Assembly (NCBI GenBank): GCA_044359955.1
Contig: JBIKLF010000010.1
Location: 1,460 to 65,459 of the forward strand
DNA length: 64,000 nucleotides
Source: Chthoniobacterales bacterium
GTDB lineage: Bacteria > Verrucomicrobiota > Verrucomicrobiia > Chthoniobacterales > JACTMZ01
Reading direction: 5' to 3'
Shown here: positions 1 to 64,000 of the stretch, piece after piece
Position numbering within the stretch: position 1 is the first letter of the stretch
How the letters are laid out: every line of letters begins with the position of its first letter
Translations under genes and position numbers: made by a program
The notes under the pieces: generated by a model
The model's input: only the letters and a program-made list of their open reading frames with translations
Database searches by the model: none
What the model was told of the DNA's origin: nothing

Positions 1-65
1 GGGTGTCGGCGTTATCGCGAGGGGGACATCGCGATCCACCTTTGGGCTGGCGGCGAAAGAGAGCT

Positions 66-1094
66 TCAATCCGCGAAAACTTTCGCCCAGTCCTTCTGCA
101 TGTCCACCACAATCCAGCCGCGCTCGGGTGCATCGGCCAGCGCTTCGACGAGTTGGCCGCTGCTTTTGGGCTTTGTGTCGTAAGCGTATTCGCGCTCGGT
201 GTCGGTGTGGTGGATGATGAGACCGAACGACGGACGGGGATTGTCGATCGTGGTGTATTCGAGCATTTCCTTGTCGCCATCGCTGTTGCCGAAGCAGGCG
301 ATCGGGCGGCGGCCGATGAATTGATGGATGGCGACGGGTTTGCCGGCCTTGTCGTCGATGAAGAGGGCGTCCATCGTTTTGAGCAGAACCGGGCCATCCT
401 CGCGCAGTTCGTAGACCGTGCGGGCGTTCGAGCCGACGACCTGCTCGGGCGGCACACCGTAAACGCGCTCGCTGAAGACGCGCATGAAGTCCGCGCCTCC
501 GCCGGAGACGAGAAAGGTTTTGAAGCCGTTCGCGCGCAGGTAGGCCAGCAGTTCCTGCATGGGTTGGTAGGTGAGTTGATCGTAGGGGCGGTCGAAGCGC
601 GGGTGCTTCGCGGTGGCCAACCAATGACGCACGCGGTCGGCGAACTCGACCGTGGTCATGCCGGAGCCGGTCAGTTCGATGATCCGGAAGAGGCCCTTGT
701 AGTGGTCGGCGAGCAAGGCGGGAAGGTTGCCGGCGAGGGCGGCTTGGACGGTGGGATCATCTTTCCACTCCGGTTCCTCGGGCAGTCGGCGTTTGAGTTC
801 GTCCAGCGCGAAGGCCAATTGGAAAGGCATGGGGTTTTCCGGCCAGAGGGTGCCGTCATTGTCGAAGACCGCGATGCGCTCGGCAGGCGGGACGAAGTCC
901 GGCGATTCCTTGTCCGTCACGCGGGTGACAAAATCAACGACCGCCTTTTTCGCCGCCGTGTCGTGCCAGGAGGCGAGGGGAGGCGGGACTTTGCTGACCG
1001 GATCACCCGGGGCGGCGAGGCCGGACGCCGCGGCAAGGAGGAGAGCGATGATCGCGCGATTAGAAACTGATTTCGAAACCAAGAAGTGGACCAT
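66..1094 (-). CDS. Secreted HAD-family hydrolase (non-specific acid phosphatase-like)
   Basis: HAD motif I VFDNDGTLW, motif II VSGG, motif IV FGNSDGD; signal-like N-terminus. Start uncertain (ORF track runs to 1277). Confidence 0.85.
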   Translation of the reverse strand: MVHFLVSKSVSNRAIIALLLAAASGLAAPGDPVSKVPPPLASWHDTAAKKAVVDFVTRVTDKESPDFVPPAERIAVFDNDGTLWPENPMPFQLAFALDELKRRLPEEPEWKDDPTVQAALAGNLPALLADHYKGLFRIIELTGSGMTTVEFADRVRHWLATAKHPRFDRPYDQLTYQPMQELLAYLRANGFKTFLVSGGGADFMRVFSERVYGVPPEQVVGSNARTVYELREDGPVLLKTMDALFIDDKAGKPVAIHQFIGRRPIACFGNSDGDKEMLEYTTIDNPRPSFGLIIHHTDTEREYAYDTKPKSSGQLVEALADAPERGWIVVDMQKDWAKVFAD

Positions 1095-1854
1095 GGGTGT
1101 TGACGTTGTATTCGAAGTTGGCTTGATCATAGTTGTAGCCGAGTGTGCGGTAACCGGCAATGAGCGCAGCCCACTGGCTGATCTGGACGCCGACCCCGGC
1201 GAAAGCCTGCCAGGTGAATTGCGAGTTGGCCCCGAAGCCGCCGACGTCGCCGCGGATTGGAACGAAGAGCCAATCATTCAGGTAGGTGCGCGTGCGCAGA
1301 CCGACGACCGGGTCGATCCAAGTGCGGTCGTAGTAGCGCGACAGGCTCGGGCTTGTCCCGGGTGTCAATTCGAGTTCGAGTCCCATCGAAACAAGACGAA
1401 ATCCCGCCTGCAGATCCATGGTGAAGCGATCCGTCTGGATCACACGGTAGCCGAGGTAGCTGGTCCAGAACAACTCATAGAGCGTACCCTGCAGATCACC
1501 GAAACTGGTTCCGGGCGTGGCTTTGGAGGATTGGAAACGGGCGTAGATGAGGTCGTTCTCCAAGCTCCAGCGGTCGTAGGCGACCTCGGCAACGAACATG
1601 GCGCCGATCTGGAGATTGGAAAGAATGGTCGAAGAATCCATCCCCGCGTCGGTGCTAAGCGGTCCGGCCCCGATGCTGCCGCTGGTCGAGGTCAGCCAGG
1701 CATAAGGCGCGAGGCGGAAGCGCCACGGGGAGGCTTCCTCCTTGGCGGTTTCATCAACCGGCGTGGCAGCGGTGGCGGTGACCAGAGCAATCAAGACAAA
1801 GGCAGCAGCCCGCTGAGGCCAGCGGGCCCTACCGTAACGGACGGCAGTCGGCAT
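1060..1854 (-). CDS. Outer-membrane beta-barrel protein (sulfatase-cluster associated)
   Basis: Signal peptide, amphipathic beta strands, C-terminal Phe (GFEISF); in operon with the sulfatase. Confidence 0.7.
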   Translation of the reverse strand: MPTAVRYGRARWPQRAAAFVLIALVTATAATPVDETAKEEASPWRFRLAPYAWLTSTSGSIGAGPLSTDAGMDSSTILSNLQIGAMFVAEVAYDRWSLENDLIYARFQSSKATPGTSFGDLQGTLYELFWTSYLGYRVIQTDRFTMDLQAGFRLVSMGLELELTPGTSPSLSRYYDRTWIDPVVGLRTRTYLNDWLFVPIRGDVGGFGANSQFTWQAFAGVGVQISQWAALIAGYRTLGYNYDQANFEYNVNTHGPLLGFEISF

Positions 1855-1867
1855 CGGACGTCTTGCT

Positions 1868-3406
1868 TTATTGCTGGACGCTGGTCACGGCTTCCATCAC
1901 GCGGTCGAGATTGAAGCTGCCGGGCTTCTGGCGGGGCGGATAATCTTTGAAGCTCTGCAGCCATTGGCCGACGTAGGCGGTGGCGGGGGCGATGACGAAC
2001 ATGTGCTCGAGATACCAGCGGCCGTAGTCCATGCCGATGTCTTGGGCCAACTCGAACGGATCCATGCGGAGGTTGTTCAGGATGGGCGCGCGCAGTTCGA
2101 CGAAGGGCTGCTGCCAGACGTGCAGCCCATGCGCCTGCTGCTCGAGGAAGGTGATTTTCCAGTTGTCATAGCGCAAGGCGGCGACACTGCCGTCATCGGT
2201 CCAGTAAATGAACTCGCGGCGGGGCCACGCGGCGCCGTCTTTGAAGGCGGGCAGCAGGTTGTAGCCGTCGAGGTGGACCTTGTAATTACGGTCACCGATT
2301 TTGGCCCCTTTGAGCAGTTGCTCTTTGGCCTCGGGGTTGCCGGCGGCCGCGACGAGGGTGGGCAACATATCTTCGTGGGCGGCGATGTCATTGATCACCG
2401 TGCCGGGCTGGATGGTGCCCGGCCAGCGGATCATGGCGGGAACGCGGTAGCCGCCTTCCCACTGGGTGTTTTTCTCGCCGCGGAACATGGTCGTGCCTCC
2501 GTCGGGCCAGGTGAAAGCTTCGGCGCCGTTGTCGGTCGAATACATCACAATGGTATTTTCCTCTAGGCCGAGTTCCTTGAGTTTGGCCAGAACCAGGCCG
2601 ACGTGTCCGTCATGCTCGACCATCCCGTCGGCGTAGATGCCGAGGCCGGTCTTGCCGTCCGATTCTTCCTTCAGGTGGGTGAAGATGTGCATGCGGGTCG
2701 AGTTCCACCAGAGGAAGAAGGGTTTGTCGTCCTTGGCCGCCCGTTCCATGAAGTCGAGGGCCTTGGCGTTGACCTCCTCGTCGATGGTCTCCATGCGCTT
2801 GCGGGTCAGCGGGCCGGTATCCTCGATTTTCCCGTCGGCGAAACTGTGGATGACGCCGCGTGGTGCCCATTTCTTTTTGAACTCGGGGGTTTGCGGATAG
2901 TCAGGGTGCTCGGGTTCTTCCTCGGCGTTGAGGTGGTAAAGGTTGCCGAAAAATTCATCGAAGCCGTGGTTGGTCGGCAACATGTCGTCGGTGTCACCCA
3001 AATGGTTTTTGCCGAATTGTCCGGTGACATAGCCCTGAGCTTTGAGCAGCGTGGCGATGGTCGGATCCTCTTCCTTCATGCCCTCGGGTGCACCCGGCAG
3101 GCCGACCTTGGTCAGGCCGGTGCGGATGGGGGATTGTCCGGTGATGAAGGCGGCGCGTCCCGCGGTGCAGGATTGCTGGCCATACCAGTCGGTGAAGAGC
3201 GCGCCTTGTTTGGCGATGCTGTCGATGTTGGGTGTCTTGTAACCCATCATGCCCATGTTGTAGGCGCTGATGTTGAACTGCCCGATGTCGTCACCCCAGA
3301 TGACGAGGATGTTCGGTTTCTTGGCGGTTTCCTGCGCGGCGGCCGGGTGGAGGCCGAGGGCGACGATGGTGACCGCCATGAGGGCGGCGAGGGTGTGTGG
3401 CTTCAT
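1868..3406 (-). CDS. Arylsulfatase (Cys-type, formylglycine-dependent)
   Basis: KPNILVIWGDD, SCTAGRAAFITG, GKNHLG, TDNG motifs; signal peptide from MKPHTLAAL. Confidence 0.92.
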   Translation of the reverse strand: MKPHTLAALMAVTIVALGLHPAAAQETAKKPNILVIWGDDIGQFNISAYNMGMMGYKTPNIDSIAKQGALFTDWYGQQSCTAGRAAFITGQSPIRTGLTKVGLPGAPEGMKEEDPTIATLLKAQGYVTGQFGKNHLGDTDDMLPTNHGFDEFFGNLYHLNAEEEPEHPDYPQTPEFKKKWAPRGVIHSFADGKIEDTGPLTRKRMETIDEEVNAKALDFMERAAKDDKPFFLWWNSTRMHIFTHLKEESDGKTGLGIYADGMVEHDGHVGLVLAKLKELGLEENTIVMYSTDNGAEAFTWPDGGTTMFRGEKNTQWEGGYRVPAMIRWPGTIQPGTVINDIAAHEDMLPTLVAAAGNPEAKEQLLKGAKIGDRNYKVHLDGYNLLPAFKDGAAWPRREFIYWTDDGSVAALRYDNWKITFLEQQAHGLHVWQQPFVELRAPILNNLRMDPFELAQDIGMDYGRWYLEHMFVIAPATAYVGQWLQSFKDYPPRQKPGSFNLDRVMEAVTSVQQ

Positions 3407-3542
3407 GTGAGATTGATTCGTGGGGCCAGACCTTGGGGGCGGGGGCCTTTTTCTACTATGCAAAAACAGCGGAAAAGCACAGAAACTCCGAGGCGATCTT
3501 GATTCGCCGGCGGATGGCGCCGGGTTTTATTGATGAGTCTAT

Positions 3543-4541
3543 ATGCAGGCGCAAAATCCCAAACCGTCCCCTGCGGCCCAGCAGGTCTTGAGTGGCGTGA
3601 TCCGCCGCGATGGCATCGAGGACATGAGTGGAGCGGTGCGGAATTTCTTCGACCTTGAGGCGGTGCAACTCGAGCCCGGCGTGTGTCGTTGCCAGATCGA
3701 TTTTGTGGCGGCCGGCCGAGTGTTTTTTTATCGCGAGCATTATCCGCTGCGCACCCAGCTGGTTGGCGAACTGCTGCACCACCGTTTCGGCTTTGCCATT
3801 CCGGAGGAGGGACCGGGTATCAAATTCGACGGGGAGCAAATGGATGGTTGCCGTCTGGCCTCGGCGATGACGGGCGAGCAGATGGATGTGTTTGCGCCGG
3901 GCGGACTGAAGCAATTTGTCGTCCTGATCGATCACGCGCATTTGCTCAGGCTGGCCGAGGAAACAAATCTGCCGTGGGCGGTGCAGCAGGCGCTGCGCCC
4001 CGGACGTTCCACCATGCCACTGGTCTCCAAGCCGAGTGCCGTCTCCGCCCTCAGCCGCCGTCTCCGCCAGGTGCTGCGCCAAGCGGCGGCCGGGAGACTG
4101 CAGATGGAGCCGGCCGCCCTGGAGGATTGGATCTACGCGGAGGCGCTCTCGATCTTGGATATCACGGGGCACCCGTGCGGACGGCCGCCGGCGGCGGTGG
4201 TGGTGCGGCGGGCAACGGAGATCGCCGACGCGCAACCCGGACCTTGGCGCATCGCGTCCTTGTGCAGTCAACTCCACGTCAGCCCGAGCACGCTGCAATA
4301 TGCTTTCAAGACCATCACCGGTCTGTCGCCCCATGCCTTTTTTCTGCATCGCAAGCTGAACCGGGCGCGGGTCGCCTTGCTGCGCGCGCACCCCGGAGAA
4401 TCCAAGGTGACCGACATCGCCGTTGATTTGGGCTTCAGCGAACTCGGCCGCTTCTCCGTGCGTTACCGCCGGCTCTTTGGAGAAAGCCCTTCGGAAACCC
4501 TGCGCCGGTCGCCAAGGATTTCGACCTTCGGCGGGTTTTGA
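3543..4541 (+). CDS. AraC-family (EutR-like) transcriptional regulator
   Basis: C-terminal double HTH (VTDIAVDLGFSELGRFSVRYRRLFGESPS); divergent from the sulfatase operon. Confidence 0.88.
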   Translation: MQAQNPKPSPAAQQVLSGVIRRDGIEDMSGAVRNFFDLEAVQLEPGVCRCQIDFVAAGRVFFYREHYPLRTQLVGELLHHRFGFAIPEEGPGIKFDGEQMDGCRLASAMTGEQMDVFAPGGLKQFVVLIDHAHLLRLAEETNLPWAVQQALRPGRSTMPLVSKPSAVSALSRRLRQVLRQAAAGRLQMEPAALEDWIYAEALSILDITGHPCGRPPAAVVVRRATEIADAQPGPWRIASLCSQLHVSPSTLQYAFKTITGLSPHAFFLHRKLNRARVALLRAHPGESKVTDIAVDLGFSELGRFSVRYRRLFGESPSETLRRSPRISTFGGF

Positions 4542-4900
4542 GCGGCTTAGCCGTAAAAATTCAAAACGGGCGCGGATTCGAGCAGGGCACCGACGCATCC
4601 TTTTCTCCGCTGGTGCGCAGAGACGCTCACCAAACAGTTACACGAGGGGCCCATCGCCTTGGGACATTGTCCTTCGGCCCCGGGGTAGGGTCGGACCTCC
4701 GGGCCGACCGCGAACCTTCTCGGGGATTCGACGCGGCCGGTCCCAACCGGAACGCAGTGAAGATGGCCCCTAGGCAAAGGCCCAGCCCTACCACTCGATC
4801 AATAGTCGAAAAGAAAAGGACGTTGGGATTAGTCAACTCTCGCCCAGGCGCGCCTCTGGGGCAGCGCCGGAAAAGGCAGAATGTTTTGCATCGTTACGGC

Positions 4901-6547
4901 TCAGTGTGCTCGTAAAATTCTGGCCAGTTCCGCGATGCCTTCGGGATTTTCGTGGGCGCCGTGGCCGGAGGGGACGATTTTTTCGGAGCGCGCCTCGTTA
5001 AGGTGGGAACTCCAGTAAGGCACGACGCCGTCGGAACTGTTCGGTGCGTCGCCCTTGCCGCGGTCGCCGATGATGGAGTGGTAGGGCACGCTGGGTTTCA
5101 TCGGGAGATTGAGGATGGCGGCCAGGAGTGGTGACCTGGCGCGGAGGAAGACGATGCTGTTGGCGGGGGCGACAAACAGTTCGCGCAGTTCTTGGCGCAG
5201 GGCCTGGCGGATGGTGATCATATCGCGCTGGGCAATGGTGAAGGGAAGGCGCACGAGGCGGGCGAAAAATTCAGCGAAGGGATTCACCGCCAAATCGCTT
5301 CCGCGGTGCGGGGTGGCGAAGAAAACCACCCGGCCCACGTCGTTGCGCGGGCCGAAGTTGATGATCCTGAGCAGGCGCTCCCTGGTCTGCGGAGTGAGGT
5401 CGAGCTTTTCCGGCGGCGTATTCATGAACTGCTGCCAGAGATGCTTCCCGCCGGTGCGGATTTGCAGCCCGGAGACGAGTCCGCCCATGCTGTGTCCGAC
5501 CAGCACCATGCGGTCGAGGTTCGGGTTGGCCCGGCGCGGATCGAGTGTGGTGCGGAAGCGGTCCATCTCCTCGCGCAACTTCGCCGCCGTGGCCCAGACG
5601 GGCAGGCCGGTCGGGTAGAGGAAAAACCAGAATTGATAGCGCTCGCGGATCTTTTCGTCGGCCAGCAACTCGTTGACGGCCGGCACCCAGGTTTCGGGAC
5701 GCGACATGAGGCCGTGGACAAAGACCACGGGGATTTTGTCGGGATCATAGGGGGAAAATTGGAAGAGGCCGGCCTGGTCCATGGTCAGATCGGTGCGGAT
5801 GAGCGAACGGATATCCATGCTGCGGTTGCGGCCTTTGGAGAGCATGTAAGCGAGCGGAGCGGTGAAATCGGCGGCGAGCTTGGCACGACGTCCGTTGATG
5901 ATCACATCGTCGTCCTTGCTCGTGCGGTAGAAAACGAGCTGCGGTTGGCCGCGATCGGACTGCAAGACGGCGGTGACGGCTTCGGTAATTCCGGCCTGCG
6001 GAGGGATCCCGGGTTGTCCGCTCAGGTGCGGCGAGGACGGCACATAGCGCACCACGTAGGGCGCGCCCGCGCCATCTTGGGTGGTGCGAACGCGCAGCCT
6101 TTCGATACGCAAAGCGGAGGCCGGAAGGAGTTCGTCCGCGCTGCGCGGGTCCATGGTCCGGTCCGAACCACCGGCCACGCGCAGGGTCTTGCCGTTCCGC
6201 AAGGTGACCGGCGCGAATTGGCGCGCCTGCAGCGCGGAAACCAGGGTCTCGGTCGCCGTTTGATGGATCTGTTGTTGCATGCTGCCGGGCCGTGCGGTGT
6301 TGGTCAGGCGTATGGCCTCGACGAGGTCCGAAATTTTCTCCGTCTCGCCCACGCCGCGCCCGACCGCCTGTTTGAGGAGTGCGGCGGCGCGGTCGTCACC
6401 ATTGTGCGCCGCCAAATTCCGCGCCTCGCCTTGCCGGGCCGATAAATTTTGCACCTGCAAGCCGACGACGGTGCAACCGGTGGAGAGTGAGACCATGGCG
6501 AGGGCGGCCAAGGCGTGGAGGGTGGCGAGAGGAGGACGGGCAAACAT
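4901..6547 (-). CDS. Alpha/beta hydrolase (esterase/lipase), probable lipoprotein
   Basis: VFVHGL, GHSMGG nucleophile elbow, TPHRGS, DGVVPYWS, terminal His; lipobox-like STGC. Confidence 0.8.
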   Translation of the reverse strand: MFARPPLATLHALAALAMVSLSTGCTVVGLQVQNLSARQGEARNLAAHNGDDRAAALLKQAVGRGVGETEKISDLVEAIRLTNTARPGSMQQQIHQTATETLVSALQARQFAPVTLRNGKTLRVAGGSDRTMDPRSADELLPASALRIERLRVRTTQDGAGAPYVVRYVPSSPHLSGQPGIPPQAGITEAVTAVLQSDRGQPQLVFYRTSKDDDVIINGRRAKLAADFTAPLAYMLSKGRNRSMDIRSLIRTDLTMDQAGLFQFSPYDPDKIPVVFVHGLMSRPETWVPAVNELLADEKIRERYQFWFFLYPTGLPVWATAAKLREEMDRFRTTLDPRRANPNLDRMVLVGHSMGGLVSGLQIRTGGKHLWQQFMNTPPEKLDLTPQTRERLLRIINFGPRNDVGRVVFFATPHRGSDLAVNPFAEFFARLVRLPFTIAQRDMITIRQALRQELRELFVAPANSIVFLRARSPLLAAILNLPMKPSVPYHSIIGDRGKGDAPNSSDGVVPYWSSHLNEARSEKIVPSGHGAHENPEGIAELARILRAH

Positions 6548-6591
6548 GGCAAAGTGAACCTATCGGGATGGGCGGTGATGGAAAGCCTGCC

Positions 6592-7932
6592 CTATGCTTC
6601 CGGCGCTTGGGTAAAGAGCGTGCGCCAGTGTGCCAGGCGTTCGGCGATGCGTTTTTCTTCGCCGCGGTCGGAGGGCTCGTAGAAGACGCGGCCCTCGGGC
6701 AGGTAGGCCTGCGGGACGTAGGCGTCGGGGAAGTCGTGGGAATATTGGTAGGAGGGGGCAGGATCGGTCTCACCGGCGGTTTTGGGGTGTTTGTCGCGCA
6801 GATGCTCGGGGACGGCGAGGGTGCGGCCTTTTTGCAGGTCGGATTGTGCGGCCCGGAGTCCGGCGTAGGCCGTGTTGCTCTTCGGCGCGGTGGCCAGATA
6901 AACGGTGGCGTGGGCCAACGGGATCTGCGCCTCGGGCAAGCCGAGGAATTCGCAGGCCTGCTGGGCGGCGACGGCGAGGAGCAGCCCGCGGGAGTCGGCC
7001 AGGCCGATGTCCTCGCTGGCGGCAATGACGAGGCGCCGGGCGATGAAGCGGATGTCTTCCCCGGCATGGAGCATTTTGGCCAACCAATAGAGCGCGGCAT
7101 CGGGATCGCTGCCGCGGATGCTTTTGATGAAGGCGCTGATCGTATCGTAGTGCGCATCATCCTTGGCATCGTAGACCACGGCTTTGCGTTGGATGCTTTC
7201 CTCGATGACGGCGCGGGTCAGGCGGATGGAGCCATCCGCCGAAGGTTCGGTGGTCAGTGCGGCCAACTCGAGGGCGTTGAGGCAGCGGCGGGCGTCCCCG
7301 TCGCAAATTTCGCCCAGATGCGCGGCAGCCTCTTCATCAAGGCTGATCTTTCGGGCGCCCAGACCGCGTTCCGCATCGGTCAAAGCACGGTCCAGGAGCG
7401 CGCGCAGATTTGCGAACGAGAGCGGACGAAGCTCGAAGACGAGCGAGCGGGAGACAAGCGGGCTGTTGACGTAGAAAAATGGATTCATCGTCGTCGCCCC
7501 GATCAGTCGCACCGTGCCGCGCTCCACGTCGGGGAGGAGGACATCCTGCTGGGCTTTGTTGAAGCGGTGGATTTCGTCGATGAAGAGCACGGTGCGGGTG
7601 CCGTCGCGGGCGAGGCGCAGGGCGGCGGCGGCCATGACCTTGCGCATTTCGGCCACCGTGCTCTCCACGCCGCTCAGGCGCTCGAAGCGGGCGTCGGTGG
7701 TGCGGGCGATGATCTCGGCCAAGCTGGTCTTGCCCGTGCCGGGCGGACCGTAGAGGACGACGGACGAAAACCGGTCGGCTTCGATGGCGCGACGGAGAAG
7801 TTTGCCGGGCCCGAGGATGTGTTCCTGCCCGGCGTATTCGTCCAAGGATCGCGGCCGCATCCGCTCGGCCAGCGGGGCGTGGGCCGCCGCGGTGGAGGTT
7901 GCCTCGGCGGCGAAAAGGTCGTCGGAGGCCAT
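6592..7932 (-). CDS. rarA: Replication-associated recombination protein A (MgsA/RarA)
   Basis: PLAERMRP, Walker A GPPGTGKT, DEIHRFNKAQQD, SAFIKSIRGSDPDAALYW. Confidence 0.95.
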   Translation of the reverse strand: MASDDLFAAEATSTAAAHAPLAERMRPRSLDEYAGQEHILGPGKLLRRAIEADRFSSVVLYGPPGTGKTSLAEIIARTTDARFERLSGVESTVAEMRKVMAAAALRLARDGTRTVLFIDEIHRFNKAQQDVLLPDVERGTVRLIGATTMNPFFYVNSPLVSRSLVFELRPLSFANLRALLDRALTDAERGLGARKISLDEEAAAHLGEICDGDARRCLNALELAALTTEPSADGSIRLTRAVIEESIQRKAVVYDAKDDAHYDTISAFIKSIRGSDPDAALYWLAKMLHAGEDIRFIARRLVIAASEDIGLADSRGLLLAVAAQQACEFLGLPEAQIPLAHATVYLATAPKSNTAYAGLRAAQSDLQKGRTLAVPEHLRDKHPKTAGETDPAPSYQYSHDFPDAYVPQAYLPEGRVFYEPSDRGEEKRIAERLAHWRTLFTQAPEA

Positions 7933-7987
7933 AATCAGACTAATTTAGCTTGGACCCGCGGCGGGGCGAGGCGGATATTGCCTGACT

Positions 7988-9250
7988 ATGGCGGACTTGG
8001 GGCAACAGATGGAGGAACTCGGGCAAAAGGCGCGTGCGGCGGCGCGGGTCCTGGCCTTGTCTTCGAAGGATCAAAAAAATGCGGCGCTCATGGCCATGGC
8101 CGATGCCTTGGGGGCTTCCGGGGAGGATATTCTCGCCGCCAACGGCCGGGATCTCGCGGCGGCACCGGGCTATGGTCTCAATGCGGCGGCGGTGGATCGT
8201 CTCAAGCTGGATGCCGCACGCATCCGGGCCATGGCGGAAGGCGTGCGCCAGGTGGCGTCCTTGCCCGATCCGTGCGGGGAAATCATCCGCGAATGGACGC
8301 GTCCCAACGGGATAACCATCACCAAGATCCGCGTGCCGATCGGGGTGGCCGGGATTATTTACGAGTCGCGTCCGAATGTTACGGCCGATGCGGCGGTGCT
8401 TTGTTTGAAATCCGGCAATGCGTGCATTCTCCGCGGTGGCAAGGAGGCGATTCATTCGAATACGGCAATCGCGCGGGCCCTTTCCGCGGGGGCGGTCAAG
8501 GCGGGGTTGCCGGCGGAGGTGATTCAATTGGTGCCTTTCACCGACCGCGAGGGGGTGCGGTTGTTGGCGCAGATGGACCGCTACCTTGATGTGATCGTGC
8601 CGCGGGGTGGTCATGCGCTGATCGAAGCGGTCGTCGAGCACGCCCGCATGCCGGTCATCAAGCATTACCACGGGGTGTGTCATGTCTATGTGGATCAGGC
8701 GGCGGACCTCGCGATGGCTGAAGAAATCGCGGTCAATGCCAAGTGCCAGCGTCCGGGGGTGTGCAACGCGATGGAGACCTTGCTGGTCCACCGTGAGGTG
8801 GCGGAGAAATTTTTACCCTCCGTGGCCCGGGCGCTGCGGGACCAAGGGGTCGAGTTGCGGGGCGACCGGCGCACTGTTGAAGTGCTCGGTGCGGGGATCA
8901 AAGCGGCTACCGAGGAAGATTGGACGACGGAATACCTCGATCTGATCCTGAGCATTCGCGTGGTCGATTCGCTCGAAGCGGCGATCGACCACATCGAGCA
9001 TTACGGTTCGCATCACAGTGATTCCATCGTGACAACCGATGAGGCGGCGGCGCGCAAATTTCTGGCCGCGGTCGATTCGGCGGCGGTCTTCTGGAATGTG
9101 TCGACGCGTTTCAGCGACGGCGGAGAATTCGGCTTTGGCGCGGAAATCGGGATTAGCACGGACAAATTGCACGCGCGCGGGCCGATGGGGTTGGAGGAAT
9201 TGACGACCTACAAGTATCTCGTGACCGGCGACGGGCAGGTGCGGGGTTGA
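7988..9250 (+). CDS. proA: Glutamate-5-semialdehyde dehydrogenase
   Basis: [43 protein letters not shown]. Confidence 0.96.
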
Positions 9251-9253
9251 GCG

Positions 9254-9529
9254 ATGGGGAAAACGTTGCAGGTTTTTTACGAGGGTCGCGTGCAGGGCGT
9301 GGGCTTTCGTTACACGGCGCGGCGGGTCGCGGCGGGGTATGATGTGGCGGGCTATGTGCGAAACCTTCCGGACGGGCGGGTTGAATTGGTCGCCTCGGGG
9401 GATGACGAGGAGGTGGACGGATTTTTGCAGGGGTTGCGGGAGAGCGAGTTGGCGGGGCATATGGCCACGGAAGAAGTGGGCGAGATCGGCAAACCGGCGG
9501 GCTTGCGTGGATTTGAAATCCGTTATTAG
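9254..9529 (+). CDS. acyP: Acylphosphatase
   Basis: GRVQGVGFR and GYVRNLPDGRVE signatures. Confidence 0.93.
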   Translation: MGKTLQVFYEGRVQGVGFRYTARRVAAGYDVAGYVRNLPDGRVELVASGDDEEVDGFLQGLRESELAGHMATEEVGEIGKPAGLRGFEIRY

Positions 9530-9620
9530 TCCCTGAACCCGCGCGTTGGCGGGTGTGGTTGGGGAGTAACTGGGGCCGGCGTCGACTGTGAGCTTGGGCA
9601 GGCAGAGGCAAGAAAGCCAC
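9528..9620. repeat. Dispersed intergenic element, family A (AGTCCCTGAACCCGCGCG..GGCGGGTGTGGTTGGGGAGTAACTGGGG)
   Basis: Near-identical copy at 29312-29403; shorter copies at 9851-9900, 30591-30635 (inverted) and 47322-47347; partial copies near 14869 and 54267. Confidence 0.85.
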
Positions 9621-9850
9621 GAATAGAAGAAGATGGCAGAAGATGGTGTTTGCGCCGCTGACACGGCGCAAACACAGTCCCCGGAGAGATGCCATGAGCG
9701 GGGCGCGTGTCAGCGCGCCCCGCTTATCCTCTTTCATCTTCTTCTATTTGAACGCTTCGCTCAGCTCTCCGAGCTGTCTGTCTCGCTGCGCTCGGCTGTA
9801 GCCTGTCTTTAGTCCCTTTCGAGAGAGTAACTCTCATTGAGTTAGTGGGG

Positions 9851-10025
9851 AGTCCCTGAACCCGCGCGTTGGCGGGTGTGTGCTGGGAGTAACTGGGGCT
9901 ACCACCACTGCCAAGGGCACTGCCAAGGGCAAAGGCACCGACGCTCATAGAGCGCCGCTACATCTCCACAAAAACTTGTAGCGGCGGTCTATGACCGTCG
10001 CTGCCTGAAAACACTTCGAGTTACT
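9851..10025. repeat. Family A element with nested GTAG-type REP pair
   Basis: Matches the uninterrupted 14869-14916 element except for a 93-bp insert (9913-10005). Confidence 0.7.
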
Positions 10026-10243
10026 TGGGAGGGAACCGCGGAGGGGGGGGAGATGGGGGGAGCGGAGGGACGAGGGGCTGAGACCTGAACCGGAGGCCGC
10101 AGGCCGGAGATAGGTCGCCGCAGCGACCAAAGCTGAGTGAAGGGTGGATGATGGGAGAAGGTTTGGGTGGAGTGTATTTTTCTGGCTCCTCGGTGGTTAA
10201 AAAAATCGAGGTTGGGAAAGCGGTCATGACTGGGTTATGAGAG

Positions 10244-11128
10244 ATGCCATCCATGAGCGCCGCACCGGTTGAAATCGAACACCTGACCAAGGTCTTCAAA
10301 ATTCCCATGCGCCGGGAGCGGGTCGTGGCGGTGCGGGATCTTTCGATCAAGGTCGAACCCGGGGAGGTTTACGGATTGCTCGGACCGAACGGCTCGGGGA
10401 AAAGCACGACGCTGAAAATTCTGCTCGGACTGGTTTCGCCGACGCGGGGGCAGACCAAAGTTTTCGGCGAGGACAGCACCTGGGTGCGCAGCCGGAAGGA
10501 CGTGGGGTTCGTGCCGGAAAACCCTTACTTTTACAAATTCCTCAGCGGGGCGGAGACCGTGCGGTTTTTCGGGAAGCTGAGCGGGATGGGCGGGGCGGTT
10601 TTGGAGGCGCGGGTCAAGGAGTTGCTGGAATTGGTCGGCCTGACCGAAGCCGCGGACCGTCGGGTGGGTGCTTATTCGAAGGGGATGCTGCAACGCATCG
10701 GCCTGGCTCAGGCGCTGGTCCAGGATCCGGGATTGCTGGTGCTCGATGAGCCGACGGCCGGGGTCGATCCGGTCGGGTCACGCGAGATCCGGGATTTGAT
10801 TTTGGAGCTCAAGGCCCGGGGCAAGACCATCCTGCTTTGCTCGCATCTTCTTTCGCAAGTGCAGGAGATTTGCGACCGGGTGGGAATTTTGGCCCGCGGT
10901 CAGTTGGTGCGCGAGGGACGGGTGGAAGACCTCCTCGCGGTGCGCGACCGCACGGAAATCGTGCTGGAGCAGGTCTCGCCGGAAAAGTTGTCCGCACTGC
11001 AAGAAGCCGCGGAAAAGCTCGGGCTGAAAATTGTCTCAAGCGGACGGCCGCAAACCACCTTGGAGAATTTGTTTCTCGAGGCGATCGAGCCGGCGCAGTC
11101 GGCGGATGCGGGGTCGGGAAGGAAGTAG
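10244..11128 (+). CDS. ABC transporter ATP-binding protein
   Basis: GPNGSGKST, YSKGMLQR signature, LDEPT. Confidence 0.92.
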   Translation: MPSMSAAPVEIEHLTKVFKIPMRRERVVAVRDLSIKVEPGEVYGLLGPNGSGKSTTLKILLGLVSPTRGQTKVFGEDSTWVRSRKDVGFVPENPYFYKFLSGAETVRFFGKLSGMGGAVLEARVKELLELVGLTEAADRRVGAYSKGMLQRIGLAQALVQDPGLLVLDEPTAGVDPVGSREIRDLILELKARGKTILLCSHLLSQVQEICDRVGILARGQLVREGRVEDLLAVRDRTEIVLEQVSPEKLSALQEAAEKLGLKIVSSGRPQTTLENLFLEAIEPAQSADAGSGRK

Positions 11129-11192
11129 GGGGAGGGCGGAGGCTTGAGTTTGAGACTGGAGTGAAAGGTGGATCGCGTTCTCCGGACGCGAT

Positions 11193-11223
11193 GGGTGCGG
11201 TCCGCTGGCCAGCGGACCCTACC
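11193..11223. repeat. REP-like hairpin GGGTGCGGTCCGCTGGCCAGCGGACCCTACC
   Basis: Second copy at about 60226-60256; both are preceded by heptamer-like TGAGAC/TGAAAC tracts. Confidence 0.75.
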
Positions 11224-11289
11224 GGGGAAGATACAAGGGACTGGAGCGTTTTCGGCGAAACTTTTTACAAGCGCTACAGCGGTTTGCAG

Positions 11290-11335
11290 AAAAGTAGCAC
11301 GGGCATCTTGCCGGCAAGATGCCCGTGCTACTTTT
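11290..11335. terminator. Perfect 46-bp palindrome (REP-derived), probable bidirectional terminator
   Basis: AAAAGTAGCACGGGCATCTTGCC|GGCAAGATGCCCGTGCTACTTTT lies between convergent genes. Confidence 0.7.
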
Positions 11336-11336
11336 T

Positions 11337-12230
11337 TCACGCGCGGTCCTCCATGAGCCAGCGGGTGATGCGGGCGAGGACGTCTTCGGTGTTGATGTCG
11401 TGCCAGAGGAGGTGATGGCTGTCGGGGTAGAAGACGTATTCTTTTTCGGCGGCGGCGAGGCGGTCGAAGAAGGCGCGGCTTTGGTCAGGGCGGATGAAGA
11501 CGTCGCGTCCGGCGGAGAGCATGAGCGTGGGCACATCGATGCGGGTGGCGGACTGCTGCGCTTCCTGCATGAGGTCGTGGAAGCGGGCGAGGAAGTCGAT
11601 GGTGAAACCGCACACACGGTGCGGGATCGTGTCGAGGTAGGCCATGTATTCGTCGTCGGCGGTGAGCCGGGGGATGCAGGTTTTGCCGTGGACGAAGCGC
11701 ATGGGGGAAATTTTCAAGCGCGGCACCCAAGTGCTGGCTTGGCGCATGAGGGCAACGGTCCAACCGGGCACGGGGGCGCGGGTTTCGGGCACGGGGGCGG
11801 AGAGCACGAGGCGTTGCGGGCGCAGGGCGCCGTGGGCCACGGCGTCGACGGCGACGAGGGAGCCCATGCTTTCGCCGATGAGGTGGTAGGGCGTGTCCGG
11901 CAGATGGGTGGCGACGAAGGCGGCGAGGTCGGCGCGCCATTCCTGCGGGTCGAGGAAATGTCCGCGGCGGAGGTGGTCGGGGTCGTTGCCCTGGCCGCGC
12001 AGGTTGAGCGCCCAGACGGTGCAGCCTTCGGCGGACAGGCGGCGGGCCAGCGGACCGAAGTCGGCCGCCGAGCCGCTCAGACCGTGGAGGCAAATGACGT
12101 GGCTTCCGGGTGACTCATCAACGTTCGGCCACACCAGGCCGGGGAAGGGTGTGCCGTCGTGCGCCGCCCAAGTGAATGGCTGCGAACCGCGGGCGACGTG
12201 GTCGACGGTGAGGGAGGAGTCGTTGGGCAC
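11337..12230 (-). CDS. Alpha/beta hydrolase (lysophospholipase-like)
   Basis: LHGL, LRGQG, GESMG nucleophile, late Asp and His; GTG start inferred. Confidence 0.8.
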   Translation of the reverse strand: MPNDSSLTVDHVARGSQPFTWAAHDGTPFPGLVWPNVDESPGSHVICLHGLSGSAADFGPLARRLSAEGCTVWALNLRGQGNDPDHLRRGHFLDPQEWRADLAAFVATHLPDTPYHLIGESMGSLVAVDAVAHGALRPQRLVLSAPVPETRAPVPGWTVALMRQASTWVPRLKISPMRFVHGKTCIPRLTADDEYMAYLDTIPHRVCGFTIDFLARFHDLMQEAQQSATRIDVPTLMLSAGRDVFIRPDQSRAFFDRLAAAEKEYVFYPDSHHLLWHDINTEDVLARITRWLMEDRA

Positions 12231-12313
12231 GGTCTTGTTTTCCCCGCTGCGGGTAGGCGGGGCAAGCGGCGATCGCGCTTGCCGGTTCGGCGTGGCCCGC
12301 GCAAGTTCGCGGC

Positions 12314-13387
12314 ATGGAACCGGTGAATCTGGCGGAGTTCGAGGAGGTGGCGCGGGGAAAATTGGCGCGGGAGGCTTACGAGTATTATGCGGGTGGGGCG
12401 AACGATGAGGTGACCTTGCGGGCCAATGGCGAGGCTTACGGGAACCTGAGGCTGTATCATCGCGTGCTGCGCGATGTGGCGGTGCGGGACACTTCGGTCG
12501 AGGTGCTGGGGGAGCGGATTTCTTTTCCCGTGATGGTGGCGCCGACGGCATTTCAACGCATGGCCTGTGACGAGGGTGAGTGCGCCACGGCGCGGGCGGC
12601 GGCGCGGGCGGGGACGATCATGGTGATGAGCACGCTGGCAACCACGGTCATTGAGGACGTGGTCGCGGCGGCGGAGGGTCCGAAGTGGTTTCAGCTCTAC
12701 ATTTACAAGGATCGCGGAGTGACGCTCGACTTGGTGCGGCGGGCCGAGGCGGCGGGTTGCCGGGCGTTGGTGCTGACGGTGGACACCGCGGTATGGGGGC
12801 AGCGGGAGGCGGACGTGCGTAATCATTTCAACCTGCCGGACGGTTTGACCGTGGCGAACTTGGCCACGCACGCGAAGGAGCATTTTCCGGAGGGAATGGC
12901 GGGCTCAGGGTTGGCGGCTTATGCGGCGGCCCTGCTCGATGCTTCGCTGACGTGGAAGGATCTCGAGTGGTTGCGCGGTCAGACGAAGTTGCCGGTGCTG
13001 CTCAAGGGTGTGGTGCACCCGGACGATGCGCGGGCGGCGGTGGAACACGGGGCGGCGGCGGTGATTGTGTCCAACCACGGTGGACGTCAGCTCGATTCGT
13101 CGCCGGCGACGATCGAAGCGTTGCCGCGGGTGGTGGAAGCGGTGGCGGGAAAAATTCCGGTATTGATTGATGGCGGCGTGCGGCGGGGCACGGATGTGGT
13201 CAAGGCGGTGGCTTTGGGGGCGAAGGCGGTGCTGATCGGACGGCCGATTTTGTGGGGCTTGGCGGCCGACGGCGAGGAGGGGGCCTATCGGGTGCTGGAG
13301 TTGCTCAAGGCGGAGTTCGATCTGGCCATGGCGTTGTGCGGGGCGCGGACGGTGGGGGAGATTGGGCGGGAGTTGGTGGTGGGGTAG
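12314..13387 (+). CDS. FMN-dependent alpha-hydroxy acid oxidase/dehydrogenase
   Basis: WFQLY, LTVD, VSNHGGRQLD, DGGVRRGTDVVKA. Confidence 0.93.
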   Translation: MEPVNLAEFEEVARGKLAREAYEYYAGGANDEVTLRANGEAYGNLRLYHRVLRDVAVRDTSVEVLGERISFPVMVAPTAFQRMACDEGECATARAAARAGTIMVMSTLATTVIEDVVAAAEGPKWFQLYIYKDRGVTLDLVRRAEAAGCRALVLTVDTAVWGQREADVRNHFNLPDGLTVANLATHAKEHFPEGMAGSGLAAYAAALLDASLTWKDLEWLRGQTKLPVLLKGVVHPDDARAAVEHGAAAVIVSNHGGRQLDSSPATIEALPRVVEAVAGKIPVLIDGGVRRGTDVVKAVALGAKAVLIGRPILWGLAADGEEGAYRVLELLKAEFDLAMALCGARTVGEIGRELVVG

Positions 13388-13534
13388 TTTTGGTTTTTTT
13401 AGTTTTCGGTGTTCAGTGTTTGGTGAGTTCTTTGGGGTCGTGATGCAAGGTAGGGCGCAACGTCCCCGGCGCGGTTGGAGAAAGGGCAGCGGGCGGTTCT
13501 CATTGCCCGGAGGGCGCCGTGGGAGACTTATGCA

Positions 13535-13562
13535 TTGCAAATAGCCTGACCATTTGTATAGT
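13535..13562 (+). promoter_or_regulatory. Sigma70-like promoter, probably leaderless transcript
   Basis: TTGCAA-16 bp-TATAGT ends 8 nt before ATG 13571; no SD. Confidence 0.55.
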
Positions 13563-13570
13563 ATTGTTTC

Positions 13571-14701
13571 ATGATTGACCGACCCTTTTGGAGACAAACC
13601 ATCGAGTCTGCTTGGCGCGAAGCGCCTATTGTCTGGCTCAGCGGGGTTCGTCGTTCGGGCAAGACAACGATTGCCCAATCGGTGGGAGGGCCTGGGACGC
13701 GTTTCGTGAATTGCGATATCCCGGCGGTGGAGGAGACGGTTCGCGATCCGGTCCTGTTTTTCCAAAACTGCCCCTCGTCCGTTCTGGTCTTCGACGAAAT
13801 TCAACAACTGCGCGACCCCGCCCGCCTTTTGAAAATCGGGGCGGACATGTTTCCGAACATCAAAATCCTGGCCACGGGATCATCCACCCTCGCCGCCGGG
13901 AAAAAATTCCGCGACACGCTGGCCGGTCGCAAGCGCACCGTGCACCTCGTCCCGGTCCTGTTGCCGGAGTTGGCCGCCTTCGGCACCACGCTTGAGCGCC
14001 GCTTGTTCCAGGGCGGGCTCCCTCCCTCACTTTTGGCGGACGAAAAAAAACCGGCCTTCTACCGCGAGTGGATGGACTCCTTTTTCGCCCGCGACATCCA
14101 AAGACTTTTCGGTTTTCGCGACATAAACCGCTTCACCGCCTTTCTCGAATACATTTTCCGGCAAAGCGGGGGACAATTGGATGTATCCAAGGCCGCCTCG
14201 GAACTCGGCATCGCCCGAGCCACGGTTGAAAGCCATCTGCGCGCTCTGGAAATCACCCACGCCGCCACTTGCGTGCGTCCTTTCCATCGCGGCTCGCGCC
14301 GGGAAATCGTCAAGCAACCGAAGGTCTATGCCTTCGACACCGGCTTCGTTTCCTTCGTCCGCGGATGGGATCCTCTTCGCCCCGATGACTTGGGCCCGCT
14401 GTGGGAACATCTTGTCCTGGAGACCTTGCAAGCCTTGTTTCCGGATTCACCGCCGCTCTACTGGCGCGACAAAAGCGGTCACGAGATCGACTTTGTCATT
14501 CCCAAGAGCCGCGATTCCGTGGACGTCATCGAATGCAAATGGAACCCCGCAGCATTTGATCCCGCGCCGCTCGCGGCGTTCCGCGCCATCTATCCACAAG
14601 GCCGCAACTTCCTTGTCTGCCCCGCCAGCACGCCAAGCCACGTACGATCGTCCAAAGGCCTGAAAATCCACGTGGTGGACCCGACTGGCCTTCCTCGTTG
14701 A
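13571..14701 (+). CDS. AAA ATPase with DUF4143 domain (C-terminal PD-(D/E)xK-like motif)
   Basis: GVRRSGKT, DEIQ, ATGSS, YAFDTG, EIDFV..IECKW. Confidence 0.85.
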   Translation: MIDRPFWRQTIESAWREAPIVWLSGVRRSGKTTIAQSVGGPGTRFVNCDIPAVEETVRDPVLFFQNCPSSVLVFDEIQQLRDPARLLKIGADMFPNIKILATGSSTLAAGKKFRDTLAGRKRTVHLVPVLLPELAAFGTTLERRLFQGGLPPSLLADEKKPAFYREWMDSFFARDIQRLFGFRDINRFTAFLEYIFRQSGGQLDVSKAASELGIARATVESHLRALEITHAATCVRPFHRGSRREIVKQPKVYAFDTGFVSFVRGWDPLRPDDLGPLWEHLVLETLQALFPDSPPLYWRDKSGHEIDFVIPKSRDSVDVIECKWNPAAFDPAPLAAFRAIYPQGRNFLVCPASTPSHVRSSKGLKIHVVDPTGLPR

Positions 14702-14955
14702 AATACTGGGGACTTCTGCGGGACTTTACCGGTAAATATGTTTTGGGAGGGACAGCTGGTCTCAGCTGTCCGCGCGTTTTCAGGAATATCGATGGTGATT
14801 TTCATGCTCCTCATTCCGCCCAAAAGGGATCTTGGACAAGTGCACCGGTCTTACACGTTCCAACCTGCGGGAGTAACTGGGGCTACCATCCCTGCCTGAA
14901 AACACTTTGAGTTACTCGCGAGGCAAAAACCCCACCCTACCAAGGAATGTCATTA

Positions 14956-15064
14956 GAGCGTTTTCGGCGAAGCTTTTTACAAGCGCTGCAGCGATTTTGC
15001 GGAACAGTGGCACGGGCATCTTGCCCGTGATCGCTGAACATCATCGGCAGGATGCCGATGCCAC
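14956..15064. repeat. Repeat GAGCGTTTTCGGCGAA.CTTTTTACAAGCGCT plus REP pair
   Basis: About 68 bp similar to 11244-11312; related REP pair at 57817-57876. Confidence 0.7.
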
Positions 15065-15121
15065 GTAGTCAAACCCCAATGGATCAAACGGGCCAGCGTA
15101 AAGACTTGGATCGAAAACACT

Positions 15122-15475
15122 CTAATCGAAGTAGACATCCGCATGGTCGTAGAATGGGGAGCAGGAGCAAAGGAAGCGGAGTTTTGACCGTGCGGTGATT
15201 TGGTGGCGGGCGCCGGCGGGAATGAGGATGGCATCGCCGGGGCCGACTTCGCGGGTTTCGCCATCGACCTCCATGAGGGCCGTGCCTTCGAGGAGGAAGT
15301 AAAATTCCTCGCAAATTTTGTGGTGGTGGCGTTCGGTGGTCTGGCCCGGAGCCATGGTGGCCTCGGCCAGACTGTGCTTTTCCACGGGCGCATTGGTGCG
15401 GTCAAGGATGCTGCGGATGGTCGAGCCGTCTTTGGTCGTGAAGGGGCTTTGATTTTCGAGTTGCTGGACTATCAT
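15122..15475 (-). CDS. Cupin domain protein
   Basis: HHHKICEEFYFLLEG and GDAILIPAGARH cupin motifs. Confidence 0.85.
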   Translation of the reverse strand: MIVQQLENQSPFTTKDGSTIRSILDRTNAPVEKHSLAEATMAPGQTTERHHHKICEEFYFLLEGTALMEVDGETREVGPGDAILIPAGARHQITARSKLRFLCSCSPFYDHADVYFD

Positions 15476-15486
15476 GGGATCACACT

Positions 15487-16284
15487 ATGCGATTTTTCGA
15501 AGGTTGCACTGCTTTGATCACCGGGGCGTCGTCGGGGTTGGGCGCGGAGTTCGCCCGGCAACTGGCGCCGGTGGCGGGCACGCTGGTGCTGGTGGCGCGG
15601 CGGGCGGGGCATTTGGACGAGTTGAAGGCGGAACTGGAGGCGCGCTATCCGGGTGTGCGGGTTTTTGTTTATGTGATGGATCTGACGCGGGAAAATCAGA
15701 ACCGCGATTTCGTGGAGTGGCTGGAGCGGGAAAAGGTCCAGGTCAATTTTTTGGTCAACAATGCGGGGATGGGCGACCGGGGGCCGTTTGCCACGGGGGA
15801 CTGGGCGAAGATCCATGCGATGCTGGAGGTGAATGTCGTGGCGCTGACCCGGCTGACGCATCATTTGCTGCCGATGTTGCTGGAGGGTGGGCGCGGGGCG
15901 ATCCTCAATGTGAGTTCGATCGCGGGATTGATTCCGTTGCCGCACATGTCGGTTTATGCGGCGACGAAGGCGTATGTGAACAGTTTTAGCGATGGTTTGC
16001 GCATGGAATTGCGCGATTCGGGGATCACGGTGACGGCGGTGTTGCCGGGGCCGGCGGAGACGGAGTTCGGTCAGGTGGCCTCGCGTGGGACGGGTGAACC
16101 GGAATGGAGTTCGCCGGATGGATTGCTTGTGCCGGTGGATGAAGTGGTGCGCAAGGCGCTCGGCGCGGTGGCGGCCGACAAGGCGCGGGTCATTCCCGGT
16201 TGGAAGGTGGCGTTGGTCATGGGTTTGGCCGTGGCGCTGCCGCTGGGAATTCTCCGGGCGATTTTGCAGCGCAAAGCACGCTGA
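15487..16284 (+). CDS. SDR family oxidoreductase
   Basis: TGASSGLG, NNAG, YAATK. Confidence 0.9.
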   Translation: MRFFEGCTALITGASSGLGAEFARQLAPVAGTLVLVARRAGHLDELKAELEARYPGVRVFVYVMDLTRENQNRDFVEWLEREKVQVNFLVNNAGMGDRGPFATGDWAKIHAMLEVNVVALTRLTHHLLPMLLEGGRGAILNVSSIAGLIPLPHMSVYAATKAYVNSFSDGLRMELRDSGITVTAVLPGPAETEFGQVASRGTGEPEWSSPDGLLVPVDEVVRKALGAVAADKARVIPGWKVALVMGLAVALPLGILRAILQRKAR

Positions 16285-16319
16285 GCGGAGGATCTGATTT
16301 TTTTTCCGGGACGTAACGC

Positions 16320-17360
16320 ATGACAATGAACCAAGCCAAGATTCGCAAGGTGCCCATCGATCCGCTGGCGTTGGCCCGCTTCAAAAAGACGTTCGAGCTA
16401 ATCAACACGCATCTTTACAGCGTGGAGGAACGGATCCGGGCTCAGGCGCGGGCCTTTGATCCGGCGATGGAGGGTTATGTGGGTTACGTTTGCAATTCAT
16501 CCGGCAAGCGGTTGCGTCCGGCCCTGGCGCTGTTGGCCGGCGGGTCCACGGGCAAGATCACCTCGAGCCATGTCGATCTGGCGGTGATCATTGAACTGAT
16601 CCACATCGCCACGCTGGTGCATGACGACATCATGGATGGCGCGGATTTGCGCCGGGAGCAACCGACGGTCAATGCCAAGTGGGGCAATGCAATCAGCGTG
16701 CTGCTCGGCGACGCGTTGCTCGCGCACGCCATGAGGTTGGCTACCAATTTTTCCGAGACCGAAGTGGTGCGGCGTATTGCTGATGCGGCGGCGGAAGTTT
16801 GCACCGGGGAAATTATCCAGACCCAGCGGCGGTTCGATTTGAATTTGTCGGTGCCGGACTACTACAAGATCGTCGAGATGAAGACGGGGGCGCTTTTCGC
16901 GGCCTCGGCGGAGTTGGGGGCGTTCTTGAGCGAGACGACGCCGGAGCGGATCGGGGCGTTGAAGCAGTTCGGGCTCAAGCTCGGGACGGCCTACCAAGTC
17001 TATGACGATTGTCTCGATCTGGTCGGAACCGAAGAAGAAATCGGCAAGACGTTGGGGAGCGATTTGCGCAAAGGGAAACTGACCTTGCCCTTGATCTTCC
17101 TGTTGCAGTCGGCGCGACGGAGCGGGGATCACGATAAGGTGAGCGCGTTGTTGCTCGGGGGTGACGAGGTGGAAGCGGAGAAAATCGTCTCCATGCTGAT
17201 GGAACGAGGGGCCTTGCAGCAGACCGTTCAGGCTGCCAACCAATTGGTGGAGGAAGCCTTGGAAGGGCTGGATGCGCTGGACGAAAACCGGTTCACCAGC
17301 GGGTTGCGCGGGGTGGCGGAATATTTGCAGGCCTTGATCCGGCGGGTGGCGGGGGGTTGA
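16320..17360 (+). CDS. Polyprenyl diphosphate synthase (IspB/HepT-like)
   Basis: GKRLRP, HDDIMD, QVYDDCLD, GKLTLP. Confidence 0.92.
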   Translation: MTMNQAKIRKVPIDPLALARFKKTFELINTHLYSVEERIRAQARAFDPAMEGYVGYVCNSSGKRLRPALALLAGGSTGKITSSHVDLAVIIELIHIATLVHDDIMDGADLRREQPTVNAKWGNAISVLLGDALLAHAMRLATNFSETEVVRRIADAAAEVCTGEIIQTQRRFDLNLSVPDYYKIVEMKTGALFAASAELGAFLSETTPERIGALKQFGLKLGTAYQVYDDCLDLVGTEEEIGKTLGSDLRKGKLTLPLIFLLQSARRSGDHDKVSALLLGGDEVEAEKIVSMLMERGALQQTVQAANQLVEEALEGLDALDENRFTSGLRGVAEYLQALIRRVAGG

Positions 17361-17436
17361 TGGTAGGGGCACGCGGCTCGCGTGCCCGCTTCCACCGGGC
17401 GGACGAGCGAGGCCGCTCGTCCCTACCTTTGGCGCG
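17348..17436. repeat. GTAG-type REP doublet within a roughly 90-bp direct repeat
   Basis: GGTAGGGGCACGCGGCTCGCGTGCCC...GGACGAGCG.GGCCGCTCGTCCCTACC; other doublets at 18760-18825, 29116-29180, 47345-47410 and 57635-57700. Confidence 0.85.
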
Positions 17437-17522
17437 GCGTGAAGTTGATGCACCGTGGGGCGGACGCTTCTCTGGAGCGCGAGAGTTGACGCGGACTCGT
17501 CGAATCCGCGATCCTTGGGGAA

Positions 17523-18635
17523 TTGATGAAACTTTTTGTTTTTGCGTCGGGTTGTCTTTTCCTTGCCGCCGCCGTTCCATTATCTGCCGTCGAGTATTCT
17601 TCCATCGCGGCACCTGGAGTTGTGGTCACCGGGGTTCGTTCGATCAATGCTTCCAACGATGACGTTGTCATTACGGCCAGCTACACTTCCGGGGGTGTAA
17701 CCCAGGGGGCGCTTTACAGCGGGTCTCTTGCCGCGGTGACCAATGCCCCGATAAGCAGCTGGGTGCCGTTGGTTCCGGTCATCAGCGGCCAAACGGTGAC
17801 CAGCACGTCGCTGTATGGTCCCAACACGGCACGATTCACGCCCCGCATCGGGCAGGGGAACGTTATTGCGGTGGGCAGCTACAAATACGATGAATCGGCG
17901 GCGGATCACGGGGTGATCTACGAGGGGCCGGTGTCTGGTGGCGGCACCTGGACCCAAATCGACGCCACGTCCCTGGTGACCAATGGCACTCTTTTGAACA
18001 CCATCGCCCACAGCACAATGGGCAGCCTGGTTGTGGGGAACTATGACACCAGTTTGGCGACGGGAAATGCCTTCATCTATAACATGAGCAACGCGTCATG
18101 GGTGAATCTTGCCCCGACCGGATCCGCCAGCTTCACCGCCTACGGTATCTGGCAGAACTCGGAGACCTCTTTCACCATCGCGGGCGGTTCAAGCGCGCTG
18201 GGGTCGGGCGGCCTCGATCTGGGGTATCTGGTCAATTATGATAGCAGCACCGGGCAAACCTCCGACTTCAAGACCTTCAGCTACAACAATGCGCCGGTCA
18301 CCGCGTTGATTTCCCATTTCGACGGCATCACAGCGACGGAGACAGGGTTCAACCTCACGGGCGACTATCTAATGATTGGAGGCGGGCTCGGTGCGTTTTT
18401 TGCCTCGGTGGATGTTCTCCCGGGCGGAGGCTTCGGGGAGGCGGTGTGGACGGATATTGCCTTCACCGGAGCCGATGAAACCAGTGGCAACACGGTGGTT
18501 GGGGACAGCGTGTTGGGAATATACACCGCGGGAGGTGCTCCCCTGAGTTATGTCGCAACCGTTCCGGAGCCGGGCACCACTGCACTACTTTTGCTTGGAG
18601 CCGGGTATTTGTTGTTTCGGGGACTTCGGCGGTAG
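17523..18635 (+). CDS. PEP-CTERM sorting-domain surface protein
   Basis: Signal peptide; S/T/G/N-rich beta-type body; C-terminal VPEPGTTALLLLGAGYLLFRGLRR. Confidence 0.88.
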   Translation: MMKLFVFASGCLFLAAAVPLSAVEYSSIAAPGVVVTGVRSINASNDDVVITASYTSGGVTQGALYSGSLAAVTNAPISSWVPLVPVISGQTVTSTSLYGPNTARFTPRIGQGNVIAVGSYKYDESAADHGVIYEGPVSGGGTWTQIDATSLVTNGTLLNTIAHSTMGSLVVGNYDTSLATGNAFIYNMSNASWVNLAPTGSASFTAYGIWQNSETSFTIAGGSSALGSGGLDLGYLVNYDSSTGQTSDFKTFSYNNAPVTALISHFDGITATETGFNLTGDYLMIGGGLGAFFASVDVLPGGGFGEAVWTDIAFTGADETSGNTVVGDSVLGIYTAGGAPLSYVATVPEPGTTALLLLGAGYLLFRGLRR

Positions 18636-18746
18636 GAGGAGATTGTGGGCGCAGGCTGTTCCCGAGGTCTCGTTTGAGGGAGAGGCCGATTGGGTCCGGG
18701 AGGAGGGCGTGATTGGAAAGGTTCCTGCGCGGGGTGATGCGGGGGC

Positions 18747-18834
18747 GGCGGGGGCTGATGGCAGGGGCACGCGGCTCGCGTGCCCGTTTCCACCGGGCGG
18801 ACGAGCGGGGCCGCTCGTCCTTACCTTTGGCGCG
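18747..18834. repeat. Second copy of the direct repeat containing the REP doublet
   Basis: Aligns with 17348-17436 with few mismatches. Confidence 0.85.
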
Positions 18835-18878
18835 ACGCAGGCTGGTGTGATTGCCATGCGGTTGCTTATCTTTCGCGC

Positions 18879-19580
18879 GTGGCGACGCCGAAGATCAAAG
18901 ACTGGCCGGCGGAGGAGCGGCCGCGGGAGAAGTTGATGCACCGTGGGGCGGATGCGTTGAGCGATGCGGAGTTGCTCGCCATTTTTTTGCGCACGGGGAC
19001 GCCCGGGCGCACCGCGGTGGATGTCGGCGACGAAATGATCAAGGCCGCCGGCGGATCCTTGGCGCGGATGGCCCCGATGACGGTGAAAGAGTTGCGAAAG
19101 TTGGCCAAGGGAGTGGGCCTGGCCAAGGCGTGCGAAATGGCCGCGGGGTTCGAAGTGGGCAAGCGTTTGGCGCGGCAGACGGCACAAAGCGAACCTCTGG
19201 GGACGCCGGAGAAAATTTACGCTTTCATGGGCCCGCTGCTGCAAAATCTGCCCCGGGAGTCGCTGCGGGTCGTGTTGCTCGATACACGGCACCGGCTGAT
19301 CCACGCGGAAGAAGTTTCGCTCGGGACGATCAACGAAAGCCTGGCCCATCCGCGGGAAATCCTCCGTCCGGCGATCAGTCACGGGGCTTACGCCTTCATC
19401 CTGGTGCACAATCATCCTTCGGGTGATCCGACCCCGAGCGAGGCGGACCGCGCCCTGACCCGCCGCATCCGCGAGGCCGCGGACTTGGTGCAGATTCATC
19501 TACTGGATCATGTCATCATCGGCCGTGAGCGCCCCGGAGCCCCTCCTTACTTCAGCTTCAAGGAGCATGGGCTGCTTTGA
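18879..19580 (+). CDS. radC: RadC/JAB-domain protein
   Basis: ERPREKL, LSDAELLAI, HNHPSGDPTPSEAD, LLDHVIIG; GTG start inferred. Confidence 0.93.
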   Translation: MATPKIKDWPAEERPREKLMHRGADALSDAELLAIFLRTGTPGRTAVDVGDEMIKAAGGSLARMAPMTVKELRKLAKGVGLAKACEMAAGFEVGKRLARQTAQSEPLGTPEKIYAFMGPLLQNLPRESLRVVLLDTRHRLIHAEEVSLGTINESLAHPREILRPAISHGAYAFILVHNHPSGDPTPSEADRALTRRIREAADLVQIHLLDHVIIGRERPGAPPYFSFKEHGLL

Positions 19581-19684
19581 GTTGAGGGTTGAGGGTTGAA
19601 AGTTGAGGGAGAGTCAGAGGATGATTCCGTTTCTTTGGCGAATTTGATTTTCTCTCAACCCTCATCCCGCAACTCTCAACTTCC

Positions 19685-20488
19685 ATGAACATCCATCCCA
19701 CCGCGCTCGTGGCCGACGGGGCCAAGCTGGCGAATGACGTCAAGGTCGGGCCCTACTCGATCATCGGGGCGGAGTCGGAGGTTGGCGCGGGTTGCGTGAT
19801 CGGGGCGCAGGTGATTTTAGAACACCGCGTCGTGCTCGGCGAGGGGACGAAAGTCGGGCACGGGACGATCTTGGGGGCGAATCCGCAGGATTTGGGATTT
19901 GAGGTGAAGCGGAAGGACACCGGCGTGCGCATCGGGCGCAACAATACGATCCGCGAACACGTCACGATCAACCGCGCCACCCTAGAAAACGCGGACACCG
20001 TGGTGGGGGACGACAATTTTCTTATGACAGGGTGTCACTTGGGGCACGACTGCCTCCTTGGTCACCGTGTCATCGTGGCCAATAACGTCCTCCTAGCTGG
20101 TCATGTGAAGGTGGCCGACAGCGCTTTTCTCGGCGGGGGCTCGGTCTTCCACCAATTTGTCACGGTCGGTTGCTTGGCCATGGTGCAGGGGGATTCCGGT
20201 TGCAGTAAAAACATCCCTCCTTACACCGTGGCGTCGAGGTTGAACACGGTCGTCGGCCTGAACTCGATCGGACTGCGGCGCGCCGGGCTCTCGGCTGAGG
20301 TGCGTTTGCAACTCAAGCGGGCCTTCCGGTTGCTTTATTTGTCACGCTTGAACGTGGCGCAGGCCCTGGAGGCCGCGGCCAAGGAGGATTGGGGGCCGGA
20401 AGCGGCGCAGTTTTTTGAATTCGTGCGTGCCTCAAAGAAACGGGGGATTTGCGATTATGTGGGGAAGGGTCTGGCCGGGGAGGAGTGA
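19685..20488 (+). CDS. lpxA: UDP-N-acetylglucosamine acyltransferase
   Basis: Hexapeptide repeats, PQDL, IREHVTINRAT, HLGHDC, LAGHV, GLNSIGLRR. Confidence 0.92.
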   Translation: MNIHPTALVADGAKLANDVKVGPYSIIGAESEVGAGCVIGAQVILEHRVVLGEGTKVGHGTILGANPQDLGFEVKRKDTGVRIGRNNTIREHVTINRATLENADTVVGDDNFLMTGCHLGHDCLLGHRVIVANNVLLAGHVKVADSAFLGGGSVFHQFVTVGCLAMVQGDSGCSKNIPPYTVASRLNTVVGLNSIGLRRAGLSAEVRLQLKRAFRLLYLSRLNVAQALEAAAKEDWGPEAAQFFEFVRASKKRGICDYVGKGLAGEE

Positions 20489-20534
20489 ACAGTCGGCGTC
20501 GGGGACCCACCTTGCGGCGTGGCAAGCGGCGCCG

Positions 20535-20831
20535 CTACATCGGAAATTTTGTTACGGCAATGGCGGAGAAGGCTTCGTACACGTTGGAGCGGTGCTCGCA
20601 GAAAAGGATGTCGATTTCCGGGGGGCCCGGGCGCTTGGTGCCACGGTAGGCGTAGATGACGCGGTATGAGCGGACTTTGATGCGGTAGTAGCCATGCAGG
20701 TCGTCTTCGAGCGCTTTGATGTCGCACTTTTCTTCCTCAAGCAAACGGATGGCCCGGCGCAGACGCTTGCGCGAGTCGGGGGCGAGGCGCTTGATGTATT
20801 CGCTGACCTGGTGCGCGACGTTGACCTTCAT
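20535..20831 (-). CDS. RelE/ParE-family toxin
   Basis: 98 aa, basic, GYYRIKVRSYRVIY; overlaps the antitoxin stop. Confidence 0.82.
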   Translation of the reverse strand: MKVNVAHQVSEYIKRLAPDSRKRLRRAIRLLEEEKCDIKALEDDLHGYYRIKVRSYRVIYAYRGTKRPGPPEIDILFCEHRSNVYEAFSAIAVTKFPM

Positions 20832-21079
20832 TCTTTCTCGTCGAGGACGGAGAGGGGATAGAACTTCGTTTTGCCGGCTTCGTAGTCGCGGATGGCTTTC
20901 ATCGCTTCCGGGTTGGCGAGGATTTCCATAGTTTCGAGGAGCGCCTCGAAGCGTTCCGGCGAGAGGAGGTAGCCGACGACTTTGTCGCGGCGGGTGATGA
21001 CGACCGGATGCTCGGCGGCCTCGCGGACCACGGCGGGAAACTTGGCTTGGGCTTCGGTGATGGAATACGTAGTTGCCAT
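20828..21079 (-). CDS. Phd/YefM-family antitoxin
   Basis: YSITEAQAKF..PVVITR..LLETMEIL. Confidence 0.85.
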   Translation of the reverse strand: MATTYSITEAQAKFPAVVREAAEHPVVITRRDKVVGYLLSPERFEALLETMEILANPEAMKAIRDYEAGKTKFYPLSVLDEKE

Positions 21080-21177
21080 AATGTTCTACGTAGCTTGATT
21101 GGGGGCGGATAGCAAGTTTTCCAGCGTTGTGCTGGCGGTCGGCGTCTTGGCCCGTAGGCTGTCGCGTAGTTCAAACG

Positions 21178-22407
21178 ATGATGGAATTTCCCGCCACCCG
21201 GCAGTTGGCGCTACAACGCCTCGACGAGTTTCTGGAAGAGGCTCCGCACTATGCGGCAAGGCGCAATCATGTCCTGCCGGGTCATACGCAGGTTTCGCGG
21301 CTGTCCGCCGCGATACGGCATCGCTTGATCACGGAGGCCGAGGTGGTGGAGGCGGCGCTGCAGAAGTATCCCTTCCGCCTGGTCGAAAAATTTTTGCAGG
21401 AGGTGCTTTGGCGCGGTTATTGGAAGGGGTGGTTGGAAATGCGTCCGCAGGTGTGGGATCGCTACGGTGTTTCGTCCGGCCGTTTGGACGATGCCGGGGG
21501 TCCAGAAGTTGCCGCGGCCTGCCGCGAAGTGGCCGCAGGCCGGTCACCCTCGGGCATCATGAATCACTTCGCGTGCGAATTGCTCGAGACCGGTTACCTG
21601 CACAATCATGCCCGGATGTGGTGGGCTTCGTATTGGATCCACCATTGCGGGTTGCCCTGGGAACTCGGCGCGCAGCATTTTTTCCGTCATCTGCTCGACG
21701 CGGACCCGGCCAGCAACACGCTGGGCTGGCGGTGGGTGGCCGGAGAACAGACGCGGGGCAAGACCTACCTGGCCACCGCCGGGAACATCCGCAAGTTCTG
21801 CGCTCCGGAACTGCTCGAGCGGGCGGGAGGCACCGGACTCGACGAGCATGTGGAGGCCCGGGCCGGTCTGGCCACCGATCCGACGGTCGATGACTTGAGT
21901 GGGCTGCCGGAACTTCCAAACGAAGTCGGGTTGCCTGACCCACAGCAGCGCATTGCGCTCATTCTGCATGACGAGGACCTTTGCCTGGAAACAAGTCCGG
22001 CGGCTCCGCTTCGGCCGGCGGTGGTCTTGCAGTTTGTTCCGGAGCCGGAACTCCCGCGGTCGGAACCGCGCGCGCAATGGCTTGAGTTGGCGCGGGCGGA
22101 TGCGGCCCGGCGGGCCGGAGAGCATTTCGGTTGTGAGGTCCGTGCTTGCCGGACCCGCGAGGAATTCATCCAAGCCTGCGGAGCGGAGAAAATTGCCTCG
22201 GTGTTCCACATGGAGCCTTTTGTGGGGCCGCTGCGCGATCAACTCCGGGATTTGCCGGGGGAACTTGTGCGGCGGGAGATTTCCTTGGTCCGGTTGCGCC
22301 GGAAGTGGGATTCCGTCTTGCTGCCGCAGGCCAGCCGCGGGTTCTTTCCGTTTTGGAACAAGGTGGGGCGGTTGCTCGCCAAATCCGGCGCGGAGGGGCT
22401 CTCATGA
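21178..22407 (+). CDS. Photolyase-like protein with N-terminal FAD-binding domain (NewPHL-type)
   Basis: [48 protein letters not shown] in the N-terminal half. Confidence 0.8.
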
Positions 22408-22577
22408 AAGGAGTGGCCAAGTCGGATTTGCCGGAGAAGCTTTGCGCGGCCTGTGGCCGTCCTTTCCGCTGGCGCAAGAAGTGGGAGCGTGACTGGGATG
22501 CGGTGCGCTATTGCAGCGAGGCCTGCCGGACCGGACGGCGCGACCGGCGACGGCAGAACGAGGGGAAAGCGGCATGA
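22404..22577 (+). CDS. DUF2256 Cys-containing small protein
   Basis: [26 protein letters not shown]; ATGA overlaps on both sides. Confidence 0.85.
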
Positions 22578-24124
22578 GGGAAACTCCGGTCAACCTCGTT
22601 TGGTTCAAGCGTGACCTTCGCGTCCAAGACCATGAACCGCTGGCCGAGGCGGCGGCGGATGGGCCGGTGCTCGGCCTCTTTATCTACGAACCGGCGCTTT
22701 ACCGCGCCGGGGAGTTTGATCCGTCGCATCTCATCTTCCTCAACCAATGCTTGGACGATCTCGGTCAGGCCTTGGCCGCGCGCGGGGGTGTGCTGGTCCT
22801 GCGCCACGGCGAAGCGGTGGAGGTTCTCGATCGCCTGGCGGAGGAGGTGCCGGTCAAAGCTCTCTTCTCCCACGCCGAGACGGGCAACATGACCACTTAC
22901 CAGCGGGATATGCGTGTCGCGGCGTGGGCTGCGCAGCGGGGCATCCGCTGGCAGCAGTTCCGTCAGGATGGCGTGATCCGCCCCTTGCGCAGCCGCGATG
23001 GATGGTCGGCACGCTGGGCGGAACGGATGAACCGTCCGGCGCTTCTCCAGCCGGAGCGGATGGCTTCACCCCGCGGACTCTCCGAGGTTGGCCTCCTCGC
23101 GCCGGCAGACTTGGGTTTGCCGCCCAGTGCCAAGCCCGAAGCACAGCTTGGGGGCATGAACGAGGCGGGTGCGGTGATGCGTTCGTTTTTGCAGGCGAGG
23201 GGCGTGAATTACCGGGCGGACATGTCGAGCCCGGTTGCGGGATGGGAAGGGTGTTCGCGTTTGAGCCCGTATCTTGCTTTTGGCTGCCTCAGTATGCGGA
23301 CGATTCACCAAGCAGCGGGGAGCCGGGTGGCCGAGCTGCGTGCCTTGGCCCGCAGCGGCGGGCCGGTCGACCGGCGGTGGCTCGGATCACTCTCCAGTTT
23401 CGGCGCGCGGCTGCGCTGGCATTGCCACTTCATGCAGAAGTTGGAAGACGAACCGCGCATCGAGTTCGAGAACTTTTCCCGGGCGTTCGACGGCATGCGC
23501 GAGGAATTTTCGGCGACGTCGGAAGCACGGGAACGTTTCCGTCGCTGGCAGGAAGGGACCACGGGGTATCCGATGGTCGATGCCTGTATGCGTGCGGTGC
23601 GGGCCACCGGATGGCTGAACTTTCGCATGAGGGCCATGGTGGCGAGCTTTGCGGCTTACCACCTTTGGCTGCACTGGCGTGAGCCGGCCGTTTATCTGGG
23701 GCGGCACTTTCTTGATTTCGAGCCGGGCATTCATTTCAGCCAGTTCCAAATGCAATCGGGGACCACGGGCATCAACACCCTGCGCATCTACTCGCCCGCG
23801 AAGCAGGCGCTCGATCAGGATCCGAAAGGCGTGTTTATCCGCCGCTGGATTCCCGAGTTGGCCAACGTGCCCGAATCGTGGTTGTCACAGCCGCATCTCA
23901 TGCCCTTGGAGATGCAGACCCGCTGCGGTTGCTTCATCGGCAAGGATTACCCGGCTCCCGTGGTCGATCACCAATCCGCGGTGGCGCTGGCCCGGGAGCG
24001 GTTCGCGGCCGTGCGGAAGCGTCCGGGCACGCGGGCGGAAGCGAAGCGCGTGCTGACCAAACACGGGAGCCGCAAGCGTCCGGCGAAACGGGCGCGTCCG
24101 CGGGTCACTGCCACGCTGTTGTAG
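22574..24124 (+). CDS. Cryptochrome/DNA photolyase family protein
   Basis: [40 protein letters not shown]. Confidence 0.92.
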
Positions 24125-24183
24125 CAGTGCGCCTTTGCGGGGTCCTCAACGAATGAAATGGACGGAAAGAGAGGATGCCTTGG

Positions 24184-26757
24184 CTAGATTTCGACGCTTT
24201 CGATTTCCTCTTCCATGGTCTCGCTGACCACGGGGGCCATGGCTTGGAGTTTTTCACCGTCGCCGAGGCCGATCAGGCGCACGCCTTGGGCGTTGCGTCC
24301 GGTCATGCGGATCTCGCTCACCCGGGTGCGGACGCTTTGGCCGCCGCTGGTCATGAGCATGATTTCGTCTGTCTCGCGCACGCTGAGGGCGCCGACCACG
24401 TCACCGGTTTTGTCGGTGACTTTCATCGTGATGATGCCTTTGCCGCCGCGCCCTTGCAGACGGTATTCGTCGAATTCGGTGCGTTTGCCCACCCCGTTGG
24501 CTCCGGCCACGAGAAGGGTGGTGTCCGCGACAACCAGCGCGGCCCCGATGACGAAGTCGCCTTTGGCCGGACGGATGCCCCAGACTCCGGTGGCGGTGCG
24601 GCCCATGTCACGGATGTCTTCCTCGCTGAAACGGATGCTCATGCCGTCCTTGGTGATGAGGACAATTTCGTTGTGTCCGTTGGTCATGAGCGCGGCAATC
24701 AATTCGTCACCATCCTCGATATTGATCGCGATGATGCCCCCCTTGCGGATGTTGCGGTAGGAGGAAAGGTTGCTCTTCTTGATCACGCCGGTCTTGGTCG
24801 TGAAGAGGATGTGCTGGTTCTCGTCCCAGGTCTCGTCTTTGCCCGCGCCCAACTTCGACTGGATGCGCATGACGGCGGCAATTTCCTCGCCGGGTTTGAA
24901 CTCGAGGAGGTTGGCGATGGAGCGGCCTTTGGCCGCGCGGCCCATTTCGGGGATGTTGTAGGCTTTTTCGACGTAGCAGCGTCCTTTTTTGGTGAAGAAG
25001 ACGAGGTAGTCGTGCGTGCTCGCGGTAAAGAGGTGTTCGACGAAATCGTCCTCCGCGTTCTCCGCGTTGGCTTCGCGGGTCTGCATGCCGATGACACCTT
25101 TGCCGCCGCGTTTCTGGGCGCGGTAGGCGCTGACCGCGGTGCGTTTGATGAAGCCGCGGTGGGTCACGGTGATGATGCAGCCTTCGTTGGTGATGAGATC
25201 CTCGATGTTCATCTCACCTTCGTCGGGCACGATGTCGGTCAGCCGGGGGTTGGCGTATTTCGTTTGGATCTCGCGCAGTTCGCTTTTGATGATGTCGAGG
25301 ACACGTTCCTCGCGGGCGATGATGTCGAGCAGGTCCTCGATGGTGGAAAGGAGGGTCTGGTATTCGCCGAGCACCTTGTCGCTCTCCAGGCCGGTCAACT
25401 GGTAGAGGCGGAGTTCGAGGATGTCGTCGACCTGCTGCTCGGTCAGCAGGTATTCGCCATCGGTCAGGCGCGCTTCGCTGCGGACTTTGATCCCGAATTT
25501 TTCGACCTGCTTGCGGGTGAATTCGAAAGCGAGGAGTTTGACTTTGGCTTCTTCGCGGTTTTTCGAGCCGCGGATGATGCGGATAAACTCGTCGAGGTTG
25601 GCCAGGGCGATGAGGAAGGCCTCGAGTTTTTCGGCCCGCACTTCGGCTTCGGCCAAGAGGTGGCGGGTGCGGCGCAGGACGACTTCGCGGCGGTGCTCGA
25701 TGTAGCAGGCGATGGCTTCTTTGAGCGAAAGCAGCTTCGGCTTGCCATGGTCGATGGCCAGCATGGTGATGGAGAACGAGCTCTCCAGCGCGGTGTGCTT
25801 GTAGAGGTTGTTGATGACAACCTTGGGGTTGGCGTCGCGCTTGAGTTCGATGACCACGCGCGTGTTTTCGTCCGATTCGTCGCGGATGGCGCTGATGTCG
25901 GTGATCGTCTTCTGGTTGACCAGATCGGCCACCCGCTCGACGAAAGTGGCGCGGTTGACGTTGTAGGGGATTTCGGTGACGACGATCTGTTCGCGGTTGC
26001 CTTTGAGTTCCTCGACCCCGGCTTTGCCGCGGACCTTGACCGAACCGCGGCCGGTTTCGAGGTATTGGCGGATGCCGCCGACCCCGCAGAGTTGGCAACC
26101 GGTGGGGAAGTCGGGGCCTTTGACGTGCTTCATCAAGCCGTCGAGGTTGATATCGGGCCGGTCGATCTGCGCGCAGATGGCGTCGATCACTTCGCCGAGA
26201 TTGTGCGGCGGCATGTTGGTGGCCATGCCGACGGCGATGCCGGTGCCGCCATTGACCAGAAGATTGGGGAAGGCGGCGGGGAAGACGACGGGCTCGGTTA
26301 GGCGTTCGTCGTAATTGGGGACGAAATCGACGGTCGATTTGTCCATATCGGCCATGAGGGCCGTGCCGAGGTGGGTGAGGCGCGCCTCGGTATAACGCAT
26401 GGCGGCCGGCGGATCGCCTTCGACCGAGCCGAAGTTGCCCTGGCCGTCGACCAGAGTTTCGCGCATGGCCCAGCTCTGCGCCATGTGGACGAGGGTGGGA
26501 TAAATGACCGCTTCGCCGTGCGGGTGGTAGTTGCCGCTCGTGTCACCGCAAATTTTCGCGCACTTGATCTGCTGGCGCCCGGGAAAGAGCCGCAGGTCGT
26601 GCATCGCGTAAAGGATGCGGCGCTGGGCGGGCTTGAGTCCGTCGCGCGCATCGGGCAAAGCGCGCGAGATGATGACGGACATGGAGTAGTCGAGGAAGGA
26701 GCGTGACATCTCCTCCGCGACATCGATCGGTTCGACTTTTTCGTTCTGGTTATACAC
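24184..26757 (-). CDS. gyrA: DNA gyrase subunit A
   Basis: RALPDARDGLKP, YHPHGE, AAMRYTE, GyrA-box QKRGGKG, C-terminal pinwheel repeats. Confidence 0.96.
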   Translation of the reverse strand: MYNQNEKVEPIDVAEEMSRSFLDYSMSVIISRALPDARDGLKPAQRRILYAMHDLRLFPGRQQIKCAKICGDTSGNYHPHGEAVIYPTLVHMAQSWAMRETLVDGQGNFGSVEGDPPAAMRYTEARLTHLGTALMADMDKSTVDFVPNYDERLTEPVVFPAAFPNLLVNGGTGIAVGMATNMPPHNLGEVIDAICAQIDRPDINLDGLMKHVKGPDFPTGCQLCGVGGIRQYLETGRGSVKVRGKAGVEELKGNREQIVVTEIPYNVNRATFVERVADLVNQKTITDISAIRDESDENTRVVIELKRDANPKVVINNLYKHTALESSFSITMLAIDHGKPKLLSLKEAIACYIEHRREVVLRRTRHLLAEAEVRAEKLEAFLIALANLDEFIRIIRGSKNREEAKVKLLAFEFTRKQVEKFGIKVRSEARLTDGEYLLTEQQVDDILELRLYQLTGLESDKVLGEYQTLLSTIEDLLDIIAREERVLDIIKSELREIQTKYANPRLTDIVPDEGEMNIEDLITNEGCIITVTHRGFIKRTAVSAYRAQKRGGKGVIGMQTREANAENAEDDFVEHLFTASTHDYLVFFTKKGRCYVEKAYNIPEMGRAAKGRSIANLLEFKPGEEIAAVMRIQSKLGAGKDETWDENQHILFTTKTGVIKKSNLSSYRNIRKGGIIAINIEDGDELIAALMTNGHNEIVLITKDGMSIRFSEEDIRDMGRTATGVWGIRPAKGDFVIGAALVVADTTLLVAGANGVGKRTEFDEYRLQGRGGKGIITMKVTDKTGDVVGALSVRETDEIMLMTSGGQSVRTRVSEIRMTGRNAQGVRLIGLGDGEKLQAMAPVVSETMEEEIESVEI

Positions 26758-27218
26758 GGGAAATTAGGTGACTGGCGTGACGTTTTGGCCCTGTTTCGGG
26801 CGAGTGTGGATTCTGTCCGCTCGACGGCTGCCCGACCAGCGCAAAGATCGGCTTTTGGCCGCGATTTCTCGATCTGTTTTTGCGGGGGTGGGTGGCCAGA
26901 GGCGGGCCGGTCAGTTCGCAATCTTTCGGCCGCACAACGCCCACGCCCCGATGGCAGGCGGTGGCTCTCTTATGACAAAACTTGTCATCAAGGTTGCAGT
27001 CTAGCATAACCCACACTCATGAACCTAAAAACGGAGATGAGAGTTGACCGATGAGGGTTGAGAGATTAGGCAACAAGGCGAGACGCCGCAGCCCAGCATC
27101 ACCCTTGGGGTGACGGAGCGGAAATGGGCAAGCCTTTGATTTTCAGTCCCTCATTTGCCTCCGGCTGTCTACGCTTCGCTGCGGCTCTCAACCATAGACC
27201 CTCAACTTCCTTTCTAGG

Positions 27219-27866
27219 ATGAAAGCCCTTTTTCCGGAATCTCTCACCAAACGCATCCGCACATCCAAGATCATCGCCGTGGTGGTGATTGACGAACCGT
27301 CTGCTGCCGTGCCACTGGCCAACGCCCTGCTGGCCGGCGGGATCGAGGCCATCGAACTGACCCTGCGCACGCCGACGGCATGCGAGTCGCTGGCGGCCAT
27401 CCGCAACGCATGCCCGGACATGCTCGCCGGCTTGGGCACGGTGCTCACTGCCGAGCAGGTTGCCCAAGCGGTCGAGGGTGGAGCCGCCTTTGCCGTCGCG
27501 CCGGGGCTGAATCCGAATGTTGTGCGCGCAGCGCAAGCGGCGGGCTTGCCGTTCGCACCGGGAATCGTCACCCCCTCGGACATCGAGAACGCCGTGGCGC
27601 TGGGCTGCCGCTTACTCAAGTTCTTCCCGGCGGAAGCTTCCGGTGGCATTTCCTACCTCAAGTCGATGGGCGCTCCCTACGCCCACCTCGGCTTGGAATA
27701 CATTCCGCTGGGCGGCCTCGATGAAAGCAACTTCACCCGCTATCTGGCCCTCGACAACGTGCCGGCCGTTGGTGGCTCGTGGATCGCCCCGCGTGAGCTG
27801 ATCCGCGGCCGCAACTGGCATGTGATCACTGAAAACGCCCGCTGCGCCACCAAAGCAATTTCCTAA
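27219..27866 (+). CDS. eda: KDPG/KHG aldolase
   Basis: IELTLRT, GLGTVL, LKFFPAE, PLGG, AVGGSW. Confidence 0.92.
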   Translation: MKALFPESLTKRIRTSKIIAVVVIDEPSAAVPLANALLAGGIEAIELTLRTPTACESLAAIRNACPDMLAGLGTVLTAEQVAQAVEGGAAFAVAPGLNPNVVRAAQAAGLPFAPGIVTPSDIENAVALGCRLLKFFPAEASGGISYLKSMGAPYAHLGLEYIPLGGLDESNFTRYLALDNVPAVGGSWIAPRELIRGRNWHVITENARCATKAIS

Positions 27867-27867
27867 T

Positions 27868-28962
27868 ATGAAAACCACCATCGTCACCTTCGGAGAGATC
27901 ATGGGACGGCTCTGTCCGCCCGGTCACCTGCGATTTGTGCAAGCCATGCCGGGTTCGCTCGACATCACTTTCGCGGGCGCGGAAGCCAATGTCGCCGCGT
28001 CGCTCGCCTTATTCGGGGCGAGGGCCCGCTTCGTCACCGCCCTGCCGGACAATGTGCTCGGCGACTCCTGCGTGCGCGTCTTGCGCGGCCTTGGCGTCGA
28101 TACTTCGCGCATCCTCAAGACCAAGTCCGGCCGCCTCGGACTTTATTTCGTTGAGAAGGGCGCCAACCAGCGTCCGAGCCATGTCGTCTATGATCGCTCG
28201 CACAGCGCCATCGCCGAGGCGCGGCCCGCGGACTTCAACTGGTCAGCCATTCTCGAAGGGGCCTGCTGGCTTCATACCACCGGCATCACCCCCGCGCTCT
28301 CGCGCCATGCTTTCGAATCCTGCCTGGCGGCTGCCCGTGGCGCCAAAGCCGCCGGTCTCACGGTTTCCTGCGACCTCAACTTCCGCAAGAAGCTCTGGGA
28401 CTGGGAGCCCGGCACCAAGTCCACCGATCTCGCCCGGCGTTGCCTGACCGAAATTCTGCCGCACGTGGATGTCTGCATCGCCAACGAAGAAGATGCCGCC
28501 GACGTGCTCGGCATCCACGCCGAGGGCAGCGACGTCGAAAGCGGCAGCCTCTCCGTCGATCGCTACCCGGAAGTCGCACGCGAGATCGTCCGCCTCTTCC
28601 CCAACATCGCCAAGGTGGCCATCACCCTGCGCGAGAGCATCTCCGCCTCGCACAACAACTGGGGTGCGATGCTTTATGATACTTCGTCGGACCGTGCCTA
28701 TTTTGCGCCTTTGAAAAATGAGGAATACGCGCCCTACGAAATCCGCAACATCGTCGATCGCGTGGGAGGCGGCGACAGCTTTGGCGCCGGCCTCGTCTAT
28801 GCACTGAACACGCCGGAGCTGGCCGCACCGCAAACCGCCATCCGCTTCGCCACCGCCGCCTCGTGTCTGGCCCATTCGATCGAGGGCGACTTCAATTTCT
28901 CATCCCGCGCCGAAGTCGAGGCATTGATGGGCGGGAACGCCTCGGGTCGCGTGGTGCGTTGA
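27868..28962 (+). CDS. kdgK: 2-keto-3-deoxygluconate kinase (PfkB family)
   Basis: FGEIM, GAEANVA, DLNFRKKLW, DRVGGGDSF; coupled to eda. Confidence 0.85.
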   Translation: MKTTIVTFGEIMGRLCPPGHLRFVQAMPGSLDITFAGAEANVAASLALFGARARFVTALPDNVLGDSCVRVLRGLGVDTSRILKTKSGRLGLYFVEKGANQRPSHVVYDRSHSAIAEARPADFNWSAILEGACWLHTTGITPALSRHAFESCLAAARGAKAAGLTVSCDLNFRKKLWDWEPGTKSTDLARRCLTEILPHVDVCIANEEDAADVLGIHAEGSDVESGSLSVDRYPEVAREIVRLFPNIAKVAITLRESISASHNNWGAMLYDTSSDRAYFAPLKNEEYAPYEIRNIVDRVGGGDSFGAGLVYALNTPELAAPQTAIRFATAASCLAHSIEGDFNFSSRAEVEALMGGNASGRVVR

Positions 28963-29311
28963 AGCCCGCAGCTCGGATCTTCTTCAGATGAAACCTGCGT
29001 CGGATTCATGCCGTCGGAGACGCAAGAAAAGCGCGGCTGGGCTCGGTTTTTCCAGGGGGCACGGCCGTCCCGGCCGTATTGTCTGATCGTGACGGGCTCA
29101 GAATTTGCAGACTTAGGTAGGGACGCGCGGCTCGCGCGTCCGTTGGTTGGGGATCGGACGAGCGGCCGCTCGTCCCTGCCTTCTGAACGAACATTTCCTC
29201 CTGCTGCAGCCCGTCCATCGCCGCGGCTTCTGCATCGTTACGGCTGAGCCGATTTCATGACGTGGAACAACCGGGCGGCGGCCGGAGCCGAGGCTTGGCG
29301 AGACAGCCCCG

Positions 29312-29403
29312 AGTCCCTGAACCCGCGCGCGGCGGGTGTGGTTGGGGAGTAACTGGGGCCGGCGTCGACGGTGAGCTTGGGCAGGCAGAGGCAAGAAAGC
29401 CAC
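29312..29403. repeat. Family A element copy
   Basis: Near-identical to 9528-9620. Confidence 0.85.
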
Positions 29404-29431
29404 AGCCGAGTCTGCGAGACGGCCCATAGGA

Positions 29432-30406
29432 TCAAGCCTGGCCTTTTTTGCGGCGGCGTTTTCGCGGCGGTTCGGCTTGTCCCCACGCCCGGGCATATTC
29501 GGAGGGAGTCACGCCCGTGAGTTTGCGGAACAAAAGGTTGAAGTGGCTCAGCGTGTGGAAGCCCACGCGGTCCGCCACTTCGATGATGCGCGTGCCGGGC
29601 AGGCAAAGCAGGGCTTTGGCCTGGGTGATGCGGTAGGCGCCGAGGTAGGCAACCGGACTCATGCCCACCGTCGCGCGGAACAAAGCTTGCAACCGGGACT
29701 CGTGGAGGCCGGACGCGGCGGCGATCTCCGCGGTGTAGATCTCCTCGGCATACCGCTCGTGGATGAAGCGGAACGCCTTGCGGAGCGCCTCCCAGTTCGG
29801 GGCTTCGGCAGGCGCCGGAACGGGCCGGGCCGCGGGCGGTTGGCGGCGGAACAGGAGCACCAGGAGATCCATGAGAAGGGCGCGCAGGCGCAACTCGGAC
29901 CCGGCCTGCCGGCGGTCGTGCTCCACGGCCATCGCCTCGAAAAGTCCGCCCACCTCGCGCTGCCGGGCGGGCGGGATTTGGTGGACGCAGTGGCTGTAGT
30001 CCCGGACATTGACCATCCAGGAAAGCAGATGCGCCCCGTCCTCAATGGGCCCCATCTCCAGCAGGAGGATCGGCAAAAAGTGGACCGAGATGCCGCGGGC
30101 GGGATACGTGAGCGATTTGGCATAATGGGGGACGCCGGGCCCCAACAAAAGCGCGGAACCCGCCCCGCGCCGGACTTTGGCCGGTCCGATGAAATGCAGC
30201 GCGCTTCCTTCGCTGCTCCAGCCCACTTCGCAGTAAGGGTGCTCCTCCGGATAAGGAACCGTGGGCTCCAGGGGGGCGCCCGACTTCCGTCCGGTCCGGC
30301 GCACGATGATCGGCCGGACCGGAGTGAGCGGGTGGCTAACCTCCCTCACCTGGGAGAGCCAGGAGATCTCGTCCGGGGAGGCGGGGTGGTTGGCTGGGCG
30401 CATCAT
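29432..30406 (-). CDS. AraC-family regulator with cupin sensor domain
   Basis: HPYCE..PH cupin; C-terminal IIEVADRVGFHTLSHFNLLFRKLTGVTPSEY. Confidence 0.88.
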   Translation of the reverse strand: MMRPANHPASPDEISWLSQVREVSHPLTPVRPIIVRRTGRKSGAPLEPTVPYPEEHPYCEVGWSSEGSALHFIGPAKVRRGAGSALLLGPGVPHYAKSLTYPARGISVHFLPILLLEMGPIEDGAHLLSWMVNVRDYSHCVHQIPPARQREVGGLFEAMAVEHDRRQAGSELRLRALLMDLLVLLFRRQPPAARPVPAPAEAPNWEALRKAFRFIHERYAEEIYTAEIAAASGLHESRLQALFRATVGMSPVAYLGAYRITQAKALLCLPGTRIIEVADRVGFHTLSHFNLLFRKLTGVTPSEYARAWGQAEPPRKRRRKKGQA

Positions 30407-30590
30407 CGGGAGATTAGAGAGGTCAAAGCACGGTGGCGCGCAAGCCTAAGCCGTCTTCATAGAAGTGGTTTGGGCAGGGGGCACGGGCGTCCCGCCCTTC
30501 TTGTCTGCCGGCAAACGGGCGAACCGGAGTCCCGCCCAAGCGGGACGCAGATAGCCCCATAGGCAAACGCCGTTCTCCCTGGGCTTGGCC

Positions 30591-30635
30591 GCCCCAGTCA
30601 CTCCCAACCACACCCGCCGCGCGCGGGTTCAGGGA
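30591..30635. repeat. Family A element, inverted copy
   Basis: GCCCCAGTCACTCCCAACCACACCCGCCGCGCGCGGGTTCAGGGA is the reverse complement of the family A head. Confidence 0.8.
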
Positions 30636-30695
30636 ATCCTGCGGAATTCTTGGCACCGGCTTTGCTGGCTTAGGATGAAACAAGTTTACCATCGC

Positions 30696-31484
30696 TCAAA
30701 AATCGCGGATGTAGCCCGCAAGCCAACCTCCGTCCACCGGCAAGACCGCGCCGTTGATATAAGAAGATTCCGGTGCCGCGAGAAAGCAGACCGCGTGCGC
30801 GACCTCCTCCGCTGTGCCCGGTCGGCCGAGAGGAATGTGATCGAGCAATTCCTGCATCCGCCCGTTGAAACGCGCGCCCTTGCGGTAAAAGAGTCCGCCC
30901 GTTCCCTCCGTGGTAATCGAACCCGGGGCCACGCAGTTGGTGAGGATGCCCATCGGCGCAAGTTCCATGGCCATGGCGCGCGTCAGGTTGACCACCCCGG
31001 CTTTGGCCGCGACGAAGGCGCACTGCAAGCGGGCCGGCACCAGACCAAGCACGGAAGAAATATTGATGATGCGGGCCCCGCCCGCGGACTTTTGCAGGAG
31101 AGGAACAGCGGCGCGACTGACGAGGTATAGACCCGTCAAATCCACCCGGAGAACACGCTCCCACTCGGCCAGGGGGAAGGCGTCGATGTTCACGCGATTT
31201 TCCGCCGCGGTATTGACGCCGGCATTGTTGACCAAGATGTCGAGCCTGCCGGTGCGGGCGAGGACCTCCTCCATGGCGGCAGCCACCGAAGCTTCGTCGG
31301 AGACATCCATTGGCACCGCGAAAGCCCCGGGGAGTTGCGCGGCGCTCTCGCCCGCCGCCGCGAGGTGGATATCCGCGCAAACCAAGCGGGCTCCGCAGGC
31401 GGCCAAGGCCGCCGCAACCGCCCGCCCGATTCCTCCCGCCGCGCCGGTCACCAAAGCGACCTTGCCGTTTAAGTCGCATTTCAT
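30696..31484 (-). CDS. SDR family oxidoreductase
   Basis: TGAAGGIG, NNAG, NISS; FVAAK occupies the YxxxK position. Confidence 0.88.
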   Translation of the reverse strand: MKCDLNGKVALVTGAAGGIGRAVAAALAACGARLVCADIHLAAAGESAAQLPGAFAVPMDVSDEASVAAAMEEVLARTGRLDILVNNAGVNTAAENRVNIDAFPLAEWERVLRVDLTGLYLVSRAAVPLLQKSAGGARIINISSVLGLVPARLQCAFVAAKAGVVNLTRAMAMELAPMGILTNCVAPGSITTEGTGGLFYRKGARFNGRMQELLDHIPLGRPGTAEEVAHAVCFLAAPESSYINGAVLPVDGGWLAGYIRDF

Positions 31485-32740
31485 GCTCTGTTTTTATTTT
31501 GCGTTTCGATGTCGGGGCCCGCGATCCGCGAGGTGTCCGGGGCCAAAAGAAAAGGGGCGGGGTTCGCCACCCCCTGCCGCACATCCTGCAGGAAGCGTGC
31601 AGCTGGCGCGCCGTCCACCACCCGGTGATCGAAGGTCAGGCTCAAGCGCATCGTGTCACGGAAGACGATCGCGCCTTTTTCTCCTTCGGCCGGTTCGCGG
31701 AAGATGGATCCGATGCCGAGCACCGCGGTCTCCGGGTAATTGATGATGGGCGTGAACGACTCGATGTCGAAACTGCCCAGGCTGGTGATGGTGAAGTTGC
31801 CGCCTTGCAGATCTTCCGGAGAGATACGACGCGAACGGGCACTTTCGATCAGTTCGCGCGATTTCCGCGAGACGGCGGCCAGCGGCAAGTTGCCGACATC
31901 CTTGATCACCGGCACGAGCAGGCCCTGCTCGGTATCCACGGCCAAGCCGATGTTGATCGAGTCCGGCAGGAAGATTTCATCGTTTTCCCAGCGCGCGGCG
32001 AGCATGGGGTGCTTGGCCAGGGCGCGGGCCACGACCTTGGCAATGATGTCGTTGTAAGAAGGCACGCCTTCGCCGGCCAAGACTTCCTTCAGTTCGCGTC
32101 GCAGCAAAACCAGGCGGGAGGCATCGCACCGCGCATGCAGGGTGACCGGTGCGGTGGATTGTTTGCTCTGCATCATGCGCGCGGCGATGATGCGCCGGAG
32201 ATTGGCCACCGGCTGACCTCCCACGCCCGGCGAGCTGACCTCCACCGCCATGACATCCTGCTCGCGGATGCGGCCGCCGGTGCCGCCGGGTTCGACGCGG
32301 GACAGATCGACCCCGCGGTTTTTCGCCGCACGCCGCGCACGGGGGCTGGCCGGAGTTTCCCCGGAAACCGCGGCAGCAGGACTGGCCGAAGGCGTTTGGA
32401 CGGCAACGGGCGATGGCGTGACCTGATCGGCCGCCACATCTTCCGGCGTCCCGGCAACCGCGGCAGCGGTCGCGCCAACGGCCGGCGGCTTTTCGCCGGG
32501 CGCGAGAAGATAGCCCAAAACGCGGCCGACTTTGGTCACTTCGCCGGATTGCGGACCATTGGCGGGAAGGTGGAGGATTCCGCTGTCGGTGGCCTCCACT
32601 TCCTGCGCCGCCTTGTCGGTCTCGAGCACGAATAGCGGCTCGCCCGATTTGACCTCCTCGCCCTCGTTTTTCAACCACGACTGGAAGACCCCCTCTTCCA
32701 TCGACCAGCCGAGTCTCGGCAATGTGATTTCGATCGCCAT
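31481..32740 (-). CDS. 2-oxoacid dehydrogenase E2 (dihydrolipoamide acyltransferase)
   Basis: Lipoyl site ETDKA, E3-binding ASPRARR, catalytic DHRVVDG. Confidence 0.92.
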   Translation of the reverse strand: MAIEITLPRLGWSMEEGVFQSWLKNEGEEVKSGEPLFVLETDKAAQEVEATDSGILHLPANGPQSGEVTKVGRVLGYLLAPGEKPPAVGATAAAVAGTPEDVAADQVTPSPVAVQTPSASPAAAVSGETPASPRARRAAKNRGVDLSRVEPGGTGGRIREQDVMAVEVSSPGVGGQPVANLRRIIAARMMQSKQSTAPVTLHARCDASRLVLLRRELKEVLAGEGVPSYNDIIAKVVARALAKHPMLAARWENDEIFLPDSINIGLAVDTEQGLLVPVIKDVGNLPLAAVSRKSRELIESARSRRISPEDLQGGNFTITSLGSFDIESFTPIINYPETAVLGIGSIFREPAEGEKGAIVFRDTMRLSLTFDHRVVDGAPAARFLQDVRQGVANPAPFLLAPDTSRIAGPDIETQNKNRA

Positions 32741-32757
32741 ACGTCGTGATCCTCCTC

Positions 32758-34806
32758 TTATTCCGCGTGCAGACTCCTGATCGCCGCGGCGATCTGCTCT
32801 GTCCCCGGCGCGACCGCGGCCTCCAGCGGCGGGCTGTAGGGCGTCGGCGAAGGCAAGCCATTCAAGCGCCGGATCGGCGCATCAAGTTCGTCGAACCCGT
32901 GCTCGGCCATCTGTGCGGCGATCTCGGCACCCAGACCGCAGGGCGCGAAGGATTCCTCCACGACCAGCAGGCGCCCGGTCTTGGCCACGGAGCCGAGGAT
33001 TGTCTTGGTATCCAGAGGCGAGGCCGTGCGCGGATCGATCACTTCGACTGAGATTCCCTCCTCCGCAAGTTTCGCCGCCACTTCGAGCACCCGGTGCAGC
33101 ATCAGGCCGAGGGAAACAACGGTGAGATCCGAACCCTCGCGCACCACGGCGGCACGACCGAAGTCGATATAGTATTCGCCTTCCGGCACCGGACCCTTGA
33201 CCGAGAGCAGTTCGCGGTGTTCCAGAAAAAGAACCGGATCGTTGCATGTCAGCGCCGTTTTCAAGAGCCCCTTCGCATCGCGCGGTGTCGACGGCACGAC
33301 CACGCGCAAACCCGGGAAGTTGGCATACATCGAATAATAGCTTCCGGAGTGGTGCGTGGCCGCGGCATGGCCGATGCCAATGCAGCCGCGGAGCAAGACG
33401 GGCATCTTGAGACGTCCGCTGCTCATGTATTGGACCTTGGCGATCTGGTTGATGATCTCGCCCGCGGCATCCAGCACGAAGTCGGCGAACATGAAGTCGA
33501 CCACTGGTCGAGTGCCGCTCATTGCTGCGCCGCAGGCCAGCCCGACGAAGCCCCGCTCGCAGATGGGCGTGTCCCGCAGCCGATCCGGACCGTAGAGGGC
33601 GTGAAGTCCCGTCGTGGTGGCGAAGTTGCCGCCGCGCTCGCCGACACCTTCGCCGAGGACAAAGATGCGGGGATTTTTGGCCATCTCTTCGCTCAACGCC
33701 TCGTGCGTTGCTTTCATGTAGGTGAGTTCGCGGACCGGGCCGGCAACGGCAGGCACATCGCGCGATGTGCTTTCCGAGACGGCGTAGACGTGGTCGGTGG
33801 CCGTCTCCCGCGCCGGATAGGGACTTTTCTCGGCGCGAAGGTGCGCCTGACCGACCGCTTCGTCGATCTCGGCATCAAGCGCGGCGAGTTCGGCTTCGGG
33901 CACGATGTCCTCCTTGATGAGGTATTTGCGCAAGCGCGCCAAGGGACAACGCTGCTTCCATTCCTCGACCTCTTCCTTGGTGCGGTAGCCGAAATCGCCC
34001 ATGCCCTCGGCATGCGGACGCGTGCGGTAAGTTTTGCACTCGATCAGCGTGGGCCCTTCCCCGCGGCGCGCCCTCGCGATCGCGGCGCGGCCGGCCGCCT
34101 CCACCGCGAGCACGTCGTTGCCGTCGACCGCCACCGACTCGATGCCGTAGGCCGCACCGCGCGCGGCCACGCTGGGATTGCCGGCGGCGTAAGCGAAGGA
34201 TACTTCCGTGGCATAGCCGTTGTTCTCGCAGACAAAAAGCACCGGCAACCGCCAGATGCTCGCCATGTTCAGTCCCTCGTGGAACGCGCCGTTGTTGACC
34301 GCGCCGTCCCCGAAAAATGCCACGGCCACTTGGTCCGTCTTGAGCAGGCGGAAACTGTAGCCCGCGCCGGCGGCCTGCAGAATGCACGGACCGACAATGC
34401 CGCTCGTGCCAAGCATGCCGATCTCGGGCGCAAAAAGATGCATGCTCCCGCCGCGGCCTCGCGAGCAGCCTTCAGCGCGGCCGTAAAGCTCCGCGATCAG
34501 TTCGAAAGGCTCCATGCCTTTGGCCAAGGCGTGGCCATGCCCCCGGTGTGTGCTAAAAACCGCGTCGTCGGGACGCAGGTTGGCGCAAATTCCGGCGGCC
34601 ACGGCTTCCTGTCCGACGTAAGTATGACACGCGCCGTGGATGAGCCCCTTCTGGTGGGACCGCGCCAAGCGCTCCTCGACCGCGCGGATGATCAGCATGC
34701 GGCGGTAAAGATCGCGAGCATCGGGCGCCACGTCCGATGCCGCGGCGGCGCGCGAGGACGGTTTTTTTCCGGCAGCCGTTTTCGCCGGTTTGGTTTTCAG
34801 CTTCAT
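32758..34806 (-). CDS. Fused E1 alpha/beta 2-oxoacid (acetoin/pyruvate-like) dehydrogenase
   Basis: GQEA, THRGHGH, GRGGSMH, GDGA..N TPP motif, then DTPICE and FLEHR beta domain. Confidence 0.92.
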   Translation of the reverse strand: MKLKTKPAKTAAGKKPSSRAAAASDVAPDARDLYRRMLIIRAVEERLARSHQKGLIHGACHTYVGQEAVAAGICANLRPDDAVFSTHRGHGHALAKGMEPFELIAELYGRAEGCSRGRGGSMHLFAPEIGMLGTSGIVGPCILQAAGAGYSFRLLKTDQVAVAFFGDGAVNNGAFHEGLNMASIWRLPVLFVCENNGYATEVSFAYAAGNPSVAARGAAYGIESVAVDGNDVLAVEAAGRAAIARARRGEGPTLIECKTYRTRPHAEGMGDFGYRTKEEVEEWKQRCPLARLRKYLIKEDIVPEAELAALDAEIDEAVGQAHLRAEKSPYPARETATDHVYAVSESTSRDVPAVAGPVRELTYMKATHEALSEEMAKNPRIFVLGEGVGERGGNFATTTGLHALYGPDRLRDTPICERGFVGLACGAAMSGTRPVVDFMFADFVLDAAGEIINQIAKVQYMSSGRLKMPVLLRGCIGIGHAAATHHSGSYYSMYANFPGLRVVVPSTPRDAKGLLKTALTCNDPVLFLEHRELLSVKGPVPEGEYYIDFGRAAVVREGSDLTVVSLGLMLHRVLEVAAKLAEEGISVEVIDPRTASPLDTKTILGSVAKTGRLLVVEESFAPCGLGAEIAAQMAEHGFDELDAPIRRLNGLPSPTPYSPPLEAAVAPGTEQIAAAIRSLHAE

Positions 34807-35153
34807 GTGGCGGGAGTGTCTGTTTGGGAAGAAAGAGCGCGCAGGACTTCGGGCAAATGAACGAAGGCCGGGCCGCCGGCCATCATCACGGCCACGCCAG
34901 CCGCTTCGATCACCTGCTCGCGGGTCGCTCCGGCTTTGAGGGCCTCGGCGGTGTGGATGTGGATGCATCCGGTGCAGCCCTGCGCCAATCCCACCGCGGC
35001 GGCGATCAATTCTTTTTCGCGCTGGGAAAGGGCTCCGGGTTGCATGAGTGCGTGGTGCATGCCCCCGAAAGCTTTGGCTACTTCGGGCGCCTGGGAACGC
35101 AGAGCGGCAAAGTCGCGCTGCCAATCGGCGAGGGGGGCGGTAGGAGTGTTCAT
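34803..35153 (-). CDS. Carboxymuconolactone decarboxylase/AhpD-family protein
   Basis: KELIA..CTGCIHIH..GATREQ. Confidence 0.85.
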   Translation of the reverse strand: MNTPTAPLADWQRDFAALRSQAPEVAKAFGGMHHALMQPGALSQREKELIAAAVGLAQGCTGCIHIHTAEALKAGATREQVIEAAGVAVMMAGGPAFVHLPEVLRALSSQTDTPAT

Positions 35154-35172
35154 AGTGAGGAGCAATGGGCGG

Positions 35173-35970
35173 TCAGCCGATGACGGGATTGGTCAGTGTG
35201 CCGATTTTTTCGATTTCAATGCTCACCACGTCACCATCTTTGAGGAAGACGGGTGGTTTTCTCGCCGCACCGATGCCGTGCGGCGTGCCGGTCAGGATGA
35301 CGGTGCCCGGCAGCAGTGTCGTGTCCGCGGTCAGGAACTCGATCAGGGTGGGGACATCGAAAATCATGTCATCGGTATTCCAGTCCTGCATGACTTTCCC
35401 GTTCAGGATGGTCTTGATGCGCAGCTTGTTCGGATCGGGTATTTCATCCCTGAGCACAAGGCAGGGACCCAAGGGCGCGAAGGTGTCGAACGTCTTGCCG
35501 CGGCACCATTGCCCTCCTCCCCATTTCATCTGCCAGTCACGGGCGCTCACATCATTGGCGCAGGTGTAGCCAAGCACGTGGTCAAGGGCGTCCGCCCGCG
35601 TCACGTTGCGCGCCGTCTTTCCGATGACCAGCGCCAACTCGCATTCATAATCCACCTCGGTGCTTTTCAAGCGCCGGGGGAGCTGGATCGGGTCCCCGGG
35701 ATTCTGCACCGCGGAGGGCAATTTCATGAAGACCACCGGAAACTCGGGAACCGCTTGGTTTCCCTCCTCGGCATGGCGGCGGTAATTGAGACCGATGCAG
35801 ACCAGCGAAGTTGGGACGACCGGGGCGAGGAGTTTGCCAAGAGCCACCGCTTCCCCGGTGACCCGGAAATTGTTGAAGATGTCACCCTCGATACGGCAAA
35901 CGGTTCCGTCGGGCTGCGCAGATCCGTATTGAACGGATCCATCGGCAAGTTTGTGTCGAATGATTTTCAT
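35173..35970 (-). CDS. Fumarylacetoacetate hydrolase family protein
   Basis: IGLNY, DYECEL, NDVSARD, GKTFDTF, TGTP. Confidence 0.92.
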   Translation of the reverse strand: MKIIRHKLADGSVQYGSAQPDGTVCRIEGDIFNNFRVTGEAVALGKLLAPVVPTSLVCIGLNYRRHAEEGNQAVPEFPVVFMKLPSAVQNPGDPIQLPRRLKSTEVDYECELALVIGKTARNVTRADALDHVLGYTCANDVSARDWQMKWGGGQWCRGKTFDTFAPLGPCLVLRDEIPDPNKLRIKTILNGKVMQDWNTDDMIFDVPTLIEFLTADTTLLPGTVILTGTPHGIGAARKPPVFLKDGDVVSIEIEKIGTLTNPVIG

Positions 35971-35974
35971 GGAA

Positions 35975-37585
35975 TCAGTTGTCTGCGGAACAATCGGGAG
36001 CCATCGCGAGATCATGGCTGCTCCCGGTTCTTTTTACGGTGCTCCCGTCCTCGGTTGGTTGGGAGCGATGGCGACGGCCGGAATGCGGCGCCAAGCCGAG
36101 CCGCTCCTCAGACCGGCGGGTCGTTTCATCAAACAAAGCCGCACTGCCCGGCGCGCTGAGGTTCCGGTCGAAGGTCGGGATCATCTCCCTCATGCGCTCT
36201 TGCCCTGCGGAGCCGACAAGCAAATGAGGAAGGCAGCTTTTGATAACTTCGAGGGCGATGTTCACCGAAACCGAGGCCCCGGGCGATGCACCCAGCAGGG
36301 CTGCGACAGATTTGTCGGTCGAGAAAAAAACCTCGGTGCCGAAGTAGACCGCTCCTCGGTCCGCTCTTTTGATCGTCTGGACCCGGATTCCCGCTTGCAC
36401 CAAACGCCAATCCTCGGCCCGGGCGCGGGGATAAAATTCACGGAGCGCTGCCAAGCGATGATTCATGGTTTGCAGGGCTTGGGTCACGAGGTAGGAGACC
36501 AGCGGGAGGTTGCTCACACCGGCGCGCAGCAAGGTGGTCAAGTTGTCAGGGCGGACAGATAAAGGGAGGTCAAGCAAGGTTCCCGTCTTTTTGAGAAAAC
36601 GGGTCGTCCATGAGCCGAAGGGGCCGAACATGAGTTGGCAGCGACCGTCGAGCCGACGCTGGTCGAGGTGAGGCGCCCCCAGGCTCGGCGCCGAGGGAGG
36701 TGTGGCGCCGTAAACCTTCGCGGCATGACGGGCGCAGACAGACGGCTCATCGCAAACCAGCCACTGTCCGCCGATGGGAAAGCCCCCCAACCCCGCCACT
36801 TCGGGCAGTCCGGTCGATTGGAGAAGCGGAAGGCTTCCTCCCCCGGCCCCGACAAAAACAAACTTTGCGGAGTGCCGGCGTTTCTCGCCCGTGGTGACGT
36901 TTTTCACCGTGAGATGCCACTCCCCCGTGCCGCGTTGCAGGCGGATCGCCTTCCACCCCGGGGCGACGGCGCAATTTTCCTGCTGCGAAAGCCAATCGCA
37001 CAGTTTGCGGGCCAACAAACCGAAATCCACTTCCGTGCCGGGGCCGGTTGTGGCGGCAACGGGACCGGGCTCGCGGCCCTCCATCACGAGCGGTGCCCAG
37101 CTTTCGATGTCGGACGGATCCGCGCTCAACCTCATTTCACGAAAAAAGTGATGCTCCTTCATCGCCGCATACCTCGCCTTGAGAAAATCAACGCCCTCCG
37201 CACCCTGCATAAAACAGATATGAGGCACGGGATGGATAAAATCCGCAGGGTCGCCGGCCATCCCGTTGACCGCGGCATATCCCCAGAATTGCTTCGAGTG
37301 CTCGAATTGCTCGAATATCTGGAGCGCCCTGTCGATCGGGACCCGGCCCGAGCCATCCCGTTCCGTCGTGTAGCTGATCTCGCAAACCCCCGCGTGCCCG
37401 GTCCCGGCATTGTTCCAACCGTTCGATGCCTCGCGGGCCAGTTCCGGCGTCACCTCGATCATTTGGATGCGGAGCCGCGGTTCGAGCCGTTTCAACATCG
37501 CACCGAGGCTCGCCGACATGATTCCGCTGCCGATCAGCATGACATCGGAGCTGTCTGACACGGAGTTGGATACCAGGCAGGACAT
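35975..37585 (-). CDS. mqo: Malate:quinone oxidoreductase
   Basis: IGSGIMS, WNNAGTGH, PHLD, AGIRVQTIK, LLGASPGAS. Confidence 0.88.
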   Translation of the reverse strand: MSCLVSNSVSDSSDVMLIGSGIMSASLGAMLKRLEPRLRIQMIEVTPELAREASNGWNNAGTGHAGVCEISYTTERDGSGRVPIDRALQIFEQFEHSKQFWGYAAVNGMAGDPADFIHPVPHICFMQGAEGVDFLKARYAAMKEHHFFREMRLSADPSDIESWAPLVMEGREPGPVAATTGPGTEVDFGLLARKLCDWLSQQENCAVAPGWKAIRLQRGTGEWHLTVKNVTTGEKRRHSAKFVFVGAGGGSLPLLQSTGLPEVAGLGGFPIGGQWLVCDEPSVCARHAAKVYGATPPSAPSLGAPHLDQRRLDGRCQLMFGPFGSWTTRFLKKTGTLLDLPLSVRPDNLTTLLRAGVSNLPLVSYLVTQALQTMNHRLAALREFYPRARAEDWRLVQAGIRVQTIKRADRGAVYFGTEVFFSTDKSVAALLGASPGASVSVNIALEVIKSCLPHLLVGSAGQERMREMIPTFDRNLSAPGSAALFDETTRRSEERLGLAPHSGRRHRSQPTEDGSTVKRTGSSHDLAMAPDCSADN

Positions 37586-37599
37586 TGCTTTCGGGAATC

Positions 37600-38568
37600 T
37601 CAAGACACCCCGTTGACCACGTTCGGCAGTCGCTCGCCGCGAATCGCCTGCATGGCGACGGATACGGCTGTTTCGCGCAGGGTGCGCACGGCCTCGGGAC
37701 TGACGGAGGCGACATGCGCGGCGAGGATGACGTTCGGCATCGAGCGGACAGGATGATCGGCAGGGATCGGCTCGGGGTCGAACACGTCGAGCGCCGCACC
37801 CGCAAGGTGTCCTGATTGCAGCGCCTCCGTCAGCGCGGTGCTGTCGACCAGGTCGCCGCGACCCACGTTGACAAAAAACGATCCGCGCTTCATTTTCCGG
37901 AACGCCGCCGCGTTGAACATTTGCCTGGTGGCGGGCAGCGAAGGGCAATGCGGGGAGATGATGTCGCTCTGCGCGAGGAGTTCATCGAAGGTCGCAGCCG
38001 GTTGCGCTCCCGTCGCCGCGATCTGCGCGGCATCCACCACCGGATCGAAAACGAGAACCCGCGCCTTGAAACCCGACAGGCGCTTGACCACCTCGCGACC
38101 GATGCGGCCGAAACCGACGATGCCGACCGTGGTGTTTTTCAGCGCCTGCATTCCGCCGACCGGCGTGGCAAGGCCCCAACCGCCGGAGCGCACAAGCAGC
38201 GCGTTCGGCACCACTTGCCGCGTGCCGGCCAGAACGAAGGCCAGCGTGTGGTCCGCGACTTCGTCGACGCAATATTCCGGAATATTGCACACGGGAATGC
38301 CGCGCCCGCGGGCCGCGGCGCAATCCACGTTGTCATAGCCGATCCCGTAGCGCACGATGACTTTGGCCTTGTCCATCGAGTCGATCACTTCGGCGTTGAC
38401 CGTCGCGAACTGGGTGATGACCGCATCGGCCGCGCGCACCAGACCGGCAATTTCGGCCGGCGGGCGCTTTTCCTTGAATGAAACGATTTCTACTCCGGCG
38501 GGACGGGCGAGGGCTTCCTCGATGCCCAAGTCGGGAAAAGAGTAGTCAGTGATGGCAATGGTCGGCAT
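37600..38568 (-). CDS. D-2-hydroxyacid dehydrogenase (CtBP/SerA-like)
   Basis: RYGIGYDNVD, GFGRIG, NVGRG, LDVFDPEP, AH. Confidence 0.9.
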   Translation of the reverse strand: MPTIAITDYSFPDLGIEEALARPAGVEIVSFKEKRPPAEIAGLVRAADAVITQFATVNAEVIDSMDKAKVIVRYGIGYDNVDCAAARGRGIPVCNIPEYCVDEVADHTLAFVLAGTRQVVPNALLVRSGGWGLATPVGGMQALKNTTVGIVGFGRIGREVVKRLSGFKARVLVFDPVVDAAQIAATGAQPAATFDELLAQSDIISPHCPSLPATRQMFNAAAFRKMKRGSFFVNVGRGDLVDSTALTEALQSGHLAGAALDVFDPEPIPADHPVRSMPNVILAAHVASVSPEAVRTLRETAVSVAMQAIRGERLPNVVNGVS

Positions 38569-38903
38569 AAATTCGGACTCAAGAAATTCGGTGCCCGGCG
38601 CTCCTGCAAGCCGGGGCGGCTGGGCCCCGCGACCACGGTGCCTCGGTCGGCCCGCGCGCGGCGCGCACGATTGCGGCCGTTTCAGCTCCGTCGTCTTGAT
38701 CCCCTTTCATCGTTGTTTGTCCCCTTCTCCGCCGCAGACCTCGCGACCGGGGAATGGCCAAGCAACCGTATGGTCGGCTCCGCCATGGTCTCGACGGCCC
38801 GCGAAAGGCGCCAATCCGGGACTTCTCAGTCTACGCTCCGGCAAACGAGGCCGAGTCATGTCATCGGTGGAGCAGAACACAATATTGAATTTTGGGGCAC
38901 CGA

Positions 38904-38959
38904 CCCGATTCCCGCCACCTTTATTGCCCACAGTCTTGGCCTCTTTTCCGATCATGCCG
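38904..38959 (-). promoter_or_regulatory. Conserved 56-bp upstream motif, copy 1 (putative AraC operator/promoter)
   Basis: 48/56 identical to 40843-40898; both lie upstream of minus-strand catabolic genes. Confidence 0.55.
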
Positions 38960-39172
38960 AGGGGTAGTGTGCCGAAACTTCAGCAAAAAAGGAGAGATAA
39001 AGAGCGTAAACAAGCCGAGCAAAGAAGGAGATCCATTTGCCCGCTGAAAATCGTCGTGTCGGCAAAAGGTATGCTGTCACGGTTGCCACAATTTCACACC
39101 CGCTGCGAAAACCCGCAACCGCGCTGGTCGCGGGCGCAATCCGTTCCCACGCGGGATGGTGCGGCTCTCGTG

Positions 39173-40009
39173 TCATAATCCGGGCACATACCCCCGGCCG
39201 AACTGGGTGGTCATGGGTTGCTTGAACTGCTCGCCGAAAGGCATCCACGAGGTGGTGCCCCCGTCGACCACGAGGGTCTGGCCGACAATGTAGCGGCCGG
39301 CCTCCGAGGCGAGGAACACGGCCACCCCGGCAATGTCGTCCGGCGTGCCGGCAAAACCGCACGGGATATTCCGCCCCAGAGCCCGGATGGCCTGCCCGGC
39401 TTCGGCGGCCGGGGTCGACTTGAAATGGTTTTCCACCGGCACGGCGCCCGGCGCGATGCCCGCCACCCGCACGCCGCGAGGCCCGAGTTCGATGGCCAGC
39501 TGCCGGGTGAAGGAGATGATGGCGCCCCGCGTGCCGGCATACACCGAGTGCTCGGTGTAGCCCTGGTAGGCATGGATCGAGGAGATGTTGAGGACCACGC
39601 CCCGGCTCTGCTCGAGGGCGGGCAGCACGGCCTGGGTCAGAAAATACGGCGCGCGGACATTGACCGCGTAGAGCAGGTCGAATTGCTCGGCGGTCGTCGT
39701 GGCGAACGGACGGTTCATGGTGATGCCGGCGTTGTTGACCACGACATCCAGCCCCCCCAGGAACGCGACGGCCCCGGCGGCCAATTCTTGCAGCGGCTCG
39801 AGGCGGGCGAAGTCCGCTTGGAAGGCGGCCGCTTTTCCTCCACTTTCCAAAATTTCGCGGACCACCGCTTCCGCCCCCGCGGGGCTGCTCGAGTAATGCA
39901 CGGCCACCGCCGCCCCCTCGCGCGCAAAAGCCAGCGCGATGGCCCGGCCGAGGCCGGTGCCCGCACCGGTCACGAGCACGCGCCGGCCGGCCGTTCCGGC
40001 ATGGCTCAT
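39173..40009 (-). CDS. SDR family oxidoreductase
   Basis: TGAGTGLG, NNAG, NISS, YAGTR. Confidence 0.88.
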   Translation of the reverse strand: MSHAGTAGRRVLVTGAGTGLGRAIALAFAREGAAVAVHYSSSPAGAEAVVREILESGGKAAAFQADFARLEPLQELAAGAVAFLGGLDVVVNNAGITMNRPFATTTAEQFDLLYAVNVRAPYFLTQAVLPALEQSRGVVLNISSIHAYQGYTEHSVYAGTRGAIISFTRQLAIELGPRGVRVAGIAPGAVPVENHFKSTPAAEAGQAIRALGRNIPCGFAGTPDDIAGVAVFLASEAGRYIVGQTLVVDGGTTSWMPFGEQFKQPMTTQFGRGYVPGL

Positions 40010-40821
40010 GGCGCACCTCCTCCGGACGGCGGCGTCCCCCCGAGGATCAATTCCTCGCCGGGTCGGAGCAGCTTGGCCTCGACTTGCGGGCAAAATTTTG
40101 CGCAAGCATGGACGAACCCGGCCGGATCGCCCGCGCCCTGTTCGGCGAGGGTCCAAAAATGACACGGGATCGCCATCCCGGGCGCGGCCTCGGCCACCAT
40201 GCGGGCGGCGTCGATATGGTTCATGTTGCCGAACGTCCCGTTGATGACGGTCAAAACCACGTGGGGCTTCAGGTCGTAGAGCGGCTGGAAGAACTTGGGC
40301 CGCCAGGAGGAATCCCCCGAGACCATGACCCGGATACCGCCGAAATCCAAAAGGAAAGACAGGGCCGTGGGGGAGAAATCGCCGTGGTCGGCCGGCACGG
40401 TATGCACGACCAGATCCTCCAGGTCGTAGCGCTGGTGCGGATCGAGCCGGAGGCGACGGTCCTCCGTCACGCCCGCCTCGGCCAACCCGGCCGAGCAACC
40501 GGACGGACCGGCAAACCGGCAGGCCGGGTTGAGGCGCGCGATCTCCGGGATCGCATCGGGGTCGAGATGGTCGGTGTGCTCATGGGTCAGGATCACCCAG
40601 TCCGCCTCGACCTCGCGGGCCGTCAGGGCCGGAAGCGACAGCCGCTTGAATCCGTGGATGCGTTCACAGGCATCGGACAAATAGGGATCGAGAAAAAAAC
40701 GCCGCCCTGCCGCCGTGCGGAAAAGGAAGCCCGCCTGGCCGAGCCACGTGAGACCGAGGCCGCCGGCTGGAACCTCGGCCTGCACACTGGGAGCTGCCGT
40801 GACGCCGGTGGAACAAGACAC
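40006..40821 (-). CDS. Metallo-beta-lactamase-fold hydrolase (UlaG-like lactonase)
   Basis: WLGQAGF, DPYLS, THEHTDHLD, GD, IPCH; start approximate. Confidence 0.82.
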   Translation of the reverse strand: MSCSTGVTAAPSVQAEVPAGGLGLTWLGQAGFLFRTAAGRRFFLDPYLSDACERIHGFKRLSLPALTAREVEADWVILTHEHTDHLDPDAIPEIARLNPACRFAGPSGCSAGLAEAGVTEDRRLRLDPHQRYDLEDLVVHTVPADHGDFSPTALSFLLDFGGIRVMVSGDSSWRPKFFQPLYDLKPHVVLTVINGTFGNMNHIDAARMVAEAAPGMAIPCHFWTLAEQGAGDPAGFVHACAKFCPQVEAKLLRPGEELILGGTPPSGGGAP

Positions 40822-40842
40822 TTGACAACACTGGGCCAGCAG

Positions 40843-40898
40843 CCCGATTCCCGCCACCTTTATTGACCACAGGATCCACCTGTTTTCCGAGCATGCCG
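40843..40898 (-). promoter_or_regulatory. Conserved 56-bp upstream motif, copy 2
   Basis: See 38904-38959. Confidence 0.55.
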
Positions 40899-40973
40899 CG
40901 GACGCGCCGGGAAGGTTCGGCGGCGCGCTTTGCGAAAAACAGCGGATGGCATTCGGGGGCGCCGGGCTTGCTT

Positions 40974-42887
40974 TCAGGCCCAACGGTCCGTCCGGAAAGG
41001 CGGGGCCGGCAGGCCGGCGGCGTTGTAGAGATTGCAGCCGGCCGGGTTGTCGGCCCAAGCGTAGCGCACGGCCAGCGGCCGGGCCACCGCGGGGCTGGAG
41101 ACAACGACGGTGTCGCCTTCGATGACCGCCGCGGCGGGGACAAAGCCGCAGTCGCCGCCGGCTATGACAAATGTCCGCAACGGGCCCCCGCGGGCCGCCA
41201 ACCCGCCGCCGAGGTGCGCGAAACGGAGACGCATGCGGTCTCCTTCGATGGTCATCGAGCGGTAAAGGGGGCCCGACGGACAAACCGGCCGGCCGTAAGT
41301 CCCGGCCAGGGCCCACTGCGCCAAACGGGCCCCGACATCCTGCTTGTTTCGCGGATGGATGTCGGTCGCCTCCCCGAGATCGATGGCCACGGCCAGGCCC
41401 GTCGCCGGCTCGGAGAGCACCTCCGCTTGCGCCTCGCGCAAGCGCGCCCACGCGCTCTCCGGTTGGAAGTCCGCCTCCGGCATGAAATTCGCCAGCTGGA
41501 CGACGAGAAACGGGAAGTCGCCGAGGCCGAAGTCGTGGCGCCAGCAACGGATCAGGTCGGTGAGCAAGCGGCGGTATTCGGAGGCCCGGCCGGCATTGGA
41601 TTCGCCCTGATACCAGAGGGCGCCGCGCAGCGCGGCCGGCACCAGCGGGGCGATCATCGAGTCATAGAGGATATACGGAGAGTTCGCGTTGCCGGGGCCG
41701 AGAGGGACGGCCGGCGGGGCAACCAATCCCAAATCATGCTCGACCCGGTAGAGCCAGCCGCCGGCGAGGGGGACCGGGGGCTCGGATTGGTCCGCCAAGG
41801 CGAGGCACATCGACGAGGCCGGGCCGATCATGCCGCCATCGCGGACGAAGGAGTAGGCCCGGACGGCCACGGTGTTCTTTCCTGCCGCGACCAGCCGGCC
41901 GGGGACGCGGTACTCGCGCTCGACGTTCCAGAATTCCTCCTCGAAGCCCGCGCCGGTGGCGCCGACCCGTTCGCCGTTGAAATAGGTGATGTCTTGTTTG
42001 TCCACGGCGCCGATCCGCAGGGCAAGGTCCCGGCCGGCCCACGAGGCGGGAAGGTCGATCGTCTTGCGGAACCAGAGGACGCCGCTGTGGTTGTGGCCGA
42101 AGAACTGCCAGGCTCGGGGCAGCACCACCTCTTTCCAGTCGGACTCGTCGTGCGGCGGCCGGGCCCAGCCGGCGTGCTCGGCGGCGTTGCCCGGATCCGC
42201 CGGAAAAAAGTCGCTGATCGGGCGCGCCTCCTTCTTCGCGGCCCAGTAGGCGGGCGAGTTGACCTCCGTCTCGTAAGCGGCCACCCGGTCGGCGACACAT
42301 GCGTTGCGCACCAGCCACTCGCGGCTGATCCAAGCCTCGATGAAGGTGCCGCCGACCGAAGCATTGATGAGGCCGACCGCCACCCCCAGCTCGGCACGCA
42401 GCCGGCGGGCGAAATAGTAACCCACCGCCGAGAACTCCCCAGTGGCGGGCGGCGCGCAGCATTGCCATGACGCCGGCAGGTCCGCCCGGCGGCCGAGACG
42501 GGCCTCGCGCGGAACGGTCAGCATGCGCAGCAGGGGGTCCGCCGCGTTCGCCGCCTCCCGCTGCCCCGGTGCGCCGGTCTGCGTCATGGTCCATTCCATG
42601 TTGGACTGTCCCGACGCGAGCCAGACCTCGCCGACCATCACGTCGGTGGATTCGGCCGTGCCACCGCCCTCCGCCGCCGCCGCCAGGACATAAGGGCCCC
42701 CGGCCGGCATGGGCGGCAGCCGCACGAGGAATTTTCCGTCCTCGCCCGCCAGACCGCGCGCCTCGCAGGGTCCCAAACGGACCGTCACCGGCGCCAAGGG
42801 CCGGGTCCAGCCCCACACGGGAACCGGCATTTCCCGTTGCAACACCGCATGATCGCCGAAAAGGGCCGCCAGTTTCACGGGCTTCAT
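40974..42887 (-). CDS. Sialate O-acetylesterase family protein (SGNH, with beta-sandwich insert)
   Basis: GEVWLASGQSNM, WYQGESN, DIHP, VRYAW. Confidence 0.9.
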   Translation of the reverse strand: MKPVKLAALFGDHAVLQREMPVPVWGWTRPLAPVTVRLGPCEARGLAGEDGKFLVRLPPMPAGGPYVLAAAAEGGGTAESTDVMVGEVWLASGQSNMEWTMTQTGAPGQREAANAADPLLRMLTVPREARLGRRADLPASWQCCAPPATGEFSAVGYYFARRLRAELGVAVGLINASVGGTFIEAWISREWLVRNACVADRVAAYETEVNSPAYWAAKKEARPISDFFPADPGNAAEHAGWARPPHDESDWKEVVLPRAWQFFGHNHSGVLWFRKTIDLPASWAGRDLALRIGAVDKQDITYFNGERVGATGAGFEEEFWNVEREYRVPGRLVAAGKNTVAVRAYSFVRDGGMIGPASSMCLALADQSEPPVPLAGGWLYRVEHDLGLVAPPAVPLGPGNANSPYILYDSMIAPLVPAALRGALWYQGESNAGRASEYRRLLTDLIRCWRHDFGLGDFPFLVVQLANFMPEADFQPESAWARLREAQAEVLSEPATGLAVAIDLGEATDIHPRNKQDVGARLAQWALAGTYGRPVCPSGPLYRSMTIEGDRMRLRFAHLGGGLAARGGPLRTFVIAGGDCGFVPAAAVIEGDTVVVSSPAVARPLAVRYAWADNPAGCNLYNAAGLPAPPFRTDRWA

Positions 42888-42932
42888 CCCTAAGCGGGGA
42901 CATTCCGGGGGTCACGCTTTCTTTGGCCCGGG

Positions 42933-43039
42933 TGCAATGTGGTGGATTGAAAAGCGGCGTCGAGCCGCCGCACTCCAAAAAAAACGTGGCCTGTGCTCAG
43001 GGGCGGCTGGCCAGGGTTGGCCGGAGTTGTTCGATGGGG
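42933..43039. repeat. Roughly 107-bp direct repeat (REP plus duplicated 3' end of the AAA-DUF4143 gene), left copy
   Basis: Aligns to 45379-45486; minus strand encodes PIEQLRPTLASRP* versus PVEQLRPTLTKRP*. Confidence 0.82.
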
Positions 43040-43150
43040 CAGGTTGGCCGGCTTCGCCGAGATCTTGGCCTGCCGGCGATCAGGCCCGGGCCGAGCGTGC
43101 GGTTCAAGCCCGACCACGTGATGGCGTGGATTGAAGAGTGCCGGGACCAG
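43040..43150 (+). pseudogene. Excisionase-like HTH fragment
   Basis: RLRRDLGLPAIRPGPSVRFKPDHVMAWIEE resembles the C-terminal half of HTH_17/Xis proteins. Confidence 0.45.
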
Positions 43151-43284
43151 CCACGGCGCAGCGGAGAGGTTGGCTCGGTATTCCGCCTCATTTTCGCGGA
43201 CGGAGCCAGATCGAAAGCTCCACAGCTGCCCGGCAAAGCCGCCAAACCATTCTCCTACGATGATTCGCAAATCGAGGGTTGCTT

Positions 43285-43315
43285 TCGTCTGAAATATATT
43301 ACATACTTCTGACGA
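43285..43315 (+). promoter_or_regulatory. Inverted repeat upstream of the AbiE operon (probable antitoxin operator)
   Basis: TCGTCTGAAATAT...ATACTTCTGACGA, 11/13 complementary. Confidence 0.55.
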
Positions 43316-43330
43316 TAATCTCCGTCTTCC

Positions 43331-43954
43331 ATGAAGAAACACTCAAATTCCATCGACGCCGCGATCCTCGACCGTATCCGGTCCGGGCCGAAGGATCGCG
43401 TCTGGACGCCTGCGGATTTCCTTGATCTCGGTCCGCGTGCGGCGGTGGACAAGGCGCTCTCACGCAACGGCCAGTCCGGTCACCTCCGCCGCGCCGGGCG
43501 CGGGCTGTATCATATCCCCCGTCACGACCCCATTATGGGCAGCATTGGCCCCAGCTTTGACGGATGGCAGGATCTTCTGCGCCGGAAAAGCAACGGCGAC
43601 ATCTTTCCGACGGGCGCCCATGCTGCCAATGCCCTTGGATTGAGCGATCAGGTGCCGATGCGACCCTGGTATCTTACCACTGGTCGGAGCTGCCGTATTC
43701 GGCATGGGAAATCCGAGACCGTCCTGCGCCATGTTTCGCCGCGTTTCGTTTCAACGAAGAATCCGAAGAGCGCACGGGTGATCCTTGCCCTGCGCTGGAT
43801 CGGCAAGCGATTCGTGGATGATGATGTGATTGCTAGGCTGCGCCGCCACCTCTCGCCAGCAGACCGCGCCAGTCTTACCGCCGATGCGGCATGCGCTCCC
43901 GCTTGGATTGCCGACATCTTCCGACGTGTCGCAACGGAAGAGCCCGTTTCTTGA
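43331..43954 (+). CDS. Type IV TA antitoxin, AbiEi-like (DUF6088)
   Basis: DFLDLGPRAAVDKALSR..RGLY wHTH; AANALGLSDQVP. Confidence 0.85.
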   Translation: MKKHSNSIDAAILDRIRSGPKDRVWTPADFLDLGPRAAVDKALSRNGQSGHLRRAGRGLYHIPRHDPIMGSIGPSFDGWQDLLRRKSNGDIFPTGAHAANALGLSDQVPMRPWYLTTGRSCRIRHGKSETVLRHVSPRFVSTKNPKSARVILALRWIGKRFVDDDVIARLRRHLSPADRASLTADAACAPAWIADIFRRVATEEPVS

Positions 43955-43955
43955 G

Positions 43956-44981
43956 ATGAATGCGTTTCTTCAACGGACGGCACAAGAACGCCTGGGGGCA
44001 TTTCTGGAGGTTTCCCGCGTCACCCGGTTGGATGCCATCAGCGTCGAGAAAGACTTCTGGGTCTGCTGGACCCTGCGTGAACTCTTCACCCTGCCCGGCA
44101 TTGGCGAACATCTCACCTTCAAAGGCGGCACCTCGCTCTCAAAGGCGTGGAAGCTCATCCAGCGCTTCTCCGAGGACATTGATCTCATCGTGGACAAGGA
44201 AGTGCTCGATTTCGGAGGCGATGCCGTTCCGGACAAAGCTCCCAGCAACAAACAGCGCAGGTTGCGTTTGGAGGCACTCATGGCGGCCTGCCGGGAGTGG
44301 GTGCAAGGCAGTTTGATGCCTGGCCTCACCGAGCGCATCCAAGCCGCTCTCGGCGACACCGGTTGGAAAATCGAGGTCGATCCCGACATGCCCGATGGTC
44401 AGTGCCTGCTGTTTCATTATCCGACGGTCTTCCCCGCCGGCAGTGCAGGTTATGTGCGCCCCGTCGTGAAGGTCGAACTCGGAGCACGCTCTGATGACTG
44501 GCCCCACGATGAAAAGGCGATCCATCCCTACGTCATCGAGACCTTTTCCGCGTTCGCCCCGGACGCAGCATTCCAGGTCAGGGTGCTCGCCGCCGAGCGC
44601 ACCTTTTGGGAAAAGGCCTGCCTGCTCCACGAAGAGACTTTTCGTCCTGCCGATAAGCCGCGAAAGCTCCGCATGGCCCGGCATTACTACGACCTTTGGT
44701 GCCTGCTCCAGGCCGGAGTCGGCGAGCGAGCGCTGGCCAATACCGCCCTCTTTCAGCGTGTCGCCGAGCACCGGGAAATCTTCTTCCGGCACTCATGGGT
44801 GGACTACTCCACCCACAAGCCCGGCACCTTCCGCCTCTCGCCGCCCGCAGACCATCTGCCCAACTGGCGCCGCGACTACCAGGACATGCTCGGGCCGATG
44901 TTCTTCGGTGATACACCCACCTTCGAGCAAATGATGACCGCAGCGACCGAGTTCGAGAAAACCTTTAATGCCACCGCATGA
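43956..44981 (+). CDS. Type IV TA toxin, AbiEii nucleotidyltransferase
   Basis: VEKDFW, FKGGTSLSK, RFSEDID, RTFWEK, RHYYD. Confidence 0.9.
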   Translation: MNAFLQRTAQERLGAFLEVSRVTRLDAISVEKDFWVCWTLRELFTLPGIGEHLTFKGGTSLSKAWKLIQRFSEDIDLIVDKEVLDFGGDAVPDKAPSNKQRRLRLEALMAACREWVQGSLMPGLTERIQAALGDTGWKIEVDPDMPDGQCLLFHYPTVFPAGSAGYVRPVVKVELGARSDDWPHDEKAIHPYVIETFSAFAPDAAFQVRVLAAERTFWEKACLLHEETFRPADKPRKLRMARHYYDLWCLLQAGVGERALANTALFQRVAEHREIFFRHSWVDYSTHKPGTFRLSPPADHLPNWRRDYQDMLGPMFFGDTPTFEQMMTAATEFEKTFNATA

Positions 44982-45217
44982 CTGTCACCCTCCCATCCGT
45001 GTCATCGGTGAAATCCGTGGTTCCCAATCCCGCCTGGGCCTCCCTCCCGCTCTTCGACCGCACGGGGTGGAAGCGGGTGCGCTTTGGGGACGTGGTGGAG
45101 AATTGCAACGAGACTTGCGATCCGGCGGAGGCGGGGTTGGAGCGGTTTGTGGCGATGGAGCATTTGGAGCCGGGGTCGCTGCATGTGCGGAGCTGGGGGA
45201 ATGTAGCGTGCAGGTGA
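44978..45217 (+). pseudogene. Truncated type I restriction specificity subunit (HsdS N-terminus)
   Basis: GWKRVRFGDVV..RFVAMEHLEPG; ATGA-coupled to AbiEii; ends after 79 aa. Confidence 0.65.
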
Positions 45218-45378
45218 GGGGTCAGATCTTGACATTTGACACACCGCCGCCTGACGGCGGAAGCATCCGCCGCAGCGGACTCCGGCTATCAACCATAAAT
45301 TACCCCCGGCCGTCTCCGCTTTGCTTCGGCTCTCAACGCCTTTCCAAAGTTTCTTGGAGGCTTGGAGCGCGGTCATGC

Positions 45379-45486
45379 TGCAATGTGGTGCATTGAAAAG
45401 CGGCGTCGAGCCGCCGCACTCCAAAAAACGACGCGGCCTGTGCTCAGGGACGTTTGGTCAGGGTTGGCCGGAGTTGTTCGACGGGG
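45379..45486. repeat. Roughly 108-bp direct repeat, right copy, containing REP AAAGCGGCGTCGAGCCGCCGCACTCCAAAA
   Basis: REP copies at 42951, 45397, 46685 and 58511. Confidence 0.82.
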
Positions 45487-46586
45487 AGGAACTCGATTTC
45501 CAGATTTTTGATGCGACGGGTGTAGGGTTTGGTGATGTTGGGGGCGATGACGAGGTTGCGGCCGTGTTGGTAGGACTCGCGGAAGCGGGCGAGGCTGTTT
45601 GCTTCGAAGGCCTCGGCGTTCCATTTGGTTTCGAGCGCATCGACGCGGCTGCGGGTTTGCGGGATGACGAAATCGATCTCGCCGCCGGATTCGTCGCGCC
45701 AGAAATGCAGACGTGGCAGCGGGATGGAGAGCAGTGTGTCCAGCACCAGGTGCTCCCAGAGCTGTCCGCAGTCTTCGGGGCGCAAGCGGTCCCAGCCGCG
45801 GGCGTGGCAAATGAAACCGGTGTCGAATCCGTAGATTTTCGGACGGGCCAGCAACTCGCGCCGGCCGCCGCCTGAGAACGGACGCAGCAGACGGACCGCG
45901 TGCGTGGCTTGCAGCACTTCGAGCCAGCTCATCACCGTGGGCCGGCTCACGCCGGCGTGTTTGGCCAGGGAGGTAATCTCGGCGAGTCCGCCGCTCTGGC
46001 GCAGGATGAGTTCGACGAGCAAAAGGAAGGCGCTTCTTTTTTCGACGCGGAAAAGCTCCTGCACATCGCGCGCGAAGTAGGAGTCGAGCCATTCGGCGTA
46101 GAATTCCCAGTCGGGTGCGGCGGACAACAAGGCCGGGGGCAGACCGCCGCGCAGCAAGCGGACCTTGAGGTCTTGGATACCGAAGGCGGGAAGTTCTTCC
46201 ACCAGCACGGGCTCGAGAACAACCGAGCGTTTGCGTCCGGTCAGGGTGTCGCGGAATTTGCGGGTCGCGGCCAGCGTGGAGGATCCGGTGGCCAGGATTT
46301 TCAATTCAGGAAAGGCATCGGTGGCGATCTTCAGCACGCGGCTGGGGTCGGGTAATTGGTGGACCTCGTCGAGGATCACGAGGGGTTTGCTCACGGCCCG
46401 GAAGAACGCTTCCGGGTCGGCGAGACGTGCGGCTTCGGCCGGCAGGTCACAGTTGAGGAATTCCGCGTCACCGAACTCCTTGGCGAGGACGGTTTTCCCA
46501 ACGCGCCGTACGCCGGCCAGCCAGACCAGAGGGACTTTGCTCCAAGCGGCCGCAAGGCGCTGTTTCCAGAGAGGACGGTCGATCAT
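45444..46586 (-). CDS. AAA ATPase with DUF4143 domain (paralog of 13571-14701)
   Basis: GVRRVGKT, DEVH, ATGSS, FDTG, EIDFV..LETKW. Confidence 0.85.
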   Translation of the reverse strand: MIDRPLWKQRLAAAWSKVPLVWLAGVRRVGKTVLAKEFGDAEFLNCDLPAEAARLADPEAFFRAVSKPLVILDEVHQLPDPSRVLKIATDAFPELKILATGSSTLAATRKFRDTLTGRKRSVVLEPVLVEELPAFGIQDLKVRLLRGGLPPALLSAAPDWEFYAEWLDSYFARDVQELFRVEKRSAFLLLVELILRQSGGLAEITSLAKHAGVSRPTVMSWLEVLQATHAVRLLRPFSGGGRRELLARPKIYGFDTGFICHARGWDRLRPEDCGQLWEHLVLDTLLSIPLPRLHFWRDESGGEIDFVIPQTRSRVDALETKWNAEAFEANSLARFRESYQHGRNLVIAPNITKPYTRRIKNLEIEFLPVEQLRPTLTKRP

Positions 46587-46595
46587 TGAAGGTCA

Positions 46596-46625
46596 ACTTT
46601 ACATCTAACGCGGAGAATGTAAAGT
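46596..46625 (-). promoter_or_regulatory. Palindromic operator overlapping a leaderless promoter
   Basis: ACTTTACAT-12 bp-ATGTAAAGT; minus strand TTTACA-16 bp-TAAAGT-9 nt-ATG. Confidence 0.6.
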
Positions 46626-46710
46626 CTGCTTTCGTTCGTTGGTGGAGTTGCTGGGGCACATTGCGGCGGCTGAGGGGCTGGGGAAAAGCGGCGTCGAGCC
46701 GCCGCACTCC

Positions 46711-46743
46711 AAAAAAAACGCGCCCCGGTTTCCCGGGGCGCGT
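46711..46743 (-). terminator. Intrinsic terminator
   Basis: 11-bp stem ACGCGCCCCGG/CCGGGGCGCGT with GAAA loop and U-tract on the minus strand. Confidence 0.8.
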
Positions 46744-46767
46744 GTGATTTCTAACGAGACGGTCCGT

Positions 46768-46899
46768 TTAGCAGCAGCCGGCAGCGCAGTCGCAGGGGCA
46801 GCATTGGCCGCCGCAGTCGGTGCACTTGCAGGCTTCTTTCGCCGTGACCGTGAAGGACAGGGCGAGGACCGCCAGGATTGCGAAGAGGAATTTTTTCAT
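46768..46899 (-). CDS. 43-aa secreted Cys-rich (metallothionein-like) peptide
   Basis: MKKFLFAILAVLALSFTVTA signal plus KEACKCTDCGGQCCPCDCAAGCC; GGAG SD; terminator follows. Confidence 0.7.
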   Translation of the reverse strand: MKKFLFAILAVLALSFTVTAKEACKCTDCGGQCCPCDCAAGCC

Positions 46900-46975
46900 T
46901 TTGATATTCTCCGTTGAGGTTTCGTTCCAAGGTTCCCTCAGCCAACGAGGACGGAAGCCGACGCTGAGTGAGCCC

Positions 46976-47281
46976 TCAGGCTCGCGGCGGGGGAACGGGC
47001 GGACGTGAGGTCCGCACAACGTAGGAGTCATCGGTCAGTTGCACGCAGGGCGAACTGCCGGGCGAGAAAATCGCGAGCTTTTGTCCGGCGGGGATCATCA
47101 CGGATGACACGCCCGGAGCTTGGCAGGAAAGGGGCGGACAGGGGCAAGCCGTGGCACAGCAGGCCGGATCGGTCTCGCAGCAGGCGGAGGCGCAAACTTC
47201 CGGCGCGGGGACCGTGACCGCGGAGGCCATGGGCGCCATGGCCAAGGAGGCGAGCAGGGCGAGGAGGGCGGCTGCTTTCAT
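46976..47281 (-). CDS. Cys-rich secreted leader-like protein with C-terminal RPPVPPPR
   Basis: Signal peptide, 9 Cys, poly-Pro C-terminus; TTGACA-16 bp-TACGTT promoter directly upstream. Confidence 0.65.
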   Translation of the reverse strand: MKAAALLALLASLAMAPMASAVTVPAPEVCASACCETDPACCATACPCPPLSCQAPGVSSVMIPAGQKLAIFSPGSSPCVQLTDDSYVVRTSRPPVPPPRA

Positions 47282-47288
47282 TGAGGGC

Positions 47289-47316
47289 AACGTAGTCCAT
47301 GAGGTGGGGTTGTCAA
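47289..47316 (-). promoter_or_regulatory. Sigma70-like promoter (leaderless) for the Cys-rich unit
   Basis: TTGACA (47316-47311), TACGTT (47294-47289), ATG 7 nt downstream. Confidence 0.55.
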
Positions 47317-47485
47317 TGAGGAGTCCCTGAACCCGCGCGCGGCGGGTAGGGGCACGCGGCTCGCGTGCCCGTGGCGAAGGTGGCGGACGAGTGGGCCGCT
47401 CATCCCTACCTGACGAGTGATCCGGTGTGCCTTGACTTGGGGGCTTTGTTCCCGCCCAATTCGCGGGTTCCTCTCGGAAACAGCC

Positions 47486-49816
47486 ATGGAGAATTTTCCC
47501 ATCATCATTCTCGTCGCGATCTTCGTCGCGGCGTTTCTTGCGCCGTGGCTCCATCGCGTGCTGGGGGACCGTTGCGGGCTGGTCTTGAGTCTGGTGCCGC
47601 TGGCCGGAGCGGCGGGTTACCTCATGCTGTTGCCGCAGGTCCTGGCGGGACAGGCGGTGGTGTTTCAACGCGCGTGGGTTCCTTCGCTCGGAATCTCGCT
47701 GGATTTTTACATCGATGGATTGAGCCTGCTTTTCCTGCTCCTGATCAGCGTGATCGGGGTCTTTGTCACTTGGTATGCGGCGGGTTACTTGGCCGGGAAG
47801 AAAGACCTCGGGCGGTTCTATCTTTATCTGTTCGGTTTCATGGGTGCCATGCTGGGAGTGGTCAGTTCGGATCACCTCGTGCTGCTCTTCATTTTCTGGG
47901 AGCTGACCAGTATTTCGTCCTACCTTCTCATCGGTTACTACCACAACGACCTAAAATCGCGGGCCGCGGCCTTGCAGGCTTTGCTCGTCACGGGCGCGGG
48001 TGGGCTGTGCCTGCTGGCCGGCGTGATCTTGCTCGGGAACTTGGCCGGAACCTTCAAGATCTCGGAGTTGCTGCAAATGGACGCCGCTGTTTTGGCGGCC
48101 CAACCGGGATTCACCACGATCCTCATTTTGGTTTTGCTCGGGGCGTTCACCAAGTCCGCCCAATTTCCTTTTCACTTTTGGTTGCCCAATGCCATGGCCG
48201 CGCCGGCGCCGGTCAGCGCGTATCTCCATTCGGCCACCATGGTGAAGGCGGGCATCTTTCTCCTCGCGCGTTTGTTTCCGCTCCTCTCGGCCAGTCCGCT
48301 TTGGTTCCCCATCGTCGCTCCGGTCGGGGCAGTGACCATGATCTTGGGTGTCTTTATGGCGCTGGGTCAGAATGACCTGAAAAAGATCCTCGCTTACACC
48401 ACGGTCGCTGTTCTGGGCACGTTGACCATGCTGCTGGGGATCGGGACGGAGTTGGCGGTGAAAGCGGCCATGGCTTACCTGCTGGCCCACGCGCTCTACA
48501 AAGCGGCGCTTTTCATGACCTCCGGCTCGGTCGATCACGAAACGGGGACGCGGGATCCGGAATTGCTCGGCGGCTTGCGCCGCGTCATGCCGTTCACCGC
48601 GGCGGCAGCCTTGATCGGAGGCTTGTCGATGGCCGGGGTGCCGATGCTGCTCGGTTTTGTCAGCAAAGAATATTTTTACAAAGCGCTGCTCGATGCGCCG
48701 GGGGCGGGCGTGTGGTGGGAAGTGCTCGGGGTCTCGGCCAGCGTGGTCATGGTGGCGCTGGCCATCACGGCGGGGATCAAGCCGTTCTGGGGTGCGCTCC
48801 AACCGACGCCGAAGCAGGCCCACGAGGCGCCCTGGACCATGTGGCTGGGACCGTTGCTTCTCGGGGCGGCGGGGATCAAGACGGGATTGTTTCCGTCCTA
48901 CGCGGGCGCGGGCCTGGTCGGTCCGGCCGCGGCCGCGGTGCTGGGGGATGCGGGCTTCGTGGCCGATCTGAAACTCTGGCACGGATGGACCATGGCGCTC
49001 GGGCTGAGTGCGGTGACGGTCGTGCTCGGGTTGGCCCTTTATGCCCTGCTCCCGCGGATTCGCGCGGCGCGCGGGATTTACGAGCGACTGGCACGTTTCG
49101 GTCCGGAGCGGGGCTATGACAATCTGCTGGCCGGACTGCTCGCCTTCGCGCGTTGGCAAACGGGCGTCCTGCAGAACGGGTATCTGCGCAATTACATCAT
49201 GACCGTGGTGCTCTTCACCGTGGTTCTGGTCGGCTGGATGTTGCCCGGCGTGGTGCCCTCGCCCGATTGGAGCACGATGGTGCGACCGAATGTGCTGACC
49301 GTCACGGTCTGCCTTCTGATCATGGCCGGCGCGGTTTTTGCCTGCCTGACCAGTTCACGTTTCACCGCGATCCTCGCCCTCGGGGTGGTCGGGATCGGGA
49401 TTGCCATGCTTTACTTCATGTTCAGCGCGCCGGATCTGGCCATGACGCAGGTGCTGGTCGAAACGCTGACCTTGGTGCTCTTCGTGCTGGCCTTTTACCG
49501 GCTGCCGGTTTTCGGGAACTACTCGAAGAAAGCGGTCAAGGTGCGTGATGCGCTGGTGGCCGCGGTTTTTGGCACGGTCATGGCCATGGTCGTGCTGGTC
49601 GAGCAGTCCTCGCGGGCGGCGGACAACAATGTGTCGCGTTTCATGAGCGAGAACAGCCTCACTCTGGCCAACGGGCGCAATGTGGTGAACGTCATCCTCG
49701 TCGATTTCCGCGCCCTCGACACGCTGGGCGAAATCACGGTGCTGGCCATCGCGGCGTTGGGAGTTTTTGCCATGATGCGGCTGCGTCCGGGTTCCAAGAA
49801 GGAGGACGGCAAATGA
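47486..49816 (+). CDS. mrpA: Mrp Na+/H+ antiporter subunit A
   Basis: FWELTSISSYLLIG, KSAQFPFHFWLP, HSATMVKAG, NVILVDFRALDTLGE. Confidence 0.93.
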   Translation: MENFPIIILVAIFVAAFLAPWLHRVLGDRCGLVLSLVPLAGAAGYLMLLPQVLAGQAVVFQRAWVPSLGISLDFYIDGLSLLFLLLISVIGVFVTWYAAGYLAGKKDLGRFYLYLFGFMGAMLGVVSSDHLVLLFIFWELTSISSYLLIGYYHNDLKSRAAALQALLVTGAGGLCLLAGVILLGNLAGTFKISELLQMDAAVLAAQPGFTTILILVLLGAFTKSAQFPFHFWLPNAMAAPAPVSAYLHSATMVKAGIFLLARLFPLLSASPLWFPIVAPVGAVTMILGVFMALGQNDLKKILAYTTVAVLGTLTMLLGIGTELAVKAAMAYLLAHALYKAALFMTSGSVDHETGTRDPELLGGLRRVMPFTAAAALIGGLSMAGVPMLLGFVSKEYFYKALLDAPGAGVWWEVLGVSASVVMVALAITAGIKPFWGALQPTPKQAHEAPWTMWLGPLLLGAAGIKTGLFPSYAGAGLVGPAAAAVLGDAGFVADLKLWHGWTMALGLSAVTVVLGLALYALLPRIRAARGIYERLARFGPERGYDNLLAGLLAFARWQTGVLQNGYLRNYIMTVVLFTVVLVGWMLPGVVPSPDWSTMVRPNVLTVTVCLLIMAGAVFACLTSSRFTAILALGVVGIGIAMLYFMFSAPDLAMTQVLVETLTLVLFVLAFYRLPVFGNYSKKAVKVRDALVAAVFGTVMAMVVLVEQSSRAADNNVSRFMSENSLTLANGRNVVNVILVDFRALDTLGEITVLAIAALGVFAMMRLRPGSKKEDGK

Positions 49817-50238
49817 ACAGCGTGATTTTGGCCACGGTGAGTCGCTTGCTCACGGGTGTGCTGTTGGTCTTTTCGGTCTTTCTCCTCTTGCGCGGGCACA
49901 ACCTGCCGGGTGGCGGGTTTTCCGGCGGACTGGTGGCGGCGAGTGCGTTCGTGCTTTTCGCCTTTGCCAGCGGATTCCCCGCGGCCCGGAGCATGCTGTT
50001 TTTCCCGCCGCACGTCATCATCGGGTTCGGCTTGGTCGTGGCGATTGTCGCCGGGTTGGCCGGAAATGTGGCAGGACTGCCGTTTCTCACCGGCTTGTGG
50101 GACAAGACGCCCTTGCCGGTGATCGGCAAACTCGGGACGCCGTTGCTCTTCGATATCGGGGTTTATTTCGCCGTGCTCGGGGTGACCACGCTGATCGTTT
50201 TCAGCTTGGGTGAGGATGCGGAGGAGGAGGAGGACTGA
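49813..50238 (+). CDS. mrpB: Mrp antiporter subunit B
   Basis: [17 protein letters not shown]. Confidence 0.92.
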
Positions 50239-50240
50239 CC

Positions 50241-50591
50241 ATGGAATTCCTCTTGGCCATCACGATCGGCGTGCTCTACGCGGCGGCTTTTTACCTGCTT
50301 TTGCGGCGCGGTGTGGTGCGCATCATTCTCGGCATCGCCTTGTTGAGCCAAGCGGTCAATTTGCTCATTTTCACGGCGGGCGGTTTGCGCGAGGGCGGGG
50401 TGCCCTTCATCGCGGAGGGTCAGACTGACCTGGCCGCGACCAGTGCTGATCCGTTGCCGCAGGCGCTGATTCTCACCGCGATCGTGATCAGCTTCGGGGT
50501 GCTCGCCTTCACTCTGGCCATGGTGCATCGCGCGGATCAGGCCACGGGAACCGATGACGTGGATGATTTGAAAGGGACGGACCAGACATGA
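50241..50591 (+). CDS. mrpC: Mrp antiporter subunit C
   Basis: [14 protein letters not shown]. Confidence 0.93.
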
Positions 50592-52102
50592 ACGCGCTGA
50601 CGCTGGCTCTCCTGACCCCGCTGGTCACGGCGGTGCTCTGCCTCTTTTCCCTGCGCTCCCTGCCGCTACAGCGCTTTTTCGGTGTGGCGGGGATGGCCGT
50701 GCTGCTCGGGGTCGCGCTGCGCTTGATGGCCGAGGTGGGCGACGGGACGATTGAAGTGGTGCGTTTCGGCAACTGGCCGGCGCCCTTCGGCATCGTTCTG
50801 GTGGCGGATCTGCTGGCCGGCATCATGGTGCTGGTTTCGGCCATCATTGGTCTGGCCGTCGCAATCTACTCGATCGCCGATGTGGACGCGCGGCGGGTGC
50901 GGTTCGGGTATTACGCGTTTCTGCACTTCATGATGTTCGGGGTGTGCGGGGCCTTCCTCACGGGGGATATCTTCAACTTGTTCGTCTGGTTTGAGGTGAT
51001 GCTGATCAGCTCGTTCGTCCTGATGAGCCTCGGCGGGGAAAAGCCTCAGATGGAGGGCGCGGTGAAATACGTCACCCTCAACCTCATTTCCTCGAGCTTC
51101 TTTCTCGCGGCGTGCGGCATTCTCTACGGTCAGACCGGCACACTGAACATGGCGGACCTGGCTTTGACCGCACGGGAGATGCGTCCGGAGTTGCTCACCA
51201 TGACGGCGATGCTTTTTCTGGTGGCCTTCGGGCTCAAGGCGGCAATTTTCCCGCTCTTTTTCTGGCTACCGGCGTCTTATCACACGCCGCCGGTCGCGGT
51301 GTCGGCGATTTTTGCCGGCCTGCTGACCAAGGTCGGCGTGTATGCCCTGGTCCGGGTCTTCACCCTGATCTTCACCGAAGACGTGCTCTTCACCCACGGG
51401 CTGCTCTTGGTGCTGGCCGGGTTCACCATGGTGACCGGTGTGTTGGGGGCCATGGTGCAATTCGATTTCCGCCGGTTGCTCTCCTTCCACATCATCAGCC
51501 AGATCGGCTACATGGTGCTGGGCTTGGCGCTTTTCACCCCGCTGGCCATGGCGGGGACGGTGTTCTACCTTTTCCATCACATCGTGGTGAAGGCGAACTT
51601 GTTCCTCATCAGCGGGATCACGGCGCGCTACGGGGGATCGTTTAACTTGAAAAAGTTGGGCGGTTTTTACGCGGCGACGCCGCTCCTGGCGCTGTTGTTT
51701 TTCATTCCGGCCATGTCGCTCGGCGGGATTCCGCCGCTCTCGGGATTTTTCGCCAAGTTCGCCGTGGTGAAGGCCGGTTTGGCCGGGGACACCATGTTCG
51801 GCGGATGGGCCACGGTCTTGGCCGTGGTGGCCTTGGCGGTCGGACTGCTTACTTTGTTTTCCATGACAAAGATCTGGGCGGAAGTTTTCTGGAAGCCGGC
51901 TCCGGAGGGGCATGCGCCGCACCCGGGCAATGTTCCGCCCGCGGAAAGATTCCTGCTCCTTGCCCCGGTTGCCGCGCTGGCCGCCTTGACCCTGGCCATC
52001 GGATTTTTCCCGCAATATTTCTTCGATTTCGCGGCCCGCTCGGCCGAGCAGTTGTTGCAACCGGAGATTTACATCAACGCCGTGCTGGGGAGGACAAACT
52101 GA
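50588..52102 (+). CDS. mrpD: Mrp antiporter subunit D
   Basis: [31 protein letters not shown]. Confidence 0.93.
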
Positions 52103-52103
52103 C

Positions 52104-52577
52104 ATGTATGCGGCGATCAATCTGATCCTCACGCTGGTCTGGTCCGGCCTGCTCGGCGGCATCACCCTGTCCAATCTGGTCTCCGGGTTTGTCGTCAGCT
52201 ACTTCCTCCTTTGGCTGGTCACGCGCGGTCAGCGCGGGCATGACGGCTACTTCGGAAAATTGCCGCGGGTCTTGGGTTTTATCGGTTACTATCTCTGGGA
52301 GCTGATCAAATCGAATGCCATCATCGCCTACGACGTGCTGACCCCGACGCACCACATGAAGCCGGGGGTGATCGGCATCCCGATCGAGGCGAAGACCGAC
52401 CTCGAGATCACCGCGCTGGCCAACCTGATCACCATGACGCCGGGCACGCTCAGTCTCGACATTTCGCCCGACCGCAAGACGCTCTACGTGCACGCCATGT
52501 ATATCCATGACCCCGAGGAATTGCGCCGCGACATCAAAGAAAACTTCGAGCCCCGGGTGCTCGCTCTCTTGAGATAA
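52104..52577 (+). CDS. mrpE: Mrp antiporter subunit E
   Basis: ANLITMTPGT, LYVH. Confidence 0.92.
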   Translation: MYAAINLILTLVWSGLLGGITLSNLVSGFVVSYFLLWLVTRGQRGHDGYFGKLPRVLGFIGYYLWELIKSNAIIAYDVLTPTHHMKPGVIGIPIEAKTDLEITALANLITMTPGTLSLDISPDRKTLYVHAMYIHDPEELRRDIKENFEPRVLALLR

Positions 52578-52580
52578 ACC

Positions 52581-52862
52581 ATGGAAAGCACGCCCGCTCT
52601 CATCATGGTGGCCTGGGTGGCCGGCGCCATCCTTTCGCTCGGCATGATTTTGACCTTCATCCGCGTGGTGGCCGGACCGACGCTGGCTGACCGGGTCGTG
52701 GCCATTGATGCGTTGGCCACCATGGTGATCGGAGTGCTCGTGCTCACCTCGATCGTCACCGGCACCGCGCTATTGCTCGATATCGCGCTGGCCATTGCTC
52801 TGGTGGTTTTTCTCGGCACGATCGCCATGGCCACCACGATCGAAAGGGGGGTTTTCAAATGA
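52581..52862 (+). CDS. mrpF: Mrp antiporter subunit F
   Basis: GPTLADRVVAID. Confidence 0.92.
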   Translation: MESTPALIMVAWVAGAILSLGMILTFIRVVAGPTLADRVVAIDALATMVIGVLVLTSIVTGTALLLDIALAIALVVFLGTIAMATTIERGVFK

Positions 52863-53233
52863 TCTGGGTGATCGGCGGCTGTCTGGTCATCGGGGCGTTC
52901 CTCATGTTTCTCACGGGGCTGGGGCTGGTGCGTATGCCGGACATTTTCACCCGCATGCATGCGGCGACGAAGAGCGCCTCGCTCGGGGTGGCGCTCTTGC
53001 TCTTGGCGGCGGCGTTGTTTTTCCAAGAGACGATGGTGGTGACCAAAGCGGTGGTGACCATCGTGTTCATCTTTCTCACCGCGCCGGTGGCAGCCAGTCT
53101 GCTCGGACGCGCGGCCTATGCGCGGCGCACGCCGCTGTGGGAACACTCGGTGTTGGATGAGGGACGCGATCACATCGCGGTCCGTCCGGGTCCGCGGCCG
53201 GATCAGGTCGAGAGAACCAGCCAGGACACGTAG
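52859..53233 (+). CDS. mrpG: Mrp antiporter subunit G
   Basis: RMPDIFTRMHAATK, LTAPV. Confidence 0.92.
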   Translation: MIWVIGGCLVIGAFLMFLTGLGLVRMPDIFTRMHAATKSASLGVALLLLAAALFFQETMVVTKAVVTIVFIFLTAPVAASLLGRAAYARRTPLWEHSVLDEGRDHIAVRPGPRPDQVERTSQDT

Positions 53234-54153
53234 GCGGCGTAGCCGGCGAGAAGGATGGCACCTTCGAGGCGTGTGATGCGTTTTTGGTGGTAGGCCATGG
53301 GCCAGAGGACGAGGGCAAAGACCGCCATGACGGCATAGTCGACCAAGCTGATGCCCGACGCGGCGAGCGGAGTGGCCATGGCAGTGATGCCGAGGATGCC
53401 GAGGAGATTGAAAATGTTCGACCCGACGATGTTGCCCACCGCGATGTCCGCTTCTTTTTTGATCGCGGCGACGAGTGAAGTGGCCAATTCCGGCAGGCTC
53501 GTGCCGACCGCGATGACGGTCAGTCCGATGAGGGCTTCACTCCAACCGAAGGCCCGCGCGATGACCACGGCGCCGTCGACCAGAAAGCGCGCTCCGAAGA
53601 TGAGAAGAACAAGGCCGCCCGCGACCATGAGAAGATCGATGAACAATCCTCGCTTGGAAGCCTTCACCTCCGTGTCGAATTCGGCCCCGAGGGCGTCGGC
53701 CGGCTGGCGTCGGGCCAGATAGACGCTGAAAACAACGTAAGCGAGAAGCAAGGCGAAGAGGATGATTCCCTCGGCCATTCCGAGGGTGCCGTCCCATAGG
53801 AGGAAAGTGGTGAATGCGGTGACGGCGATCATGATCGGGATATCGATCCGCACGATTTGCGAGGTGGTGGCGATGGGGGTGACGAGGGCGCAGATGCCGA
53901 GGATCAGTCCGATGTTGCAAATATTGGAACCAACCACGTTGCCCACGCTGATGTTGCCTTGGCCGGCCAAGCCGGCCTTGAGGCTGACGACCAGTTCCGG
54001 TGAGCTGGTGCCGAAGGCGACCACGGTGAGGCCGATGACGAGCGGGGAGAGTCCGAGGCGCAGGGCCAGCGACGAACTGCCGCGCACGAGCGCTTCCGCG
54101 CCGTAGTAGAGGAGGACGAGCCCGAGGGCCAAGTAGAGGATGGCAAGGGTCAT
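53203..54153 (-). CDS. Calcium/sodium antiporter (CaCA, YrbG-like)
   Basis: Two alpha repeats GTSSPE/GTSLPE with GNVVGSN/GNIVGSN. Confidence 0.92.
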   Translation of the reverse strand: MTLAILYLALGLVLLYYGAEALVRGSSSLALRLGLSPLVIGLTVVAFGTSSPELVVSLKAGLAGQGNISVGNVVGSNICNIGLILGICALVTPIATTSQIVRIDIPIMIAVTAFTTFLLWDGTLGMAEGIILFALLLAYVVFSVYLARRQPADALGAEFDTEVKASKRGLFIDLLMVAGGLVLLIFGARFLVDGAVVIARAFGWSEALIGLTVIAVGTSLPELATSLVAAIKKEADIAVGNIVGSNIFNLLGILGITAMATPLAASGISLVDYAVMAVFALVLWPMAYHQKRITRLEGAILLAGYAAYVSWLVLST

Positions 54154-54220
54154 GGCAAGCGGGGAGATTTAGCGGTTGTCGGGCGGGAGATAAAGGAGAA
54201 GTGGAACGGCAAGGGAGGGA

Positions 54221-54252
54221 GTTTTAAGTTTTAGGTTTGTAAGTTTTAAGTG
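54221..54252. repeat. 32-bp heptamer-periodic tract, identical copy at 56250-56281
   Basis: GTTTTAAGTTTTAGGTTTGTAAGTTTTAAGTG occurs twice. Confidence 0.8.
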
Positions 54253-54400
54253 GTTGGAGGGGCACACTGGCGGGTGGGTGCTGGGGGTAACTGGGGGGAT
54301 TGCCCTCATTCAGGGCGCGCGGCGGGTCCGGAGGCCCCGCCGCACCTTAAGAGGGCTGGCGATATTTGGGTTCCGGCTGTTGTGAGCTGGCGCTACAAAT

Positions 54401-55252
54401 GTGGGGGTGAAGGCTCCTTTTGCTCCGAAGCTTGATGCCGCGCTTTTGGTCCTGGCGCATGGGTCGAGTGTCAATGCGACGTCGAGCCGGCCAACGCGGG
54501 AATTGACGGAGCGGCTATGGGACTCGGGGTTGTTCGGGGAGGTGGCTTGCGGGTTTTGGAAGGAGAGGCCGGGGCTGCGGGAGGCTTTGGACCGTCTGAC
54601 CAAGCCGGAGATTTTCATCGTGCCGAATTTCACGGTCGAGGGGTATTTCGTGCGCAATGTGATTCCGAAAGAACTCGGGCTGACCGGACCGGTGACCAAA
54701 AATGACAAGGGACAGGTTCTGCGGTTGTGTTTGCCGGTTGGGGGGCATCCGCGCATGACCGAAGTGCTGCTGCATCGCGCACGGGAGGTGGCGCCGGGGG
54801 TGGATTATGCGCAGGCGGCGTTGCTCGTGCTGGGCCACGGCACGCCGCTCGATACGCGGAGTTCGGAGGCGGTCGAGGCGCAGGTGGAGGCGATCCGGGC
54901 GCGCGGGATTTTTGCGGAGGTGCACGGGGCGTTTATGGAGACGCCGCCGAAGATCGAGGACTGGCGCGCGATCACGGCCTGCCGGGAGGTGATTGCGGTG
55001 CCGTTTTTCATCGCGGACGGTTTGCACAGCGACGAGGATATTCCGGGGTTGCTGGGCATCGCGGGCGGCGGCGATGCGGTCGAGCGGGAGCGGAAGAATC
55101 CGCATCTGCTCGACGGGCGGCGGCTGTTTTATTCGCGGGCGGTGGGGACGGATCCGGGGATGGCAGAGGTGATGCTTGATCAGGTGCACTCGTGGGAACT
55201 GTGCGCCAAGGGAATCCCGCGAAACGGGGAGACAGCGGGCGCCGGGGTGTGA
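54401..55252 (+). CDS. Two-domain CbiX/SirB chelatase-like protein
   Basis: LAHGS and LGHGT repeats, VPFFIADGLH. Confidence 0.8.
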   Translation: MGVKAPFAPKLDAALLVLAHGSSVNATSSRPTRELTERLWDSGLFGEVACGFWKERPGLREALDRLTKPEIFIVPNFTVEGYFVRNVIPKELGLTGPVTKNDKGQVLRLCLPVGGHPRMTEVLLHRAREVAPGVDYAQAALLVLGHGTPLDTRSSEAVEAQVEAIRARGIFAEVHGAFMETPPKIEDWRAITACREVIAVPFFIADGLHSDEDIPGLLGIAGGGDAVERERKNPHLLDGRRLFYSRAVGTDPGMAEVMLDQVHSWELCAKGIPRNGETAGAGV

Positions 55253-55264
55253 TAGGGATAGTGC

Positions 55265-55645
55265 ATGGTCACGAAATTGCTCCACACGCGCTACCGGGTC
55301 GCCGATCTCGAGAAGACGGTGAATTTTTACAAGGACGTGCTGGGGCTGGAGGAGATCCGGCGGCACAAATCGCCGCGCGGGTCGGAGTTGGTTTTTTTGA
55401 AGACGCCGCAAAGCGAGGAGTTGATTGAGATTTGCTGTTACCCGGGAAGCGGTCCGGTGGTGATCGGTCCGGATCTGACGCATTTGGCTTTCGAGGTGGA
55501 GGATTTGGAGAAATTCGCCCAGGACGCGGCGGCCAAGGGCTATCCGTTGTCGGACGGTCCGACCACCTCGTCGACCGGCACGACGTTCGCTTTCATCGAC
55601 GCGCCCGAAGGCTACGAGATCGAGTTGATCCAGGCGCCGCAATAG
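55265..55645 (+). CDS. VOC/glyoxalase family protein (lactoylglutathione lyase-like)
   Basis: LHTRYRVADLEK..FY..HLAF..DAPEGYEIEL. Confidence 0.85.
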   Translation: MVTKLLHTRYRVADLEKTVNFYKDVLGLEEIRRHKSPRGSELVFLKTPQSEELIEICCYPGSGPVVIGPDLTHLAFEVEDLEKFAQDAAAKGYPLSDGPTTSSTGTTFAFIDAPEGYEIELIQAPQ

Positions 55646-55655
55646 TCGCAGCTTT

Positions 55656-55922
55656 ATGGAATTCGACTGGCTCGACGCTCCCTTCGACCTCAAGGCGTTG
55701 ACGCCGCGGGCTATCGAGGAATCGTTCGAGGATCCGTTCAGTCTGCGGTTGTTGCCGGATTACGAGAGCGGCGAGGCGCGGTATTTCAACCTCGGCCGGT
55801 CGTCCGAGGGGCGGGGGATTTTCAGCGTGTTTTGGACGGATGGAAAAACGGTGCGGGTCATTGCGGCGCGGCCGATGGCGAAAGATGAAGAGAATTTTTT
55901 CGAAAGGAAGAACGATGAATAG
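55656..55922 (+). CDS. BrnT-family toxin
   Basis: MEFDW..FEDP..EARY..G..RVIAAR. Confidence 0.75.
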   Translation: MEFDWLDAPFDLKALTPRAIEESFEDPFSLRLLPDYESGEARYFNLGRSSEGRGIFSVFWTDGKTVRVIAARPMAKDEENFFERKNDE

Positions 55923-56199
55923 CGGGGAGCGGGAGTTGCGTGCGTTGCGGGCGTGGTCCGAGGTGCCGTCCTTCGACGACGAGCGGGCGGAGGCGGCGTT
56001 CTGGCTGACGCACAGCTTGGATCCCAAATTGATGAATGCGTCGATCCCCAAGAGTGATGCGAGGGAGTCGGCCACGGTGACCTTGCGGTTCGATCCGCGG
56101 ATGCTGGCGCGGATCAAACGCGTGGCGCGGTCGCGGTATTTGAATTACCAGAGCATGATCAAGCAGTGGTTGGCGGAGAGGCTGGAGAAGGAGGGCTGA
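55915..56199 (+). CDS. BrnA/CopG-like antitoxin
   Basis: VPSF..EAAFW, VTLRF..IK..YQSMIKQWL ribbon-helix-helix. Confidence 0.75.
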   Translation: MNSGERELRALRAWSEVPSFDDERAEAAFWLTHSLDPKLMNASIPKSDARESATVTLRFDPRMLARIKRVARSRYLNYQSMIKQWLAERLEKEG

Positions 56200-56412
56200 A
56201 AGCTGAGACCTGAAACCTGAGTGAAGGGGTGTGGGGGGAGGGGGAGGGGGTTTTAAGTTTTAGGTTTGTAAGTTTTAAGTGCTTGGGGAGTCGCGTTGGC
56301 GGGTGTTGAAAAATCGACGAGGGGAGCTTTGGTATCGGCTCCTGCCGATGAGCTTGGCTGCGACGGGCGTGGACTGGCGCTACAGGTGGGGGTATAAGGA
56401 GTTATTCCCCTG

Positions 56413-57519
56413 ATGAAAATCGGCGTCCCCCGTGAAATCAAAAAGCAGGAGCATCGGGTCGCGCTGTTGCCGGCCACGGCTTACCAATTGAAGAAGCGCG
56501 GCCACGAGGTGCTGGTCGAGCGTGGGGCGGGGGCCGGGTGTGGCTACCCCGATGCCGACTACGAGGCGGCGGGGGCGACGATGGTGGACACGCACGAGGC
56601 GGTGTTTGCTGCGGACCTGATCGTCAAGGTGAAGGAACCGCAACCGGACGAGATTCCGCTGCTGCGCCAAGGCCAGATTCTTTTCACCTACCTGCACCTC
56701 GCGGCGGATAAAACGCTGACGGAATCGCTGATGAAAAGCGGGGTGACGGGGTTGGCTTACGAGACGATCGAGATCAATCGACGCCTGCCGCTGCTCGAGC
56801 CGATGAGCGAGATTGCCGGCCGGATGTCGGTGGTGGTGGGAGCCAACTGTCTGGCCAAGCACCATGGCGGCAATGGCGTGCTGCTCGGCGGAGTGCCGGG
56901 GGTGCTGCCGGGGAAAGTGGTGGTGATCGGCGGAGGGACGTCGGGAATCAATGCCGCGCGCATGGCGCAGGGGTTGGGGGCCGATGTGACCATTCTGGAA
57001 GTTGATCTCGAGCGAATGCGTTTCCTCGATATCACGCTGCACACGGCGCATACGCTTTACTCGAACGAGGCGCACTTGCAGGAAGTGCTGCCGCAGGTGG
57101 ATCTGCTGATCGGTGCGGTGCTGGTGCCGGGCGCGCGCGCGCCGCGGTTGATCACGCGGGAGATGTTGCGGTGCATGAAGCCGGGGAGCGTGTTTGTCGA
57201 TATCGCGATCGACCAGGGCGGTTGTGCCGAGACATCGCGTCCGACAACGCATGAAAATCCGACCTTCGTGGAAGAGGGGGTGATCCATTATTGCGTGGCC
57301 AACATGCCCGGCGCGTATGCCCGCACGGCGACGCAGGCCTTGACCAATGTGACGGCGCGCTATGTCGAAATGATGGCGGATCTCGGGTTGGCGGGCGCGT
57401 GTGAGAAGGTGCCGGCCCTGCGGGGAGGGATCAATGTGCACGAGGGGAAGTTGACGTGTCCGATGGTGGCCGAGGCGTTTGGGATGAGTGCCGCGCCGCT
57501 GGAACTGCGCGGCGCTTAA
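56413..57519 (+). CDS. ald: Alanine dehydrogenase
   Basis: IGVPREIK..EHRV, VKVKEP, PMSEIAGR, AIDQGG, YCVANMPG. Confidence 0.95.
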   Translation: MKIGVPREIKKQEHRVALLPATAYQLKKRGHEVLVERGAGAGCGYPDADYEAAGATMVDTHEAVFAADLIVKVKEPQPDEIPLLRQGQILFTYLHLAADKTLTESLMKSGVTGLAYETIEINRRLPLLEPMSEIAGRMSVVVGANCLAKHHGGNGVLLGGVPGVLPGKVVVIGGGTSGINAARMAQGLGADVTILEVDLERMRFLDITLHTAHTLYSNEAHLQEVLPQVDLLIGAVLVPGARAPRLITREMLRCMKPGSVFVDIAIDQGGCAETSRPTTHENPTFVEEGVIHYCVANMPGAYARTATQALTNVTARYVEMMADLGLAGACEKVPALRGGINVHEGKLTCPMVAEAFGMSAAPLELRGA

Positions 57520-57634
57520 TAAGGCTGAGACTTGAGTTTGAAGCCTGAGTGAAACGGAGACAGGTCGCTGCGGCGACCAAGCTTGAGTGATACCAATCCT
57601 CAAAAGGAGTTGGACTCACGAATGACGATCGGCG

Positions 57635-57876
57635 GGTAGGGACACGCGGCCCGCGTGTCCGTTTTTCAGAGAGCGGACGAGCGGGCCGCTCGTCCCTACC
57701 TTAAGAGCCAAAGTCCACAACCTTTTCGGGTTTGGTATGAGATGTAGCGGCGGCGTCCCCGCCGCCGGTTGTTTTCGACAACGACCGTCGCCGGGGACGG
57801 CGACGCTACACGTAATGTGGCATCGGCATCCTGCCGATGGGATTGGGGGCGACATTGGCAGGGATGCCAATGCTAC
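57635..57876. repeat. Cluster of three different REP doublets
   Basis: 57635-57700, about 57743-57810 and about 57817-57876; each is an inverted pair of GTAG/GTGG hairpins. Confidence 0.75.
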
Positions 57877-58496
57877 GTCCGTGGATCGTCCCTCGACCAC
57901 TCGCGGGTGTTGATCACGCGGCGTTCGAAGGGGGTGGCTGGGCGGATGAGTTTTTTGTTTTTTTTGGGAACGAATTGGTAGTGGGGGATGGCGTTGAGTT
58001 TGTCGTCGATTTCCCAAAGGTCTTCGTGGGTGGTGACCCAGTAGTCGCCCATGGTGCGGAGGTCGAAGGGGCGGGAGTAAGAGGCGAGGGTCTTCAGTCC
58101 GTCGTCACGGAAATATTCGTGGTAGTAGGAGAGAGCCAGTTCGCGGAAGGTTTTATAGATCGGGTCGCGGTAGCGGACGACGGCGTGGTTGGTTTTGGAA
58201 ATGGCACCCCAGCGGCCGTGTTCCTTGAAGAGCGCCACGACGTGCTCGTCGTCGAATTCGATGGTTTTGAGGTCGAGGAGCAAGGGTGGCTTGCCTTGCA
58301 GCCATAAGGCGGTGGCAGCGACGAGGGCGCCTTCCACGCAATGCGCTCTGCGTTCGCGCAGGACGCGGCGCGGCGACATGTGGGTGTCGCCGTGTTTTTC
58401 GAAATTGATCGGGATCCGGTCGAGGAAGTCCTGGATTTTGCGCGGGGTGGAGAGTCGGCGCAGGATGGCTTGCTCCTTTGGGGTGAGGCCGAACAT
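57873..58496 (-). CDS. Transglutaminase-like (vasohibin-like) Cys protease, uncharacterised
   Basis: HCVEGA..HVVALF..GRWGAISKT..YRDPIYKTFRELALSY. Confidence 0.65.
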   Translation of the reverse strand: MFGLTPKEQAILRRLSTPRKIQDFLDRIPINFEKHGDTHMSPRRVLRERRAHCVEGALVAATALWLQGKPPLLLDLKTIEFDDEHVVALFKEHGRWGAISKTNHAVVRYRDPIYKTFRELALSYYHEYFRDDGLKTLASYSRPFDLRTMGDYWVTTHEDLWEIDDKLNAIPHYQFVPKKNKKLIRPATPFERRVINTREWSRDDPRT

Positions 58497-58586
58497 GGGG
58501 GGAAGATAGCAAAGCGGCGTCAAGCCGCCGCACTCCAAAATGGACCGGGAGCCGCCGCGGCCCGGCCGGCGGCAGCCAACGGTCGT

Positions 58587-58615
58587 TTGACAAGCGTGCC
58601 GTGCGCGCTTAGACT
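58587..58615 (+). promoter_or_regulatory. Sigma70 promoter of ssrA
   Basis: TTGACA-17 bp-TAGACT. Confidence 0.75.
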
Positions 58616-58626
58616 CTTACTCGTAA

Positions 58627-58979
58627 GGGGGCGTATATGGTTTCGACTTATGGTGCGAAGCGACGTCTGCATGCCGAGGATGATTCGTTGGCCTCGTTAA
58701 AAATCGGATCAAAAAAATAACAGCAGAGAACGAAGATCTCGCTCTCGCGGCTTAAACGCCCGCGACGGCTTCCAGTTGACGCCTGCTAGGCGGGAAGCCG
58801 ACGACAGCAGGCAACTCGGCGTCGGGATCGACCGCTGCCGCCGGGGATCTTCTCGTGGACGATAGGACGAGGGTAGCGTGCGGCCGAGCAGCCCAAGTCC
58901 GAATACTCACCGGCCGCTAAGCATGTAGTAGGCGGCGTTCAGCGGCATGAGGACAGGGGTTCGACTCCCCTCGCCTCCA
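58627..58979 (+). ncRNA. ssrA: tmRNA (tag AENEDLALAA at 58723-58755)
   Basis: 5' GGGGGCG pairs with 3' CGCCTCC-A (G3:U pair); GGTTTCGAC; T-arm GGGGTTCGACTCCCC; tag ends ALAA*; CCA not encoded. Confidence 0.95.
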
Positions 58980-58982
58980 GCC

Positions 58983-59084
58983 TTCGCTCGCCGGAGGCGA
59001 GACTACGGCTTGGCAAGCCAGCTTGGGACTGCATTCGCTCGCCGGGGGCGAGACTACGGCTTGGCAAGCCAGTTTGGGACTGCA
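58983..59084. repeat. 2 x 51-bp tandem repeat downstream of tmRNA
   Basis: TTCGCTCGCCGG.GGCGAGACTACGGCTTGGCAAGCCAG.TTGGGACTGCA twice, 2 mismatches. Confidence 0.9.
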
Positions 59085-59100
59085 TGAGATCGGAGATGTG

Positions 59101-59343
59101 ATGTTCCATTATGTTTATATTTTGGTTAGTGAAAGCGACGCTGATCGCCACTACGTTGGGTGCACCACGGATTTGCCGGGGCGGCTGGCCCTGCACAATG
59201 AGGGCAAGGTTAGTCACACGGCCAAACACAAGCCTTGGCGTGTGGAAACGGCGGTTGCTTTCCGTTGCCAAGAAAAGGCTTTCGCCTTTGAGCGGTATCT
59301 CAAGTCCGGTTCCGGGCGCACATTTTCCAGGCGGCACTTGTGA
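59101..59343 (+). CDS. Stand-alone GIY-YIG nuclease
   Basis: YVYIL..HYVGCT..R..HN..T..KPW..FERYLKSGSGR. Confidence 0.88.
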   Translation: MFHYVYILVSESDADRHYVGCTTDLPGRLALHNEGKVSHTAKHKPWRVETAVAFRCQEKAFAFERYLKSGSGRTFSRRHL

Positions 59344-59419
59344 CAAGCTTTCGCGCGGCGCGTTGAGCCAGTGGGCCTACCAGGGAGAACGGCTGGGGAC
59401 GGCGCTGCTCCAGGGTGAC

Positions 59420-59683
59420 TCAGGAATGTTCGAGTTGGCGATTGAAGTGGCCGCGCGTCCAGCGGAAAAGAAAAAGAACCACGGGGAGGAGGCAGGCACT
59501 CACGGCCATGACAAAGGCTTCAGCTTCCCAACCTTGCTTGATCAGGTGATCGAAGAGAACGAGGCCGAGGATGAGCAGACCAATGAAGCCGACGAGCATG
59601 CCGAGTGGCATGAGCACGGATTGGAAGATGGCGCTTTCGCGCTGGCGGGAAAGCCGTTTGGAACGCGGGGTAAATCTGGCCAC
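59420..59683 (-). CDS. Small hypothetical membrane protein
   Basis: 87 aa with two hydrophobic segments; fits an intergenic gap. Confidence 0.5.
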   Translation of the reverse strand: MARFTPRSKRLSRQRESAIFQSVLMPLGMLVGFIGLLILGLVLFDHLIKQGWEAEAFVMAVSACLLPVVLFLFRWTRGHFNRQLEHS

Positions 59684-59759
59684 AGGTCGGCGTTATTTCC
59701 CACTAAACGAGACCAGAAGCCGCCTTTCGTCAAATCGGAAAATGATGTTCCAAAGCAGC

Positions 59760-60137
59760 CTACTGCAAAATACGGATGGTCAGGGGATAGCGGTATTCCT
59801 CGCCGTTGCCAGTCTTCACCGCGGCAATGATCATGAAGACAATCCAGAGGATGAAGATGACGGGGAGAATGAGGAGTCCGATCAGGACAAAGCAGAGAAC
59901 GCCGGCCAGAGCGGCGTAAAGGGTGTAGCTGATCTGGAAGTTGAGGACTTCCTTGCCGGTGCGGTCAAGGAGGGGACTGTCCGAGCGTTTGATCAGCCAG
60001 AGGACGAGCGGGGCGATGATGTTGCCGAAGGGGAAGACGAAGCCGGCGAAGCCGAGGAGTTGCGTGACCACGGCGAGGGAGTTGTCGGTGGTGGGCTGGT
60101 TCGATGGCGCGGGAAGGGGCGGTGGCTGATTTTCCAT
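59760..60137 (-). CDS. DUF4870 membrane protein
   Basis: GNIIAPLVLW..GKEVLNFQIS..YRYP. Confidence 0.85.
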   Translation of the reverse strand: MENQPPPLPAPSNQPTTDNSLAVVTQLLGFAGFVFPFGNIIAPLVLWLIKRSDSPLLDRTGKEVLNFQISYTLYAALAGVLCFVLIGLLILPVIFILWIVFMIIAAVKTGNGEEYRYPLTIRILQ

Positions 60138-60267
60138 AGGGGTGAGATCGTTTTTTGGGGCGTGGGTGTCAATGCGGAAAGGCGTGAAGAGAGGGATGAG
60201 ACTTGAGTTGGAAACTTGAGTGAAAGGGTGCGGTCCGCTGGCCAGCGGACCCTACCGATGGAATTGA

Positions 60268-62013
60268 TCAGCTTTCGTTGAGCAGGCCGGTGCCGGCGCA
60301 GAGTTTGGCGTAGAGGCCACCGCGGGCCAGAAGCTCTTCGTGTTTGCCGCGCTCGACGATGCGGCCTTGGTCGAGGACGAGAATCTGGTCGGCGTGGCGG
60401 ACAGTCGAAAGACGGTGGGCGATGACAAAGCTGGTCCGTTTTTGCAGGAGGCGGTCGAGGGCCTGCTGGATGAGCTTCTCGGTGGTGTTGTCGACGCTGG
60501 CGGTGGCTTCGTCGAGGAGGAGAACGGGTGGGTCCTTGAGCAGGGCCCGGGCGATGGAAATGCGCTGCTTTTCGCCGACGCTCAAGCGCACGCCGCGTTC
60601 GCCGACTTCGGTGTCGAGTTGTTGGGGAAGTTTTTCCACGAAGGATGCGGCGTTGGCGGCGCGGAGGGCGGTCCAGAGTTCTTCGTCCGTGGCGTCCGTT
60701 TTGCCGAAGCGGAGGTTGTCGGCCACGGTGCCGTTGAAGAGGAAACTTTCCTGGGAGACGAGTCCGACCACGCGGCGGAGATCTTTTTTGGCGAAGTCGC
60801 GGATGTCCTGGCCATCGAGCGTGATGCTGCCGCCGGTTGATTCGTAAAAGCGCATGAGGAGTCCGACGAGGGACGACTTGCCTGCGCCGGTGGGTCCGAC
60901 CAAGGCGACGGTTTCCCCGGGCTTGGCCGTGAGGTTGATCTCGTGGAGGACGTCGGGTCCGTCGCCGTAGGCGAAGCGGATGTTTTCGAATTTTATTTCG
61001 CCGTGGAGCGGGGACGGGAGAGGGGTCTGGCCGGCGTCCGGTTCGGGCGTGGCGTCGAGGATGTCGAAGACGCGTTTGCCCGCGGCGCGGCCGGCCTGGA
61101 TGATTTGGTTGAGTTGGTGGAGGCGTCCGACCGGCTCGTAAAGAAAGCGGACAAGGACGAGAAAGGCGACGAGAACGCCGAGGTCGAGTTTGCCCTGGAG
61201 GGCGGCCCAACCGCCGTAGCCGAGGACGACAAGGCTGCCCAGAGAGGAAAAGAAATTCATCCCCGGGTTGTAGAAAGCCCAGGCGCGCATGACGACGAGG
61301 GTGGCTTGGCGGAGCTTTTCGCTCGTGGTGTTGAAGCGTTCGTGTTCGGCGGTTTCGCGGGCGTAGCCTTTGATTTGGCGGATGCCGTCGAGGTTGTCGT
61401 GCAGGAGGGAGTTGAGATCGGAGGCGGCGCGGCGTTGCACTCCGTAGCGTTGGCCGGCCGTGAGGGTGTAGGCGAGGGCGCCGGCGATGAGGAAAGGGAC
61501 GGGAGTAAGCGCGCAGAGGGCGAGGGAGGGACTCCACCAGAGCATGAGACCGAAGACGACGGCGATCTGCAGGATGGCGACGGCACCTTGTTCAATGCCG
61601 TCGATGAGGACACGTTCGACACTGCCGACGTCCTCGACCACGCGGGTCATGATGTCGCCGGTGGCGCGGTGGTCGAACCAGGTGAGGGGGAGAGATTGCA
61701 GCCGTCCGTAAAGGTCGCTGCGCAGATCGAAGAGGACTTTTTGTTCGAAGGTGTTGTTGAGGAGAATACGCAGGGTGTTGAGTCCGTCCTGGGCGAAGAA
61801 GCCGAAGGCCGCGAGCGCGATCATCGGCCAGAGCGCGTCTGTGTTGCCGCCGCGCAGCACATCGTCGATGATGCGTTGGGTGACGACCGGAAAGATGACG
61901 ACCATAACGGAGGCGCCGAGCGCGCAGAGCAGGGTGGCCGCGGCGAGCAGCGGATAGCGGCGGAGGTAGGCGAAGACGCGGGCGAGGATGCGCGGGGATT
62001 GGTCGGACGACAT
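60268..62013 (-). CDS. ABC exporter, fused permease/ATPase (MsbA-like)
   Basis: TM domain plus GPTGAGKS, LSVGEKQR, LDEATAS, IAHRLST. Confidence 0.92.
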   Translation of the reverse strand: MSSDQSPRILARVFAYLRRYPLLAAATLLCALGASVMVVIFPVVTQRIIDDVLRGGNTDALWPMIALAAFGFFAQDGLNTLRILLNNTFEQKVLFDLRSDLYGRLQSLPLTWFDHRATGDIMTRVVEDVGSVERVLIDGIEQGAVAILQIAVVFGLMLWWSPSLALCALTPVPFLIAGALAYTLTAGQRYGVQRRAASDLNSLLHDNLDGIRQIKGYARETAEHERFNTTSEKLRQATLVVMRAWAFYNPGMNFFSSLGSLVVLGYGGWAALQGKLDLGVLVAFLVLVRFLYEPVGRLHQLNQIIQAGRAAGKRVFDILDATPEPDAGQTPLPSPLHGEIKFENIRFAYGDGPDVLHEINLTAKPGETVALVGPTGAGKSSLVGLLMRFYESTGGSITLDGQDIRDFAKKDLRRVVGLVSQESFLFNGTVADNLRFGKTDATDEELWTALRAANAASFVEKLPQQLDTEVGERGVRLSVGEKQRISIARALLKDPPVLLLDEATASVDNTTEKLIQQALDRLLQKRTSFVIAHRLSTVRHADQILVLDQGRIVERGKHEELLARGGLYAKLCAGTGLLNES

Positions 62014-62219
62014 TGGGAAGGAAACAGTAAAGGGTCCCGGGCGGCTGGGCGAGATGTCCCTCGCAGGGGAAAAAGGAGGAGAAAGAGAAAGGCTGAGGCC
62101 TGAAACTTGAAACCTGAGTGAGGGGTGGATCGCGCCGTTTGGCGCGATTTTTCAGGGGGCAACGCCGTCTCGGCCGTGTTGTCTGGTCGTGACGGGCGGG
62201 ACGCCGATACGCATCAACC

Positions 62220-62331
62220 TAAAACCGTAGTTGAAAGTTGAACGTTGAGAGCCGAAGCAAAGCGGAGACGGCCGGAGGCAATTTATGGTTGAGCGCCGGC
62301 GCTCATCACTCAACTTTCAACTACGGTTTTA
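62220..62331. repeat. 22-bp perfect inverted repeat enclosing a dispersed repeat
   Basis: TAAAACCGTAGTTGAAAGTTGA / TCAACTTTCAACTACGGTTTTA; interior matches 45283-45338 (inverted) and about 27153-27192. Confidence 0.8.
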
Positions 62332-62483
62332 CGCTCAACACGATAAGCGAATAATCCCACACTTGAGTAAGTAAATTGTCGATACACGAAAGGGGCAAAC
62401 TCAAGATCCATGGCTGCGCCTCACCGGAATGCCCGGAGTGCGTCAGTCAGGCAGAACCACTTTTACAGACAGATTGTTGCACT

Positions 62484-62670
62484 GCCCGAGCAATCGCACG
62501 GCACCGGGTTGTGCAATCAGCACTGAAACCCAAGACACTCAATAACGAAGGGTTCATGATACCGTGGGACTTCGCGGAAGCAGGAAAATGACAACCGCCG
62601 GATGCGGAAAACCGCACGTCCGGTGGTGTGGGAGCCTTGACGGGTGAAGCTCCCGTCAAGGCCAACCAAT
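62484..62670 (+). mobile_element. Group II intron (class C-like) 3' remnant: maturase tail plus domains V and VI
   Basis: DV ACCGCCGGATGCGGAAAACCGCACGTCCGGTGGT with CGC triad and AC bulge; DVI 11-bp stem ending ..CCAAT; upstream peptide RHRVVQSALKPKTLNNEGF..*. Confidence 0.8.
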
Positions 62671-62680
62671 TCTTGGGGAG

Positions 62681-63091
62681 TTACTGCGGCGGGGCGGTTT
62701 GGCGGGCGGCGCGGATTTGGCCCTCGGATCCGGTGAGGACAAGTTCATGGCCCTCGATCGACCACGCGGTGGCGGCGGTGAGCACGGCGAGGAATTTGTG
62801 CTCTTGCTGCATGATGTCCGGCTCGCAGGCACGCCGCGTGCTGCGGAGCGGGCCGACTTCGATTTTGTCGCCCTCGATTCGGCAAGCGCCGCCGAAGCGG
62901 TTGCAGGAGCCGTCGCCGGCGATGTTGCCCTCGTTGTCGAATTCGAAGGTGATGGGATGATCGGCCAACGGAGTTTGCCCGGCGAAGGTGATCACTTTCC
63001 AGGCGCTGCCGGGAAGGGTGAGGGATGTTGCGTTGGTTTCCATGGCTAGGGCGGTGGATGTGATCAGAAGGAGGGAGAGCAAGCGTTTCAT
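62681..63091 (-). CDS. META-domain (HslJ-like) secreted protein
   Basis: W..ITFEF..GDGSCNRFGG..STRRAC..QE..FL. Confidence 0.85.
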   Translation of the reverse strand: MKRLLSLLLITSTALAMETNATSLTLPGSAWKVITFAGQTPLADHPITFEFDNEGNIAGDGSCNRFGGACRIEGDKIEVGPLRSTRRACEPDIMQQEHKFLAVLTAATAWSIEGHELVLTGSEGQIRAARQTAPPQ

Positions 63092-63136
63092 GTGCGGAGT
63101 TTGCGGTGTTCAGTTTTCAGTGTTCAGTGAAAGGCA

Positions 63137-64000
63137 TCAAGCCAGCGCTTGTTGGGCGGTTTTGAAATGGAGTTTGGCGGTGGCGCGGAGGGCGTCGGGG
63201 CCGTGCTGGTGGACGAGGGTGCGGGCGGCTTCGAGCACAGCGGCGGAGGCGCCTTTGGGGAATTTAACCCCCCATTTTTTTTCGGCGTCGGCCAGCCAGT
63301 CGATGAACTTTTCGCGGGCCAGGATGGAGGCGGCGGCCACGGCGTAGTCGCTTTCCGCTTTGGTTTGCTGGCGCAGTTCGATTTTGCGTCCTTTGGCCAT
63401 CAGCGCGCGTTGCAGCACGGTCGGGTTGGCGAATTGATCGCTCAGGGCGGAGGGACATCCGGGTTTGCGTTCGCAGAGGTTTTCGATGACGCGCGCATGG
63501 CCCCAGGCGAGGAGGCGGTTGAGGTTGCCGATTTTTTCGTAGAGCGGGTTGTATTTCTCCGGCGAGACAACGATCACCTCGCTGACCACGCCGGGGGTGG
63601 CGCGGATGACGTCCGCCATTTTGCGGATTTGCGCGTCGGAGCCGATCGATTTGCTGTCGCGGATGCCGGCTTCGAGGAGTTGGCGGGCGATGGTGTCGTC
63701 CGTGTAGGCGCCCGCGATGACGAGCGGACCGAAGAAGTCGCCCTTGCCGCTTTCATCGATGCCGAAGTGCGGGGTGAAGCGTTCCGGGTGGTGGAGGTCC
63801 TCGTAGCCGAGGCGGGCTTCGCCGAGGACTTCGGGTTCGAGGGTGAACTGGATGAAGTCTGCAGTCTCCTTGCCTTGGATCACGGCCTTCGGGCCTTTCT
63901 CATAGACCGCCACGGTGAGGCCGGGCTTTTGGCCGAAGTAGAGGGTGTAGGGACGCGGTTCGAATTTGAATCCCTGCCGTTCGAGGATGCCGCGGAGGGT
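63137..64000 (-). CDS. rnhC: Ribonuclease HIII (5' end outside the window)
   Basis: N-terminal TBP-like part, GIDESGKGDFFGP, DSK, DQF, VAAASILAR, KLHF. Confidence 0.9.
   Translation of the reverse strand, partial: TLRGILERQGFKFEPRPYTLYFGQKPGLTVAVYEKGPKAVIQGKETADFIQFTLEPEVLGEARLGYEDLHHPERFTPHFGIDESGKGDFFGPLVIAGAYTDDTIARQLLEAGIRDSKSIGSDAQIRKMADVIRATPGVVSEVIVVSPEKYNPLYEKIGNLNRLLAWGHARVIENLCERKPGCPSALSDQFANPTVLQRALMAKGRKIELRQQTKAESDYAVAAASILAREKFIDWLADAEKKWGVKFPKGASAAVLEAARTLVHQHGPDALRATAKLHFKTAQQALA

Follow-up and report, generated by a model that had tools for sequence, protein, structure and literature searches.

What does a bacterium do with two short reading frames that both look exported, both encode nine cysteines, and follow each other in a unit of only ~600 nt? 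The question concerns a locus on the minus strand of the window, by which we mean the whole analysed stretch of 64,000 nucleotides from the Chthoniobacterales contig JBIKLF010000010.1. The host is a freshwater, streamlined bacterium of the Verrucomicrobiota. In our reading, the upstream frame (ORF1) encodes a nascent-chain sensor of the CutF kind and the downstream frame (ORF2) its secreted, thiol-rich cargo; taken as a whole, this reading falls just short of an even chance. Its parts differ in strength and are discussed one by one below.

A compact unit on the minus strand

The unit runs from a promoter read from the sequence (47289..47316, minus strand), with a −35 box TTGACA at 47316-47311, a 16-nt spacer and a −10 box TACGTT at 47294-47289, through ORF1 (46976..47281, minus strand; 101 aa plus TGA), an intergenic spacer of 76 nt (46900..46975, minus strand) and ORF2 (46768..46899, minus strand; 43 aa plus TAA) to an intrinsic terminator (46710..46743, minus strand). 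The terminator has an 11-bp stem (46743-46718) with ten G-C pairs, a GAAA loop, and a T run next to the stem. All these elements had been proposed in the first-pass annotation and were confirmed base for base. The unit also proved to be self-contained, as proposed there: it carries its own promoter and terminator, and the flanking genes vary between genomes.

A strict consensus promoter scan made no call at TTGACA/TACGTT, because TACGTT fits the consensus at three of six positions. All 18 orthologues from the genus (type A) carry, with the position unchanged, TTGAC followed by A, T or G and, after a gap of 16-17 nt, a TAnnnT box. At the other end, a G+C-rich hairpin follows ORF2 on its 3′ side in every orthologue with sufficient sequence, in most cases with a T run. 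Only 7 nt lie between the −10 box and the ORF1 ATG at 47281, so the mRNA is probably leaderless. The corresponding distance to ATG or GTG is 5-9 nt across the 18 type A orthologues, and no Shine-Dalgarno-like motif was found upstream of the leader ORFs in 36 of 37 leaders. Called mechanically, the frame of ORF1 is much longer, opening with a GTG at 47944 and giving 322 aa. Because 11 of the 18 orthologues have an in-frame stop 3-16 codons 5′ of the MK/VK codon, we place the true start at this codon, at 47281.

Contigs from RNA libraries of four studies cover the final ~50 nt of ORF1 together with the spacer and ORF2, and two of them extend into ORF1 or the 3′ flank of relatives. These contigs possibly include DNA and are unable to show one single transcript, and the lack of RNA contigs over most of ORF1 and the flanks carries no evidential weight.

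Distribution and linkage of the two genes

The two-gene system proposed for the window recurs elsewhere, with its cysteine pattern and proline tail kept. The genus is represented by 31 genomes, of which the same 18 contain ORF1 and ORF2, each at full length; neither is found in the other 13. ORF2 lies 69-84 nt downstream of ORF1 in 16 of the 18 loci; the remaining two contigs stop 36 and 67 nt past ORF1. This co-occurrence is far above chance. A second family of the order has a sister version (type B), whose tail is the same and whose ORF2 is again small and cysteine-rich.

The surroundings of the unit show no such regularity. Among 76 neighbour ORFs of 25 units, no family recurs (at most 3 of 76) and metal-related genes are not enriched; a single unit among the 25 adjoins an HMBD protein. 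In phylum-wide scans of 400 sampled genomes plus G000, the type A ORF2 gave only signal-peptide-level matches outside the genus, and the type B leader was confined to a single further family within the order. The negatives of the type B scan are weak, because the type B model detects none of 30 type A leaders.

Gene callers had been expected to miss both ORFs, which turned out to be wrong. A protein collection holds 28 clusters for ORF1 and 30 for ORF2, and the names among those listed are all ‘hypothetical protein’. The pairing itself, which the first reading of the sequence had not recognised, is not described in the literature searched.

The predicted leader peptide

By inspection, residues 1-21 of ORF1 (47219..47281, minus strand) resemble a signal peptide, with MK followed by a hydrophobic core of 12 residues and then A-S-A, and AlphaFold2 places a helix at residues 3-14. 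ORF1 has nine cysteines (C30, 34, 35, 41, 42, 46, 48, 53 and 79). Eight of them form a cluster at residues 30-53 (47123..47194, minus strand), with the pattern C30-x3-C34-C35-x5-C41-C42-x3-C46-x-C48-PP-x2-C53, which contains two CxxxC motifs (C30-x3-C34 and C42-x3-C46). Four of these cysteines (C34, C35, C46 and C48) are the same in all 18 orthologues, and another two (C30 and C42) are kept in at least 90% of them.

Selection acts unevenly along the peptide. Identity among the type A orthologues drops to 33-41%, with the signal peptide retained. The pN/pS ratio is 0.57 in the signal peptide, 0.43 in the cysteine cluster, 0.78 in the linker and 0.32 in the tail. Despite the sequence drift of the linker, the distance from the last cluster cysteine to the PPP is 44-49 residues in all 18 type A leaders.

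ORF1 ends in TSRPPVPPPRA-TGA. The tail RPPVPPPRA with its TGA stop (46976..47005, minus strand) is a candidate ribosome-stalling module, as all 18 type A orthologues keep V-P-P-P-R-A plus TGA. The proline codons at tail positions −8, −7 and −5 vary synonymously. The last four codons are also near-fixed as nucleotides (pS 0.30, versus 0.59-0.68 elsewhere), so there may be a constraint at the RNA level as well. One database variant, 95% identical, has PPVPQPRA. Scanning the host's own genome for PPPRx or RAPP tails returned 78 frames, ORF1 being the only one that combines a start codon with a signal peptide and cysteine motifs.

The window's ORF1 matches no Pfam family even at E ≤ 10, including DUF2946 (PF11162, gathering score 23.7 bits). 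Its relatives come closer. In hhalign, type B and type A leaders align over the last 48 columns with a probability of 97.5% (E = 6e-12). Four type B leaders were scanned: two match DUF2946 over the full length, at 19.4 and 15.2 bits against the cut-off of 23.7, and the other two do not match. Alphaproteobacterial leaders with the identical PPVPPPRA-TGA reach 18.0 and 21.6 bits against the same cut-off and precede DUF305 genes, and a Gemmatimonadota leader stands upstream of a TonB-dependent receptor gene. The PPVPPPRA-TGA module is present in leaders of at least three phyla, and this recurrence makes it a ready candidate arrest sequence. In type B the invariance of the tail is by construction, because the loci were collected by the tail pattern; among 19 type B leaders the distance from the last cluster cysteine to the PPP spans 22-69 residues, with a median of 41, the value found in 12 of them.

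The CutF/CruR-type anatomy suggested in the first-pass annotation is borne out by the signal-peptide-like N-terminus, the CxxxC motifs, the fixed spacing and the invariant PPP tail close to GPPPRL. CutF, the DUF2946 leader of cutFOG in Rhodobacter capsulatus, shares with ORF1 a length of ~100-118 aa, a Sec signal peptide and CxxxC. According to the accessible text of the CutF reports, the likeness extends to the PPP-R-x-stop end (GPPPRL in CutF, VPPPRA in ORF1), a short structured intergenic region and an exported downstream product. The C-terminus of CutF reads P109-EPEGPPPRL-118, and its PPP is reported to be required for regulation (bioRxiv 10.1101/2025.02.05.636593). The same sources describe copper-dependent CutO production as needing the PPP, the CxxxC motif and the signal peptide of CutF (PMC9973294; bioRxiv 10.1101/2025.02.05.636593). 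The two leaders also differ. ORF1 lacks a Pfam DUF2946 match, has eight clustered cysteines rather than four and apparently sits on a leaderless mRNA. Its spacer hairpin does not include the Shine-Dalgarno sequence, its cargo is a 43-aa cysteine-rich peptide instead of a multicopper oxidase, and its host has no recognisable Dsb system.

CruR, the DUF2946 uORF of bfrG in Bordetella pertussis, is a more distant parallel. As far as the available account goes, it shares with ORF1 a cysteine motif, a C-terminal proline motif and a spacing of ~45 residues between them, a value reported as the CXXC-to-tail distance in more than 2000 DUF2946 proteins, whose Pfam logo shows the RAPP form (PMC9426467). 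In the same account CruR carries its RAPP three residues before the end, followed by a 162-nt unstructured intergenic region, whereas ORF1 ends in PPPRA-stop and is followed by a structured spacer of 76 nt. The read-out of CruR is described there as Rho-dependent, its signal sequence as dispensable for action, and copper as relieving the stalling (PMC9426467).

SecM, VemP, MifM, ApdA/ApdP and the uA_LPPP class are likewise exported leaders with an arrest element at the C-terminus, for which ORF1 has a candidate, and they regulate the gene that follows. The uA_LPPP class stalls on PPP, and other arrest peptides stall while a stop codon occupies the A site (PMC10987492). Peptides that monitor Sec or YidC mostly carry a RAPP-like motif (RAPP, RGPP, RAGP and the like) and precede secA, secDF or yidC (PMC10987492). 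ORF1 fits neither feature of this type: its tail is PPPRA, it has a cysteine cluster, and the downstream gene is the cysteine-rich mini-peptide ORF2.

ORF1 might instead be a stable periplasmic partner of ORF2, such as a chaperone, a carrier or one half of a two-peptide system, in which the proline-rich end is a binding or sorting motif. Purifying selection on the whole of ORF1 (median dN/dS 0.41), a cysteine count equal to that of ORF2 and the constant co-occurrence of both genes would suit such a role. However, the linker is almost neutral yet fixed in length, and the AlphaFold2 prediction contains no confident ORF1 fold (mean pLDDT 57, pTM 0.20; linker pLDDT below 50). Moreover, the conserved element sits exactly at the stop codon, itself an invariant TGA, and secreted CutF is reported to be rapidly degraded (PMC9973294). 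We consider a stable partner improbable. Judged from its sequence and conservation, ORF1 is instead likely a stalling regulatory leader; it would then be CutF-like and DUF2946-related, and not an end product.

The secreted-looking cysteine-rich peptide

ORF2 begins with signal-peptide-like residues 1-20, ending in T-V-T-A. The predicted mature peptide of 23 aa, KEACKCTDCGGQCCPCDCAAGCC, has nine cysteines (39%), in spacings that include C-x-C, CC and C-x2-C. All nine are invariant in 16 of 16 type A copies, and the median dN/dS is 0.57. In type B, three CC pairs are invariant in 18 of 18 copies, and the mature peptide has 22 residues. One genome (G007) holds a second ORF2 copy at a contig end, where the upstream region is cut off.

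Family searches with ORF2 returned only signal-peptide-type matches below the cut-off (Pfam LPAM_1 and three in NCBIfam), and no metallothionein and no precursor family. A PDB sequence search gave a defensin as the sole match (E = 1.3, not significant), and the ESM Atlas had no match at 0.9 or above and no model. The first-pass view of a secreted, cysteine-rich peptide agrees with these results, and from its sequence ORF2 appears to be a conserved, secreted-looking, thiol-rich peptide of no known family.

Metallothioneins offer a comparison in composition: like ORF2, they are very rich in cysteine and space it as C-x-C, CC and C-x2-C. The bacterial metallothioneins SmtA/BmtA and MymT are cytoplasmic, and the small fungal copper metallothioneins are similar to ORF2 in size. 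ORF2 differs from the bacterial ones by its signal peptide and by the lack of a metallothionein family match. That ORF2 binds metal through its thiolates is a tentative assignment, somewhat below an even chance. Leader-peptide control of metallothioneins is not described in the literature searched.

Bufferins offer a second comparison. The available text describes them as cysteine peptides with a Sec signal that chelate periplasmic copper (PMC11626156), and ORF2 resembles them in its small size, its cysteines, its Sec signal and its presumed periplasmic copper handling. ORF2 could accordingly be read as the precursor of a RiPP resembling bufferins or methanobactins, with cysteines that enzymes from other loci would convert. 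Bufferins, however, need an adjacent MNIO enzyme and a partner, neither of which is found in this genome: MNIO (PF05114) has no match across the 97%-complete assembly. The terminator directly after ORF2, the variable neighbours without a recurrent enzyme and the missing Pfam or NCBIfam precursor family also argue against a precursor, which we regard as very improbable. The genome that harbours the unit encodes two further small secreted cysteine-rich ORFs, which have no such leader.

The spacer between the two genes

If ORF1 stalls and ORF2 is the cargo, the spacer would have to link them. It measures 76 nt in the window; type A spacers range over 69-84 nt and type B spacers over 63-75 nt. The spacer contains a conserved box GCGUCGGCU, a hairpin and a conserved sequence GGAACGAAACCUCAACGGAG. 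In type A copies other than the window's, the hairpin has an 8-bp stem CUUCCGUC/GGCGGAAG that is 93.8% paired. Four of its eight pairs are changed on both sides, and its covariation score was reached by none of 500 shuffles. In the window's copy the usual 3′ arm GGCGGAAGG is replaced by GGCUGAGGG, and an alternative stem CUCAGC/GCUGAG is predicted within the fold at 46937..46972 (minus strand). Almost all of 34 spacers have hairpins, with very different stems, at +15 to +19 nt past the stop. The Shine-Dalgarno sequence of ORF2, GGAG at 46909..46912 (minus strand), lies 9 nt 5′ of the ORF2 ATG, and 13 of the 16 type A spacers retain it. Rfam returned nothing above the gathering score; seven sub-threshold rows lie on or beside the terminator (46658-46832), and none inside the spacer.

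In CutF, an intergenic stem-loop is described as part of the mechanism, and efp deletion as mimicking copper (PMC9973294; bioRxiv 10.1101/2025.02.05.636593). A similar switch, in which a ribosome held at the stop would free a shielded Shine-Dalgarno sequence, was tried with partition-function folds with and without the ribosome footprint and rejected, as there was no robust gain in accessibility. With the footprint masked, the unpaired probability in spacer-only folds of type A rose by a median of 0.06; of the 16 spacers, 4 showed a gain and 2 a loss. In type B masking freed the Shine-Dalgarno sequence in none of 18 spacers, and another round of folding gave much the same picture. The hairpin starts 4-8 nt past the expected leading edge of a stop-held ribosome, so the melted, shielding stem-loop of CutF is not directly transferable. 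RNAalifold on MAFFT-aligned type B spacers was also set aside, as the variable hairpin was misaligned and the output was just one 6-pair helix. This helix joins the last ORF1 codons (GCG.GCC) with the conserved box (GGC.CGU) and is a candidate alternative pairing; it is beyond covariation testing, because both sides are nearly invariant.

The leader could also serve localisation, whereby a paused ORF1 complex tethers the bicistronic mRNA at the Sec translocon and ORF2, too short for co-translational targeting, is made beside the channel without lingering in the cytoplasm. ORF2 is indeed only 40-47 aa long over 34 aligned copies, the two genes always occur together with a short spacer, and the RNA folds contain no convincing shielding switch. 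In the cytoplasm a cysteine-rich peptide might do harm or go to waste, and localised synthesis has reportedly been proposed for SecM-SecA. Tethering, however, leaves the conserved cysteine cluster at its fixed distance from the tail unexplained, and the other two small secreted cysteine-rich ORFs of the genome do without such a leader. This makes localisation an improbable main role, if a little less so than that of a stable partner. We slightly favour the view that ORF1 controls ORF2.

Proposed mechanism and the signal

In the CutF-like reading, the signal peptide of ORF1 would bring the nascent chain into the Sec translocon. With the ribosome at V-P-P-P-R-A-stop, the cysteine cluster, 44-70 residues back, would have newly emerged on the periplasmic side. 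There it would meet Cu(I) or another thiophilic metal (most likely), or else the thiol-redox state, which would alter the pull on the chain. The pull would set the dwell time of the ribosome at the EF-P-sensitive PPP/stop site, and the dwell time would in turn set the output of ORF2, 76 nt downstream. The product of ORF2, exported by Sec with ~23 residues and nine cysteines, would act as a periplasmic thiolate buffer, a mini-metallothionein.

The genome, 97% complete, encodes EF-P. It has no match to HMA, Cu-oxidase_3, DsbA, Thioredoxin_4, DsbB or VKOR, and thus the usual copper tools and the thiol-oxidising machinery are not recognisable. In the published model, disulfide formation in the nascent chain releases the CutF stall, and its authors present CutF as the sole case of extracytoplasmic ligand sensing via a stalled nascent chain (bioRxiv 10.1101/2025.02.05.636593, as far as its accessible text goes). 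Because release in CutF relies on disulfides and this genome lacks recognisable Dsb proteins, the polarity of the response may differ here.

The same observations can be turned towards a sensor of redox state or secretion. The cysteine cluster of ORF1 would then report the periplasmic thiol-disulfide state or the Sec capacity, and ORF2 would either buffer the thiol-redox state or serve as a signalling or antimicrobial peptide rich in disulfides. Besides the disulfide-released stall of CutF, the arrest peptides SecM, VemP and MifM are described as able to monitor export itself (PMC10987492; PMC9973294). The neighbour genes show no metal link, the genome without recognisable Dsb proteins points to unusual periplasmic thiol chemistry, and the only PDB match of ORF2, although not significant, is a defensin. 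Several points speak against this. The downstream gene is no Sec or YidC component, the tail is not RAPP-like, and the relatives with an identical tail head DUF305 and TonB-receptor genes. Furthermore, DUF2946, the nearest family, is reported to be tied to copper in both studied members (PMC9973294; PMC9426467), and the vicinal CC pairs and the odd cysteine count of nine would suit thiolate clusters better than a disulfide knot. Overall, a redox or secretion sensor seems unlikely. Sensing of a metal by ORF1 is plausible, if not yet probable.

Meaning for the Chthoniobacterales

If the CutF-like reading is true, it would extend the CutF paradigm to a new phylum, to a probably leaderless mRNA and to cargo of a new sort, with a very small, exported and thiol-rich peptide in place of an enzyme or transporter. 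As the unit is self-contained, has ~600 nt and comes with natural variants, it is a compact model for signalling from the periplasm to the ribosome and on to the next cistron. In a broader and somewhat unlikely version, ORF2 and its sister with three CC pairs would form a class of bacterial mini-metallothioneins not recognised before, which would be exported and in their mature form have 22-23 residues with 6-9 cysteines. A nascent-chain metal sensor spanning the membrane would call up their synthesis when needed, and they would be the main periplasmic buffer for copper or other soft metals in Chthoniobacterales without recognisable HMA, multicopper oxidases and Dsb oxidases. The CutF-like reading, if correct, would show how streamlined freshwater bacteria handle thiophilic metals without the textbook copper and disulfide machinery.

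A conserved two-gene unit in two families of the Chthoniobacterales

The unit lies on the minus strand of the window. Its promoter consists of a -35 box TTGACA (47316-47311) and, 16 nt further, a -10 box TACGTT (47294-47289), 7 nt before the ATG of ORF1. ORF1, a CutF-like leader ORF (47281-46976, 101 aa), ends in TSRPPVPPPRA and a TGA stop, and is followed by a 76-nt spacer and by the cargo ORF2 (46899-46768), whose 43 aa read MKKFLFAILAVLALSFTVTA and then KEACKCTDCGGQCCPCDCAAGCC. The unit closes with a terminator (46743-46710), in which a T run follows an 11-bp stem that has 10 G-C pairs. The Cys counts of the first-pass annotation, nine in ORF1 and nine within the last 23 residues of ORF2, were right. 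The mechanical reading of the ORF1 frame is 322 aa, from a GTG at 47944. We place the start at 47281 because 11 of 18 orthologues carry a stop 3-16 codons upstream of the MK or VK start.

The pairing noticed in the first-pass annotation recurs, with synteny, in relatives. The genome of the window (2.66 Mb, 41 contigs, 97% complete) holds one copy of each ORF. In the family-level search set of 31 genomes, all of one genus, ORF1 is found at full length in 18 (E <= 7e-5) and ORF2 in exactly the same 18 (E <= 4e-6). Both are absent from the remaining 13, two of which are at least 90% complete. ORF2 follows on the same strand, 69-84 nt downstream of ORF1, in 16 of the 18 loci; in the other two the contig ends 36 and 67 nt past ORF1, and ORF2 sits on another contig. 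The genes up- and downstream vary among genomes. Linked ORFs with variable flanks indicate that the pair travels as a unit. For the same reason, differing neighbours in other genomes, we draw no functional link to the divergent gene for a 799-aa MrpA/MnhA-like cation/proton antiporter subunit (47417-49816, plus strand). ORF1 has a median dN/dS of 0.41, ORF2 one of 0.57. We conclude that the unit is real and conserved, an accessory module of two genes in two families of the Chthoniobacterales. The expectation that gene callers would miss both ORFs did not hold: 28 ORF1 and 30 ORF2 clusters are already called among 5.8 billion proteins. The source names shown for them are "hypothetical protein" throughout, and one NCBI record carries the label Terrimicrobiaceae.

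A 27-nt G+C-rich repeat, GGAGTGCGGCGGCTCGACGCCGCTTTT, has four minus-strand copies in the window (42950-42976, 45396-45422, 46684-46710, 58510-58536; 0 expected) and 22 in the genome. One copy stands directly 3' of the terminator of the unit, as also in the relatives at loci L009, L010 and L013. It resembles an intergenic repeat of the REP type.

ORF1 as a putative regulatory leader

Identity of ORF1 orthologues to the window copy falls as low as 33-41%, and a signal-peptide-like N-terminus is kept throughout. Four Cys (C34, C35, C46 and C48) never vary, and conservation of C30 and C42 is at least 90%; the pattern contains two CxxxC motifs. In all 18 orthologues the last Cys of the cluster lies 44-49 residues and the first 64-70 residues from the PPP, and the protein ends in VPPPRA followed by TGA. 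The pN/pS ratio is 0.57 in the signal peptide, 0.43 in the Cys cluster, 0.78 in the linker and 0.32 in the tail. AlphaFold2, run on the 18-row alignment, gave a pLDDT of 57 and a pTM of 0.20, with the linker below 50. As ORF1 keeps its ends, Cys motif and length, but neither linker sequence nor fold, it looks like a regulatory leader and not a working protein. Synonymous variation in the Pro codons at -8, -7 and -5 indicates that the peptide is under selection. The last four codons, CCG CCG CGA GCC, hardly vary at the nucleotide level either, so an added RNA or codon constraint may act there. Protein P0013, a cluster of three sequences 95% identical to ORF1, ends in RPPVPQPRA with a broken PPP run; either regulation is altered in that strain or the sequence contains an error.

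Two copper-linked leader peptides serve for comparison. CutF of R. capsulatus has 118 aa and ends P109-EPEGPPPRL-118; copper-dependent CutO production requires its Sec signal peptide, CxxxC motif and PPP, regulation is abolished by PPP to PAP, and deletion of efp mimics copper (PMC9973294; bioRxiv 10.1101/2025.02.05.636593). The report on CruR of B. pertussis defines DUF2946 by a CXXC motif and a RAPP motif separated by 45 residues, a spacing conserved in more than 2000 members; CruR stalling is relieved by copper and its read-out is Rho-dependent (PMC9426467). Every anatomical feature of this class is present in ORF1, and its PPP-R-A-stop tail almost equals that of CutF. By this analogy we predict that ORF1 works like the class, to which it is probably distantly related. 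However, ORF1 does not match the Pfam DUF2946 model, and we therefore file it as CutF-like and not as a member. No Pfam or NCBIfam family is matched by either ORF; the sub-threshold matches of ORF2 to these families are of the signal-peptide type only. We found no description of the ORF1-ORF2 pairing in the literature searched, including the accessible parts of the CutF and CruR papers, and the main text of PMC9973294, as distinct from its supplements, uses none of the terms Verrucomicrobia, leaderless and metallothionein.

A wider family sharing the tail

One genome each of 185,579 species was scanned for the tail, back-translated as CCN CCN GTN CCN CCN CCN CGN GCN TGA. At least 119 stretches were found, and all 80 listed as loci were analysed. 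Among these 80, 25 leader ORFs come from Verrucomicrobiota/Chthoniobacterales records. Six are type A, the version of the window's genus; their species are already represented among the genus genomes, so they are not independent. The other 19 are type B, a sister version from a second family of the order. A type B leader is some 110 aa long. It starts with a signal peptide, carries the motifs CC...DC..H...CCxxC and a hydrophobic linker, and ends in RPPVPPPRA, a tail that is invariant by construction as the loci were found through it. Of the 25 leaders listed, 24 are followed after 63-76 nt by a Cys-rich mini-ORF, and the edge of the locus cuts off the last one. The type B cargo reads MKYLL...ASATSRSADCCGGGxCCxxxxxCCAK, its three CC pairs being invariant in 18/18. 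Types A and B align by hhalign in both leaders (probability 97.5%, E 6e-12, last 48 columns) and cargos (86%, E 5e-6, 30 columns). Two of four scanned type B leaders match DUF2946 over its full length below the threshold (19.4 and 15.2 bits, cut-off 23.7).

Outside types A and B, seven plausible leaders with the identical tail PPVPPPRA-TGA occur among the 80 loci listed. Four are alphaproteobacterial (L080, L088, L115, L131), two of them scoring 18.0 and 21.6 bits on DUF2946. All four precede a Met/His-rich protein by 56-76 nt, and the three scanned with Pfam are DUF305. The next gene encodes a TonB-dependent receptor in Gemmatimonadota (L059) and a DsbA-like protein (thioredoxin) in Myxococcales (L125); across these six loci, all from other phyla, the gap to the next gene is 34-127 nt. 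The seventh, from Opitutaceae, is cut off. The tail thus seems to be a reusable module. We regard the other 48 of the 80 loci as matches that arose by chance in G+C-rich sequence.

Searched in full with the type A profile (HMMER), 1.84 billion representative proteins yielded 15, the most remote of which end in SVPPPRG, LVPPPRS, PLPPPRV or DVPPPRA. Within the order, the type B model found 29 of 301 sampled genomes, with 25 of 39 in one family and one or two each in three others. Neither model found the system in about 390 genomes sampled outside the order; negatives of the type B model are weak, since it detects 0 of 30 type A leaders.

Promoter, spacer and RNA

All 18 type A units have a -35 box TTGAC[A/T/G], a 16-17-nt spacer and a TAnnnT box ending 5-9 nt before the start, which is ATG in 11 and GTG in 7. 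Type B is laid out alike: the distance is 6-9 nt in 17 of 19 units and 11 nt in the other two. No Shine-Dalgarno-like motif precedes the leader in 36 of the 37 type A and type B units. With a -10 box so close to the start and no such motif, the mRNA is probably leaderless. The same layout occurs at two other small Cys-rich ORFs of the genome and at the neighbouring ATPase gene, and may thus be general to the organism and not peculiar to the unit; this sharing suggests that leaderless mRNAs are common in it. At the ATPase gene (380 aa, AAA-ATPase/DUF4143-like, 45444-46586, minus strand), the promoter-like TTTACA-16-TAAAGT (46596-46623, minus strand) ends 9 nt before the ATG at 46586.

Type A spacers share the box GCGUCGGCU, an 8-bp hairpin CUUCCGUC/GGCGGAAG, and UUGGAACGAAACCUCAACGGAG. 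The hairpin is 93.8% paired, both sides have changed in four of eight pairs, and its covariation score was reached by none of 500 shuffles. Type B hairpins (7-11 bp) sit at the same place, +15 to +19 nt past the stop, with quite different stems, and single-sequence folds gave such a hairpin in almost all of 34 spacers. Rfam holds no family for the spacer. The window copy has lost by mutation the 3' arm of the hairpin (GGCUGAGGG versus GGCGGAAGG), an arm that the other 15 type A copies keep, and has a predicted alternative stem, CUCAGC/GCUGAG, nearer the stop codon (46937-46972, minus strand). This copy may be differently regulated or decaying.

The hairpin does not include the Shine-Dalgarno of ORF2. 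A ribosome at the stop codon is expected to leave a footprint that ends just short of the hairpin, and spacer folds with this footprint masked did not robustly free the Shine-Dalgarno. The box forms the 5' arm of the hairpin, and could instead pair with the last two ORF1 codons in a competing helix, both sides of which are nearly invariant. Stalling could act on ORF2 output via translation initiation, by protecting against Rho or RNases, or by tethering the mRNA.

The window stretch occurs in lake-water metagenomes, and between a fifth and a quarter of its sampled words turn up in six runs recorded as RNA. Four of these RNA libraries, each from a different study, gave contigs over 46761-47029, a span made up of ORF2, the spacer and some 50 nt at the end of ORF1. 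Two of the contigs, 276 and 246 nt long, join the ORF1 tail to ORF2, and both continue into sequence resembling the 3' flank or ORF1 of close relatives. A bicistronic RNA in the genus would fit these contigs, with the cautions that contigs cannot prove a single transcript, that RNA libraries can hold DNA, and that uncovered parts mean nothing.

The cargo and copper handling in the host

ORF2 is a new family of tiny, predicted secreted Cys-rich peptides. Its residues 1-20 are signal-peptide-like (...T-V-T-A), without a lipobox, leaving a predicted mature peptide of 23 residues with nine Cys. Each Cys of the pattern C-x-C-x-D-C-G-G-x-C-C-P-C-[DEA]-C-x-A-G-C-C is invariant in 16/16 copies. By sequence, no solved structure matches ORF2 (best a defensin, E=1.3), nor does any informative Atlas cluster. 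Genes next to 25 units gave no metal signal, with no family in more than 3 of 76 ORFs; a heavy-metal-binding-domain protein follows one type B unit.

Two more small ORFs of the genome, C6:188-385(+) with 65 aa and C20:67480-67626(-) with 48 aa, have signal-peptide-like N-termini and an ORF2-like C-K-(C)-x-D-C-G motif, and both lack an ORF1-type leader. The C20 ORF has a sub-threshold match to Pfam Metallothi_Euk2 (E=0.0018, 19 bits, cut-off 27).

Searches of the genome, 97% complete, gave no match to HMA, Cu-oxidase_3, DsbA, Thioredoxin_4, DsbB or VKOR; EF-P is present, and HMA was found in 13 of 14 control genomes. The genome also has no MNIO model match, which makes a bufferin-type modification of ORF2 unlikely. 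We predict that ORF2 is a thiolate metal binder because of its Cys density and vicinal CC pairs, its place behind a CutF-like leader, and a host genome without the usual copper and Dsb-type matches. By these genome searches, the organism may lack both the textbook copper-handling and the periplasmic disulfide-forming proteins, and in such a host exported thiols may stay reduced.
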